Shown here piece by piece: positions 1 to 64,000 of a stretch of 64,000 nucleotides of DNA. The notes beneath the pieces are model-generated. The model was not told the origin of the DNA. It saw only the letters and a list, made by a program, of their open reading frames with translations, and searched no databases. This stretch comes from Malacoraja senta (Eukaryota), in NCBI GenBank assembly GCA_038087875.1, contig CM075988.1, positions 22,756,001-22,820,000 on the forward strand, given 5' to 3'. Position numbers and translations under genes: made by a program. Position 1 is the stretch's first letter. Each line of letters starts with the position of its first letter.

Positions 1-344
1 TTGTATGTAGCCTGTCTTCTTTGAAGCATTGTTTGAGGGTCCAAGGCAGATTATGTAATCTTGACAAATGTGATGCTCAATTCGTTTCAAGTTTGAGGGA
101 AAGGAGGAAAGGCTTGCTTTTTCATATTAAGTTGAATGTATAAACATGTTTGGTTTAACTCTGGAAAGTCAATCTACATCCTGGATAAGTTTGTCGCCTT
201 CATTTTGTGATCGTTTATATTTATCTTTATTGTATCATGAAGTTTAGAGAAACTTATCTATGAATGCGTAGCTTAATTCAAAAATCATAAAATTGCTATG
301 AGCATTTATTTCTCAACTTGACTTCCTGACCCATTGATTACAAT

Positions 345-1335
345 CAGTAAGAAAAGGCAGCAATACTTCTCCATGATAATTCACAACACTGGTGCCCATG
401 AGGCTGTGCTCAGACCCTTGCTATACTCCTTATGCACTCATGACTGTGTGGCCAAATTATGCTCCAACTCATTAACAAGTTTGCAGATGACTCCACCATA
501 CTGATCTCAAACAATGATGAGACAATACAGGAAGAATATAGAGAGCGTGGTAGTGTAAATGTCAAGACAACAACACTTCCCTCTTGTCAATGAAACAAAA
601 GAGCTGGTCATTGAATTCAGGAAGTGGAGTGGAATACACACCCCAGTCTGTATCAATGGTGTTGAAGTTCCTGGGTGTGAATGTCACCAACAATTTGTCC
701 TGATCGAGCCAAGTTGATACTACAGCCAAGAAAGCACACCAATGCTTCTACTTCCTCAGAAGACTCAGGAAATTTAGCATGTGTCCAATTATTCTTAACA
801 GATACACTTCAGAAAGCATTCTATTGGGCTGCATCACAGCTTAGTATGGCAATTGCTCTGCCCATGACTGCAAGAAATCACAGAGAGGTACGCACCACAG
901 TCCATCATGCAAACCAGCTCAATTGACACCATCTATGCTTTGCTCTTTCTCTGAACAGCAGACAACAAAACCAAGGACCTTTTGCTCCCCCCCCCCCCCA
1001 AAAAAAAAACCCAGGCAGAATATACAAAAGGTTGAAAGCAAATACCACCAGATTCAAAAACAACTTCTTCCCTGCTCTTATCAGATTCTTGAATGGACCA
1101 CTCAAATGCTAAGGATGTATTCCTAACCTTCCAATCTACCTCATAGCAAACACTCACTTTTTTATCTGTACTTTCTCTGTAGCTGTAATACTGTATTCTG
1201 GAATCTGCTTCTGTTCTCTATTTGCACTATTTCATTCAACCCATGTATGCTATGTTTGTCCTCATGGTATGATTTTCCAGCTAGCACTCAAAACAAAGTT
1301 ATACACTGTATCTAGGTACAAGTGAGAATAATAAA
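345..1335 (+). mobile_element. Old degenerate Rex1/Babar-like LINE 3' fragment (RT and 3' UTR)
   Basis: Degenerate RT motifs: ggtgcccatgaggctgtg (GAPQGCV-like), actcatgactgt (THDC), aagtttgcagatgac (KFADD) and a KKAHQ.LYFLRRL-like stretch. Same layout as the younger copy at 39861-40977. Confidence 0.75.
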
Positions 1336-1454
1336 CCAATACCAATAAACCAATAACTGCACTCTAATAATGTTTTTTCTAATGGGAAAGACGGATGTCT
1401 GTAGAATTGATGGCTGCTGAGCTGATGAAAGTTCACTTATAATGATATCAATAA

Positions 1455-1545
1455 TGAAATCTGAAAAAGGGTCCCGACCCAAAATGTTGTCTATCCATGT
1501 TCTCCAGAGATGCTGCCTGATGCGCTGAGCTATCCCAGCACGTTG
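1455..1545 (+). mobile_element. Penelope-like element terminal fragment
   Basis: tctgaaaaagggtcccgacccaaaatgttg...agagatgctgcctga resembles the terminus that follows the GIY-YIG ORF at 51181-51280. Confidence 0.6.
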
Positions 1546-2754
1546 TGACATAAAAAAAATACAATGTGGTTACGTGGCAGCTAATTGGGTATATAAAAGT
1601 GTTCACTTTTGCTTTAACTATGTTATTCCACTTCAAACATGATGTTTAGAACTGATGACTTTATAATTTGAGCCAGGCGTTTTGGGCTAATTATGCCCCT
1701 GCTTGTGACTGGTTTGGTTTGTTGATTTGCATCACATACTGATCTCAGTTTTGAAACTTTGAATCCAGTTAGTCTTAACCTTTTACGAAAAAAACAAAGT
1801 TTAAAAATCATTGATGTGAACAATTCATTTTATACATGTGCAGTTATACATGGACCTGAAATAAATACTGAAGTGGTTATAACATCTATATTCACCATAT
1901 ACATTGTAATTCTGCACTACATGTTGCATGGTTGGCTTACAGCATCATCTAATTTTAAATCACTGTAAAGCCATTCTCTTTCTTAGCCATTTACAGACAT
2001 CTCCTTCCTTCCCCTCCCCCTCTTCTGGCCCTTTCTCTCAATCCCCTCAGTTATATGTTCATGAACTCGTAGAGTAATTTTACAGGAATTCTATGTGAAT
2101 GTGGCAGGATTAACAAATGGCCTTTTCTTTAGCTTATCATGCTGTTTTATTTGATATTATTTGCTATACTTCGTCCATTTTAAATGTTTCAATGCAACAG
2201 AAATAAAGAATCATTCCACAACAATCCAAACATGGCAATTGCCTGAATGGTATTAACATCAGGTTGCTCAAAACACTCTACTACTCAAGCTAAAGGTTAC
2301 ATTGCAGAATTTTGCCTTCTCTCCTGTCTCCAGGCAACCTGGTCTTCCTTGGCAAGTAAGTATCCTGCAGATGTCTTGTTTGGTTGGTCAGACTTTTTAC
2401 TGCCACTTGAACATTTGCCTAAATATTCTTCATTTGTAAATCTGTACTTTCTCTAATATCTACCTATGCATGTAAATATTAACATCACAGGAGTACCTTT
2501 ATTATAAACCATCATCGACTGAACTGTTTTCACCGAGCTATGAAGCTGGTTAGCCTTGTCTTGCAAATTTTTTGTGTGGGTGGCCTATTTCTGTTAAGCA
2601 ACAGAAATTAATGTGTTTTAATGTGTTTTAGCAGACTGTTACATAAGCAAGTGCATGATGGTTGTAATTGCTGGTCTGAGTTAATAGAAACAGTGTTATA
2701 GACTGCTAAAAGCTCTGCAAATGGGCCGACCCTAAGATGCTGTTTTCCATTGTA

Positions 2755-3001
2755 CAGGTAATCCCTGCATTAGCAGCAGTTTGGGTAATAGAGATGTGTC
2801 CTTGCGTAATTCACAAATCATATATCAAAGAAATCTGAGATACAAAATAAAAATTAGTTTTCACTAATTTTATGTAAAAAAAACAAATACAATTTTGTTT
2901 TCAACTCACATTGTTTTGTGTATGCGCAGATGATATGGACAATTGTGATAGGGACAGTTTTCTAAGAATGCAATCCCCCCGTGAAATGCGGGGGATGCCC
3001 G
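2755..3001. mobile_element. Degenerate Tc1/mariner (Tigger-like) MITE
   Basis: ta|CAGGTAATCCCTGCATT ... AATGCGGGGGATGCCCG|tg forms an imperfect terminal inverted repeat with TA/TG flanks. Confidence 0.45.
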
Positions 3002-3907
3002 TGTTAATTAGAAATTAGATGTTTGTGTTGAGACTAATGTAAATCATATATGTGTATAGTACGTTGAAAGTTATGGGGATGTTAATTACAGCTTGTCAAT
3101 GTGGACTTTTGTTGGATGAAAAACAGTAATTTTGCAGTTGATATAATTTATAACTACAAAGTTGTATGCAAATTGTTGCCTGTATTTCGTTTACTTAGGC
3201 AGTATTTCAAAAACTACCAGAAAGTAAAACTAAAGCATATGGCTCATATAAATTAGCATAATTAAAATTTTCATCATTTTTCCTAAACACATGGATCTGT
3301 CTACTGAGACATAGTAACTGGATTAATTTATAGTCATACAATCGCAGAATGATCACAGTATGGATGGAAACTATTCACCCCTTTAGTTTGATTCCTCGCC
3401 CTTCTCATATTTAATTTTTAAAAATTGTGATACTGAACAAGCTCACTTATAAACACTGCAATAGAATCATCTGCTGCATTTGTACCAAGTATAGTGGTGA
3501 AGGTAACGGTGCAGACTGTGCCGTAGTAATTTTAGGACAGAGACAATTATTGGTTAAAATGCACCAAGCAGTGCCAGTTTGTACAGGTCCAGAGAGGAAG
3601 GAATTTCTTACACATTTGATATTCAAGGTACCATACATGTAATGGGAATGGACTTGGCATTCTGTGCGTTCACTTAATGTGAACCTATACAATTTTAACA
3701 ATAATGCAAGCTGTGAAATAACAAGTACCATCCCTTGGTGCTGTGGAACCTGTTCAAGTGGCAGTACTGTACTACAACATTCTACATTTTGCTGGGAGTT
3801 GTTGCATGGACACCGAGTCAGTGTAATGGTGAGGACCAGCCCAAAACGAAAGACAGGCTTTGTCTACAACATTGGAAACACCTGGTTGATCATTGAAAAA
3901 TGTATTC

Positions 3908-4490
3908 CATGAGATAGAATAAGGCCATTTGGCCCATTGGGTCCATACTGGTGCCCAGAAGAGCAATCCCAACTGTCCCATTCTACCCCTCCCCCCCCAC
4001 CTTCTACCCCTCTTATTTCCCTGTTACCATGCAACTCTTTCTCACAAGTGCCCATCAATTTCCTTTTTTTGTTGCTTACCTACATTTATGAGTAATTTAC
4101 AGCAACCGATTGAGCTACAAACACAAGGTAGACAAAAGTGCTGGAGGAACTCAGGGTTTGTAGGGTTTAACCTACAAACCCTGAAACCAAGTGTTTCGGC
4201 CTGAAACGTTGCCTATTTCCTTCGCTCCATAGATGCTGCCTCACCCGCTGTGTTTCTCCAGCACTTTTGTCTACCTTTGATTTTCCAGCATCTGCAGTTC
4301 CTTCTTGAACATTCGAGCTACAAACACATCTTTGAGATGTAGGAGAAAACTGGAACATCTGTCAAAAATCCATATGATCACTGGGAGAATGTGCAAACTG
4401 CATGCCAATGGAACCTGAAAGCGGGATTGAACCTGGGTCAGTGGAGCAGTGTGGCAGTAACACTAATTGCTGCACTAACATGCTTTCCAG
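3908..4490 (-). mobile_element. Old tRNA-derived SINE (elasmobranch V-SINE/HE1-like), interrupted by a palindromic PLE mini-element
   Basis: Similar to the SINE at 4825-5125 (ggattgaacctgggtc B-box region; gggagaatgtgcaaact core). Confidence 0.65.
4126..4314. mobile_element. Palindromic PLE-terminus mini-element with 14-bp TSD
   Basis: Inverted arms ggtagacaaaagtgctggag / ctccagcacttttgtctacc; flanked by GAGCTACAAACACA at 4112-4125 and 4315-4328. Confidence 0.8.
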
Positions 4491-4824
4491 TCTTACAGCA
4501 GAACCTGAAGTAAGGACTGGTTAACATTCTTTCTTCATTTTTTTCAAATTGAAGCGAACAAGGGTTCCTAAGCAAGGAACTTCAAGATCACCCTGTCCTC
4601 AGAAATAACAGTGCCCAGCATGTTACTGTCACTGAAAAGTGTGAATCATTTTCTGCCATATTTCAGCAAGAGTGAATTATCCATCATGTTTCCTGCTGAA
4701 ATCCCAAGCATCACGGAAATAGTCTCTCCCCATTTTGTTTTATCCAGATGATAACAAGAAACATTTGAGAACACTTGATAGGTTGAAGGCTGCGGGACCA
4801 GAAAACATCTGGTTGGAGTACTTA

Positions 4825-5125
4825 GTTTAGAGATACAGCGTGGAAACAAGCCCTTCAGCCCACCGAGTGCGAGCCGACCAGCAATCCACGCACACTTACA
4901 CTATCGTCCACACTCTAGGGACAATTTACAAGTTTACCAAGCCAATTAACCTACAAACCCTGTACATCTTTGGAGTGTGGTAGGAAACCGGAACACTTGG
5001 AGAAAACCCACGCAGGTCATGGGGAGAACGTACAAACTTCATACAGACAGAACCCGTAGTCGGGATCGAACCCGGATCCCTGCCACTGTAAGGCAGCAAC
5101 TCTACCGCTGCGCCACCATGCTGCA
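4825..5125 (-). mobile_element. tRNA-derived SINE (V-SINE/HE1-like) with CR1-type tail
   Basis: On the minus strand: A box ggtggcgcagcggt, B box ggttcgatccc, core gtttgtacgttctcccc and tail cttgtttccacgctgtatctctaaactaa. Confidence 0.85.
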
Positions 5126-5559
5126 CTGAAGAAGTGATTTGGAATTAGCTGCACTGGTAGTTAAACTTTTATAATGATTACAGCAAAGGCATCTACTGGC
5201 ATCTGTGGAAAATTGGCAAACATCCGTTGTTCGTAAAATGTAGGACAAATCTAATCCAACTATTGTCTGCCCAATCACTCTGCTCTAGGTTATTTGCAAA
5301 GTGATGGACAGTGCTATCAAGTGGCACATTCATCAGTGACCTACAAACTGATGCCCAATTTTGTTTTCTTTATGATATTCAGATCCAGACCTCTTCAGCT
5401 CCTTGGCCAAACTTGGACCATACACATTCACATGAATTCTAAACATGAAGTGAGAATGACATCAAGGCAGCATTTAATTGAATGTGGTATTTAGGAAACG
5501 GATAAAAAATGAAGTTAATGTGTATCAAGGACAAAATACTTTGATTAGAATCCTATCCT

Positions 5560-5696
5560 CCAGCAAGGAAAATGGTTATGTTGTTGGGGATAGTCAAACC
5601 AGGATGTTACTGCAGGAATTTCTCGGGGTAGTGATGTAGGCACAGTCATATACAGCTGCTTCCTTGCACCGTGTCAAAAGCGAGGATGTTTGTTCA
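5560..5696 (+). mobile_element. Old CR1/L2-like RT fragment that is the target site of the LTR element; continues after 8970
   Basis: tgttactgcaggaatttctcggggtagtg resembles a degenerate VT.GVPQGSVLGP, and ggatgtttgttca resembles the MFADD region. Confidence 0.45.
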
Positions 5697-6120
5697 TGTC
5701 ACGGTCTGTCCTCTCCTCATTCTCATCCACTTCACCTCCCAGTACTTTTCCACCGGTCCCTCCTTCTCCTCACCTGCCTGCCTGCCACTCCCCTCTCATC
5801 AGCCCAACTCTCCTCACCTGTTGCACTCAGTTGCCTCTGATCACCAATTAACCCGGTATATAGACTCTCCTCACCGTTCACACAGGGCCAGATTGTTCTA
5901 CGCACTCATGCAAGACTCTCCAGTGATTTCCCGACTGCCTGTACGGATTCAAACCTGCCTGCCCCTCTTCGGAACCCTCGCTCAATCCTGAGCCTCTGTG
6001 TGAGTACGGTGTACCCATTCCTGGGTTACTACTCTGTGTTACAGTATCGTAATAAAGTTCATTACTAACTATACCTGCCTGATTCTGTGCTGCTATCGGG
6101 TACAAGCTATATCCGTTACA
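5697..6120 (+). repeat. 5' LTR (424 bp)
   Basis: Starts TGTCACGG and ends CCGTTACA (imperfect inverted termini); TATATAG at 5857-5863; AATAAA at 6051-6056. Confidence 0.95.
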
Positions 6121-6137
6121 GTACAATCTGGCCCACA

Positions 6138-7123
6138 ATGGACTCGGCGCACACTACGTCTCCGTTAAACCGCTTCAAGAGGATTGAGCACATGCTCCTG
6201 CAGCACGAAGCTATGCTCACTGCCTTCCACTCCGAGGTTCGACAGGCTGTGTCAAACCAAGAACAAGCATTGGTTGCACTAGCCACCCAGGTCCAACAGC
6301 TGACGACCACCCTCGCCCAGGCTACACCCCATGCTTCGCCTCCGGCTCCGACAGCACCAGCTCCCGGTCCGCCAGGACCATCACCTGAGCCCCGGGTGGG
6401 AACCCCGGAGCGCTACGCTGGAGACCCGGAGGGCTGCAACCCATTCATCACGAACTGTTCCATTCTCTTCGCCCTACAGCCCTACACCTTCGCCCAGGAA
6501 GCGGCGAGAGTGGCGTTTACCATTAATCACCTGACTGGCAGAGCTCGGCTGTGGGGAACGGCTGAATGGGAGCGACGCACGCCGGCTTGCTCCTCTTTCC
6601 AGGCCTTCGCCGCGGAGCTTCGCAAGGTGTTCAGTGAGGTTTCGATGGTTCCGGACGCTGCGGGAAGTCTGCTGGGGTTGAGCCAGGGGAACCAGAGCGT
6701 CGCTGACTTCGCCATCGACTTTCGCACCAGGGCCCGTCAAAAGTGATTGGATCGCCCCGGCCCAGTGTGACGCTTTCTTGCTGGGCTTGAATGACTATAT
6801 CAAGGATGAGGTGGTGTCCCACGACATTCCTTCTTCTCTGGATGGGCTTATCGAGCTAACGACCCGTCTGGACCGACGCATCCTGGCGAGACGTCGGGAG
6901 AGGCGACGGGGACGGGCGGACCGCCAGCTATCCACCCAAGCTCATTTTCCTCCGGAGACTGGACTACCCTCGTTGGGGCAACCCGAACCCATGCAGGTGG
7001 GTCGCACCAGTCTCGCCCCCGAGGAACGGGATCGTCGGCATCAGGGGAACCTCTGTCTCTACTGTGGCCTGGCGGGTCATTACATCTCCAAGTGTCCAGT
7101 AAAAGGGCCAGACTCACCAGTAG
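6138..7123 (+). pseudogene. Retrotransposon gag (sushi/PEG10-type), frameshifted near 6740
   Basis: ATG at 6138; PERYAGDP..C..F, ARVAFTINHLTGRARLW and QG..SV.DF..DF motifs. An apparent extra A in caaaagtga creates a stop. The other frame resumes [19 protein letters not shown] and the zinc knuckle [14 protein letters not shown]. Confidence 0.85.
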
Positions 7124-8435
7124 CGAAGGAATTACTGGTGAGTCGAACCTCTGAACTTTCTTCTGCCCGACGCCCTCTTTGTCATGCCCGTCTGCTGTTG
7201 TCTGATGGTTCTCACACCCTCGCCACCTTCATAGACTCTGGTTGTGACAGTAATCTTATGGACAAGGAACTAGCCCGCCAGCTAGGCATCAGTTGTGTTC
7301 CCCTGCCTGAACCTGTTCCCGCCAACGCCCTCAACGGCCATCTCCTGGGGACTGTTTCTCACCAGACGGTACCAGTGCACATGCTCCTGTCTGGTAATCA
7401 CCATGAGACCATCCAGTTCCACATCCTGCAGTCTCCCCGTCTTCCCCTCATCCTGGGTTACCCCAGGCTTCGGCGACACAACCCCAACATCGACTGGAGG
7501 ACGGGGGTCATCTTGGGTTGGAGCCGTTCCTGCCACCAAGTGTGCCTGAAGCAAGCCTCGGCTCCTCAACTGGCCACCTGCTCCAGTTCCGCTCCAGATC
7601 TGACGGGGGTCCCAGCCGAGTACCATGACTTTGGGGAGGGTTTTAGCAAGTCTAGGGCCACCTCCCTTCCTCTTCATCGGCCCTATGACTGCGCCATAGA
7701 CCTCCTGCCTGGTTCCGCTCCTCCTAGGGGTCGCCTTTACTCCCTGTCCGCCCCTAAGAGAGGCAGTCTTGGAGAACCAGCCGGGACCCAAGCCAGGGCG
7801 GCTCTTCTCCGCTCCGTGGACCGTTACGCCACGGCTGCCAACCGTCACCGCACCCAGGCCCCCACCTACCTCGCGGGCCAGAAGGTGTGGCTATCGACCC
7901 GGGACCTTCCCTTGAGGGTGGAGTCCAAGAAGTTGGCACCCAAGTTCGTCGGTCCCTTTGAGATCCAGAAGGTCATCAACCCAGCGGCTGTGAGGCTCAA
8001 GTTGCCTCGTTCCGTGCGGGTCCATCCTATGTTCCACGTGTCCAGAATAAAGCCAGTCCGGGCGAGCTCCCTGGTCCCCGCAGTCCCTCCTCCTCCACCT
8101 CCTCGTCTCATCGACGGAGGCCCCGCCTTTACGGTGCACCGCCTCCTGCGCTCCCGCCGTCGCGGGAGGGGTCTCCAATACCTGGTCGATTGGGAGGGTT
8201 ACGGTCCGAGGAGAGGTCCTGGGTTCCTGCTCGACACATCCTGGACGCCTCCCTCATCAGGGAGTTTCACCGGTGTCATCCCGACCAGCCGTCCAAGTCC
8301 GCCGCTCCTAGAGGGGTCGCCGCCCCTGAGACTCTGTCCCCTCTTCCGTCTGAGGCGCCCAGTGACGACGAGACGGAGTTTTCCTCTGATGTTATGGAGG
8401 AGGATGCGGACATGGATGTCTCGGACGAATATTAG
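7110..8435 (+). pseudogene. Deleted pol: aspartic protease, pre-RT linker, integrase C-terminal GPY/F region and chromodomain
   Basis: FIDSG protease motif; [23 protein letters not shown] is joined at about 7760-7790 directly to [22 protein letters not shown] and [19 protein letters not shown] (1-bp frameshift near 8208). Confidence 0.88.
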
Positions 8436-8546
8436 CCATCCTCCGGTCCCCCTCCTCCCACCCAACTCTGCGTGGGATTGAGTTTATTTTCTTTGTTGTT
8501 TTTTTTGTTTTGGGACGTCAGGAGCTGTCCCTTGAGGGGGAGGTTA

Positions 8547-8965
8547 TGTCACGGTCTGCCCTCTCCTCATTCTCATCCACTTCACCTCCCAGTACTTTTC
8601 CACCGGTCCCTCCTTCTCCTCACCTGCCTGCCTGCCACTCCCCTCTCATCAGCCCAACTCTCCTCACCTGTTGCACTCAGTTGCCTCTGATCACCAATTA
8701 ACCCGGTATATAGACTCTCCTCACCGTTCACACAGGGCCAGATTGTTCTACGCATTCATGCAAGACTCTCCAGCGATTTCCCGACTGCCTGTACGGATTC
8801 GAACCTGCCTGCCCCTCTTCGGAACCCTCGCTCAATCCTGAGCCTCTGTGTGAGTGCGGTGTACCCATTCCTGGGTTACTACTCTGTGTTACAGTATCGT
8901 AATAAAGTTCATTACCAACTAAACCTGCCTGATTCTGTGCTGCTATCGGGTCCATATCCGTTACA
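8547..8965 (+). repeat. 3' LTR (419 bp)
   Basis: Direct repeat of 5697-6120 with about 7 substitutions and a small indel near the 3' end (counted by eye). Confidence 0.95.
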
Positions 8966-9209
8966 GTTCATGCCTATTAGTAATTCCTCTGTTAATGAAG
9001 CAATCCATATTTGCATGCAGCAAGATCTGCAGCAAAATAGGCATCAGGCTGACAGATGATGGGTAACATCTGTACCACAAAAGTTCCTGTTAGTAACCAT
9101 TTCTAACAAAAGAGGAATTAACCATCTATCCTTGCAATTCAGTAGTATCGATGTTGCTAAGTCCTACACTATCAACAATCTGCAATCATCAATGACATAT
9201 CTTAACCAG

Positions 9210-10870
9210 GGTTAGTATGGTGGCAGGAAAGAAGGGTGCTTTAAAAATCATAATAATCTTATGCAGCCTTAATCTCCATATAGCAGAGAGAAATCAAAAT
9301 TTGCAAAATAGCCTTGAGAGTGAATTCAGAATAGTTTCTTAAACCAATTATCATGAAACCAACCAGGTAATGGGTTATTTTAGATCTGTTTGTGTGTAAT
9401 GAGACGGGATTCATTGATCATCTCATAGCAAAAGATCTCTGGGAAAGAATGGTCTTAACCTGATAGAATGTCATATTCACTTTGAGAGTGAGAAACTTGG
9501 GCCTAAAAGTTGTATTTTAAATATAAACGTGTTTGGAAAGGTTTGAAAGCAGAGTTGGCTAAGGTTGAGTATGAAAATGGATTTAAAGGCAAGACAATAA
9601 ATAAGAAGGGACAGGCATTTAAGGAGATATGTCATTATTAACAACAAAGATATATGCCAGTGAGAAATAAGGACTTTTCGAAGAATGATCTCTCTAAGGA
9701 ATTAAAAATGGCATTGTTGAAAGAAAAGGCATATAATGTAGCAAAATATAGTAAAACACTAGGATAGGGAAATCTTAAGAATGAATAAAAGACGACTAAA
9801 GAAAGTAAAGAGGAGAAAATAATTATGAGTAAGCTAGCAATAAATATGGAAATGCTAAGGTGTATGTTGGTTCATTAGAGGAATAGACAAGGGAATTAAT
9901 AATGAGAAATAATGAAATGGCAGAGACTGAATAATTAGAGGCTAAAAGCATGCTAATGATAGTAGAAGATCAAGTGGGAGAAAAGGGAGATGCTTAAAGC
10001 TATCATAATCTACAGGGAAAGGTAATAGATAAACAAATGGGACTAAAGTCAGGTTGTCATTGAGTGCATTGGTTGCAAACTTCCAAAATTCTCGGTCCCA
10101 GTGGATTGGAATACCATAAATGTAACATTGCTATTCAAGAAAGGAAGGAGCAGAAAGCAAGAAACTTATAGACCAGTTAGCCTGAAGTCTATCTTTAGAG
10201 TAATGCTGCAATACAAATAATAACAGGACATTTTGGAAATCATAACCGTCAAGCATAGTCAACATGATGTTATTGAAGGGAAATAATGTTTGAGGATATT
10301 GTTTAATTTGTGAGAGACAGTAAAATAAGCTGAACAGGGAAAATGTAGTATTTTTGTGCATGAAGCCTGATGTGGCCTGCTGATGTTGCAAGTATTAAAA
10401 AAAGGTATGGAATATAAAAGTTGTGAAGTCTTGCGGCAGACATACATGGCATGGATGAGATCATATCTGGAATACTGCATGGATACTACATGGAGATTTA
10501 AGGAAGGATATAATTGGACTGGAAGTAGTTTAAAAGAGGTTAACTAGTTAGATTCCTGGGATGTAGATGACAAACAAGCAAAAGTTGAATAGGTAGGGCC
10601 TGTACTTTTGAAGAGTGAGAGGTAATCTTATTGAAACAGACAAGACATGGGAAGGTTGCTTAGTAGATGGGTTATATTTAAAAAATAAGGTCATACTCGT
10701 TTAGCACAGAAATTAGGAGGAATTTCTTCCCTCAGTGACTCTGGATTCACTACCCCGGAGAGTTGTGGAGGTGGAATCAATTAATATCTTTAAAGTTGAG
10801 ACAGACAGATTTTTGGTTAATAGAAAAGTCAAGGAGTATGGGGGAACAAAGGACTGAGCCCACAAACAGA
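9210..10870 (+). mobile_element. Old, highly degenerate CR1-like LINE ORF2 remnant
   Basis: Degenerate parallels to the CR1 at 46560-49797 (ttatagaccagttagcctg resembles YRPVSL; gaggtaatcttattgaaac resembles RGDLIE). Confidence 0.7.
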
Positions 10871-11300
10871 TTGGTGTGTTAATGGCTGGTGAATGTTCAT
10901 CCCTCTACAATCAGCATACTTGTGGTTGCAGTGTTTGGTATCCATAAATCTCTTGGCAGTTACTCTCTATAGATATTGCAGCAGAACATCCTAAACTTGC
11001 AACTTCAGGAAAGGCAAGGGCAGCTGATGCATGAGAACATCATCTCCTGTAACTTTGTTTCCAAATCCCGACTTGGAAATGTTTTGCCGTTCCTTCTTTA
11101 TTAGAACATAGAACAGTACAGCACCCCTTTAGCCTACAATGTCTGTGCAATACATGATGCCAAGATAAACTAATCTCATTTGTCTGCAAATGATTCCCAT
11201 CTCACCATTCTCTGCATATCCAAGTGCTTTCCTAAAAGCCACTTAAACACCACTATTGTATTGTTGGATCTAAATCCTAGAGCTCAATAATCAAACTCAT

Positions 11301-11361
11301 TGTGTGTGTGTGTGTTCGTGTGTGTGTGTGTGTGTTCGTGTGTGTGTGTGTGTGTTCGTGT
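11301..11361. repeat. Interrupted (GT)n microsatellite
   Basis: Seen directly. Confidence 0.95.
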
Positions 11362-11404
11362 TCCTTCAATAGCAAGAATGTCCTTCCTCAAATTTGGAGA
11401 CCAA

Positions 11405-12290
11405 ATTTACAATATATATTAATGATTTGGATGAAGGGATTACAAGTTACATTAGCAAATTTGCAGATGACACAAAGCTGGGTGGCAGTGTGAACTGTGA
11501 GGAGGATGCTATGAGAATGCAGGGTGACTTGGACAGGTTGGGGGAGTGGGCAGATGCATGGCAGATGCAGTTTAATGTGGATAAATGTGAGGTTATCCAC
11601 TTTGGTAGCAAAAACAGGAAGGAAGATTATTATTCCAAATGGCGTCGTTCGGAAAAGAGGAAGTACAACGGGATCTGGGGCTCCTTGTTCATCAGTCAAT
11701 GAAAGTATGCATGCAGGTACAGCAGGCAGTGAAGAAAGCGAATGGCATGTTGGCCTTCATAACAAGAGGAGTATAGGAGCAAAGAGGTCCTTCTGCAGTT
11801 GTACAGGGCCCTGGTGAGACCACACCTGGAGCATTGTGTGCAGTTTTAGTCTCCAAATTTGAGGAAGGACATTCTTGCTATTGAAGGAGTGCAGCGCAGA
11901 TTCACAAGGTTAATTCCCGAGATGGCGGGACTGTCATATGCTGAGAGAATGGAGCGGCTGGGCTTGGATACTCCTGATGCTGGGGTCCAAAACGAGGGGC
12001 CACAGTTTAAGAATAAGAGATAAGCCATTTAGAATGGAGATGAGGAAACACTTTTTTGCACAGAGAGTTGTGAGTCTGCGGAATTCTCTGCCTCAGAGTG
12101 CGGTGGAGGCCGATTCTCTGGATACTTTCAAGAGAGAGCTAGATAGGATTCTTGAAGATAGCGGAGTCAGGGGGATATGAGAACGCAGGAACGGGGTACT
12201 GATTGTAGATGATCAGCCGTGATCACATTGAATGGCGGTGTTGGCTTGAAGGGCCGAATAGCCTACTCCTGCACCTATTGTCTATTGTCT
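11405..12290 (+). mobile_element. CR1-like LINE 3' fragment (RT C-terminus and 3' UTR) with internal deletions
   Basis: FTIYINDLDEG..ISKFADDTKLGG and WQMQFNVDKCEVIHFG; 3' UTR gaatggcgg...cctactcctgcacctattgtctattgtct. Confidence 0.9.
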
Positions 12291-13922
12291 TCTAAAAATC
12301 AAAGTACTATATTTCTTAACTGAAGGCCAGCGCAGGGATGATGAGTGATTGAAACTTAGCGAGTCATATAGCATGGAAACAAGCCCTTTGGCACAACCCA
12401 TGTCGACCAAAATGCCCCATCTAAACTAGTCCCCCTTTGGCCCATATCCCTCTAAACCTTTCCTATCTAGCTGTCCAAATGTCTTTCAAATGTTATGGGG
12501 AACAGAATTTTGGGTTGGCAAGTTTGTGAGCAGCTTCCTAAGAATCCGTTGAAGAAGGCTAGTCTCTGGGTGACATAAACATGGATGAAGCTTTTAGCAC
12601 TAAATAAACTGAAACAGGTGATGCTATGAGATGGAAATAGGCGGCCAGTGATGCTGTTAATATGTAGTCTGAAGGTCAGCTCATCTGTGGTTTAACTCTG
12701 AGATCTAGGCTGTAAACAGTCTTGTTCATTTTCAAGTAATTGGGAACAGAGGGAAAATTCTAGCGAGCAGTGTTTTTTGACTCTTAAATTGAATGCCTTA
12801 ATCTTTCCAATATTTAATTAGAATAATATCTGCTTATCCAGCACTGTATATCAAAGAAGAAATTCTGCTTATCCAGTACGGTATATTGGAGAAGACATTT
12901 ATAGTGAAGGTGGTGGCTTGAAGAAAGGTGATGGTGAGGAAGTATGTTAATGAGAAGTCACCAGAACAATTATTTATGCTTAAATTTAAAAAAAATGCCA
13001 GTCATTAATGCCTTGAAAATAATATTACATTTATAAAGATTTGCAATACTGCATTTTCGCATATGTATTATATTTAAAGAAAATCAAATGAAATAGTAAA
13101 CTACTTCCCCAAGAAATCAGTTTTTTTGCCACAATTGGTTTATAAGTTGTGTGGTTGTTGGTGTGTCGCAAAGCATTTTAGCAGCTAAGTTTTTTTACCA
13201 AAGCAGAATTTAGCAATGCCTCTATGATGTACATTGTGCTCACTTCAGTGCTAATTTGATGCCTGCTCATATGTACATACTGTTGATTGAAGAAGGGTGT
13301 ATGATGACATGTATTTATATTTCAGTATGTGTGCAGTCATAATCAGTGAAGCTAATCAGTTCGCTCAAATATATCTTGACTTTATATGAAGGTTGCTTTT
13401 TTATGATAGCTGCGCTGCCTCTGAAAAGACATAATTTTGGATATGGTAGAGCAAGAAAGAGAAAGGTTGTGTTAAATCTATTTGACAGAACAAAATATTG
13501 GGTCCAGCTTGGATTCGTACTACAATCTACTTTAATGTACGTATAAAGAATGTAATTATATCTTAATTTTTATTGCTAGTTAGTGTTGAACATTTGGACT
13601 CTAGGACATTGGGTCTAGTGTGGATTTATACTAGAATTTAGTTTCATATATGTGTAAAGAATGTAATTATAACTTAATTTGAATTGTTAGTTGTTGGTGT
13701 TTTTCACAGCAATAAAAACGTAAGGTCATCTGTTTGCAAATGTGGTATGTGTGGATTAGTTTCTTAATGAATGCTTTGCAAAAGAGGAAGGCAATGCTGC
13801 TCTGCGTTAAGGTAAAAGTGTGTGAAATATTGGATGGGATAAACCTAGAAAGAGGAAGCATTAATTGCTTTAGCAATTTTGAACATTGATAAATATCTAG
13901 ACAAAATTAATATATTCTAGGT

Positions 13923-14490
13923 CAGGAGTCGGCAACCTACAGTCCCCGGGACGAATGCGGCCTGTAACCCGAAATCAACCGGCTCGCAGGCGTGGGTTTT
14001 TTTCCGTAGTCATCTGGCCCGCAGACTTCCTTCATCTCTGGTACCTCCGGGGCCTGAGGCGCCCTGGCGCGGTGACGGCAAGGTGTCCGCAATTGCAGAG
14101 CCGCAGAGTGCCCGAGTGGGGCCGAGCGCCGAGCCCTGGCTGTACCGCATCCTGCGCAAAGCCGCCAGCACGGCCGCGCACCTTCTGTGTCTGGGCTTCA
14201 CTGTCGGGATCGGGGTTGTCAATAGGCCGGGAACGAGTGAGTGAGTATTTGAGCCACCACCTTCAGGACAGAGCCAAGGCAATGGTCCGTAGGTGCGCCG
14301 CGTTCGTGAGCAACCGTAATTAGGGGCCAGTGCTCTGGGTGGTGTCCTCGAAGGGGTGAGATCCATGTGAACACGTGATTTGATGCTTGCCATCCAGGGC
14401 GGGATGGGGGCGGGATCTATGTGAACACGTGGTAGATGTGGCCCGCCATCCGCTCCTGGTCCCTATGCAGAACAAGGTTGCCGACCCCTG
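13923..14490. mobile_element. Non-autonomous hAT (Charlie-like) DNA transposon
   Basis: TIRs CAGGAGTCGGCAACCT / AGGTTGCCGACCCCTG; 8-bp TSD TTCTAGGT / TTCTAGGC (7 of 8 match, resembling the Charlie NTCTAGAN target); GC-rich interior. Confidence 0.88.
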
Positions 14491-15039
14491 TTCTAGGCTA
14501 TTGAAGGAAGGATGGAAATTATGGAAGGTTTGACTACATTCCTTTATTCTTCAGTTGGAGGTCCACTAACATCCTACCTTTTCCTTAAAAGGGGGGAAGA
14601 GATAAACCAAGTTATTATCAGCTAAAATGGATAGGGGTGTGTCTAACTAAAAGAAACGAGAGAATCGATATGAATGGATTATTTTTGGATTGGTGGTAAG
14701 TAATGAGTGGTGGTGCCACAGAGATCAGTCCTGTGGCCATAACTATTTATAATCCACATTGACGACATAGATGAAGATATCAAGTGTGCTGTTGCCATAT
14801 TTACTGCTGAAAGCAACAATAAGTGAGTTAGTAAGTTGTAAGGAGGATACAAAGAACTTGCTGAGGGAGTAAGGCGTTGACAGATAGAATTTATTGTTGG
14901 AAAATTGTGACATTATATATTTTGGAAATGAGAATGAAGAGACAGATTATTATTTACACGGAATGACACCACAAAGTGTTGTAGTTCAATGGGACCTGAA
15001 AATTTAAGTGTATGAAATTTAAAATATTGCCATGCAGGT

Positions 15040-15980
15040 ATAACAAGCTCCCCACCTACCCCTTACCTTCTTCAGTTCCCCTGCAACTGCAGAAGGTTCA
15101 AGACTTATCTCTACACCTCCTCTCTCGCACCCATTTAAGGACTAGAACGGCCCTTCCATGCAAGTTGGTTTTAAAGGTGCTATCTTCAAATGTCTGTTGC
15201 ATTTGGTGCTCTTGATGTGGCCTCATCTATGTTGGATGGATCGGTGTGGACACTGGGTGTCCTCTTCGACCAACACTTGGACTTTATACCCCAGGCCCAG
15301 TTGGAACTTCCGGTTGCAAGCCACTTCAATTCCTCTTCCCTTTCCCATACTGACCTGTCTGTCCTAGCCATTGCCAGACAGAAGCCACATGCAACCTTGA
15401 AGAACAGCACCTCATATTTCGCTATCCAAGCGAACTACATTGTATAGCCTACACCCCAATGGAACGAACAACCCAATGAACAGTGGATTCTCCAATTTTA
15501 GGTAAACATCCTCCTCTCCCTTCTCCCCTTCTGATCTTCCTACATCCACACGCATACCTTTCTTTCCATTCCCTCTACCCCTGTCACCTAGCTTCTTTCC
15601 CTCTCCTCATTACCCTTCCCCCACAGGCTGCACATAAATACAGCACCCCTCCCAAATGATTTTGCATTTCACTCCTCACCATCCGTTCTTATTAGATTCC
15701 CCTCATCTGCAGTCCTACATTTTCTCCACTTATCACCTCTAGTCTTTATGATAATGTCCACTCTTTTCTCATCTGTTCCATTTGTCAATTGACACCCCCC
15801 CCTTTAATCTGGATCCACATATCATTTGCCAGCACTAATCCAGCCCCCATCCCCTCACCTCTTTCTACCAGCTGTTTTACCCCTACTCCAAAAGAAGGGT
15901 CTTGACTCACAACATAGTTTGCGCATTTTTCTCCATAGATGTTGCCTAACCCGCTGAGTTCCTCCAGCTGTTTGTTTTTC
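15040..15980 (+). mobile_element. Degenerate Penelope-like element 3' part
   Basis: LPVASHFNSSSLSHTDLSVL and LEEQHLIF-like motifs, a polypyrimidine UTR and a degenerate terminus. Confidence 0.75.
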
Positions 15981-16064
15981 CTTGAGACTAATGGAATGTT
16001 GACCTTTCAACTAGTAAAGAATGCAAAAGAAGAGAGTTTTTGATGCACGTCATGGTGTACCATG

Positions 16065-16380
16065 GTGACACAACAAGTAGAATTGCAGTGCAAGAGGTTC
16101 GGGTTCAATCCTGAGCTCAAGTGCTGTCTGTGCGAAGTTTGCATGTTCTCCCTGTAACTGCATGGATTTCTTTCCACATTCTAAAAATGTGGGGCTTGGG
16201 TAGGTTAATTAGCAATTGTAAATCATCCCTGGTGTGCAAGAGAAGTGGTAGAAAGAATCTGGTGGGAGTTGATGAAAATGTGAGCAGATAAAAACGGGAT
16301 TAATGTAGTGCTAAAGGGTAGTTTATGCTCTGGGAGGACTTGGGTTAAAGCGCTTTTTTTCCAGTGCTGTTCTTTATGAT
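16065..16380 (+). mobile_element. tRNA-derived SINE
   Basis: gggttcaatcct B box and gaagtttgcatgttctccct core. Confidence 0.7.
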
Positions 16381-17004
16381 ATACAGCACTGGAAAAAGTC
16401 TCAATACAATTCCATAGGGAGCATAAACCACCCTTTGTCATTAATCCTACATTAATCCCATTGTTGTTCTGCTTACATTCTCATCAACCCCATCAGATTC
16501 TACCACTTCCCCTACATGATTATGGCAATTCTTTCCACGATATTGGTGAGACCACACCTACATATAGTTTTGGCTTCTATATTTACAGGACCGTGTGATT
16601 GGCATTGGAGGCAGTGCAGATAGATTTAGTAGGTTGGTTCTTGCAATGAAGAAATGTTGAGTCGGTTCAAGCAAGCTGCCAGAGAACATGGTGGAGGCAG
16701 AATGGGAAAGTGGTGCTGAGGCCAAGATTGGACCAACTGTAATCTTATTGAATGGTGGAGCAGGCTTGCAGGGCCAACTGGCCTACTTCTGCTCCTGTTT
16801 CCTATGCTTATATGTTCTTGTGAAGGATTTACAAATTAGCAGATTTGTTTTGATGTTTGCCAGACATCAGAACACAGTTCTGCATTCCATAAGATTTTTT
16901 AAATCGTGACATGAATGGGTAAACAGGAATTTGATTTCATTTCTTCTTTGAAAAAGGGCAATAAATCGATTATGCTCCTTTCTTATACTGTCTAACGTTA
17001 CCTT

Positions 17005-17720
17005 TCATAGAATCATACAGCACAGAAATGTGCCCTGTGGCCCAACTCGCCTAGGCTGCTCTATACAGTATGTCCATCTAAGCAGGTCACATTTGCTCGT
17101 GTTTTACAAATGTTCCTCTGAACCTTCCCTATCTAGTCCAAAATGTCCTCTAAATATTGTTATTGTACAGATACCCTGGCAGCTCATCCACATACGTATC
17201 ACCTGTAGAAAAAGTTCACAGATTCCTATTACATTTTTCCCTCTCTCCTAAACAATCCCCTCTGGTTCTTAATTCCCCAATACTGGGGAATAAAAATATG
17301 TTATGTATGTTATGTATCCTATCAGCTAGCTTTCCCTGGAATGGATGGGATCTAATCTTTCAGAGCAGTGTAGCATGCGGAATTTTATCAAAGCGCTTGC
17401 TAAAATTTACATGGACTACATCTACGGCCCTACCCTCATTGAACTTCTTGGTTACTTTTTTAGAAAACGGAATCAAATTTGTGAGACATGTTCTCCCATG
17501 CACAGAGCTGTGCTGACTATCCCAAATCGACCCCATCTTTCCAAATGCATGTATATCTTATCCCTCAGAATCCCCTCCAGTAACATCCTACCACAGATGT
17601 TAGGCTTACTGGTATATAATCCCCAGATTTTTCTTTAATGCATTGATATCAACCAGGCCTCCTGCAATTTCTTCCGTAGGTTCCCACTGTGTACTTGGAT
17701 ATACTTGATAAAGCCCCAGA
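17005..17720 (-). mobile_element. CR1-like LINE fragment with large internal deletion
   Basis: Minus-strand equivalents of the SQHG, CLTNL..F and AVDVV.MDF.KAFDK motifs, plus a CR1 tail near 17005-17050. Confidence 0.7.
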
Positions 17721-18579
17721 CGATAAAGCCCCTGATAAAGCTGAAGTATTGTTTTAATTGGAGTATATCCTAGCTAAAATAGTCACCTTTACAGCACCAC
17801 CTACTGGATTCTGGAAAGAAATCCAGAAAAGAAAATAATATATAAACTAGACTGATAATTTGTAAAGGCTAGTTTCATCCAAGGACAAGCTGTGCAACTA
17901 ATTCATGCATAATGGCAATTGCATAAGAGGATTCACTTCTGGATTAACTCTAAGACTTCTAATAATAGAATTTGTAGATGTGCATCGTATTTCATTCATT
18001 TAATTACATTGAACTTTGTATGATAATTAGGATCCTAAATGCATACAGATCATTGTGAAATCATGGTCCTTTCTCTGTCTTGAACAGTAGAGCAAAAGTT
18101 CAGATCAATTTGCTAAATATGATTTTATTTTTACAGAAGCAGAATAATGATTTTTAAATTAGTTTTCCCTATTGACGTCACATCTTTTTGGATATGATTA
18201 TTAAATTATATAATCTGACAATTAAATGTAAATGGCTAATTTTGTTTTTGTTTGGACTATTTTGCTGTAGAGTTTTTTTTTTTGCTGGATAAGTTTTAAC
18301 TTTTCAATTTCACCTGTAGCAATTTGAGCATCATTAGTACCAGAAGCTATCTAATGCTTAACTCTTGAATTTTTTTTTAGCACTGAGTTGTCAATGAGTG
18401 GTAGGGAGTGAATTGTTATAAAAGACTGTCAAGAGCAGATGTTGATACACATCCAGGCATAGAGTGATACAGCGTGGAAACAGGCCCTTTGGCCCAACTT
18501 GCCCACTCTGGCCAACATGTCCCATGTATTTTTCAGTCACTGAATAATGATTTGATTATTATTACAATACGAAGAAAAT

Positions 18580-19040
18580 TCAGGGAACTGCAGATGCTGC
18601 TATACAATAAAAGATGCAAAGTGCTGGAGTAACTCAGCGGATTAGGCAGTATCTCTGGAGAAAATGGTTAGGTTCTTCAGACTGATTGTGGTGGGGGCGG
18701 GGGGAAAGCTGGAAGAGAGGTGGGGCAGGCCAAAGCCAGGTGCATGGTAGTGGATACAGGTGAGGTTTTTTTTTATGGTTGAAAGTCCAGAGATGAAAAG
18801 ACAAAATGTGTGAGATAAGGATAGAAGAAGTGAATTCTGAAGCCAGAAGAATAGGTGGAAAGGGAGGAGGAAGGGGAGAAATGAGTGAGTCCAGGTATAG
18901 CACATGGAAAAAAGGGTGAAGGAAGGAAAAAAAGTGTTGATTGTAGGTTTGTACCTAAAATTGGAGAATTAATTGTTCGTACCATTCGGATGTAAGCTCC
19001 CCAAGTGGAATATGATGTTCTGTTCCTCCAGTTTGCGTGA
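18580..19040 (-). mobile_element. Penelope-like element 3' fragment
   Basis: Minus strand reads aaactggaggaacag..catattccacttgggg (KLEEQ..IFHLG), then a polypyrimidine UTR and the terminus cagtctgaagaa...gagttactccagcactttg. Confidence 0.8.
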
Positions 19041-22000
19041 TAATACAAATTTTGGCTAAAACTACTTAATTTAACTTGTAACCTTGTCCCTTTCCTTTTT
19101 GCGTGACCCAGTTATGTATTTTTTAATGTTTTTATTCTTCGATCGGACAATGATATAGTACAGAGAATGTAAGAAGTTATTGATCTTTCTCAAAATTTAA
19201 TGTTCTTTCTGGTATGTTGGAAAAATTAATACACGATAAAGTTATTACGTCCACCTTTATTGGAAAGAATCTTGATCCATTGGATCATGTAATATGAATA
19301 TTTGTTACTTTTGAGACTTTTATAATCATAAGGACTGTCTTATGAGACTTTTTTGGCATGCAGTGATATTTATAGAAAGTTAAAGCACCAGCCTACGAAG
19401 AGTCATTTGATAAACCAGATGCACTTTGTTTCTGTTCCTTGCAACTTGCATGTAAAGCCAAAGTCAATTTTATTCGTCACATGCACCCAAAGGTGCAGTG
19501 AAATGAATTTGCCAGCAGCGATACACTTAAAAAGAACACACAATACACAATAAGATTTAACATAAACATCCATTGCAGTGGGTATGATTCTGTACCCACA
19601 GCAATGGACTTTGATGAGAAGTTAAGAATCTAATAGTATCTAATAGAACCAGCAAATGTCTTGGTTAGTATTTACCTCTCAATTAAATTTAAAAATAATC
19701 TCTTAGCTATGAGGAAAGATTGGATAAGTTTGAGTTATTTTCATTGTGTCAGAGCAGAATCAGGGGATATTTGATTGCATAAAATTACTAGGGGTTTGAA
19801 TAGAGAATGGGAAGTAACCTTTTCATCGTTAAAGATCTTAATAAAGCAGGGCTATCGATTAATGACATTGGCAAAAGTATAAGAGAAAAGCTGAGGAAAA
19901 ACATTCCGCCCAGGGGATGTTGGGAACGTGGAACTCGTTGCCTCGAGGAGTAGCAGAGGCAAAATTAAAAAAAAAAATTTGGAATGCTCAGCAACTTAGG
20001 CCGCATTTGTGGGAAAAGAAACAGTGTTAATGTTTCAGGTTAACGACCCTTCATCAGAACTTGAGAATCAGACATTCTTCATCATACTTAAAACAATATT
20101 TGGATCTGTACTTGGCAAGTGTAATCTGTAGAGCAAGTTGTGGTGTGCAATTGGATGCCATTTGTCTTTGTTAACTGTAGGGATCGCATTTAAAAAAAGT
20201 AATGAAGTGCTTACAGAGTGATTATGAAAATCCCCGTTGCTATAGAAATGTAGTTTTTAAATTTCTCTCTGCATTGGAATGGAAATTCAAATGAAATAAT
20301 GGCTGACTTTCAATTGCCTTCAGTAACATCATTTTGGATTATTTAATTCCTTTATTCATTTCCTTTATAAATATCTCAAACATTGGCTAGACTTGCAATG
20401 AAATCACCTATCCCGCTATTGCAGTTGTCATCTTAACGAACTTTGACAACTTTCTAAATAGCTGACTGTGCCACTGCTTGTGGAAATGAAGTAGAACTAA
20501 ACAAATCAACCTTTATTGATTTGAAGTAGAACTACTAGCATCTATTCACAAAAATTGGCCACATTATCAATTTGACTTGTTTGTTATTGTTTGAAGATAT
20601 ACCAATTAATTATTGGAGAAAATACAGGAGCCGGACAGCTAGTCTTAAGGATAGCTTCTTCCACACTGCTCTCAAGCTCCTGAACCAATCATCTCTTTCA
20701 TACCACCTTCCCAGAGTGCTGCTATGTACTCTTAACTCTATTTCAATTGGCTATTCCATTACTCACTGGTCATTTTGTTTATTGTTATATTTACCATTAC
20801 TGTGTGCATACCGTTTACTCTGAGCTTCATGTGAACAGAAATTTTATTGCACCCTGGCGTATATTCCATTTAACTAATCTGAATCTGATTCATTGTTTTG
20901 CTCAAGGTCAGGCTGGTTATGTTCAATCTTTGTCAAGTCTTATAAAACAATCATAAAGTTCAGCATTAGCACTCATTAACACATTGTTCATGCTTGCAAA
21001 GTTTGCGCAATCTGACTCGAATTATGAGTCAAGAAATACATTTTGACGGATTTTTTTCCCTTTTAATCTCCATGGTGTCTCTGGAAATTATTTTCTCTGT
21101 TCTGCAACAGTAGTCCCAGATGTTAGTTGCATAATGAGAAATTGGATGGATGGATTAAGAAATTAATATGGGAAACTTATTAGCATGACTGTACTGCATT
21201 GACTGAAATGCAGTTTTTCCTGAACTTTTCCTGAAGGTGTTATCAACCTTGATCACAAGACAAGAGTTGTTGAATTGGAAATACTGGTTCACAATAAATA
21301 GTCTCACCATTTTTAAGCACGAAGCATGTTTTATTTAAATTTACAACTGATTGATTTGATGATGCCAATTATATTTTATATCCATTAAATTAGGGTCGTC
21401 AGTACCATTTATGAACGTCTAATTTAGCTTACTGCATAATTTTTAAATAAAATCCAGCCTTTGGAAGAGGAATGAATGCTTAAGATAGCTGGGAAAGTTT
21501 GTAGCCAGTACTAAATTGTGCCAGGGGTAGTACTGGGAATTGTTGGCTCGAGAGATTGCCTGACACTAAAGCATGTGATTATATTGCATGGTTTCTGATA
21601 GCTATTCAGTCAACATAGCGTTTGTAGGTCAGCATATTATTGCTGTGGAGTGGTGACATTTATCTGGCTACATTAACGTGGGTCTTTGCAATTGCTTCGT
21701 TAATAATGCTATCGCTATACATATATAATCTTAAAACTTAAAAAGATCTGTGTAGAAATTAGAGTGTTCTGCTAAGAGGAAATAATATATTTAAATGCTG
21801 ATGTTTAAAAAAAAATGTTTTCTGTTCACATATTTACCTCACATATGTAAAACTTAATTTCAAGATATCAAAGTGCTTGTGGTAGCAGTGGAATATTGTA
21901 TGAATTCCTAATTGGTATCTTTGGAACAATTGTCTCATGCAGAATCCCCATATAATTTCTGAGAAATGGCATCATAGCAGAAAAAATATGTTCTGCATAT

Positions 22001-23158
22001 TTGTCCCTGTTTGCTTTGAGCAGGTATTTTAAATCAAAGATAAGCCACTGTATATCCATGGTGGATTTGCTGAAGTTAGATCTAACTTGGCCTTGTTTGG
22101 ACATGATTTCAGCTAAATGATTGGTGACGTTAGTTACTATTATAAACTAATCTTGCTGAGTATTTTCAGAAATAGTTTCATCACCTTTTAAAAATAATTG
22201 TTAATGCAGTGCACTGTTGCGCATTGTTCACAAATTGTGTAACACTGTTCATTCAAAGGAACCAAGCTAGTCAAAAGACAAACAACAGGAAATACTGCTG
22301 TACACTGCAAGTTCCTGTTGTTCAACCTGAAGCATTATTACTCTTTTGACAATGGAAACAGTATTTAGTGGTCAGTTAACATGCATTAATACTAGTTTGT
22401 GAAAAAAGAAATTATTAAACATAGCTGGTTGCCTGCTTGTTTTTAATTACCTTTTTCCTGTGGCACAGTCCTGTTGCTCCCCTTGATGTTTTCCTTTGGC
22501 CTATTTCATACTAAGTGTGTTACACATTAAACATTCAAATTAACAATTTAGTTGTATGATTTATTTTATCCAAGTATGAAATATTCTTTGTGCATCTTTG
22601 CAAACACTAGATTTGGCACAGTGCACTCACACATTCATAGTTCAAATGTATCTGATTTGAAGTTTGGATCTTACTTTCTAAATATTTGTGTGCATGCATT
22701 CCAAGTTAACTTTGGGTGTGTTGTACAAAGATAGAGTAATTTAATTTCAGCGGTATAATCACAAGAAGACTTTGGAGTTTATGCAAGCATAATAAAAACA
22801 AAACATGTTGAAAATTCTTGGCTTGTTTTGCAGGATCTGTGGAGAGACTTAACAGTTCACTTCTCTGACCTTCATCAAAATGGTTGCAAAGATGAGTATG
22901 TTCCGATGCAAGGTCATTGAACTGAAATATTAACTGTTTCACTATCCTACGATACTGCACGATGCTGACCTTTTCTAGCATTTTCTATTTTAGTTAATTT
23001 GGCTATCATCTATTGTATTTCGCTTCATGTTTATTTTCTGAAATTTATTTTAGGTTTCTGCAGCCTTCCAAAAATAGAAATTTTGATTAGTACTTATAAA
23101 CAATTTCTATAAAAAATACTGCAGCAACCATTAAACTAGAGTATCGAATGTTCATATA

Positions 23159-23960
23159 CAGGCACTTCCCAACTTGGGTAATAGGCGAGTTATGTAAACT
23201 CACACTTATGTAAACAATTCACAATAGGTGGTCCCGTTTCCTGAATGACCCGTGTTATTGCAACTAGAGGATGGCGCGAGCCCGTCCGTTTCATAGATAT
23301 GAAATTTTCGCCCGGGCTCGCTGGGCAGGCAAGGGAGGCGGTGGAGAGCAAGTCCTTGCTGAGTCGACATGTTCCACAAAGTGCACCAGGGAGCCCTTCA
23401 CTCACTGCCACACCGTCCAGTGGACACGGCTGTTCTTGCGGCTCACATTGTAGGTCCCGGCTATCAGCGCTTTCTTCAGGCTGCCGCCACTGACAGGACG
23501 AGCTTCGTCACCGTGGGGGTCCCTCCCCTCTCACCAGCTTCTGCTTCTTCCTGTCTTCCATCGCTTTGACCGCTCCCTCCTCCTCCACCGCTGCCTCATC
23601 CTCCTTCTCCCATTGCTTTGTCCACTCTCCCGATTCCCCCATCACCATTGCCTCCTTATACTCCCCCGGAGTCGCTGACATATTCCAAGGTGGAAGATGT
23701 CGGTGCATGCAGGTGAGAAGGAGAAGGTGGTGGGGGGGGGGGGGTGAGGAGAGAGCAGACAAAGCAACAGTCAACAGCTGGCAAGAGGGGAGGGTGCCCC
23801 ATGGTGATGGAGCACGTCCTGTCGGTGGTGGCGGGCTGAAGAAAGCTCTGTCAGCCAGGGCGTACAACATAAGCCGCAACAACAGCCTTGTCAACCAGAC
23901 GGCGCGGCACCTGGTGAAGAAGGGCCCGTTGATGCAGACCAGCACCATTGGCGCCTAGTT
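23159..23960. mobile_element. Possible decayed DNA transposon (Tigger-like end) forming a GC-rich island
   Basis: Begins ta|CAGGCACTTCCCAACTT followed by repeated ttatgtaaac sub-terminal motifs. I found no second TIR and no recognisable protein. Confidence 0.3.
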
Positions 23961-24409
23961 CAAAGGTGAAATGACACAAAGTGCTTTAGTAACTCAGTAG
24001 ACTGAAACAGTATGAAGAAGGGTCCTGGCCTATAACCCCACCTATCCCTGTTCTCCAGAGATACTGCCTGACCCGAGTTACTCCAGCACTTTGTATTTGT
24101 TTATTAAATAGTTTTTTAAACAAAAGGTAATCATTATTGCAAAGTTGACGACAAAAATAGGGCCTCTATTCTAAAGCAAAATTATTAAGTGAAGCACTAC
24201 GATATTTAACATTTATAAATATGATCAACAATAAAAAAGTAGAACACAAACTGGTTAAACAAAGAAGTGATAATCGTTAACAAATTTAAGTTTTAGAAGC
24301 TTGTTTCATAGAGGTTGTAAAGTATGAATTGGACTGTGAAACCATGTATTTAATCTTGCTTTCATGGGAGGATACAACAAAGAAGATTAGTTCCTAGGAT
24401 TATGTATTT

Positions 24410-25200
24410 AGGGTTTTATAGTAGACCATTTTCCATTTCCGAGGAGCCACCTGGAACAAACATCATTGATGAGGTTCTACACTGCGTCCAGAGCACGAGT
24501 AACGACTTCAGCCACCTGAACAAAAATGCTTGTAGATTAGGAGCTCCAACTCGACAAACGTTTCCGAGTCTAACAGTCAGCGCTGATCCCTGGCTTCCTA
24601 TATGATTCAAAGATGCAGGCTCCCTATATCAGGCACAGCTAAGTATTGAAGATGAACAACATATGCTGTCTCCACAAATCCTCTAAAGCCATTGGTAGGA
24701 TAAGTGAAGCAGTGTCACCATTCTCTTCTGGACCAAGATCCCCAGCAACAGGCTCTAATTATACACAGCTGACTCTGATGGATGGGCCATCTTGTTTACG
24801 TGCCCAACACCTGACTCTTGAAACAGGCACTGTACTGTTGAGCTTTGTCATGGCTAGATATTACTGGGAGGACAGAGGAAACGAGTCAAGCATGTTTTAA
24901 AAGCCTCCCTGACAAAATTTAACATTCTCACTGACCTTTGGGAACCTCTGGCCCAGGAGTGCTCAAACTGGAGAAGAAACATCCAGGATTTTACTGAAAG
25001 CTTTGAGTATCTTTATTAAGAGCTTGCGGAAACCGAGCGAGAAAGGGGAAAGGCATGTACCTCTTCCCTCACTATCTACCTACCCCCATCCTATCGAGTC
25101 TGCAGATGTTATATTGGCCACACTATCGTATTGGCTAAATTATCCACCAACCCATCTGCCTTCTACTACCCAAGACCAAAGATAGGCACCGAGGCACAAT
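24410..25200 (+). mobile_element. Old RTE (BovB-like) LINE 3' fragment
   Basis: aaagcctccctgacaaaatttaacattctcactgacctttgggaacctctggcccaggag...tggaga resembles KASLK.FNI..D.WE.LAQDR..WR; an upstream EI.HR.Q.AS..F..L-like segment is also present. Confidence 0.55.
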
Positions 25201-27098
25201 GAGAGGTTTGATGGTGGCCTCGATACTTGTTCATCTCTTTGTAGATTGCTGACAAGCAACATGTGCCCAACACTGGTGGTTCTAAAGTGCAAAATTAATA
25301 TCTGTATGGCACCTTATTACATCTGTGAATGCCCCAAGGTACATACATTAAAGTGCATTTTTACACTGTAAACAATGAATTAATGACTTGAAAGACACAA
25401 AATGACGGAGTAACCCAGAGGGTCAGGCAGCATCCCTGAAGAACATGTATAGGTGATGTTTTGGGGCAGTAAACGACTTGATATATGTGATGGAGGAATA
25501 TTGGCAAGGACATCAGGTGTTTCTCAAATTGTCCACAAGTCAATATGCACCCAAACTTGTTGGAAGAGCTTCAGTATAATTACCAAATGTGTGTGTAATC
25601 ATCTGCACCACTTGGTCAATATTTAGCTACTCTGGTCTTGCAGTATAGGGGAATTGAATGAGTGTGTCAAGCAAATCAGTTTTAATTTGCATCAAAGGTC
25701 CATTCTTTTGATATTCCTTTCCATTTATTCAGCAATACTTAGCTTGAGAGTTAATATCACTGTGGAAAATATTGGAGCAACTAAAAGAAAATAATCTTGC
25801 CCCTTTTTTGGAGAAACTATACAATCATGATGCCAAAGCAGATATTTAAAATCTTGTCAGCCATAGTGAAACAGTAGATTTTATTGGCATAATGTAATAA
25901 TGTTATGATAAATGTACTGTGGCAGTGCATTCTTCAGAGCAAAATTAATAACAGGCATCTAATATCAGGACAGTTAGACGTACTATGGTTTGTTTTATAT
26001 TTGCTTTATATTGTGTTGGATTGGATTATTATACATTTCTATTGCAGAATAAGAATATGACTAAAGAATTATCAAAAGATGCTGAGACTAAAAAATTGAA
26101 AATGTTAACATTTGTAATTTCTATAGGAGATGATTTCATGGCTTAAAAGATAATTATATTTGGCAGTAATATTTTGATCAGTAACAAAAACTGATAAAAT
26201 GAAGCTTCCAAGCCGTTGACCTTTATTCCTATTTTAAAAAGAAGATAAAGGTAATCAGAGGTGACAACTATTACTATTTTTGTAGGATGCTGTGCTGCAA
26301 TTTTGAATCAACATCGTACACACCTCAATATAATTATCCTTTTTGAGATGAAACAAACAGATTGGTGTTTAAAAGCTTAGGTTTTATAGAAATATAAATG
26401 TTGAAATGAAGTATTTTGACAGACACTTACATACCTTGCATACCTTGGTTGTTTAATTGTTTTAAAGTTATCTGGAGCGAATTGATTTCCCTCTTTGTTT
26501 TTTATCCTGTGCAGTTTTATTGCAGTTCTTTGCGAGTGTGTGGGAAGTTGCTATGTACAAATTGGCCAATCTTTTTTTTACATTATCACAGTGTTCACCT
26601 TAAAAATATTGACCAATGGGCATTTTGGAACATTATGGAATGCACTACATTAAAGCATGTTCCATTTCGCAGGGAAAAAAGGCATGCAATTGTGCCTGTA
26701 CGTTTTTTGCGTTCTTTATTAGTTTCAAAGGTCAGTTTATTGTCATGTGTACCAATTAAGGTACAGTGAAACTCAAATTTAGTTTCAGTGACTATCAGTG
26801 ATCTGGAATGATTTATTTGGTAGAAAAATGTTCTGAGTGAATTGAAATTGTTATTTTTATTAAAAAGGACTGAAAGATTTAATAGTTCTCATGATAGTGC
26901 AATTACATTATTTCATTTTTGGTGTATTAATCTGCATGTGATATTATTTGGTGCTTTGTCCTGCCATAGTGATTTATTAGATCTTAAATTTCACATCTAA
27001 CATGCAAGAACAAAACATAAAGTTGGAATGTTGGAAAATTATATATATTTGTTTATTCAGAAACGATGCCCTAAAATAGGAGTCTTAGATATTTTTTT

Positions 27099-27341
27099 GA
27101 TACAAATACATCTATAGATGCTCCTGAACACATCATCAGTGATGTAACCTGGGGGTCATTGGGTGTTTCGGGTCTTTCAACATCAGACACCCTCACCCAG
27201 GCGACCCAGCCGTGGTTGTTCAGACCACGACTTGTGTTCAGGTGGCATTCGCTCCTCCCCATAGATCTTCTCTCCTGATCCAGAGCCATCTCGAGGCCTT
27301 CTCCGCTGCCTCTGTGGTGTTCTTGATGGCCCTTCTCCTCT
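27099..27341 (-). mobile_element. 3' end of a HERO-like (restriction-like endonuclease) non-LTR retrotransposon
   Basis: Minus strand encodes RRRAIKNTTEAAEKASRWLWIRREDLWGGANAT* (stop at 27238-27240), which I recognise as a HERO-type C-terminus. A structured 3' UTR follows. Confidence 0.7.
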
Positions 27342-28261
27342 GACTAAAGTGTGTATATTTCCATTTTATTTATAGCCGGTGTGGGCAAGTTGGGCCGAAG
27401 GGCCTGTTTCCACGCTGCATCACTCTATGACTCAAATGTGGCAAATTCGGAATGTACAATTGCTTGTACAGAAGGTAACACATGTTATTGATTGAAAGGT
27501 TCAGCAAGGAAACAGGCCCTTAGGCCCACCGAGTCCACACCGACTATGGATCAGTCATTCACACTAGTTCTGGGTGTTCCCATTTTCGCATCCCCTTCCT
27601 ACACACTATTGACAACCTATAATGGCCTATTAACCTACTGTGTCGAGGTGACTATTTGCAACATAGTAAATCCATATATTTGTATGAGCACCCTGTGGTA
27701 TTTTTTTTCTTGACCCAGGTACATCAGCTTGGTTTCTGTGATTCTCGTATTCTTCTATTAACTTCATCTGATTCATATGTGTATTTCATGTTATGGATGT
27801 AGAGAAGGTGCAACTCGGCTATAAAACTTTTGAATGTGATGCATTCCATGATGCAAGAGAATCTTTTGATTAGAAGTAACAGAGACAACTCACCTAACTA
27901 TTGTTTTACTGTAAAAATCGGCAGAACATAAAGGCATTTGGCGACATCGAGATTTACTTTGGCATTTGCAATGATGCGTTAAACAGTCACTGCACAATAT
28001 GATTGCTTTGGCCAAAGGCCCGATGCATAGTGGTTCAATGGTGCTCGAGGCTTATGGTGTGGTCCACGACTGCATTAGTCTTTAAAAATGTGCAAAGGAA
28101 ACCAGGTTAAATCTACAAAATTGTCGGGAATTTTGGGCGAGAATGCACTAGATGACATTGGGATCATAGGTTAAGCAGACAGAATGGGTTGCGAGTTGTT
28201 TGCTGGCCATTTGTAGTGATGTTGGTGGGGAGATGGAGATGGAGAAGGAGGCAGGATTGAA

Positions 28262-31065
28262 GGATAGACACAAGGAACTGCAAATGCTGATTTAGACAAC
28301 TTTTCTGGAGCACATGGATAGGCAATATTTTGGGTCTGGACCCTTCTTCAGACTGATTGAAGTAGTGGGAGAGGAAGTTGGAGAGAGATGGGGCAGGACA
28401 AAGTTTGGCAAGTGATCGGCGGATACAGGTGAGGGGACGGGGTGTTGGATTGGCAGATGATGGGCAAATGCCAGAGATGAAAAGGCAAAAAGTGTGAGAT
28501 GGGAGACAAGGATAGAAGATGTGCAAAATGTGAAGCCAGAGGAAGGAATATAGGTGGCGGTTGGGGGAAAGGGAGAAATGGGTGCAAATTGAATTGAATT
28601 GAATAAATGTTATTAGCAAAGTATATGTATACATTCAATTCAATTCAATTCAATTCAATTCCTTTATTGTCATCTTGCAAGCAACAGTTGTGCAGTGCAA
28701 AATGAAAAGACGTTTCCCAGGGAATACCGGAGCATCGCACATGACGTTTAAAACATTTCACACATAATAATAATAATAACAACACTAAAACAATCCAGTC
28801 CCTGATGGAACAGTATAAGTTAAAATAGATACAAACAACGTTAAAATACAGTAAGACCAATCATAAACATGTCCAGGGTGGCTGATTTGAGTGGCCAGTG
28901 CCAGTTATTGAAGTGGCCAGTGCCAGTTATTATAGTGTCCGTGCCAAGCCGCAGAATCAGGTGACTGTGAGTACAGAGTGGCTGTTTAGCAGCCTCACAG
29001 CATATGGCAGGAAGCTGTTTAGCAGTCTTGTAGTCCGGGCTTTGATGCTGCGATATCTCTTGCCTGATGGCAGGAGATCCAGGTGTATGTGGAGGGGGTG
29101 CATTTTGTCCTTGGCAATTATTGGGGCTTTTTTCCAACAGCGGCTCAGGAACAGTTCTTGTACCGAGGGTAGGGAGACGCCAATGATCTTCTCTGCTCCC
29201 CTCACTACCCTCTGCAGAGCCTTCCTGTCCGAGCAGTTGCAGGTTGAGTACCACGTATTTAAACAGTACGTGAGTACAGACTCCACCGTACCCCTGTAGA
29301 AAGTCCTGAGGATGTTGGTGGGGAGTGAGGCCTGTTTTAGTTTCCTCAGGAAGTGCAGTCGCTGATGGGCCCTTTTGACGGTCCCAGTGGTGTTTCTGGA
29401 CCAGGTGAGGCTGTCCGTAATTTGCACCCCGAGGAACTTTATGCTCTCCACTCTCTCCACTGTGGCGCCACTGATGTTAAGGGGTGCATGCTTTGGCTGC
29501 GCCCTCCTGAAGTCGACAACCATCTCCTTTGTTTTTTCCACATTTAGTTCTAGATTATTTTTGCCGCACCAGTCCACTAGTTGTTTTACTTCCTCCCTGT
29601 ACATTGATTCATCATCTCCGCTGATGAGTCCCACCACTGTTGTGTCATCCGCGAATTTTATGATCATATTGTCCTTGAATCTGGCCGCACAGTCATGTGT
29701 GAGCAATGTGAACAACAGCGGGCTGAGCACACAGCCTTGAGGGGAGCTCAGCGTGATCGAGCCTGAAGTGTTCTTGTCCACACGGACTGACTGCGGTCTC
29801 TCTGTCAGAAAGTCCAAGATCCAGTGACACAGGGTGGTGTTGAGGCCCCAGCAGGGTTAGTTTCTCCACAAGTCTCTGTGGGATGATGGTGTTGAACGCA
29901 GAGCTGAAGTCAATGTACAGGATTCTAGCGTATGTGTTACTTTTTTCCAGATGTGTGAGCACTGTGTGCAGCGTGGTAGAGATGGTGTCCTCTGTAGAAC
30001 GGTTGGGGCGATAGGCAAACTGGAGGGGGGTCTAACGATGAGGGGAGGCTGGCAGTAATGTGGGGTTTCACCAGGCGTTCAAAAACACTTCATTATTATT
30101 GGGGTCAGGGCGACAGGGCGGTAATCGTTTAGCGAGGCCACAACTGGTTCTTCGATATTGGGATTATTGTACTCGTTTTGAGGCATGTGGGGACAATGGC
30201 TTGACTGAGGGAGATGTTATAGATGTCCGTTAGCACATATGCTAACTCCTCAGCACATTCCTTAAGCACACGTCCTGGGATGTTATCGGGTCCGACTGCT
30301 TTCCACGGGTTGACCTTAGACAGGATTCTCCGTGTGTCCATAGGGTCTATGGTCAGGACTGGCTGGTCGGTTTGTATGCAGGGACTGGCTCTCCCCTTGG
30401 GTGTGGTGTTTGCTGCATCAAAACGAGCGAAGAAAATTACATACAAGCAATTTGCCCTGATGATTTGCTCGCAAGTAACAACACAATATACAGTAGACAA
30501 TTAAAAATAAAACATTATAATTTAAATGTGAAGAATGAAATAAAATTCCCGAGCAAAATGAGACTACAGAGTTTTGGCAGTTGAGTAGAGCTACTGCTCG
30601 TGGAAAAAAAGCTGTTTTTATGTCTGGCTGTGGCGGCTTTGACAGTCCGGAGTCGCCTCCCAGAGGGAAGTGCTTCAAAATGTTTGTGGCCAGGGTGAGA
30701 GGTGTCAGAGATGATCTTACCCGCCCGCTTCCTGGCCCTTGCAGTGTATGCTTCGTTGATGGGGGGGGAAGGTTACAGCCAACCTTCCAGGTGGGGGCTC
30801 TGGTAAAGGGGGCAGGGATGGAAAATGTGTAGGATTTGTGGGTTAGTTACGTAAATTTATGGAATTCAATGTTCATAATGTTGGATTGTAAGCTACCCAA
30901 GTGCTGTTCCTCTAGTTTGCATGTGGTCTCACTCTGGCTATGGAGGCGGCCAAGGACAGAAAGGTCATAATGGGAAGGGGAGTTAAAATGGTTGGCAACC
31001 CAGAGATCCAGCAAGCTTTGGTGAACCGTGTGTAAATGTTTGGTGAAACGGTCGCCTTGTCTATG
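28262..31065 (-). mobile_element. Penelope-like fragment (28262-28586 plus about 30795-31065) hosting two nested Rex1-like LINEs
   Basis: HFNSPSH.DLSVLG..KLEEQHLGSLQ..MNIEF in ORF 30847-31155; the UTR and terminus lie at 28262-28586. Confidence 0.8.
28635..30437 (-). mobile_element. Rex1/Babar-like LINE RT fragment with (TTGAA)n tail
   Basis: [56 protein letters not shown] and [10 protein letters not shown]; several frameshifts; possible TSD TACAT at 28630-28634 and 30438-30442. Confidence 0.9.
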
Positions 31066-31484
31066 GTCTTGAAGAGGGTTGCCTGGTTGTGGAATTATCG
31101 AGTGCCAGCTGAGTGGAATGCATGATGGAATAATAAATAACATAAGAGGACCCAAGTGTCAGGCTGAGGGATCCTTCTTGATCTGTTCAGAGCATGCCTC
31201 ACAGGTGGTATGAGAGCCTGGTTTTACAGGAATGGCATGCACACTGTAAAGCCTACTCTGCTCTGAATTAAATTGTTTTCAGACATATACTGCAATATGT
31301 ATTGGATGCTGCCCTGGGTCTGTGTCTTTTGAGCACTATGTACTTGAATCATAGAAACACACAGCACAGAAAGGGATCCTTCTCATTCACCTCAGCCAAT
31401 GCTTATCAATACTAATCCCATTTGCGTGGATTAGGTCTTATTCCTCTATGCCTATTCAAGTACCTGTTCAAATGCTTTTTGAAT

Positions 31485-31669
31485 TGTTTAAGAAGGAACT
31501 GCAGATGTTGGAAAATCGAAGGTAGACAAAAGTGCTGGAGAACTCAGCGGGTGCAGCAGCATCTATGGAGCGAAGGAAATAGGTAACGTTTCGGGCCGAA
31601 ACGTTACCTATTTCCTTCGCTCCATAGATGCTGCTGCACCCACTGAGTTTCTCCTGCACTTTTGTCCAC
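31485..31669. mobile_element. Palindromic PLE-terminus mini-element with 16-bp TSD
   Basis: Long inverted arms centred on tttcgggccgaaa; flanked by CAAATGCTTTTTGAAT at 31469-31484 and 31670-31685. Confidence 0.85.
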
Positions 31670-32517
31670 CAAATGCTTTTTGAATATTGTTATTGTATTT
31701 TCCTCCACCACCACCTTGTGATAGCTTTTTCCAGAGCTTCACCACCCTCTGTGTGGGGAAAATCCTACCTCTCAGCTCCCCTTTAAATTTCTGCCCTCAC
31801 CTTAAATTGCAGGGCTCGAAATTAGAGGTTGCCCGGGTGCCACTGACCACTCAAAGCGCCGCCGGGCAACCTAAACACCGAGTCATTTTGCCCGGCTTGG
31901 CAACCAGATACTGGTTTGTACCGAAGATAGACACAAAAAACTGGAGTACATCCGTGGGTCAGGCAGCATCTCCGGAGAAAAGGAACACGACGTTTTGTGT
32001 CGGCGGCGGCTGTGCGGGGCATAGATACTAGATGCGGGGTGAGGAAGGGTCGGAGCGAAAGACGGGCTTCGCACAGCAGCAGCAGCAGCTCCATCTGCTC
32101 CTCCCGCCCTGATATGGGCCTCTGCTTGTAAACCCGCTAACGGCGCTTTCAAACAAACTCTCCCGCACTCCGAGGCCGGGAGGAGGGAGGGAGGGGGAGG
32201 CCTCGGCGTGCGGGAGGGTTTGTTTCGAAAGCGCCGTTACCGGATTTACAAGCAGAGGCCCTTATCAGGGCGGGAGGAGGAGCAGATGGAGCCGCTGCTG
32301 CCGCTGTGCGAAGCCCATCATTCGCTTCGACTCGTCTGAAGCAGCTGCACCAAAGATCTTATAGCTATAGGATCTCTGAGCTGCACCGCTCGGCCCCGCA
32401 CCCTGCTGTTGGCTGGCGGAGGAGGGAGGCGGTGGCGAGGAGTTCCCAACGGCCAAGGCAGCGGGGCGATGTTGTCCGAGGAGTGCTGATCTTCCTTCCT
32501 CCCCACCTCGCCCCCCA

Positions 32518-32592
<75 letters not shown>
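32518..32592. repeat. (CT)n microsatellite
   Basis: Seen directly. Confidence 0.95.
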
Positions 32593-32593
<1 letters not shown>

Positions 32594-32619
32594 TGTACGC
32601 CCCCTCCACCCCCTTATCC

Positions 32620-33395
32620 TGGGATCCCTCCACTCCATCCCGCACTGATCCCCATTCCCGTGTCCATTCAGTCCTCACTGAAATCCCCTGTGCTCCCCTC
32701 CCCATCTATTCATCCTGCGCTGATCACCCTATCCACCTCGCATTGATTCTCCTGCCACCCCCCCCCCCCCCCCCCCATCCATCCTACACTGGTTCCCCAA
32801 TACACCCTGTACTTGCCCCTTTCCCATCCATCCATCCTGCACTTCTCCTCCATCCATCCTGTACTGATCCCCCATCCATCCTGCACTAATCCACGCATTC
32901 GTCCCGTACTGACCCACCCTCCATTTACCCTGCACCTTCCCCCCTTCCCCACATTCATCCTGTAGTGATCCCCCATTCATCCTGCACACCCTCCGATCCA
33001 CACTGTACTGACTCCCCCCCCCATTCATCCTGCGCTGATATCCCCCCCCCATCCCATCCATCCTGTACTGATCCTCCCATTCAAGAAGAATGGGCGGAAC
33101 AGTCTGAAGAAGGGTCTCGACCCGAAACGTTGCCTATTCCCTTCACTCCATAGATGCTGCCTCACCCGCTGAGTTTCTCCAGCACTTTTGTCTATCCCCA
33201 TCCATCCCGTACTGAACCCCCACATTCAACACCACTGACATCCCCTGTGCTCTCCCCTCATAATTTTACCTACTCCAACCAACACGTACTAATTCACCTG
33301 CCTCAATCCATCCATTCTGCACCGACTGCCTTCTAATCCCCCACCCCCACCATCTATCCACCCCGCACTGATTCACACACACCCCCTCCCTGACC
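32620..33395. repeat. Degenerate C-rich minisatellite (unit about CCATCCATCCTGTACTGATCCC) inside the hAT-like element; interrupted by a PLE terminus at about 33085-33196
   Basis: Recurring catccatcctg(c/t)actgatcccc units. Confidence 0.8.
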
Positions 33396-34859
33396 CTATT
33401 GTGCTGGAAATGTCTTCAGAGCGAGCATTGACTATGTTTGATAACGGAATGCAATCAAATGTGTTTTAATTCCCAATGTTATTATTTGTTTTAATCCATA
33501 AAGATGGATTAATTAAATTGTGAACACGTGAAACATTAAAACCGCAGTGTATAAACAGATTTATTTAAAATTAGATTTGTGCACAGAGATAAATAATTTA
33601 ATAACTAGTCACTGGTATCTTTAACACATTGAATAGATATTTTTGTTAAATTTTTTTCACCAACATTCCGTGAATTGAAATTCAGTCCATTCAGGGACTC
33701 CATCTGGACAGGATTGAAAATGTTATTCATGCCCAGTTTCAGTTTCTTTAAATCATATTTCAGTGTAGAAAAGGTGCACAATTCATTCAACATTAAAGAT
33801 ACAATATTATTATTGTTAATTGGGCACGACAAATAAATTTGCATGATATACTATGGTAACAAGGTTGTGCAGGAGGATTTTCTAATCACATAAATGTAAA
33901 GAATTGGCTGGCCTTTATTGTAGTCAAGTACAGCAATCATACATAATTCCAGAACTATATGTACGCATATATGTTACCATGGTCCAGGATTTGACACAGG
34001 TTGATCATACGCTGAATAATCCAACCACATTTTTGTTTGGAAGTGGAAAGAACTAATAGAAATTGCATTAATTGCAATGTGTAAAAAGAGTTGAGATACT
34101 GTCTTATAATTTTGCTGCATGTCATTGTGGGATATATCATGTCTTGATTGGTGAATATGTTTAGTTTGTGACTTTATTTGAAGCAGAAATAATATGTGAA
34201 TGCTTCATTGAGTATAATTCCGACTGGTAACTACGCACTTCGTCCGAGCACATTATCGCACGCGTCATGCAAGCCATCTTAAATGACCACCTAAACTGTT
34301 ATTTGGCAATCTAAAAAGCTGCCTAGGTTGCCCGGCTGGCAACAGGGAAAAAAAGTTAAGCGAGAGCCCTGAATTGTGCTGTTTAGTTCTGGACTTCCCG
34401 ACCCTGGGAAATATCTGCCTAATATATGCCCCTCATCATTTTATAAACCTCTTTTAGATTGCTCCTCAGCCTCCTTTAATCCAGTGAGAATAAACCCAGC
34501 CTACCTAAACTCTGCTTATAACTACAGCCCTTTATTCCCGGTACCATTTTAAAATGCATTTAGGAACATACAATGAAAATCATGGACATTCTGATCCCTG
34601 TTGAAAATCCCTGATTTATAAATACGATTTATTTTTCATGGAAATTGTATCGTAGTGTACAAAACCAGGAGCAATGTAATTTGATTTCCAAGTAGTAATT
34701 TATTCCAATGTTTATAAATTAGTAAGCCTTTGGCCTGCATATTTGCTTCCATTCTATCTTTAGTTTGAAATTAATGTAAAGCACAGCGAGTGAATTTGGC
34801 ATCTAGCTACGCTATTGTGCTAAAAGACAGTAATAAGCAATATTTTTGTGAAAATTATA

Positions 34860-35354
34860 AACCAGTTTCATAGTGGTTGAACTCTGCAAGGTGTTGGCCA
34901 AAATCTTTACAGCATTCGTACAAACTTTTATGAAACTGATCAGTTATTTTTAAAAGACCTTGCAATTTTCTGGACCCCAGGAAAGGATTAGGCTTTAGGT
35001 CCCTTCAAGTGGAACCCCAGCAGGCCTTCTTTAAAATCTATTTTTAAGATTGAGGCCAACTTTGTTTCTCAGTCATGTATATGAATTTTAGCGTTTTAGC
35101 TATGGTGTCAAATATGCAATGCATGCATGTAAATGTTGTTGCATGGCAAAAGGTCTTGTGCATTGATTTTTTGGAATGTTCAATTGGTTTTTAATATGTA
35201 TTTTATGTACTTGGCAGTGCTAGAGTGATCAGTTTTATGCTCTAACCAGTTTCATAGTGGTTGAACTCTGCAAGGTGTTGGCCAAAATCTTTACAGCATT
35301 CGTACAAACTTTTATGAAACTGATCAGTTATTTTTAAAAGACCTTGCAATTTTC
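34860..35354 (+). repeat. 111-bp perfect direct repeat (34860-34970 and 35244-35354) flanking a 265-bp copy of 41716-41981
   Basis: Direct sequence comparison. Confidence 0.92.
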
Positions 35355-36777
35355 CACCATGACAACCTCTGCACCATTGTGCACAATACATGGCGAGATG
35401 CCAATCTCTCAAAACTTGGCTTATGCTATGATGGCACAGATCAAGACATTACGGTTCAGCTGGCATGTCCATGGCATTCTCTAAGGAGATCTGATGACAG
35501 GCTGCATGAGATTGTTTTCTGTGGCTGACAGAGAAACATATTTCACAGTGGTCTGTTCAAACAATATTTATTAAAAGGAGACTGATATCAACTTGAATTC
35601 CTGGGAGCAGTTTGCAATATGATGTGACAGAAAGGCATTAACTAACGCTGATCCTACTTTGACAGGCATTACACTGCTGTTGCACAGGAGAAAAGGACAA
35701 ATTACAATAAGTTGTGAATAGGACTGCAAAGCCGTGCCCCTTTTGGGGCTTAAAATGTCTTCTGAAATTAGGATTGTGGTACAGTTTTATTTTAGACTGC
35801 ACGTCTTGCAACAGCATTGAAAAGTATTTATAATCTCGGCATTCTTTTTGAGCGCGATGTCTGGCTTTCTGTGCACCCCTCTTCCATCTCCCTTCCAAAC
35901 TCAGTGGTAGCCATAGAGAACCCCAATTTATGTTGTAGCTGGAAACTAACACAAAACATCTATGTGTATGAATGGTTCTAAACAGTCCGTTTGTGCTTGT
36001 CATGTAGTGAAGCTGGAAGTAAGTTTGACCCATTCTCTTTTAACAGTGAGCTAAAGTAAACTGGAAACCTCCTCAGAAGAACTTGCATTGATCATCCAGA
36101 GAGTTGGGTAATAATTCACTCACCAATTCAGATTCACAAGTGAATTAATGAATTCTAATCCCCCCCCCCATTCCAATTTAAATGGAGTTGTTCTTCAAAT
36201 AAGCAATTTTTTTCACCAGCCAAAAATAAAAATGTATCAATGAAATAAAGTTTATTTACTGAGAATTAACAACCTTTGTTTCACCTATTTGATGCTGCCA
36301 GCAAATGTTAAAGTAAATGTTAATCAAAAACATTTTGTATTATATCATGTGTTTTTGTGGAATTCAGTATCTTCATATTTTAATTGAGTTCCCAGTACCT
36401 TTGACGATATGATAAATAGTCCTGCTGTTTCTGAACCTGTAGTACATTTTTTATTCCTCTCTTTAAATAAATTAAGAAGAGTGTTTGCAGGATTCTAACT
36501 CCAAGATTGTTATATCATGTTAGCCACCTTTTTGGCTGAACTGAAAAGGAAAAATAATTTCTGGTGAACTCCAAGGTTGTTGAGTAGTATTTTACACAAA
36601 AATGGTGATTATTTGGATTTGAAATCTGTTTCCATATAATATTCAGTTCAACATACAATATTGTATGCTTCATTAGATGTTAGTATACAAATACAAATTT
36701 TAGTGTCTGATTTTCTGAAGTTCAGTTAGCAGCATGAACTTTTTCTTGCATATCATCAGTTGAGATTTTGTATTTCT

Positions 36778-37926
36778 TTTTTTTTTTTTGATATAATTTT
36801 TTTATTAGAAGCAAACATATTACAGTGTAGAGTAACATATTATAATAGAATAGAAGAAACTTTTCATATACATCAATCATTCGTACATTATTAAATTTGT
36901 CAATTGTCAGTTAATTCTGCTTCTAGTGTTTTTTTTATATAGATAGAAAAAGAAAAATAGAGAGAAAGAAGAGAAAGAATGAAGAATTTCAATATCAAAA
37001 AAGAAAAAAAGGTGGAATGAATTACTTATAATACGTCATAGGAGATAAGTTCGTATGTTATGAAATATAATTACATCTAATCCTGAGTTCAAGCTTCAGT
37101 CGGGCTTTCGCGCTGGGCCACTCTATCCCTTCAAATAGGCAATGAATGGAGCCCATATTTTAACAAAAAGTTCTTGCTTGTCCATTAAGACGAGTCTAAT
37201 TCTTTCTAGATGTAGGGTCTCCGACATTTCCACAATCCACATTTTAATTGTGGGGGTTGTAGGGCCTTTCCAGAATTTTAATATTAATTTTTCCCCTGTT
37301 ATTATACTGTAGTCAAGGAAGTTTCTTTGGCTTGTTGTGAGTGTTAAACTTTGTTCTGATATCCCAAGTATTATTAATTTTGAGTCTGGAGCTAGTTTGG
37401 TATTAACAACTTCGGAGATTATTTGAAAAATATCAGTCCAGTAATTTTTAATTTTTATACAATTTGCAAAGGTATGTGTTAAATTGGCCTCTAGATGCAG
37501 GCATTTATCACATATAGGTGAAATATGTGGGAAAATTCTATTTAGTTTTATTTTGGAATAATGTAATCTGTGTAAGACTTTAAATTGTATTAAAGCATGT
37601 CTGGCATTTAACGAACATTGATGTATATGTTGTAAACTTTCGTCCCAAATATCTTTCGTAATAGGATAACCTAACTCATTTTCCCATTTATGTCTATATA
37701 GTTCCATCGGTGGTTCCTCATTATTTAAGAGAATGTTATAAATATAAGCTATTAATTTTTCAGTGTTAGGATGCTTATTCAAACATTCATCAAGAATTTC
37801 TGGTTCCCTAGTCCTATAAACTTGTGTATTGGATTTAACATAATCTCTAATTTGTAAATATCTGAAAAAGTTATTTGAGTGTAGTCCATGATTCTGTTGT
37901 AACTCTTGAAATGACAGAAAGATGCC
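36778..37926 (-). mobile_element. 5'-truncated L1-clade LINE (ORF2 C-terminal cysteine-rich region, 3' UTR and poly(A))
   Basis: KWENELG...LIQFKVLHRLH...CDKC......THTFANC; poly(A) seen as the T-run at about 36777-36789; 10-bp TSD TTGTATTTCT at 36768-36777 and 37927-37936. Confidence 0.9.
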
Positions 37927-38499
37927 TTGTATTTCTGACTAACATTTTTTATTTCTGACAATTGTCCCTTCCTTGTGACTTGTTGGGTAAGATATTGTTG
38001 CCTAGGCGGGATTTTATTTTAATGAGCTTGCATGGTCTGTAAAAAAAGAAGCAAATTCTGACTAAGCTGCATTCAAAGTTTTCCATTGCAGTAGGTAGTT
38101 CCATGAGTAATGCATTGTTATCATCTTACTGAAATGTTCATTTCATGCTCTGAGCACTTGTACATCGAGAATGACACTGCAGTCTAAACAGCAATACCTA
38201 CAGTAATAAATGTAATGTTTTCAATCTCTAATTACATTAATTGTAACCATGTATAGTATGAACAAAGTGAATGATTAGAATTTTCTTTCTGATCTATTCT
38301 TGCATTTTGTCATTGATCCTCTTACAAGTTATTAAGTCAGCTGTCTTGTGGCTTACGATTCCTGATCCATGATGCATCAACATATATACTTTCAGTTCGG
38401 TTTGAAGCTACGTAAAAATCCAGAGTTAAGCTCCCACTTTTTGAAGGAGGTAAATGTCCTTCAACACATGATAGCATGAATTAATGATCAAATCACTTT

Positions 38500-38635
38500 T
38501 CAAGTCACTTTTATTTCTATAGTACATTTTAAAAACAACTCTCCTTGACCAAAGTGCTTTACATTGTTGGAGGCACTAACGTTATACAACATTGGTTCAT
38601 AGATTATGTACAAACATAAATACATACATGTTTGT
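38500..38635 (-). mobile_element. L2-like LINE 3' end
   Basis: caagtcacttttatttctatagtacatttt...aaagtgctttaca; same family as 62007-62245. Confidence 0.6.
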
Positions 38636-38714
38636 ATATGATGAATGATGAATTTTTAACTTGTAAGTATGCTGAAGCTCTCTACCATCATCAAATTTAA
38701 GTGAGTTTAGAGTT

Positions 38715-39035
38715 TGGTTTAGATATTAGAAATACAGCATTGAAACAGGCCTTTGGCCCACTGAGTCCATGCCGACCATTGATCACCCGTTCACACTAGA
38801 TCAACGTTATCCCACTTTCTCATCCACACCCTACATGTTAGGGACAATTTTATAGAGGCCAATTAACCTACAAAGTCTTTGAGATGTGGGCAGAAACTGA
38901 AGCACCAAGAGGAAACCCAAGCAGTCACAAGGAGAATATAAAAACTCTAAATAGACAGCACCCAAGGTCAGTATCAAGCTTGGGTCTCTGGTGCTGTGAG
39001 GCAGCAGCTCTACCAGCTGCACAACTGTGCTGCCT
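38715..39035 (-). mobile_element. tRNA-derived SINE
   Basis: Homologous to 4825-5125 along its length. Confidence 0.8.
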
Positions 39036-39860
39036 TCATTTGAACTTTTAGGAAAATTCATATTTTTCAGAGCCTTGAACAAAAGCATATGAACATGAAA
39101 GAATATTGATTAAAAGTCCATTTGACTGGAAAAAGTTCTTGAAGCTCTGCTTGCAGTGGTAAAGTGTTAGCCAATTTTAGCGAGTGTTGTCTTGAGCAAG
39201 GGAACAGATAGTAATACCTTAGTGCAGTGAACTGTATCACTGGCTTGATTGAATGGAATTACGTGCACATAAACAAAGTAGAAGTTGAAGTCAGTTATTC
39301 CATCAATTATTGGGGAAGAAAAAAAAGCATTTCTGTTGTAGAGTGTGTGAATCAGTCAGTGTTTCTTGCAATCCTTCAATGCTTGTTGAATGATTTTGTG
39401 ATGTGCTGTCAAATTCTTGAATGTTTGAAGATTGTTAGTTACTCAGACTGTTGATATACTTCGATCTGCTGAGAGTGACCAGTATATATTTCCAGAGAAA
39501 GAGGCCAAGAGAGTAAATGGCTTTTATTTGCTAATAAAACAAGCCAGGTGTTACATTCTGGCTTTTCTGGAAAATGATTGATTTGTTTTAGAGCACAAAG
39601 GCTACTTTCATAAGCACGCAGACTCTTTTAAACTGAGATCAACATATTTATATATGGCCCCGAGTAGAAAATATTGATGTGGGACTGATAAGTATTTGTT
39701 CATTGCAATATATCCCAATGAAGATCACGTTCATCTGTCTATTGCAAGAGATTTTAAATATCATGCAAGAAGACCATTTCCATTTCAGGCAAAAATAAAC
39801 AGATTTATTTAAAATTAGATTTGTGCACAGAGACAAATAATTTAATAACTAGTCACTGGT

Positions 39861-40977
39861 TAACACAATCATCCCCTCCAAGCTGGTTACCAAACTCGCA
39901 GAACTGGGTCTCTGCGCATCCCTCTGCAATTGGATCCTCGACTTCCTCACTCTCAGACCACAGTCTGTTCGTATTGGTGGAAATGTGTCAGACTCGATAA
40001 CAATTAGCACGGGAGCACCTCAAGGCTGCATGCTCAGTCCCCTGCTGTACTCACTCTATACTCATGACTGCGTAGCCGGACATAGTGCAAACTCCATCAT
40101 CAAGTTCGCTGATGACACCACTGTTGTGGGACGTATCACTGATGGGGATGAGTCAGAGTATAGAAGAGAGATCGAGCAACTGTCCATATGGTGCCAGCAC
40201 AACAACCTGGCCCTCAACACCAGCAAAACCAAGGAACTGATTGTGGACTTTGGAAGGAGTAGGATGGGGACCCACAGTCCCGTTTATATCAACGGGTCGA
40301 TGGTTGAAAGGGTCAAGAGCTTCAAATTCCTGGGCGTGCACATCTCTGAAGATCTTTCCTGGTCCGAGAACAATGATGCCATTATTAAGAAAGCACATCA
40401 GCGCCTCTACTTCCTGAGAAGATTACGGAGAGTCGGTTTGTCAAGGAGGACTCTCTCTAACTTCTACAGGTGCACAGTAGAGAGCATGCTGACCGGTTGC
40501 ATCGTGGCTTGGTTCGGCAACTTGAGTGCACTGGAGAGGAAAAGACTATAAAAATTAGTAAACACTGCCCAGTCCATCATCGGCTCTGACGTCCCTTCCG
40601 TCGAGGGGATCTACCACAGTCGCTGCCTCAAAAAGGCTGGCAGCATCATCAAGGACCCACACCATCCTGGCCACACACTCATCTCCCTACTACCTTCAGG
40701 TAGAAGGTACAGGAGCCTGAAGACTGCAACGACCAGGTTCAGGAACAGCTACTTCCCCACAGCCATCAGGCTATTAAACCTGGCTCGGACATAACACTGA
40801 ACTTTACTAGCCAATACTGTTATTTGCACTTTATCAGTATATTGACCATTGTGTATATATTTATAGAATGCCTTGTAGTAAATGCCTACTATGTTCTGTT
40901 GTGCTCAAGCAAAGCAAGAATTTCATTGTCCTACCAGGGACACATGACAATAAACTCACTTGACTTGACTTGACTTG
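39861..40977 (+). mobile_element. Young 5'-truncated Rex1/Babar-like LINE with (ACTTG)n tail
   Basis: [32 protein letters not shown] and [13 protein letters not shown]; one premature stop at 40549-40551. The empty-site version of the flank is visible at 33604-33625. Confidence 0.92.
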
Positions 40978-41095
40978 GTATCTTTAACACATTGAATAGA
41001 TATTTTTGTTAAATATTTTTTTCACCAACATTCCGTGAATTGAAATTCAGTCCATTCAGGGACTCCATCTGGACAGGATTGAAAATGTTATTCAT

Positions 41096-41169
41096 TGTAT
41101 TAAGATATAAGTGTTGTGTATTACTGTAATTTACCGTACTTCTAATAAAAATAATTAAAAAAAAAAAAA
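41096..41169 (+). mobile_element. 74-bp L1-type 3' end insertion with poly(A) and 15-bp TSD
   Basis: TSD GAAAATGTTATTCAT at 41081-41095 and 41170-41184; cttctaataaaaa followed by poly(A) resembles the 3' end of the L1 at 36778. Confidence 0.85.
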
Positions 41170-42337
41170 GAAAATGTTATTCATGCCCAGTTTCAGTTTC
41201 TTTAAATCATATTTCAGTGTAGAAAAGGTTCACAATTCATTCAACATTAAAGATACAATATTATTATTGTTAATTGGGCACTACAAATAAATTTGCATGA
41301 TATACTATGGTAACAAGGTTGTGCAGGAGGATTTTCTAATCACATAAATGTAAAGAATTGGCTGGCCTTTATTGTAGTCAAGTACAGCAATCATACATAA
41401 TTCCAGAAAATGCATGAGTGGCATAAGCTTAGTCTATATGATCTACTGTTGTGATGGGAACTCTTAATAAGCAGTTTTGAATGGACTTGCGTTGACTGAA
41501 CTGCTGCCAGAATTGACATTTTGGACTGAGGAGTGAGCTCTCTATTTCTCCAATGATTGCGTGGACATTGTGGCATGGTCATGCGGAAAAAAGTGTAGTT
41601 GGAGCTCCCCTCCTTTCAAAGAAAGTATAAGACATTACCCGCAAAATCCACACACACAAGGTTCACTGTTGATTAATCCATTATTGTCTTCCACGCTGTA
41701 TTTCTCAATAATGATCCAGGAAAGGATTAGGCTTTAGGTCCCTTCAAGTGGAACCCCAGCAGGCCTTCTTTAAAATCTGTTTTTAAGATTGAGGCCAACT
41801 TTGTTTCTCAGTCATGTATATGAATTTTAGCGTTTTTAGCGATGATGTCAAATATGCAATGCATGCATGTAGATGTTGTTGCATGGCAAAAGGTCTTGTG
41901 CATTGATATTTTGGAATGTTGAATTGGCTTTTAATATGTATTTTATGTACTTGGCAGTGCTAGAGTGATCAGTTTTATGCTTAATTCAGTTGTGTAGTGT
42001 ATGAAAAAATATAGGCCTTTGAATTTCTAAGCCAGGGAGTTTAACTAAAGGTCTATTTTTTGTAAGAGAGTGTATTAATCTTGTTTCTATATAAAATAGG
42101 TGTTACGATTAGTTTATTTCTACCTTGTGTCACATGATTTAAGATAAAGTCAGTTGGAAAGTTATACAAGTAAACTGAGCACATACCATTTTGAGCGGGA
42201 TAATGTCCCTAATGGAATTTTCTATTTGTTCTGTACTCTCAACAGTGGGTGCAGGTAGTTCTGCCATAGTGTACATCTTCGTAACATAATTTGGATTTAA
42301 CAGGATTGATGAATTAGAGATCTCCATTTATATGATG

Positions 42338-42541
42338 GTACACAAAAATGCTGGAGAAACTCAGCGGGTGCGGCAGCATCTATGGAGCGAAGGAAATAGG
42401 CAACGTTTCGGGCCGAAACCCTTCTTCAGACGTCTGAAGAACGGTTTCGGCCCGAAACATTGCCTATTTCCTTCGCTCCATAGATGCTGCTGCACCCGCT
42501 GAGTTTCTCCAGCATTTTTGTGTACCTTCGATTTTCCAGCA
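42338..42541. mobile_element. Palindromic PLE-terminus mini-element with 12-bp TSD
   Basis: Inverted arms of about 93 bp centred on cagacgtctg; flanked by ATTTATATGATG at 42326-42337 and 42542-42553. Confidence 0.88.
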
Positions 42542-43370
42542 ATTTATATGATGCAGGCTGTATTGGTATTTCACTGCTATCAGGAACTAGAATTTCTTAG
42601 GAAATTGACAAGCAGAGAAAAAAGCTGAATTGGAAAAAAAACAGTTGAGAATGTTTCCATGTAGCCTTCACACAATAATCAGATGCCATTATCTCTTCAG
42701 AATAGTCTGTTAGTTTCACCATGGGTGGTCGTTGAAATTGATAAGAATTGCTTCTTTTGACATTGTGCAATTATCCTTTATTAAACAATGCAATATAGAG
42801 CCACTGGTAATTTTACCTTGCATTAACAAAGTAAAATTGTATCCTCTAACTTGCTCTGATGGTACTATAGGAAGTCTATTAACTGTGTGATATCAATAAT
42901 AATAGGTCATATTATTTTGTGACATGAAAGGTTGTGTACTAATTATCCTCTTTGGAAAAGGAAGGTGTACAAATTATGGTGTCCACCTTTCAGGATATTG
43001 GTGCTGGAAGAGATGCTGCACCCAATAGTCTTTATCTCACTAACTTGGAAGAATGCTTTTAACAATGGTGAACACCTAATCAATTTTAATAGTCTCTTTG
43101 AATCCTTTTGTAATTTGCACGATTTTTCTCCTGTGATGGGTGGAATTGACATATCCATGACATATCCATTGGTGTCAGCTTAAAATACCTGCACCTTATC
43201 GAGTAGCCATGGGATTTTGTTGTGGAAGTGTTAGTGACATGAGTAGGGATTAATTGCCAGAGTAATACGCTGCAGTCAGATGCTCCTGTTGTCTGATAAT
43301 AAAAGGATGTATGGGGAAAGGGCCATAATCACCTGCAGCTTTTGCAAGATTTGCAGGAAATACAATTTAA

Positions 43371-43571
<201 letters not shown>

Positions 43572-43809
43572 TAAGGATTAATTTCCAGCTATTCTAATAA
43601 ACTATTACAATTGGGTATATTAGTTGTACTGATTTTACTGGAACTTAATAATGTAACTAATATTGTGACTAAACCGCTTATCATTAAAAGTCATTTTACA
43701 AAGTTGGAAGACTACAAAACCTGAAACATGATCAAGAAATTATAGAAATAATAAGCCAGTCAGACAATATCCATGAGAAAGAAAAACTCTTGATTTTTAT
43801 CTTTGAATA

Positions 43810-45870
43810 TAATATAACTGGGAAGGATGCGCCTGGTCAGGCTCGAGGGATTTATCCTCTTTTCACGCACTTCAAGAACACTCTTCTACACCTCATTCAT
43901 AATGTTTCAGGATATCACTGTTCCCCTCCATGAACTCAATATCTTTCATGTCCTTTTACACAGTAAATATAGAGAAGAACCCATTTAAGACCTTATCCCA
44001 CACCACACATAGATTACCACATTGATCCTTAAGATCTACTTCTCTCCCCAGTTTACCCTTTTGATTTGAATATACTTGTTGAACCTTTTGAGATTTTCTT
44101 TTACCTTATCAGCCAATAATATCTCATGTCCCCATTTTGCCATTCTAATTTCTTATTAAGTGCAGAAGAGGTTTAGCAGAATGCTGCCTGGATTAGAGAA
44201 TATTAGCTAGAAGAAGAGGATGGACAAACTTGAATTGTTTTCTTTGGAGTGTCTGAAGCTGAAGGGAGACATGATAGAAGTATATAAAATGACGAGAGGC
44301 ATAAATTGGGTAGACAGTCAAAATCTTTTCACCAGGGTAGAAATGTTGATGACCAGAGGGCAAAATTTAAAGATATGATGGTAGGTTTTATACACAGAGA
44401 ATAGCGGGTGCCTTGAATACGCTGCCAGGGATGCTAGTGGAGATACGCTGGTGGCGTTAAAAAAGCTTTTAGATAGGCACATAGATATGCAGGGAATGGA
44501 GGGATGCGGAGGCAGATGAGATTATACTTGACTTTAGACAGCGTGGAAATCGGCCAGTTGGCCCACTGTGTCCAAGCCGACCAGCGATCATCCCGTACCC
44601 TAACACTATCCCATACACTCAGGACAGTTTACACTTTTTAACAAATGCCAAATAACCCTCAAACCTGTACATCTTTGGAGTTTAACTTGGTGTAATGTTC
44701 GGCACAGACATTGTGATGGAGGGCCTGTTTTATGTTCTATGCTCAAGTGTACTTCCACATCCCTTTTCCTGTTCAAGCGAATTGCTTGATCTCTGCTACC
44801 TAAACCTGCCATGTTCCTCTGTCATTTTCCTGACCAGAACTTCAATGTCCCTTGTTAACCAGGGTCCCATAATCTTCCCCTTCACTCTACAGGAACATGC
44901 TGACCCTGAACTCTTCCTATCTTACTTTTAAAAGTCTCACACTTACCCAAGGTCTCTTTACCAGATAACAGGCTTTCCCATTCAATCATTGCATGTTCCT
45001 GTCTGAAGGCTTCAAAATTAGCCTTGCCCCAATTTAGAATTTTGTTGTTGTTTTTTTTGCATAACTAGTTTAAAACTAATTGAATTATGGCCACTAGTGG
45101 GAGGTGGAAATGAGAACTGTCATAATGATTAAAAGCCCAGTCACCTAGGGGAGATGGTAACCCAGGGTTAAGTAAAAAGGAAGACTTCTCAGAACCACTG
45201 GTGTGGAAAGTCTTATCAGAACAGATGTGGATTCTGAGAAATTGGGAGAATAGATTGTTGTCCTCGAAGGAAGGATGCGTGGTCTAAATAGCTCTGGGAA
45301 TCTGACCCAAACTAACTGAAAAGAACATGGAGGTCACACAAGAACTGTATAAAACACCAGTTATCCGACAGCTGAAGGACTGTACACACTTCCAGTCAAC
45401 AAACTGAGGGAAACATAATAGCGTCAGGGAGGGTGCAGAGCTAATTCATGAAGTTGTTGCCAGGACGATTAAGGTTAAGATTAAGATTAAGAGGATAAAC
45501 TGTCCGTGTTGGATTTCATTCCACTGTAACAAAGAGAAATGAGAGAGATTTATTCATGTACCTAAAATTATGAGAAACTCCATTTCTCATATCAGAGGTC
45601 AGTAACTGAAGAACATAGCTGTGTTAATTAGTGGAAGAATTAAAGGGGATCTGAGAATTTCATTTGACTCAAACTGAGTGTGGTTGTGGAACTCGCTGGC
45701 TGAAACGATGGAGGTTAAGGTTAACCTCCATCTAACGCGATACCTCGTAAACGCTAGCAACATTTACAAAAAATGCCCAGAGGAACCGCACAGCAATGGA
45801 ACAAGAGTTAGGATGTAGAATTAACTAGTGTTAATAATGGTCCAAATGGCCTTATTCTGAGGTACAACTT
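43810..45870. mobile_element. Cluster of old CR1 fragments on both strands plus a partial SINE (about 44535-44680)
   Basis: RRFSRMLPGL..LF.LE..GDMIEVYK-like sequence at 44160-44520 (+); minus-strand CR1 ORF2 remnants at 43810-44155 and 44750-45100; a further degenerate 3' piece at 45300-45870. Confidence 0.6.
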
Positions 45871-46027
45871 CCTAGGGTTTCAGGTATGTAGCCACTCATC
45901 AAAAATTGATAAAGGACCTGAAATGTTAACTTTATTTCTCTCTCTGCAGATGCTGCCTGGTTTGCTATGTCCATATATTCTGTTTACTTCTTGTAAAAGA
46001 ACCACACTGTATAATTTCCTCAAAATG

Positions 46028-46144
<117 letters not shown>

Positions 46145-46559
46145 GCAAAACGTTATTTTGATTATAATTCTTGTGTGGGTTGAATAAAATTAATCTAGTG
46201 AAATCTACATTTTCTTAAATGTATCCAATTTTTCCATTGTCTTGTGCTCTGTTTTCATTGCATTGTCCAATTCTGGTCAGATTAAATATAAAAAAATTGT
46301 TTAAAGTGCATTTAGAATAAAAGCTGCTCTTACATTTAGAATGAAAGCAGATTATTTCAAAAAGATTATGTTATTACGTCAAGAGCATACCTTTTTCCAA
46401 AAACACTGTATAATACAATATAGAATAATACCATCTGACATGTCATCATCCCCACTCAATGCGCCAAACAATTCAGTTCATTCACATACAGTATTTTAAT
46501 GTCACTAATGTTTTATCCTTAAACAATGGATAAAACATTAGTGACCCTTAAATTTACCC

Positions 46560-49500
46560 TTAAACTGGGGAGACTTTAAAGTAGAATGGTTGGGGGGAGG
46601 GACTCAAATAGTGAATGCTATTAGACAGTGTGTGAGGCAGGAGGCAGAGAAGGAAAGCACTCAGACCCAACATGTAGAGGAGAAAGAAGAAAACAATAAT
46701 AAACAGAGAATAAGAGGTGGTGGGGTTCTTAAATGGGTGAGCAGAGAAACAGAGGGGTGTAAAATGTGGGCGGAAGCAATAGGTAGCAAGGTGAAAAGTA
46801 AAAGTGGCAGGCAGACAAATCCAGGGCAAAAATCAAAAAGGGCCACTTTTCAACATAATTGTATAAGGGGTAAGAGCGTTGTAAAAACAAGCCTGAAGGC
46901 TTTGTGTCTCAATGCAAGGAGCATTCGTAATAAGGTGGATGAGTTGAATGTGCAGATAGCAATTAATGATTATGATATAGTTGGGATCACGGAGACATGG
47001 CTCCAGGGTGACCAAGGCTGGGAGCTGAACATCCAGGGATATTCAATATTCAGGAGGGATAGAGAGAAAGGAAAAGGAGGTGGGGTAGCGTTGCTGGTTA
47101 GAGAGGAGATTAACGCAGTGGAAAGGAAGGACATTAGCTTGGAGGATGTGGAATCGGTATGGGTAGAGCTGTGAAACACTAAGGGGCAGAAAACGCTGGT
47201 GGGTGTTGTGTACAGGCCACCTAGCAGTAGTAGTGAAGTTGGGGATGGCATCAAACAGGAAATTAGAAATGCGTGCAACAAAGGCAAAACAGTTATAATG
47301 GGTGACTTCAATCTACATATAGATTGGGTGAATCAAATTGGCAGGGGTGCTGAGGAAGAGGATTTCTTGGAATGTATGCGGGATAGTTATCTAAACCAAC
47401 ATGTAGAGGAACCAACGAGAGAGCAGACTATTCTAGACTGGGTATTGAGTGATGAGGAAGGGTTAGTTAGCAGTCTTGTTGTGCGTGCCCCCTTGGGCAA
47501 GAGTGACCATAATATTGTTGAGTTCTTCATTAGGATGGAGAGTGACATTGTTAATTCAGAAACAACGGTTCTGAACTTAAAGAAAGGTAACTTTGAGGGT
47601 ATGAGACGTGAATTGGCCAAGATTGACTGGCAATTAGTTCTAAAAGGGTTGACGGTGGATATGCAATGGAAGGCATTTAAAGACTGCATGGATGAACTAC
47701 AAAAATTGTTCATCCCAGTTTGGCAAAAGAATAAATCAGGGAAGGTAGTGCATCCGTGGATAACAAGGGAAATCAGGGATAGTATCAAAGCAAAAGATGA
47801 TGCGTACAAATTAGCCAGAAAAAGCAGCATACCAGAGGACTGGGAGAAATTCAGAGACGAGCAGAGGAGGACAAAGGGCTTAATTAGGAAAGGGAAAATA
47901 GATTATGAAAGGAAACTGGCAGGGAACATAAAAACTGACTGCAAAAGTTTTTATAGATATGTGAAGAGAAAGAGATTAGTTAAAACAAATGTAGGTCCCT
48001 TGCAGTCAGAAACAGGTGAATTGATCATGGGGAACAAGGATATGGCGGACCAATTGAATAACTACTTTGGTTCCGTCTTCACTAAGGAAGACATAAATAA
48101 TCTGCCGGAAATAGCAGGGGGCCGTGGGTCAAAGGAGATGGAGGAACTGAGTTAAATCCAGGTTAGTCGGGAAGTGGTGTTGGGTAAATTGAATGGATTG
48201 AAGGCCGATAAATCACCAGGGCCAGATAGGCTGCATCCCAGAGTACTTAAGGAAGTAGCTCCAGAAATAGTGGATGCATTAGTGATAATTTTTCAAAAGT
48301 CTTTAGATTCTGGAGTAGTTCCTGAGGATTGGAGGGTAGCAAACGTAATCCCACTTTTTAAGAAGGGAGGGAGAGAGAAAATGGAGAATTACAGACCAGT
48401 TAGTCTAACATCGGTAGTGGGGAAACTGCTAGAGTCAGTTATTAAAGATGGGATAGCAGCACATTTGGAAAAGTGGTGAAATCATTGGACAAAGTCAGCA
48501 TGGATTTACGAAAGGTAAATCGTGTCTGACGAATCTTATAGAATTTTTTTAGGATGTAACGAGTAGAGTGGATAGGGGAGAACCAGTGGATGTGTTGTAT
48601 CTAGACTTTCAGAAGGCTTTCGACAAGGTATCACATAAGATTAGGATGCAAACTTAAATCACACGGTATTGGCGGTTCAGTATTGATGTGGATAGAGAAC
48701 TGGCTGGTAAACAGGAAGCAAAGAGTAGGAGTAAACGGGTCCTTTTCACAATGGCAGGCAGTGACTAGTGGGGTACCGCAAGGCTCAGTGCTGGGACCCC
48801 AGCTATTTACAATTTATATTAATGAACTGGATGAGGGAATTGAAAGCAACATCTCCAAGTTTGCGGATGACACTAAGCTGGGGGGCAGTGTTAGCTGTGA
48901 GGAGGATGCTAGGAGACTGCAAGGTGACTTGGATAGGCTGGGTGAGTGGGCAAATGTTTGGCAGATGCAGTATAATGTGGATAAATGTGAGGTTATCCAC
49001 TTTGGTGGCAAAAACGGGAAGGCAGACTATTATCTAAATGGTGGCCGATTAGGAAATGGGGAGATGCAGCGAGACCTGGGTGTCATGGTACACCAGTATT
49101 TGAAAGTAGGCATGCAGGTGCAGCAGGCAGTGAAGAAAGCGAATGGTATGTTGGCCTTCATAGCAAGAGGATTTGAGTATAGGAGCAGGGAGGTTCTACT
49201 GCAGTTGTACAGGGTCTTGGTGAGACCACTCCTGGAGTATTGCGTACAGTTTTGGTCTCCAAATCTGAGGAAGGACATTATAGCCATAGAGGGAGTGCAG
49301 AGAAGGTTCACCAGACTGATTCCTGGGATGTCAGGACTTTCATATGAAGAAAGACTGGATAGACTTGGCTTATACTCGCTAGAATTTAGGAGATTGAGAG
49401 GGGATCTTATAGAAACGTACAAAATTCTTATGGGGTTGGACAGGCTAGATGCAGGAAGATTGTTCCCGATGTTGGGGAAGTCCAGGACAAGGGGTCACAG

Positions 49501-49797
49501 CTTAAGGATAAGGGGGAAATCCTTTAAGACCGAGATGAGGAAAAACTTTTTCACACAGAGAGTGGTGAATTTCTGGAATTCTCTGCCACAGAGGGTAGTT
49601 GAGGCCAGTTCATTGGCTATATTTAAGAGGGAGTTAGATGTGGCCCTTGTGGCTAAGGGGATCAGGGGGTATGGAGAGAAGGCAGGTACGGGATACTGAG
49701 TTGGATGATCAGCCATGATCATATTGAATGGCGGTGCAGGCTCGAAGAGCCGAATGGCCTACTCCTGCACCTATTTTCTATGTATCTATGTATCTAA
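46560..49797 (+). mobile_element. CR1-clade LINE with near-complete but disrupted ORF2 (AP endonuclease and RT) and 3' UTR
   Basis: AP endonuclease motifs CLNARSI, GITETWL, VVYRPP, MGDFN and SDHN; RT motifs KSPGPD, YRPVSLTS, SGVPQGSVLGP and KFADDTKL. Stops at 47172 and 48153, with further lesions near 48470-48660; tail (tatgtatc)n. Confidence 0.95.
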
Positions 49798-50396
49798 TGC
49801 ACCAGTGAAACACTTGAGAGGCTGTTACCAAAGGCTCAGACCTTGTTTGTCCAATGGTGACAGGGCCCTGGATTGTGGTCTTTACCCACTGATACAGTGG
49901 CTGCATCCGGCATGTATTTCTGCACCCATATTGTCAGTCAGCATGATTCACCTGTGGACATCTCCCTGCGCTGGAAGGTGAGCAAGGTTGAGGCAGACCA
50001 AAGTGGGTCTGTCATTGAGTAGATAATATGCGTCTCGGAGAATAGCCCATAGAGCACATTTTCCTCTGATACACATCTGCTCAGGAGTAATCTTGACAAA
50101 GACCACTCCATCTCTTTCCAGGCATTATCATTGAACATAAAAATCACATTTTAATAAAAACGAATGTGATAGTTAAAGTCAGCAATTCTTCAATACGGAA
50201 GAAATGTGCACTAAAGATTTTTTTATTGCATGGGTGTTTTTCCCTTCTAGTGAGTTACATGTGGAATGAAAGGCATTAGCTTGCATCACAAAAGTCTTTG
50301 TGAAATGCTTTTTAATCTGTTACACCAAATAATATGAGACCAAAAATAATATATCATGTAATGATGCATTTCTACTTTTCTTTCATGATTTTAAAA

Positions 50397-51280
50397 GATG
50401 AGGCTCTCACCAAGGTCTCTTCTATACCTCGTGAGTCTGCTCTCACTCCCCATCCCCCCACTCGTAACAAGGGCGGAATCCCCCTTGTCCTCACCTTCCA
50501 CCCTACCAGCCGTCACAACAAATAATCCTCCAACATTTTCGCCACCTCCTAAGTGATCCCACCACTTGCCACATCTTCCTATCTCCTCCCCTGTCTGCTT
50601 TCTGGAGAGACCGCTCCCTCCGTAACTCCCTTGTCAATTCGTCCTTTCCCACCCGAACCACCCCCTCTCCGGGCACTTTCCCTTGCAACCGCAGGAAATG
50701 CTACACTTGTCGCTTTACCTCCCCCCTTGACTCCATTCAAGCAGTCTTTCCAGGTGCGGCAGAGGTTCACCTGCACCTCCTCCAACCTCATCTATTGCAT
50801 CCGCTGCTCTGGATGTCAGCTGCTCAACATCGGTGAGATCAAGCGTAGGCTTGGCGATTGCTTCGACGAACACCTCCGCTCGGTTCGCAATAACCAACCT
50901 GATCTCCCGATAGCTCAGCACTTCAACTCCCCCTCCCATGCCGAATCCGACCTTTCTGTCCTGGGCCTCCTCCATGGCCAGAGTGAGGACCACCGGAAAT
51001 TGGAGGAGCAGCACCTCATATTTCACTTGGGCAGTTTGCACCCCAGTGGTATGAACATTGACTTCTCTAATTTCAGGTAGTCCCTACTTTCTCCTCCCCT
51101 TCTCAGCTCTCCCTCAGCCCACTGGCTCCACCTCTTCCTTTCTTCTTCCCGTCCCCCCTCCCCCCCCCCCACCCTCACATCAGTCTGAAGAAGGGTCTCG
51201 ACCAGAAACGTTGCCTATTTCCTTCACTCCATAGATGCTGCCTCACCCGCTGAGTTTCTCCAGCATTTTTGTCTACCTTC
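50397..51280 (+). mobile_element. Penelope-like element 3' part: GIY-YIG endonuclease region, UTR and hammerhead-like terminus
   Basis: FTCTSSNLIYCIRC..C....IGE.KR.L...F.EH (GIY-YIG with Cys motif), HFNSPSH and LEEQHLIF..GMN; followed by cagtCTGAAGAagggtctcgaccaGAAACgtt. Confidence 0.9.
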
Positions 51281-51321
51281 ACTTGTATTAAAATGTGTTT
51301 TTACTATTTCCTTCTTGTTGT

Positions 51322-51991
51322 CAAGTCAAGTCAAGTGAGTTTATTGTCATGTGTTCCTGATAGGACAATGAAATTCTTGCTTTGCTTCAGCACACAGAAC
51401 ATAGTAGGCATTTACTACAAAACAGATCAGTGTGTCCATATACCATAATATAAATATATACACACATGAATAAATAAACTGATAAAGTGCAGATAACAGA
51501 TAATGGGTTATTAATAATCAGAGTTTTGTCCGAGCCAGGTTTAATAGCCTGATGGCTGTGGGGAAGTAGCTATTCCTGAACCTGGTTGTTGCAGTCTTCA
51601 GGCTCCTGTACCTTCTACCTGAAGGTAGCAGGGAGATGAGTGTGTGGCCAGGATGGTGTGGGTCTTTGATGATACTGCCAGCCTTTTTGAGGCAGCGACT
51701 GCGATAAATCCCCTCGATGGAAGGAAGGTCAGAGCCGATGATGGACTGGGCAGTGTTTACTACTTTTTGTAGTCTTTTCCTCTCCAGGGCGCTCAAGTTG
51801 CCGAACCAAGCCACGATGCAACCGGTCAGCATGCTCTCTACTGTGCACCTGTAGAAGTTAGAGAGAGTCTTGCTTGACAAACCGACTCTCCGTAATCTTC
51901 TCAGGAAGTAGAGGCGCTGATGAGCTTTCTTGATAATTGCATTAGTGATCTCGGACCAGGAAAGATCTTCAGAGATGTGCACCCCCAGGAA
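51322..51991 (-). mobile_element. Young Rex1/Babar-like LINE 3' fragment, same family as 39861-40977
   Basis: Near-identical protein ([19 protein letters not shown]...LLPSGRRYRS); (ACTTG)n tail; 6-bp TSD TGTTGT at 51316-51321 and 51992-51997. Confidence 0.92.
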
Positions 51992-52428
51992 TGTTGTGGG
52001 CTAGGGATTGCAGTGAAGACCCTAATATGTTGATCTTCCAAACCACAGGCAATGGTCTTTGCAGTAGATGTCAAATGCTACTAGTGTTTTGAATTAAAGT
52101 TGGGAATTCAGTTTCACTTTGCATTCTACCATTCATTGTTGTTCATGTGTAAACTGTTGTCCTGTGTCTCTGTTCCATTTATTCTTGCGCTTTCAGTAAT
52201 TTTTCAAAAACAAGCGAAAGTGCATAATTAACTATATATATTGACTGAAGATTTTAGGCTTATTTCCACATTTAGTCGTGTTAAATGTTTATATTTTATG
52301 GTGTATGAAATCTGCTCTGTGGGTATCAACAAAGTGTCTTTTTAATCAAATTGAATTGCTGTGTTTCTATGCTGTCTTGAAACCAAATCTGTTCAGCTTT
52401 TCTTGACGTCAAAGTTCTGACTCAATAA

Positions 52429-52663
52429 AGGGCCTGTCCCACTGGCCGATTTTTTTCGCCGAATGCCGGCATCATTGACTGATGTATCAGGTCACCGAAA
52501 AATTTGCGGTGTGACGCGGCGTGATGACGTATTGACGCGCGGTGTTTTTTCAAGTGTCGCAACATTTTTTCTGTCGCCGCTGGATTTTGAAATGTTCAAA
52601 ATCTTTTGGCGACACTGATATGACGCCGGCAGTTGCCGAAAAAATAGCCGTGGGACAGGCCCT
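52429..52663. mobile_element. PIF/Harbinger-type MITE
   Basis: TIRs AGGGCCTGTCCCAC / GTGGGACAGGCCCT with extended imperfect palindromy; 3-bp TSD TAA. Confidence 0.88.
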
Positions 52664-53008
52664 TAATCTCTTTGCTACATCTACCTCAAATCTCCATTTT
52701 TTCTTAAGCATGCATGCAAACCTCGGGTATTAAGTGACAGAGCCTGTATAACTGGAATTTCCTCTCTAGGCACTGTTATGCACTGGGGTGCCAACTCGTA
52801 TTGCAGCTAGCTCGGTCTAAATCTCACTTTCCTTGTTAACGTGTTGGAATGTTAAGTTATTTGATTTGAGTATTTTTTAATTGTGAGCAACAAAGGAAAA
52901 CAATCATTTTATTCTATAAATATGAATTGAAGGGGACTACTTTTTAATTTAATTGCTATCTATTTAACCACCATCACCTGCGTGTCTTTTACAAAATTTA
53001 TTATTTAA

Positions 53009-53134
<126 letters not shown>

Positions 53135-53889
53135 TGATTTGTAATGGATGCTATAATCTGGTTGTGCTTAATAGCTGTTTTTATGCTCCCAAGGATTTGT
53201 ATCAAATCAAACGTTGAATTAAATAACTGCTGATTATATTCAACTTTATTATGCATAAAATGAGATCAACAAACGTTTCTTATTAATTAATTATTATGAC
53301 ACAGAAGCCCATCGAGTCTGTGCTGGCACCCTGCAGAGTAATCCCATTAGTTTATTTTATCTCCCTTAGTATTTCCCTGTAGTCCTTCAACTAATTCTCT
53401 TTCACAAGCCCAACAGTTCCCATTTGATTCTTTTACCACTCACCCATACTAACTAATAATTTGCAGTTGGTTAATCTACGAGTACAAACCACAATTACAC
53501 TGTTAATTTTAATGATAGTGCTCTGATGTGACGAGTTAACTTTCCTCTATGTTATTGTATATTTAGTTTGCATTTCTTTACTTATGACCCAACCGGATTA
53601 GTCCCTTGTCAGAGACTTTTGAAGCGAGTACATCTTTGCCTAATCAAATTATCATTTACATATTTTTAGGTCTGTGCCGCACGATATGCCGAAGAAGAGC
53701 CTTTTTAAACATTTTTTATCCAGTACGTCTTATTTTGTGGTAACAATATTTCTTAAACTACGTGGATGACCTGACTTGCACAAAAGTAGTCAAATTTGTG
53801 ATAGCAGAAGTGTAATTGTTGCATTACAAGTTGTTTTCTTTCCGAAGTTAATGTGGGAAGTAAACTTGCATATCAGAGATTGGAATATT

Positions 53890-54148
53890 AGAATTTAGAG
53901 ATACAGCGCGGAAACAGGCCTTTCGGCTCACCGAATCCACGCCGACCAGCAATCACTAGCACTATCCTACACACCAGGGATAATTGACAAATTTTCCCGA
54001 AGCGAATGAACCTACCGGAGCACCCAGAAAAACTCATGCGATCACAGGGAGAACGTGCAAACTCCGTACATACAGCACACATAGTCAGGATCAAACCCAG
54101 GTCTCTGGTGCTCCAAGGCAGCAATTCTACCGCTATGCCACTGTCGCC
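53890..54148 (-). mobile_element. tRNA-derived SINE with internal deletion
   Basis: Homologous to 4825-5125. Confidence 0.8.
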
Positions 54149-54764
54149 TAATTAGTTTGTTATCCTTACCAAGGGAAGATGCCAATATAATTATTGTTGA
54201 CTAGAGATACAAAATATGCATAAATGAAAGACATTAAAGGAAAACGTACTTGAGTTCTTAGTTTTTGACTGTCCTATGTCGCAGATATAGATGCAGTGGT
54301 GATTCTAGTTACTTTTTTGCATGTATGAAGCTCTTGTATTCTAACACAATAAGTGTCTATGCTTCAGACTGTTTAAGAAAATTAGTGGTATTGAATACAG
54401 ATGACTCCCACCAGGAACTGTGAAAACAATCTAGACAACACTGTAACTCCAGGATAGTGTTAGATAGATTGAAAAAACATAGTGTCATGAAGGAGGAATA
54501 TATCAATCCATCCTAAAACCAGATATCAGGGAAAAAAATATTGTAGGGAGTTCACTTGTCCTTGAACTACTGTGACAATCGGATAACATTTCTTTGTTAA
54601 AATTTCTTCCAATTTTAAAGGTACTTTATGAAATGTAATTTTTTTTCATGACTTTAGTAGGAAGAAATTATTTTAGAAAAGTGAGTTTTGCAAATCGTAT
54701 TGACAGTAATATAATTTCAAAAACATTTAATATGCAATAAATTAATTCTTATCTGTCGGTTTTA

Positions 54765-55752
54765 ATGATGGATGAATGAATACTTTATTGTCATTATAAC
54801 ATGTAAACATGTACAACGAAATTAGAAATGCTAACCAGTCAGTGCACCATTCATACATTTTCTAAGAGCAAAAGTCTAAGATAAACAACTAAAATAAATA
54901 ACATGAAAAAAACAAACACATTCTTCTGTCGATTTCACAGTCCCTTTGGTGTGTAGCACACCTGCACACATTTGGTGGCTACATTAAGTGTAGTTATTGC
55001 TGTGGGATAAAAACTGTTTTGAGTCTGTTTGTCCTTGTCCTCATTGATCTGTACCGTCTGCCTGACGGCAGCAGTTCAAACAGGGAGTGACCGGGGTGAA
55101 AAATGTCCTTTATGATCTTCTGGGATTTTTTGAGACAGTGGGAACTGTGTAGGTCCTCCAAGGTGAGGAGAGGGCAGCCGATAATCTTCTGGGCGTTGTC
55201 AATAGCCCTCTGGAGCGCTTTCCTCTTAGCCGCTATGCAGCTGGTGTACCACACGCATACACAGTATGTTAAGATGCTCTCTATTGAGCACCGATAAAAG
55301 GATAGCAGCAGTCTCTGGGTGATGTTGTTCTTCCTGAGCACCCTCAGGAAGTACAGTCTCTGCTGGACCTTTTTCAGCAGCGCAGAGGTGTTCACGCTCC
55401 AAGTCAGGTCCTCCTCAATGTGGATTCCCAGGAAGCGGAAATCCGCCACCCTCTCCACACAGTCCCCATCGATGATTAGTGGTGTAATGTCCGTTTTCTT
55501 CTTTCTGTAGTCTATTATGAGCTCCTTGGTCTTTGAGGTGTTGAGGAGCAGGTTATTTTCTCCACACCACCCTGTCAGCTGCTCCACCTCATCCCTGTAG
55601 GCGTACTCATCCCCCCCAGAGATGAGCCCCACCACCGTGGTGTCATCCGCGAATTTGACGGTGTTACTGTGGTGGGCGGGGGTGCAGTCATATGTGTAGA
55701 TGGTGTAAAGCAGGGGGCTCAGCACGCAGCCCTGTGGAGAGCCGGTACTGGG
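54765..55752 (-). mobile_element. Rex1/Babar-like LINE 3' fragment (different subfamily)
   Basis: ORF 54994-55725: [31 protein letters not shown] and LLPSGRRYRS; (CATT/CATC)n tail. Confidence 0.9.
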
Positions 55753-56689
55753 CTGTTATTTATCTTTCACAATCATTTGATTTTACTGTGTGAATATCCT
55801 GGTTCTAAGATGTTTGCATTTAATCTCATCTTTGATCAGAAGCAGCTAATGCAATAACATTGATACGTTATGTTTTGTGTGATTCTGAGGTACCAAATAT
55901 CTACAGTTCAAAGTTCTTATTCTTTTGCTTCTCATCATTCTACTTAATATTCCTTTCCTGCTTTTGCTAACCCACATCTGAAGGAATAGTTTCACACTTA
56001 AAGGAATTAGTGATCAAGCAGAACTTTTTCCATTCAGCTTTCTATCCTCACTTTAGCTGTTTTGACTTTCTGTAAACAAAGGCTTGTTTCTTGTTCATTT
56101 AAGAATTATTTTGTTGATAGTGAAAATGATTCCACTCTCACAAAATTATGTTATTAGATACATGGATGCATGGTAAATACTCCATCATTCCTTTAGTGGT
56201 ACCTTTACAGTATTTTTTGAAAAAGCCTCACATAGACAAGAATTATGAACATACATTCTGTGGCAATTATTTTGTGCTGTGAATTGTTTCCTTTGAGCTG
56301 GAAGCTTGCATAATGGATAAACCCTGCTATTTAGGGCAGGCAACAAAGCAGGTCTTTATTATTGTGAATAGGATATTACCAAATCTCACATACTATGCAT
56401 GCTATCCCTCACATTTGGCATTACGCCCTCTGACAGGGTAATATCCGTGGTTCTGGTTGGCTTAAAGGAGTTTCAGAAACATTTTAGCATTCTATCCTAC
56501 GTGATCTCTTCGGAGTATAAATCTTTTGATCCTTTGGAGTTGTTTACTCTCTTGATGAATACACCATCATTATCTTAAAAAAATACTTTTCAATTCATTA
56601 TTTTTCTCTTTTGAGATTAACGTCAGCTGACAATGAAGCGAAAATTATATATTTTTGTTATTATTAACCTCATGGGTAAAAGGTCATCC

Positions 56690-59345
56690 ATTATGCCAGT
56701 ACCCAAGAAGAGTCTTTGCCTCAATGACTACTGACCAATTGTACCCGCATCCATTGTGATGATGTGCTTCAAGAGTTTGGTTTTCACACAAATCAACACT
56801 TGCCTCAGTATTCATTTGCCTACCGCCACAACAGATTGACGATTCGCTGGCTTTCACTCTGCACTGGACCACTTGGACATCTGCAATATATATGTCAGGC
56901 TGTTGGTCATGTACAGCATTCAACACCATCATCACTTCTAAAGTCATCATCGGAATCAGGGAACTGGGTACACATTAGTACACATTGGAAACATCACCTT
57001 TTTGCTGACCATCAACGCAGGGGCACCTCAGGGCTATGTGCTCAGCTCATTGCTCTACTCCCTCTCTATACCCATAACTGTAGCCAGAACCAGCTCCAAT
57101 GCCATCTTTAATTTTGTCAATGATACCATTGTCATTGGATGAATAATTGGTAACAACAAATCAGAGTACCGAAGCGAAATCAACAATCTGGTTAACTGGT
57201 GCCAGAACAACAATCTTGCTCTCAATGTTAGCAAGACAAAGGAATTAATGCTTACTTCAGAAAGGGAAAGATGTCTTCATTGCAAGGACAGTGATGGAGA
57301 ATGTCAAAGGCTTCAAGTTCCTAAAACCATATAACCATATAACCATAACAGCACGGAAACAGGCCATCTCGGCCCTTCAAGTCCGTGCCGAACATTTTTT
57401 TAATTTTTTTTTTTAAATTAAAAATAAATACTTCCCCCTAGTCCCATCTACCTGCACTCAGACCATAACACTCCATTCCTTTCCCGTCCATATACCCATC
57501 CAATCTATTTTTAAAGGATAACATCGAACCTGCCTCCACCACTTCCACTGGAAGCTCATTCCACACAGCTACCACTCTCTGAGTAAAGAAGTTCCCCCTA
57601 ATGTTCCCCCTAAACTTCTGTCCCTTAATTCTCAAGTCATGTCCCCTTGTTTGAATCTTCCCTACTCTCAATGGGAAAAGCTTATCTACGTCCACTCTGT
57701 CTAACCCGCTCATAATTTTAAAGACCTCTATCAAGTCCCCTCTTAACCTTCTGCGCTCCAAAGAATAAAGACCTAACTTGTTCAACCTTTCTCTGTAACT
57801 TAGTTGCTGAAATCCAGGCAACATTCTAGTAAATCTCCTCTGTACTCTCTCTATTTTGTTGACATCCTTCCTATAATTAGGCGACCAAAATTGTACTCCA
57901 TACTCCAGAATTGGCCTCACCAATGCCTTGTACAATTTTAACATTACATCCCAACTTCTATATTCAATGCTCTGATTTATTAAGGCCAACACACCAAAAG
58001 CTTTCTTTACCACCCTATCTACATGAGATTCCACCTTCAGGGAACTATGCACAGTTATTCCTAGATCCCTCTGTTCAACTGCATTCCTCAATTCGCTACC
58101 ATTTACCGTGTACGTCCTATTTTGATTTGTCCTGCCGAGATGTAGCACCTCACATTTGTCAGAATTAAACTCCATCTGCCATCTTTCAGCCCACTCTTCC
58201 AAATGGCCTAAATCTCTCTGTAGACTTTGTAAATCTACTTCATTATCCACAACACCACCTATCTTAGTATCATCTGCATACTTACTAATCCAATTTTCCA
58301 CACCATCATCCAGATCATTGATGTACATGACAAACAACAGTGGACCCAACACAGACCCCTGAGGCACCCCACTAGTCACCGGCCTCCAACCTGACAAACA
58401 GCCATCCACCATTACTCTCTGGCATCTCCCATTCAGCCACTGTTGAATCCATCTTGCTACTCCACCATTAATACCCAACAGTTGAATCTTCTTAACCAAC
58501 CTTCCATGAGGAACCTTGTCAAAGGCCTTACTGAAGTCCATATAGACAACATCCACTGCTTTACCCTCATCAATTTCCCTAGTAACCTCTTCGAAAAATT
58601 CAAGAAGATTAGTCAAGCATGACCTTCCAGGCACAAATCCATGTTGACTGTTCCTAATCAGACCCTGCTTATCCAGATGCTTATATATATTATCTTTAAG
58701 TATCCTTTCCATTAATTTGCCCACCACTGACGTCAAACTAACAGGTCTATAATTGCTAGGTTTACTCTTCGAACCCTTTTTAAACAACGGAACAACATGC
58801 GCAGTACGCCAATCCTCCGGCACTATTCCCGTTTCTAATGACATTTGAAATATTTCTGTCATAGCCTCTGCTATTTCTACACTAAAGTACTCAACTCCAA
58901 AGATCTGATATTGATGCAATGACAAGAAAGCTCACAAATGCTTCTACATCCTCAAGTAGATAACTAATGTCATTAAAGACATGCCACCCTGCCCGTGCTC
59001 TCTTCTTGTACCTACCATCCAGAAGAAGATGCAGGAGCCTGAGCACTGTTAACTGCAAAAATAGCTTTTCATCAACCGTCAGGTTTTTGAAAAACTCTGT
59101 ACAATGCTAACCACAGCCCTACCTCAACCACCGCTAGTCTGGTGAACTACTACAGACTTTGCATTACTATGATTGCTCTACATACTTTAGTTTTTGCACT
59201 GATGTGGCCTACTTTACTTGGAATAATTAATAGCGTATTGTTTGTTTATTGTTTTGTTGTGGCGTTTAATGAGCCTGCAAAGCTGCAGCAAATGAGAACT
59301 ACTTTGTTCCGGTTCATGTGCATGGGATAAATAAACATTCTTGAC
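56690..59345 (+). mobile_element. Old Rex1/Babar-like LINE remnant interrupted by a CR1 (57326-58881)
   Basis: gggcacctcagggctatgtgctcagc resembles GAPQG.VLS; ttcaagttcct (FKFL) is cut by the insertion and resumes at aagaaagctcacaaatgc (KKAHQ-like). Confidence 0.7.
57326..58881 (-). mobile_element. Young 5'-truncated CR1-like LINE with an uninterrupted RT-domain frame
   Basis: ORF 57438-58925: YRPVSLTS, SQHGF, DFSKAFDKV, SGVPQGSVLGP and KYADD; tail (ATATGGTT)n; possible CTAAA TSD at 57321-57325 and 58882-58886. Confidence 0.93.
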
Positions 59346-59514
59346 TCATCTATTGAAGTTCCTGGCTTTCCTACATTGCTAGCTTCATTAAAAAAAACTG
59401 TCTCCTCACATTTTAATAAAATGGAATGGGAAAGATGTTCGCCCTTAGCCTCAAGTATTGTATATTACAACGTTATCATATGGCTGCGAAACTTTTCTTT
59501 TTTAATTTGGCTTC

Positions 59515-59805
59515 ATTGAATTCAAGAGGGGAAGTTTATGGCAAGACCTTTAACAGCATTGACATACAGAGGGATCTTGGGGTCCGAGTCCGTAGTTCCC
59601 TGAAAGTGGTAACACAGATAGATAGAGTGGTAAAGAAGGTGCATGGTATATTTGACATCATCAGTCGGGGTATTGAGCATAAGAGTCAGGAAGTCATGTT
59701 GCAGCAGAGAGTGGTAGGTGTCTGGAACATGCTGCCTGGGGTGGTGGTAGACGTGGATATGATGGTGGCATTTACGAGGCTTTTGAATAAGTACATGGTG
59801 GGAAT
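59515..59805 (+). mobile_element. CR1-like fragment with internal deletion
   Basis: QRDLGVRVRSSLKV...QRVVGVWN.LP in ORF 59426-59839. Confidence 0.75.
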
Positions 59806-60139
59806 GGACTGTCGATTTGGACGTCTGCTTGCGTCTTGAGTCTAGTTTGTAGCACTCAATAATTGCAAATGGACTACCTGTCAAAAACATCGAGTTCAAT
59901 TGCATTAAACATGCTGGGTCTAATGGGTGAACTCTATGCTTCTCATTGATCATTTGTGCTCAGAAAGGGGCATGTGACTAGCCCTGTTGTAAATTGATGT
60001 GTAATGCTGGGCTCTCATGATTAACAGGGAACATTGGTGACATTCCTTTGTTGCAACATCAGGACTTAACTGAGAAATGTTACTAAGATTTTCATACCTA
60101 TACCTTTTATACCTCTAGTTTCTGTCTCCTCTGACTCTG

Positions 60140-60212
60140 ACTGAAGAAGGGTCTTGACCCGAAACGTCACCTATTCCTTTTCTTGAGAGATGCTGCCTTA
60201 CCCACTGAGTCT
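60140..60212 (+). mobile_element. PLE terminal fragment with hammerhead-like core
   Basis: CTGAAGAagggtcttgacccGAAACGTCacc. Confidence 0.75.
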
Positions 60213-62006
60213 AACTAAGATTTTCTACGTCAGTTACCTGGGAGGAAGCATACACCTTTTGACCAAGCTCAATTCCTTCTGCAACTGTCCCTTCTGCCTT
60301 ACCCTTCTCTGACTAGGAGACTGAGCTACAGACCTCTGTCTCTTTCCTAGTTCTCACTCTTTCAGACACTTCTTGTCACTCAGCAATCCAGGTATTCTAA
60401 AAACATCTAGGCAGAGTCTGTATTGCTGAAAAGGATCGCGACAATTGTTGCAAATGACAGGACTGAGGGACTGGCAAATGGAGCAATGATATTTTAAGAG
60501 CAATCAAATTACTAAATGGAGGCACAACATTCTCCTGCAACCAGCCTTTGTCATAATGGTAAGAGAATATTTACACACATGAAATATGAAAACTTTTTTG
60601 AGGCAATTTTAGTTGGTGTGTACCACACAGGCTCATGGGCTTCGTGCATTTCAGTGCATTTCAAAGGGTGGGGGGGGGGGGGGGGTGGTCAATGAGATAC
60701 CTTGTTCTGCAAATTAACAGCAAAGATGACACAATTTGGATTACAATATTTGTATAGTAACTTTTAAACACTCATCCGGTCCTCTCCTGATGTTGCTGTG
60801 GCATCGCTCATAAATAACGGAGCACCATAGCACACAGGTATTTAACAGCAAAGGACAGCTATTAAGAAACGTTCTTTGTGTAATGAAGATGTTATTATTG
60901 CAACAGAAATTGAGCCTGGCATCTTTAAAAAATAAAAGTTATTTTGGAAGTGGGTTCCTTTTGAGTTGAATTACCATTATTTAATAAAATGTTTGTCACT
61001 ATCAAAATATTGAATAATTCACCAAATTCCAATATCTGTGAGCATTTTTAATCAGATTTTTACCCAGACTAAACTAGTTCACCATATGCAGTTGATAATA
61101 ATTGCCTCATTGGCAAGCAACCAATCCTTCCATTTCTTTTTCTCTCTGTTGTCATAAAGTGGTACTTGGGTGTTATATTTAGAGCATTAAAGTTGTTGAA
61201 AACAGTAAACAATTTGGTGGCTCGGAATATTTCTAAAATAAAATTATATCAATTCCTGCCAAAATGGAATAATATTGATTTCAATCCAAAGAGCTAAATT
61301 TTGAAATCCATTTTAATCGGTATTTTTTTTCTTCTTTTCATTAACTGAGTTCATGACTGAGAAATACTATCACATTCAGCGTGTTAGCGTGGGCTGCTAA
61401 TTGAATTTCTATGATAACGCCTTGGTAAAAAAAAATCTGAAAATTTGGTTCACAAAGTCTCCAACTTACTTCCCAGATTCTCCGTGCTTCATGCATTTAA
61501 GAATGGAGGCCCTTAGATATGCTCCCAGTGGTGCCTTGCATGCATTCAGATATAACCTCAGGCTTTGAATGTGGAAAGTGCTAGGTTACTCGCACAGAAA
61601 CAGCTTTCACAATGCATTTTTTGGTGTAATTTAAATGTTCTGCCTGAGGAAATTCGAAGCCACTGCCTGAGAACCTCCTCAGATAGAGCCTCGTTAAGCA
61701 TGCTTGTCCATCGTAATAGTTCTTCTTTTGGGCTCCACAAATCCATCATTTCTCGTTCAATCTCACTAGCCCATCCTCGTTTTAAATGCAAGCCTAACCT
61801 GCGCAGTTCCCACTGCACCATTCCCTCGTTCCTGATAATGACCCCTTTGTTTATCCTCAGCAGCCAAAGTAAAACAACTTGGGTCTTGTGACAGAATATT
61901 TTGACTTTTACATTGTATAATAAGGAATAACCTCACAGAAACAGGCCATTTGGGCAATCAGTCCATGTGAGAATTTGAAATCCATTTAAACCCGTTGTCT
62001 TTTCTT

Positions 62007-62245
62007 AGTCAAGTCACATTTATTTATATAGCACATTTAAAAAACAACTCTCGTTGGCCAAAGTGCTTTACATTTGTTATAAGAATAGCATAAACAAAAC
62101 AAACTACATACATATATACATGTAGCCCTCATTCAGAGGATGTCAGGAAAGGCTTGGGAGTATAGATAAGTTTTTAGTCTTGACTTAAAAGAGTCGATGG
62201 AGGGGGCAGTTCTGATGGGAAAGGGGATGCTGTTCCACAGTCTAG
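62007..62245 (-). mobile_element. L2-like LINE 3' end
   Basis: Minus strand has actgtggaacagcatcccc (LWNS.P) and tttaagtcaagactaaaaact (FKS.LKT), then a gcactttg...aaatgtgctatataaat stem-loop tail. Confidence 0.7.
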
Positions 62246-63369
62246 TCTTAGCAAAATTTGTCAAAGTAACCTATTCCCTTCTCCTTTATATGTCTGTCCA
62301 TGTTTCCTCTAAATGCATCTATCCTATTTGCTTCAATCTCACCCTATGGATCATGTTCTCCATTCTTTCTTTAAGTAGAGATTGTACATTTATTGACTTT
62401 CCACTATAGATGGTCTTTAGTTATGTTCATCCCCACATATAGAAATATTCTCCCTGTATCCACCCTGTGAAAATCTTAATAATTCTAAAGATTTTAGCCC
62501 CATTTTCACAAGAGAAAAGAGACGCAGACTGTTTATTCTTTACTGACATGTATTCCCTTGGTTTTCTGGTATCACCCTTGCAAATCCTGCCTGCACTTTC
62601 TCTAATGCTCACATATAGGTATGATGCCAGCAGTAGTTTTGTATCAAATTAACTGTTTCATGATCGTAAATGCACCCAGTAAGTACATTTGGCTTTGCAT
62701 GAGGCTAAATGATTCTGGAGAATATGTTTTGCTTTTTTTATTTTTAATCGTTGACTTTTTAATTATTCAGAAAACAAGTGCAAGTTTAAAACAGCAAAAT
62801 TCATATTTTACATATTGAAATACTATCCTTCAAGCACATTTTGACCTGTTTGCTACTGGCACGGTATTTTTATTTAGCTCTAAGCTGGAACTATATTCTA
62901 TAATAAGTAATTCCTTGTCTCAAGTTTTGTTAAAAAATAAATAATAAAGGCATAGAAGAAAGATGGAAACTAGCATGGCCATGTTTACAGAGCAGCACGT
63001 GTCACATTCCTTTAGCTCTGCTTAATTGAATGCTGTACAAAGGCCCATCTATAACGGCACACATACAGCACTTTGGCATATACTGCAGAAATTCCACAGT
63101 CACATGGAGGAGAATGCACAGGGTTTTCTGTATTTAGAGCACCATACTTTAAATTTAGAAGATCTCAACGATTCCTATCAGGGATAGAAATGTATCTTTT
63201 GTTGCCGGTGCTAAATGGACATTGTAATAAAATTTGCCTAATATTTGGTTCATTTGAATGAATGAGATTAAATTTTGGGTTTAGCAACCACTGCTATCGT
63301 GCCCATTTAGCACAACTAAGCTAAAGTTAAATTCTATCTCAATTTCGAAGTCATATAGGATGGGATTAG

Positions 63370-63712
63370 AAGATAGACATAAAATGCTGGAGTAACTCAG
63401 CGGGACAGGCAGCATCTCTGGAGAGATGGAATGGGTGACGTTTCAGGTCAAGACACTTCTTCAGATGCAGTTTCCCAAGAGTAATTGCAATCATTGCAGT
63501 TATTGGGTGAATTGTACATAGTGCATTTTCCTGGCTCTGCACATTCTATGGTGTACATTTTCAGGGGCATATTAATAACAAAAGAGAAAAATAATACTGC
63601 TGTTCTGAAGGGAATGAGGGTAGACACAAATGCTGGAGAAACTCAGCAAGCGAGGCAGCATCTATGGAGAGAAGGAATTGGTGATGTTTCGGGTCGAGAC
63701 CCTTCTACAGAT
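63370..63712 (-). mobile_element. Two PLE terminal fragments (63370-63465 and 63618-63712)
   Basis: The pattern tagac..aaatgctggag.aactcagc...gcagcatct...gtttc.ggtc.agac.cttc occurs twice. Confidence 0.75.
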
Positions 63713-64000
63713 TATTATATTAGTTGAAGTGAAAACATTACATAAATTGCCAGAAATCTGTTGTATGCCTTTAGTTTGTCAGTTTTTAAGTAGTAACACA
63801 AAAGAGTTGGATAATTTTGCAAATAATTTCCCCAATGTGGACCAGCATTCATAAAAATTGCATGTTGGAGTATGTTATCCAATCCCAACCAAGGTTATGA
63901 GAGCGTAGAATGTCTTTAATGATAGTATCATGGAATTATGTCTAAACTATTACAAAAGTGTGTTCCAGGCTTTGCACCCGCTCTCCGTGAATTAAATAAA

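What the first reader, a model, noticed from the sequence alone, without database searches (positions are those of the whole stretch)
5857..6134. Tf1-style self-priming signature in a vertebrate LTR retrotransposon
Seen: the primer-binding position just after the 5' LTR (ACAATCTGGCCC, 6123-6134) is not the usual TGG-starting tRNA complement. It is the exact 12-nt reverse complement of GGGCCAGATTGT (5885-5896), which starts about 28 nt downstream of the LTR TATA box (5857-5863), where transcription should begin. The same 12-mer is kept in the 3' LTR. Established: S. pombe Tf1 primes reverse transcription with the first 11 or so bases of its own RNA, and this has been proposed for the Tf1/sushi group. 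Inference: this elasmobranch family primes without a tRNA.
Basis: partly seen in the sequence, partly recalled or inferred. Interest (0 to 1): 0.7.

Follow-up and report, generated by a model that had tools for sequence, protein, structure and literature searches.

The report
Self-priming signal in a ray retrotransposon
A broken jumping gene in a skate or ray genome carries a primer site that matches the front of its own RNA instead of a host tRNA, a trick already described for its group (Tf1/sushi), so this is an ordinary new member rather than a new mechanism.

Summary
6123-6134 is the exact reverse complement of 5885-5896, 28 nt after the TATA box, 2 nt behind the 5' LTR end; 0 of 20,000 shuffled LTRs reach 12 nt. 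The element is a 3.3-kb Ty3/gypsy chromovirus (Gag akin to PEG10) that has lost RT, RNase H and the integrase core. Two corrections: the family-level match is probably 10 nt (5887-5896), since 391 of 401 RNA reads from two other organisms differ at 5886; and this copy cannot cut its own primer. Support for self-priming: one intact relative shows a matched change in primer and PBS (two decayed relatives pair worse); no human tRNA holds the 10-mer; a second U5-leader helix gives Tf1's crossed 'pretzel' shape. Not shown: the start site (no pile-up in 3'-biased RNA) and cleavage. Self-priming is already described in print for vertebrate Tf1/sushi elements, so this is a new member of a known kind. 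The scan noted self-priming candidates before, in Copia and BEL elements of other genomes, none like this sequence. Side lead: its Gag nests among bony-fish elements, a hint of horizontal transfer.

The parts
5692..5696 (+). left target-site duplication GTTCA
   Evidence: identical to 8966-8970
5697..6120 (+). 5' LTR, 424 nt, TG...CA
   Evidence: 411 of 419 aligned bases identical to the 3' LTR plus one 5-nt gap; loose ends of reads at 5697 and 6120
5857..5862 (+). TATA box
   Evidence: only TATA[AT]A match in the LTR; aligned TATA in L002, L011, L012
5885..5896 (+). candidate self-primer at the start of R; conserved core 5887-5896
   Evidence: 12 of 12 complementary to the PBS here; position 5886 differs in other family copies; core aligned in three relatives
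6051..6070 (+). AATAAA (6051-6056) and poly(A) site near 6070, i.e. the R/U5 border
   Evidence: motif; 23 reads of run X22 carry an A-tail from about 6071
6086..6103 (+). U5 arm of the U5-leader helix
   Evidence: pairs with 6140-6153 in 9 aligned sequences, 94.4% of cells paired
6123..6134 (+). primer-binding site, 2 nt behind the LTR end, not TGG-type
6140..6153 (+). leader arm of the U5-leader helix, overlapping the first gag codons
6138..7110 (+). gag (ATG 6138), frame broken near 6740, CCHC knuckle at 7054-7095
   Evidence: Pfam Retrotrans_gag and DUF4939; PEG10 is the only PDB hit of the Gag profile; translations
7111..7144 (+). 12-bp hairpin at the gag/pol junction, likely frameshift stimulator
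   Evidence: fold -24.2 kcal/mol for 55 nt; like hairpins in L006 and L014 and behind the gag stop of L001-L003
7213..7476 (+). aspartic protease
   Evidence: PF13975, E 3e-4, below the curated cut-off; 65% identity to L002 Pol over residues 27-263
7760..7790 (+). junction of an internal deletion of about 2.1 kb that removes RT, RNase H and the integrase core
   Evidence: L002 Pol residues 27-263 and 963-1110 map side by side here; the missing part holds RVT_1, RNase H, H2C2 and rve
7876..8315 (+). integrase C-terminal SH3 domain and chromodomain, frame broken near 8207
   Evidence: PF24626 E 1.5e-17, PF00385 E 9.6e-4; tblastn to L002 Pol in two frames
8534..8543 (+). polypurine tract
   Evidence: sequence
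8547..8965 (+). 3' LTR, 419 nt, with the 12-mer at 8735-8746
8966..8970 (+). right target-site duplication GTTCA

Best explanation
The element is an internally deleted copy of a vertebrate Tf1/sushi-group (V-clade) chromovirus, and the complement is that group's self-priming signal. Model: (1) RNA polymerase II starts about 27-30 nt after the TATA box, at 5884-5887 (inferred). (2) The first 10-12 nt fold onto the PBS 2 nt behind the LTR end (complement shown; folding predicted). (3) U5 pairs with the leader and first gag codons, crossing the primer helix, as in Tf1's 'pretzel' (predicted, conserved in relatives). (4) RNase H of RT cuts just after 5896 and frees a 3'-OH (inferred from Tf1; not tested). 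(5) RT extends it through the 2-nt spacer into U5 and R, giving minus-strand strong-stop DNA (inferred). This copy has no RT or RNase H, so it either got the signal from an intact parent and is now inert, or was copied with enzymes of an intact relative.
For: Exact complement far beyond chance. Primer helix pair probability 0.83-1.0 when the RNA starts at 5885 and 0.64-0.78 at 5887; z -2.56. Core sits 28-30 nt after TATA in 4 of 4 sequences showing both sites, over loops of 226-647 nt. L002, with an open 1,173-aa Pol, pairs 10 of 10 with one change on both sides, while the cross pairs window/L002 give 9 of 10. The PBS starts 2 nt after the LTR end and not with TGG in 9 of 9 relatives that show it, and its 10-nt core takes 5 different forms among the 10 sequences, which a fixed host primer would not favour. 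0 hits of the 10-mer in a human tRNA file with 261 named entries plus mitochondrial tRNAs. U5-leader helix: 94.4% of 126 cells paired against at most 48.4% when slid; RNAalifold finds it unaided. Group features: chromodomain, PEG10-like Gag, CCHC, -1 gag/pol overlap in relatives. Literature states self-priming and the pretzel for this group (PMC10085805, PMC6317226, PMC4600332, PMC7175516; passages).
Against: Start site not mapped: no start pile-up near 5885 in three RNA runs. If the RNA starts at 5870 the primer helix falls to probability 0.05. Only 1 of 3 relatives with both sites pairs fully; L011 has 7 Watson-Crick + 1 G-U and L012 6 + 2 of 10. In L002 the helix probability is only 0.26-0.50 and it is not in the minimum-energy fold. 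Covariation of the U5-leader helix does not beat the shuffle control (24, 101 and 70 of 500) and one arm is coding. The third pretzel duplex was not established. The host's own tRNA set was not available.
Confidence: 0.85

Rival explanations
1. The helix forms but is not the primer: transcription starts further upstream, and the R/PBS pairing serves folding, packaging or translation control, while priming uses something else.
For: No start site mapped; the core is conserved enough that the window's primer also pairs 10 of 10 with the PBS of L005 and L008, so conservation alone does not show function as primer.
Against: The primer's 3' end faces the base 2 nt behind the LTR end in 4 of 4 cases, the place a minus-strand primer must end; fixed distance to TATA; a 5' extension to 5870 destroys the helix in prediction; no other primer site is visible.
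Confidence: 0.08
2. A host tRNA, half-tRNA or other small RNA primes in trans, and the LTR match is a by-product.
For: An 8-nt match (CAGATTGT) lies in the anticodon arm of human mitochondrial tRNA-His; the PBS core is fairly conserved; the host tRNA set was not searched.
Against: No TGG start; 0 hits for the 10-mer and for three other 8-mers in the human file; the PBS varies among relatives and in L002 the LTR follows the change; one 8-mer in a tRNA set is within chance (inference) and a mitochondrial tRNA is an unlikely primer.
Confidence: 0.05
3. The match is chance.
For: 2 of 3,029 flanking 20-mers reach 12 nt somewhere in the LTR; the outer two pairs may indeed be incidental.
Against: 0 of 20,000 shuffles; same position and partner in relatives that are saturated at about half of their fourfold-degenerate sites.
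Confidence: 0.01

Closest known systems
Vertebrate Tf1/sushi group = V-clade chromoviruses (sushi-ichi, Amn-ichi); Butler et al. 2001, seen only as cited in PMC10085805, PMC6317226 and PMC4600332
   Same: Ty3/gypsy with chromodomain, PEG10-like CCHC Gag, -1 gag/pol junction with hairpin, PBS complementary to the R start, extra U5-leader helix.
   Different: Host is a ray or skate rather than a bony vertebrate (PMC2774666 passages list fish, amphibians and amniotes); this copy has lost RT, RNase H and the integrase core.
Tf1/Tf2 of Schizosaccharomyces pombe and Tj1 of S. japonicus
   Same: First bases of the RNA pair with the PBS (11 nt in Tf1, cut by RNase H between bases 11 and 12; PMC7175516 passage); three-duplex pretzel (PMC10085805 passage).
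   Different: Tf1 is shown by experiment, has a single ORF and no CCHC; here the core is about 10 nt, only two of three duplexes are supported, and nothing is shown by experiment.
PEG10/RTL1 (SIRH, sushi-ichi-derived mammalian genes)
   Same: Gag homology: PEG10 7lga is the only PDB hit, E 1.7e-16; hits named PEG10, RTL1, LDOC1-like.
   Different: Those are host genes without LTRs or primer site; this is a recent insertion with LTRs 98% alike and a target duplication.

Membership tests
Tf1/sushi group (V-clade chromovirus) | Ty3/gypsy order PR-RT-RNase H-IN | tested here: met
   Met in 3 of 3 relatives scanned; the window keeps PR and the IN C-terminus in that order, 65-75% identical to L002, with the middle deleted
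Tf1/sushi group (V-clade chromovirus) | chromodomain at the integrase C-terminus | tested here: met
   PF00385 below cut-off in the window because of a frame break; above cut-off in 3 of 3 relatives; 75% identity to the L002 segment
Tf1/sushi group (V-clade chromovirus) | Gag related to sushi-derived PEG10/RTL1, with CCHC | tested here: met
Tf1/sushi group (V-clade chromovirus) | Gag-Pol made by -1 frameshift | tested here: met
   pol lies in the -1 frame with a hairpin at the gag stop in 3 of 3 relatives checked; the window copy keeps the hairpin but its junction is altered
Tf1/sushi group (V-clade chromovirus) | PBS complementary to the element's own R start, not to a tRNA 3' end | tested here: met
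   human tRNAs stood in for the host's
Tf1/sushi group (V-clade chromovirus) | three-duplex pretzel around the PBS | tested here: inconclusive
   central duplex and U5-leader duplex supported, covariation not above shuffles; third duplex not established
Tf1/sushi group (V-clade chromovirus) | RT-IN phylogeny with sushi-ichi and Tf1 | not tested
   the window has no RT; sushi-ichi itself was not among the named hits, so no tree with it was built
Tf1-type self-priming mechanism | primer is the very 5' end of the RNA | tested here: inconclusive
   TATA spacing fits; no start pile-up in three RNA runs that are 3'-biased and were read to 1-6%
Tf1-type self-priming mechanism | RNase H cuts the RNA to free the primer | not testable with these tools
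   needs biochemistry; this copy encodes no RNase H
tRNA-primed LTR elements | PBS starts with TGG and matches a tRNA 3' end or half-tRNA | tested here: not met
   PBS starts with ACA; 0 hits of the 10-mer in the human tRNA file

The most novel reading that the evidence does not exclude
A self-priming sushi lineage crossed from bony fish into skates and rays, is still transcribed there, and gave rise to a short RT-less subfamily (this 3.3-kb form) whose self-primer is cut and extended in trans by an intact helper. That would give a living vertebrate system in which tRNA-free priming, so far only inferred outside fission yeast in the papers seen, and its use in trans can be observed directly.
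Probability: 0.12. Interest if true: 0.5.

Novelty: new member of a known kind. Interest (0 to 1): 0.22.

Why it matters
Modest. It extends the Tf1/sushi self-priming signature to a cartilaginous fish and adds a matched primer/PBS change and a conserved U5-leader helix as comparative support. In the papers found vertebrate self-priming is inferred, not tested; the library lacks most subscription papers, Butler 2001 among them. The family is transcribed and polyadenylated in related animals, so cap mapping and small-RNA sequencing could test the mechanism in a vertebrate. An element that needs no tRNA would also escape silencing by 3' tRNA fragments (inference from the PMC7472051 abstract).

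Tried and rejected
No whole genome is held, so no copy survey and no host tRNA search. Viral contigs gave 0 relatives in 4 of 4 scans. Genome contigs gave 0 loci with the Gag alignment and 4 with RT: L016 is an RT fragment; L017-L019 are distant (49-51%), nested, and with crude LTR borders gave best complements of only 6-8 nt, so they were left out as uninformative. Of 15 metagenome loci, 4 had no DNA upstream of gag, 2 had unrelated DNA there, 6 had a PBS but no R start (contig end or truncated LTR), and 3 had both. L001 is identical to L002 over the PBS region and was left out of alignment A3. In one search the L012 primer was read one base off; corrected. ViennaRNA gives the U5-leader helix probability 0 in the window because it crosses the primer helix, which the program cannot model. 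Rfam: 0 matches in 4500-9500. ARAGORN's one hit, 5053-5121, is a SINE head and unrelated. tRNA sets: the zebrafish supplement of PMC11417395 was too large to read; PMC11574265 (one file not searched) and PMC13338051 held no tRNA sequences by a control motif; PMC13748594 held E. coli constructs only. The human FASTA wraps at 60 letters, so matches across a line end would be missed. The first 7 nt of human tRNA-Arg-ACG equal the first 7 of the 12-mer: rejected, since a 5' end cannot prime and those bases are not conserved in the family. The TGG inside the PBS (6129-6131) was rejected as a tRNA site: 0 hits for its 7-nt complement and absent in L001, L002, L010 and L012. Whether other copies share the deletion could not be read: no joint or loose end at 7760-7790 among the rows shown, 166 loose-end rows hidden. 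Whether the family PBS mirrors the change at 5886 could not be read either (130 rows hidden, low depth). Butler 2001 and Esnault and Levin 2015 are not held. Earlier scan notes: none like this sequence.

Full report
1. Observation. ACAATCTGGCCC (6123-6134) is the exact reverse complement of GGGCCAGATTGT (5885-5896), which recurs only at 8735 in the 3' LTR; TATATA starts at 5857. The element runs from 5697 to 8965: LTRs of 424 and 419 nt, TG...CA ends, 411 of 419 aligned bases identical plus one 5-nt gap, a GTTCA target duplication, and a polypurine tract at 8534-8543. The PBS starts 2 nt behind the LTR end. Chance is low: 0 of 20,000 dinucleotide-shuffled LTRs and 2 of 3,029 flanking 20-mers give a 12-nt complement anywhere in the LTR.

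2. What the element is. Gag starts at 6138, 3 nt after the PBS, matches Retrotrans_gag and DUF4939, carries a CCHC knuckle, and its profile hits only PEG10 in the PDB (E 1.7e-16). Among the 120 listed Gag relatives, named ones are bony-fish proteins, some called PEG10, RTL1 or LDOC1-like. Downstream are a protease, an integrase C-terminal SH3 domain and a chromodomain. Residues 27-263 and 963-1110 of the 1,173-aa Pol of relative L002 map side by side at about 7760-7790; the missing 700 residues hold RT, RNase H and the integrase core. The copy also has frame anomalies near 6740, 7105 and 8207, where reads of other family copies differ from it; these may be decay or assembly errors. A 12-bp hairpin at 7111-7144 has counterparts at the gag stop of relatives whose pol lies in the -1 frame. 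The host is probably a skate or ray: a flanking LINE protein has its highest named identities in Leucoraja (89%), Mobula (83%) and Hypanus (74%), against 43-54% in birds and turtles.

3. Is the complement conserved? Of 15 related metagenome loci, 9 show the LTR end and PBS. In all 9 the PBS starts 2 nt after the terminal CA and none starts with TGG; the 10-nt core has 5 forms among these and the window. Three loci also keep the R start, 28-30 nt after TATA, as in the window. L002, whose Gag and Pol are open, pairs 10 of 10 with one position changed on both sides relative to the window (A-U to C-G); swapping partners between the two gives 9 of 10. L011 and L012, more decayed (Gag about 52% identical and broken), pair 7+1 and 6+2 of 10 (Watson-Crick + G-U). 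So the matched change rests on one locus. Reads from two other organisms show that 5886 is T in nearly all family copies (100 of 101, 48 of 49, 243 of 251 reads; all 17 contigs), while no fixed difference in 5887-5896 is among the 40 rows shown (130 hidden). The family duplex is thus probably about 10 nt and the 12-nt match partly particular to this copy; the family's PBS bases at 6133-6134 could not be read.

4. tRNA alternative. Mature tRNAs end in CCA, so their PBS starts with TGG (established knowledge); this one does not. In a human tRNA FASTA (supplement file 5 of PMC13023127; 261 named entries plus mitochondrial tRNAs; text search only) the 10-mer and three of four 8-mers have 0 hits; CAGATTGT occurs once, in mitochondrial tRNA-His. 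The host's own tRNAs could not be searched.

5. RNA structure. With a 5' end at 5885 the primer helix is in the minimum-energy fold (z -2.56; pair probabilities 0.83-1.0); at 5887 0.64-0.78; at 5870 only 0.05; in L002 0.26-0.50. A second helix joins U5 (6086-6103) to the leader and first gag codons (6140-6153): 94.4% of 126 cells pair across 9 sequences, against 17-48% when slid, and two pairs change on both sides; RNAalifold finds the same helix. It does not beat the shuffle control (24, 101 and 70 of 500), and one arm is coding. It crosses the primer helix, which is the shape of the Tf1 pretzel as described in PMC10085805 (passages). The window's 5' LTR has one private mismatch in this helix at 6102. 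The third pretzel duplex was not established.

6. Transcription. In stranded poly(A) run X21 sense reads rise toward the 3' end (265 against 14 in the last bin) and 78 reads run from the polypurine tract into the LTR at the main joint; 23 reads of run X22 carry an A-tail from about 6071, 14 nt after AATAAA. This sets R at about 5885-6070 and U5 at about 6071-6120 for the family. No start pile-up is listed near 5885, and depth on the 5' leader is under 4, so the start site is unmapped. Only 1-6% of each RNA run was read.

7. Mechanism. Most likely (0.85): the RNA starts at 5884-5887, its first 10-12 bases pair with the PBS, RNase H cuts after 5896, and RT extends the freed end into U5. Shown: complement, its position, its conservation, one matched change, the poly(A) site in relatives. 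Predicted: the folds. Inferred from Tf1: start site, cut, extension. This copy would need a helper's RT. Rivals: a structural helix with another primer (0.08), a host RNA primer (0.05), chance (0.01).

8. What is known. PMC10085805 (passages) calls self-priming a common feature of the Tf1/sushi group and credits the pretzel name to Butler et al. 2001. PMC6317226 (passages) says self-primers were described in the group from yeast and vertebrates. PMC4600332 (passages) says the mechanism is implicated from fungi to vertebrates. PMC7175516 (passages) gives the Tf1 details. PMC2774666 (passages) defines the V-clade in fish, amphibians and amniotes. PMC3601003 (passages) notes AATAAA close to the LTR end in Sushi LTRs, as here. 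Butler 2001 itself was not held. Searches for a cartilaginous-fish case listed nothing on point; I saw listings only. It works like Tf1, and it meets the group features I could test; the RT tree with sushi-ichi was not done.

9. Side lead. The Gag sits inside a 38-row clade (SH-aLRT 99, quick tree, 77 rows, N-terminal part only) whose named members are Takifugu, Merluccius and Gouania, with other bony-fish elements outside. It differs from L002 at 123 of 234 fourfold-degenerate sites (0.53), no more than L002 differs from L003 (0.56), and its CpG ratio is 0.72 against 0.39 in the flanks. This hints at transfer from bony fish, but no shark or ray row was in the tree and most rows are unnamed.

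10. Verdict. Real, well placed, and most likely Tf1-type self-priming, but an expected trait of a known group in a defective copy. New member of a known kind; interest 0.22.

Noticed in passing
window 7760-7790: The deletion joins the start of RT to the integrase C-terminus in one open frame, leaving a protease-SH3-chromodomain product; unknown whether other copies share it.
   Followed up: partly
window 6138-6737: Gag of this ray element nests among bony-fish elements and no cartilaginous fish is named among 120 listed relatives; possible horizontal transfer.
   Followed up: partly
window 5697-6120 against 6135-8540: LTR depth in run X18 is about 5 to 50 times the internal depth, with varied flanks at both LTR ends, which suggests many solo LTRs; depth is no copy number.
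   Followed up: no
window 5954-5966: Reads of organism A leave the reference here on both sides with consistent other sequence: a subfamily with a longer R region. Primer-to-PBS loops range from 226 to 647 nt among relatives.
   Followed up: no
window 7105-7112 and 7875-7886: Partial copies of the primer word (9 and 10 of 12) lie at the gag/pol junction and in the integrase tail; the second is coding and also present in L003. Probably incidental.
   Followed up: no
window 4825-5121, minus strand: tRNA-headed SINE-like repeat called tRNA-Cys by ARAGORN; its tail belongs to a 5-copy family in the first 30 kb.
   Followed up: partly
window 28960-29856, 39853-40548, 46545-49696, 54997-55755, 57441-58931: Several LINE remnants with RT or endonuclease domains.
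   Followed up: no
L017-L019: Eukaryotic gypsy elements with LTRs lie on contigs of bacterial MAGs in the genome collection, probably contamination.
   Followed up: no
L004:2200-2743 and L010:2650-3246: 5' LTRs that lack their U3 and R start and abut host-gene-like sequence.
   Followed up: no
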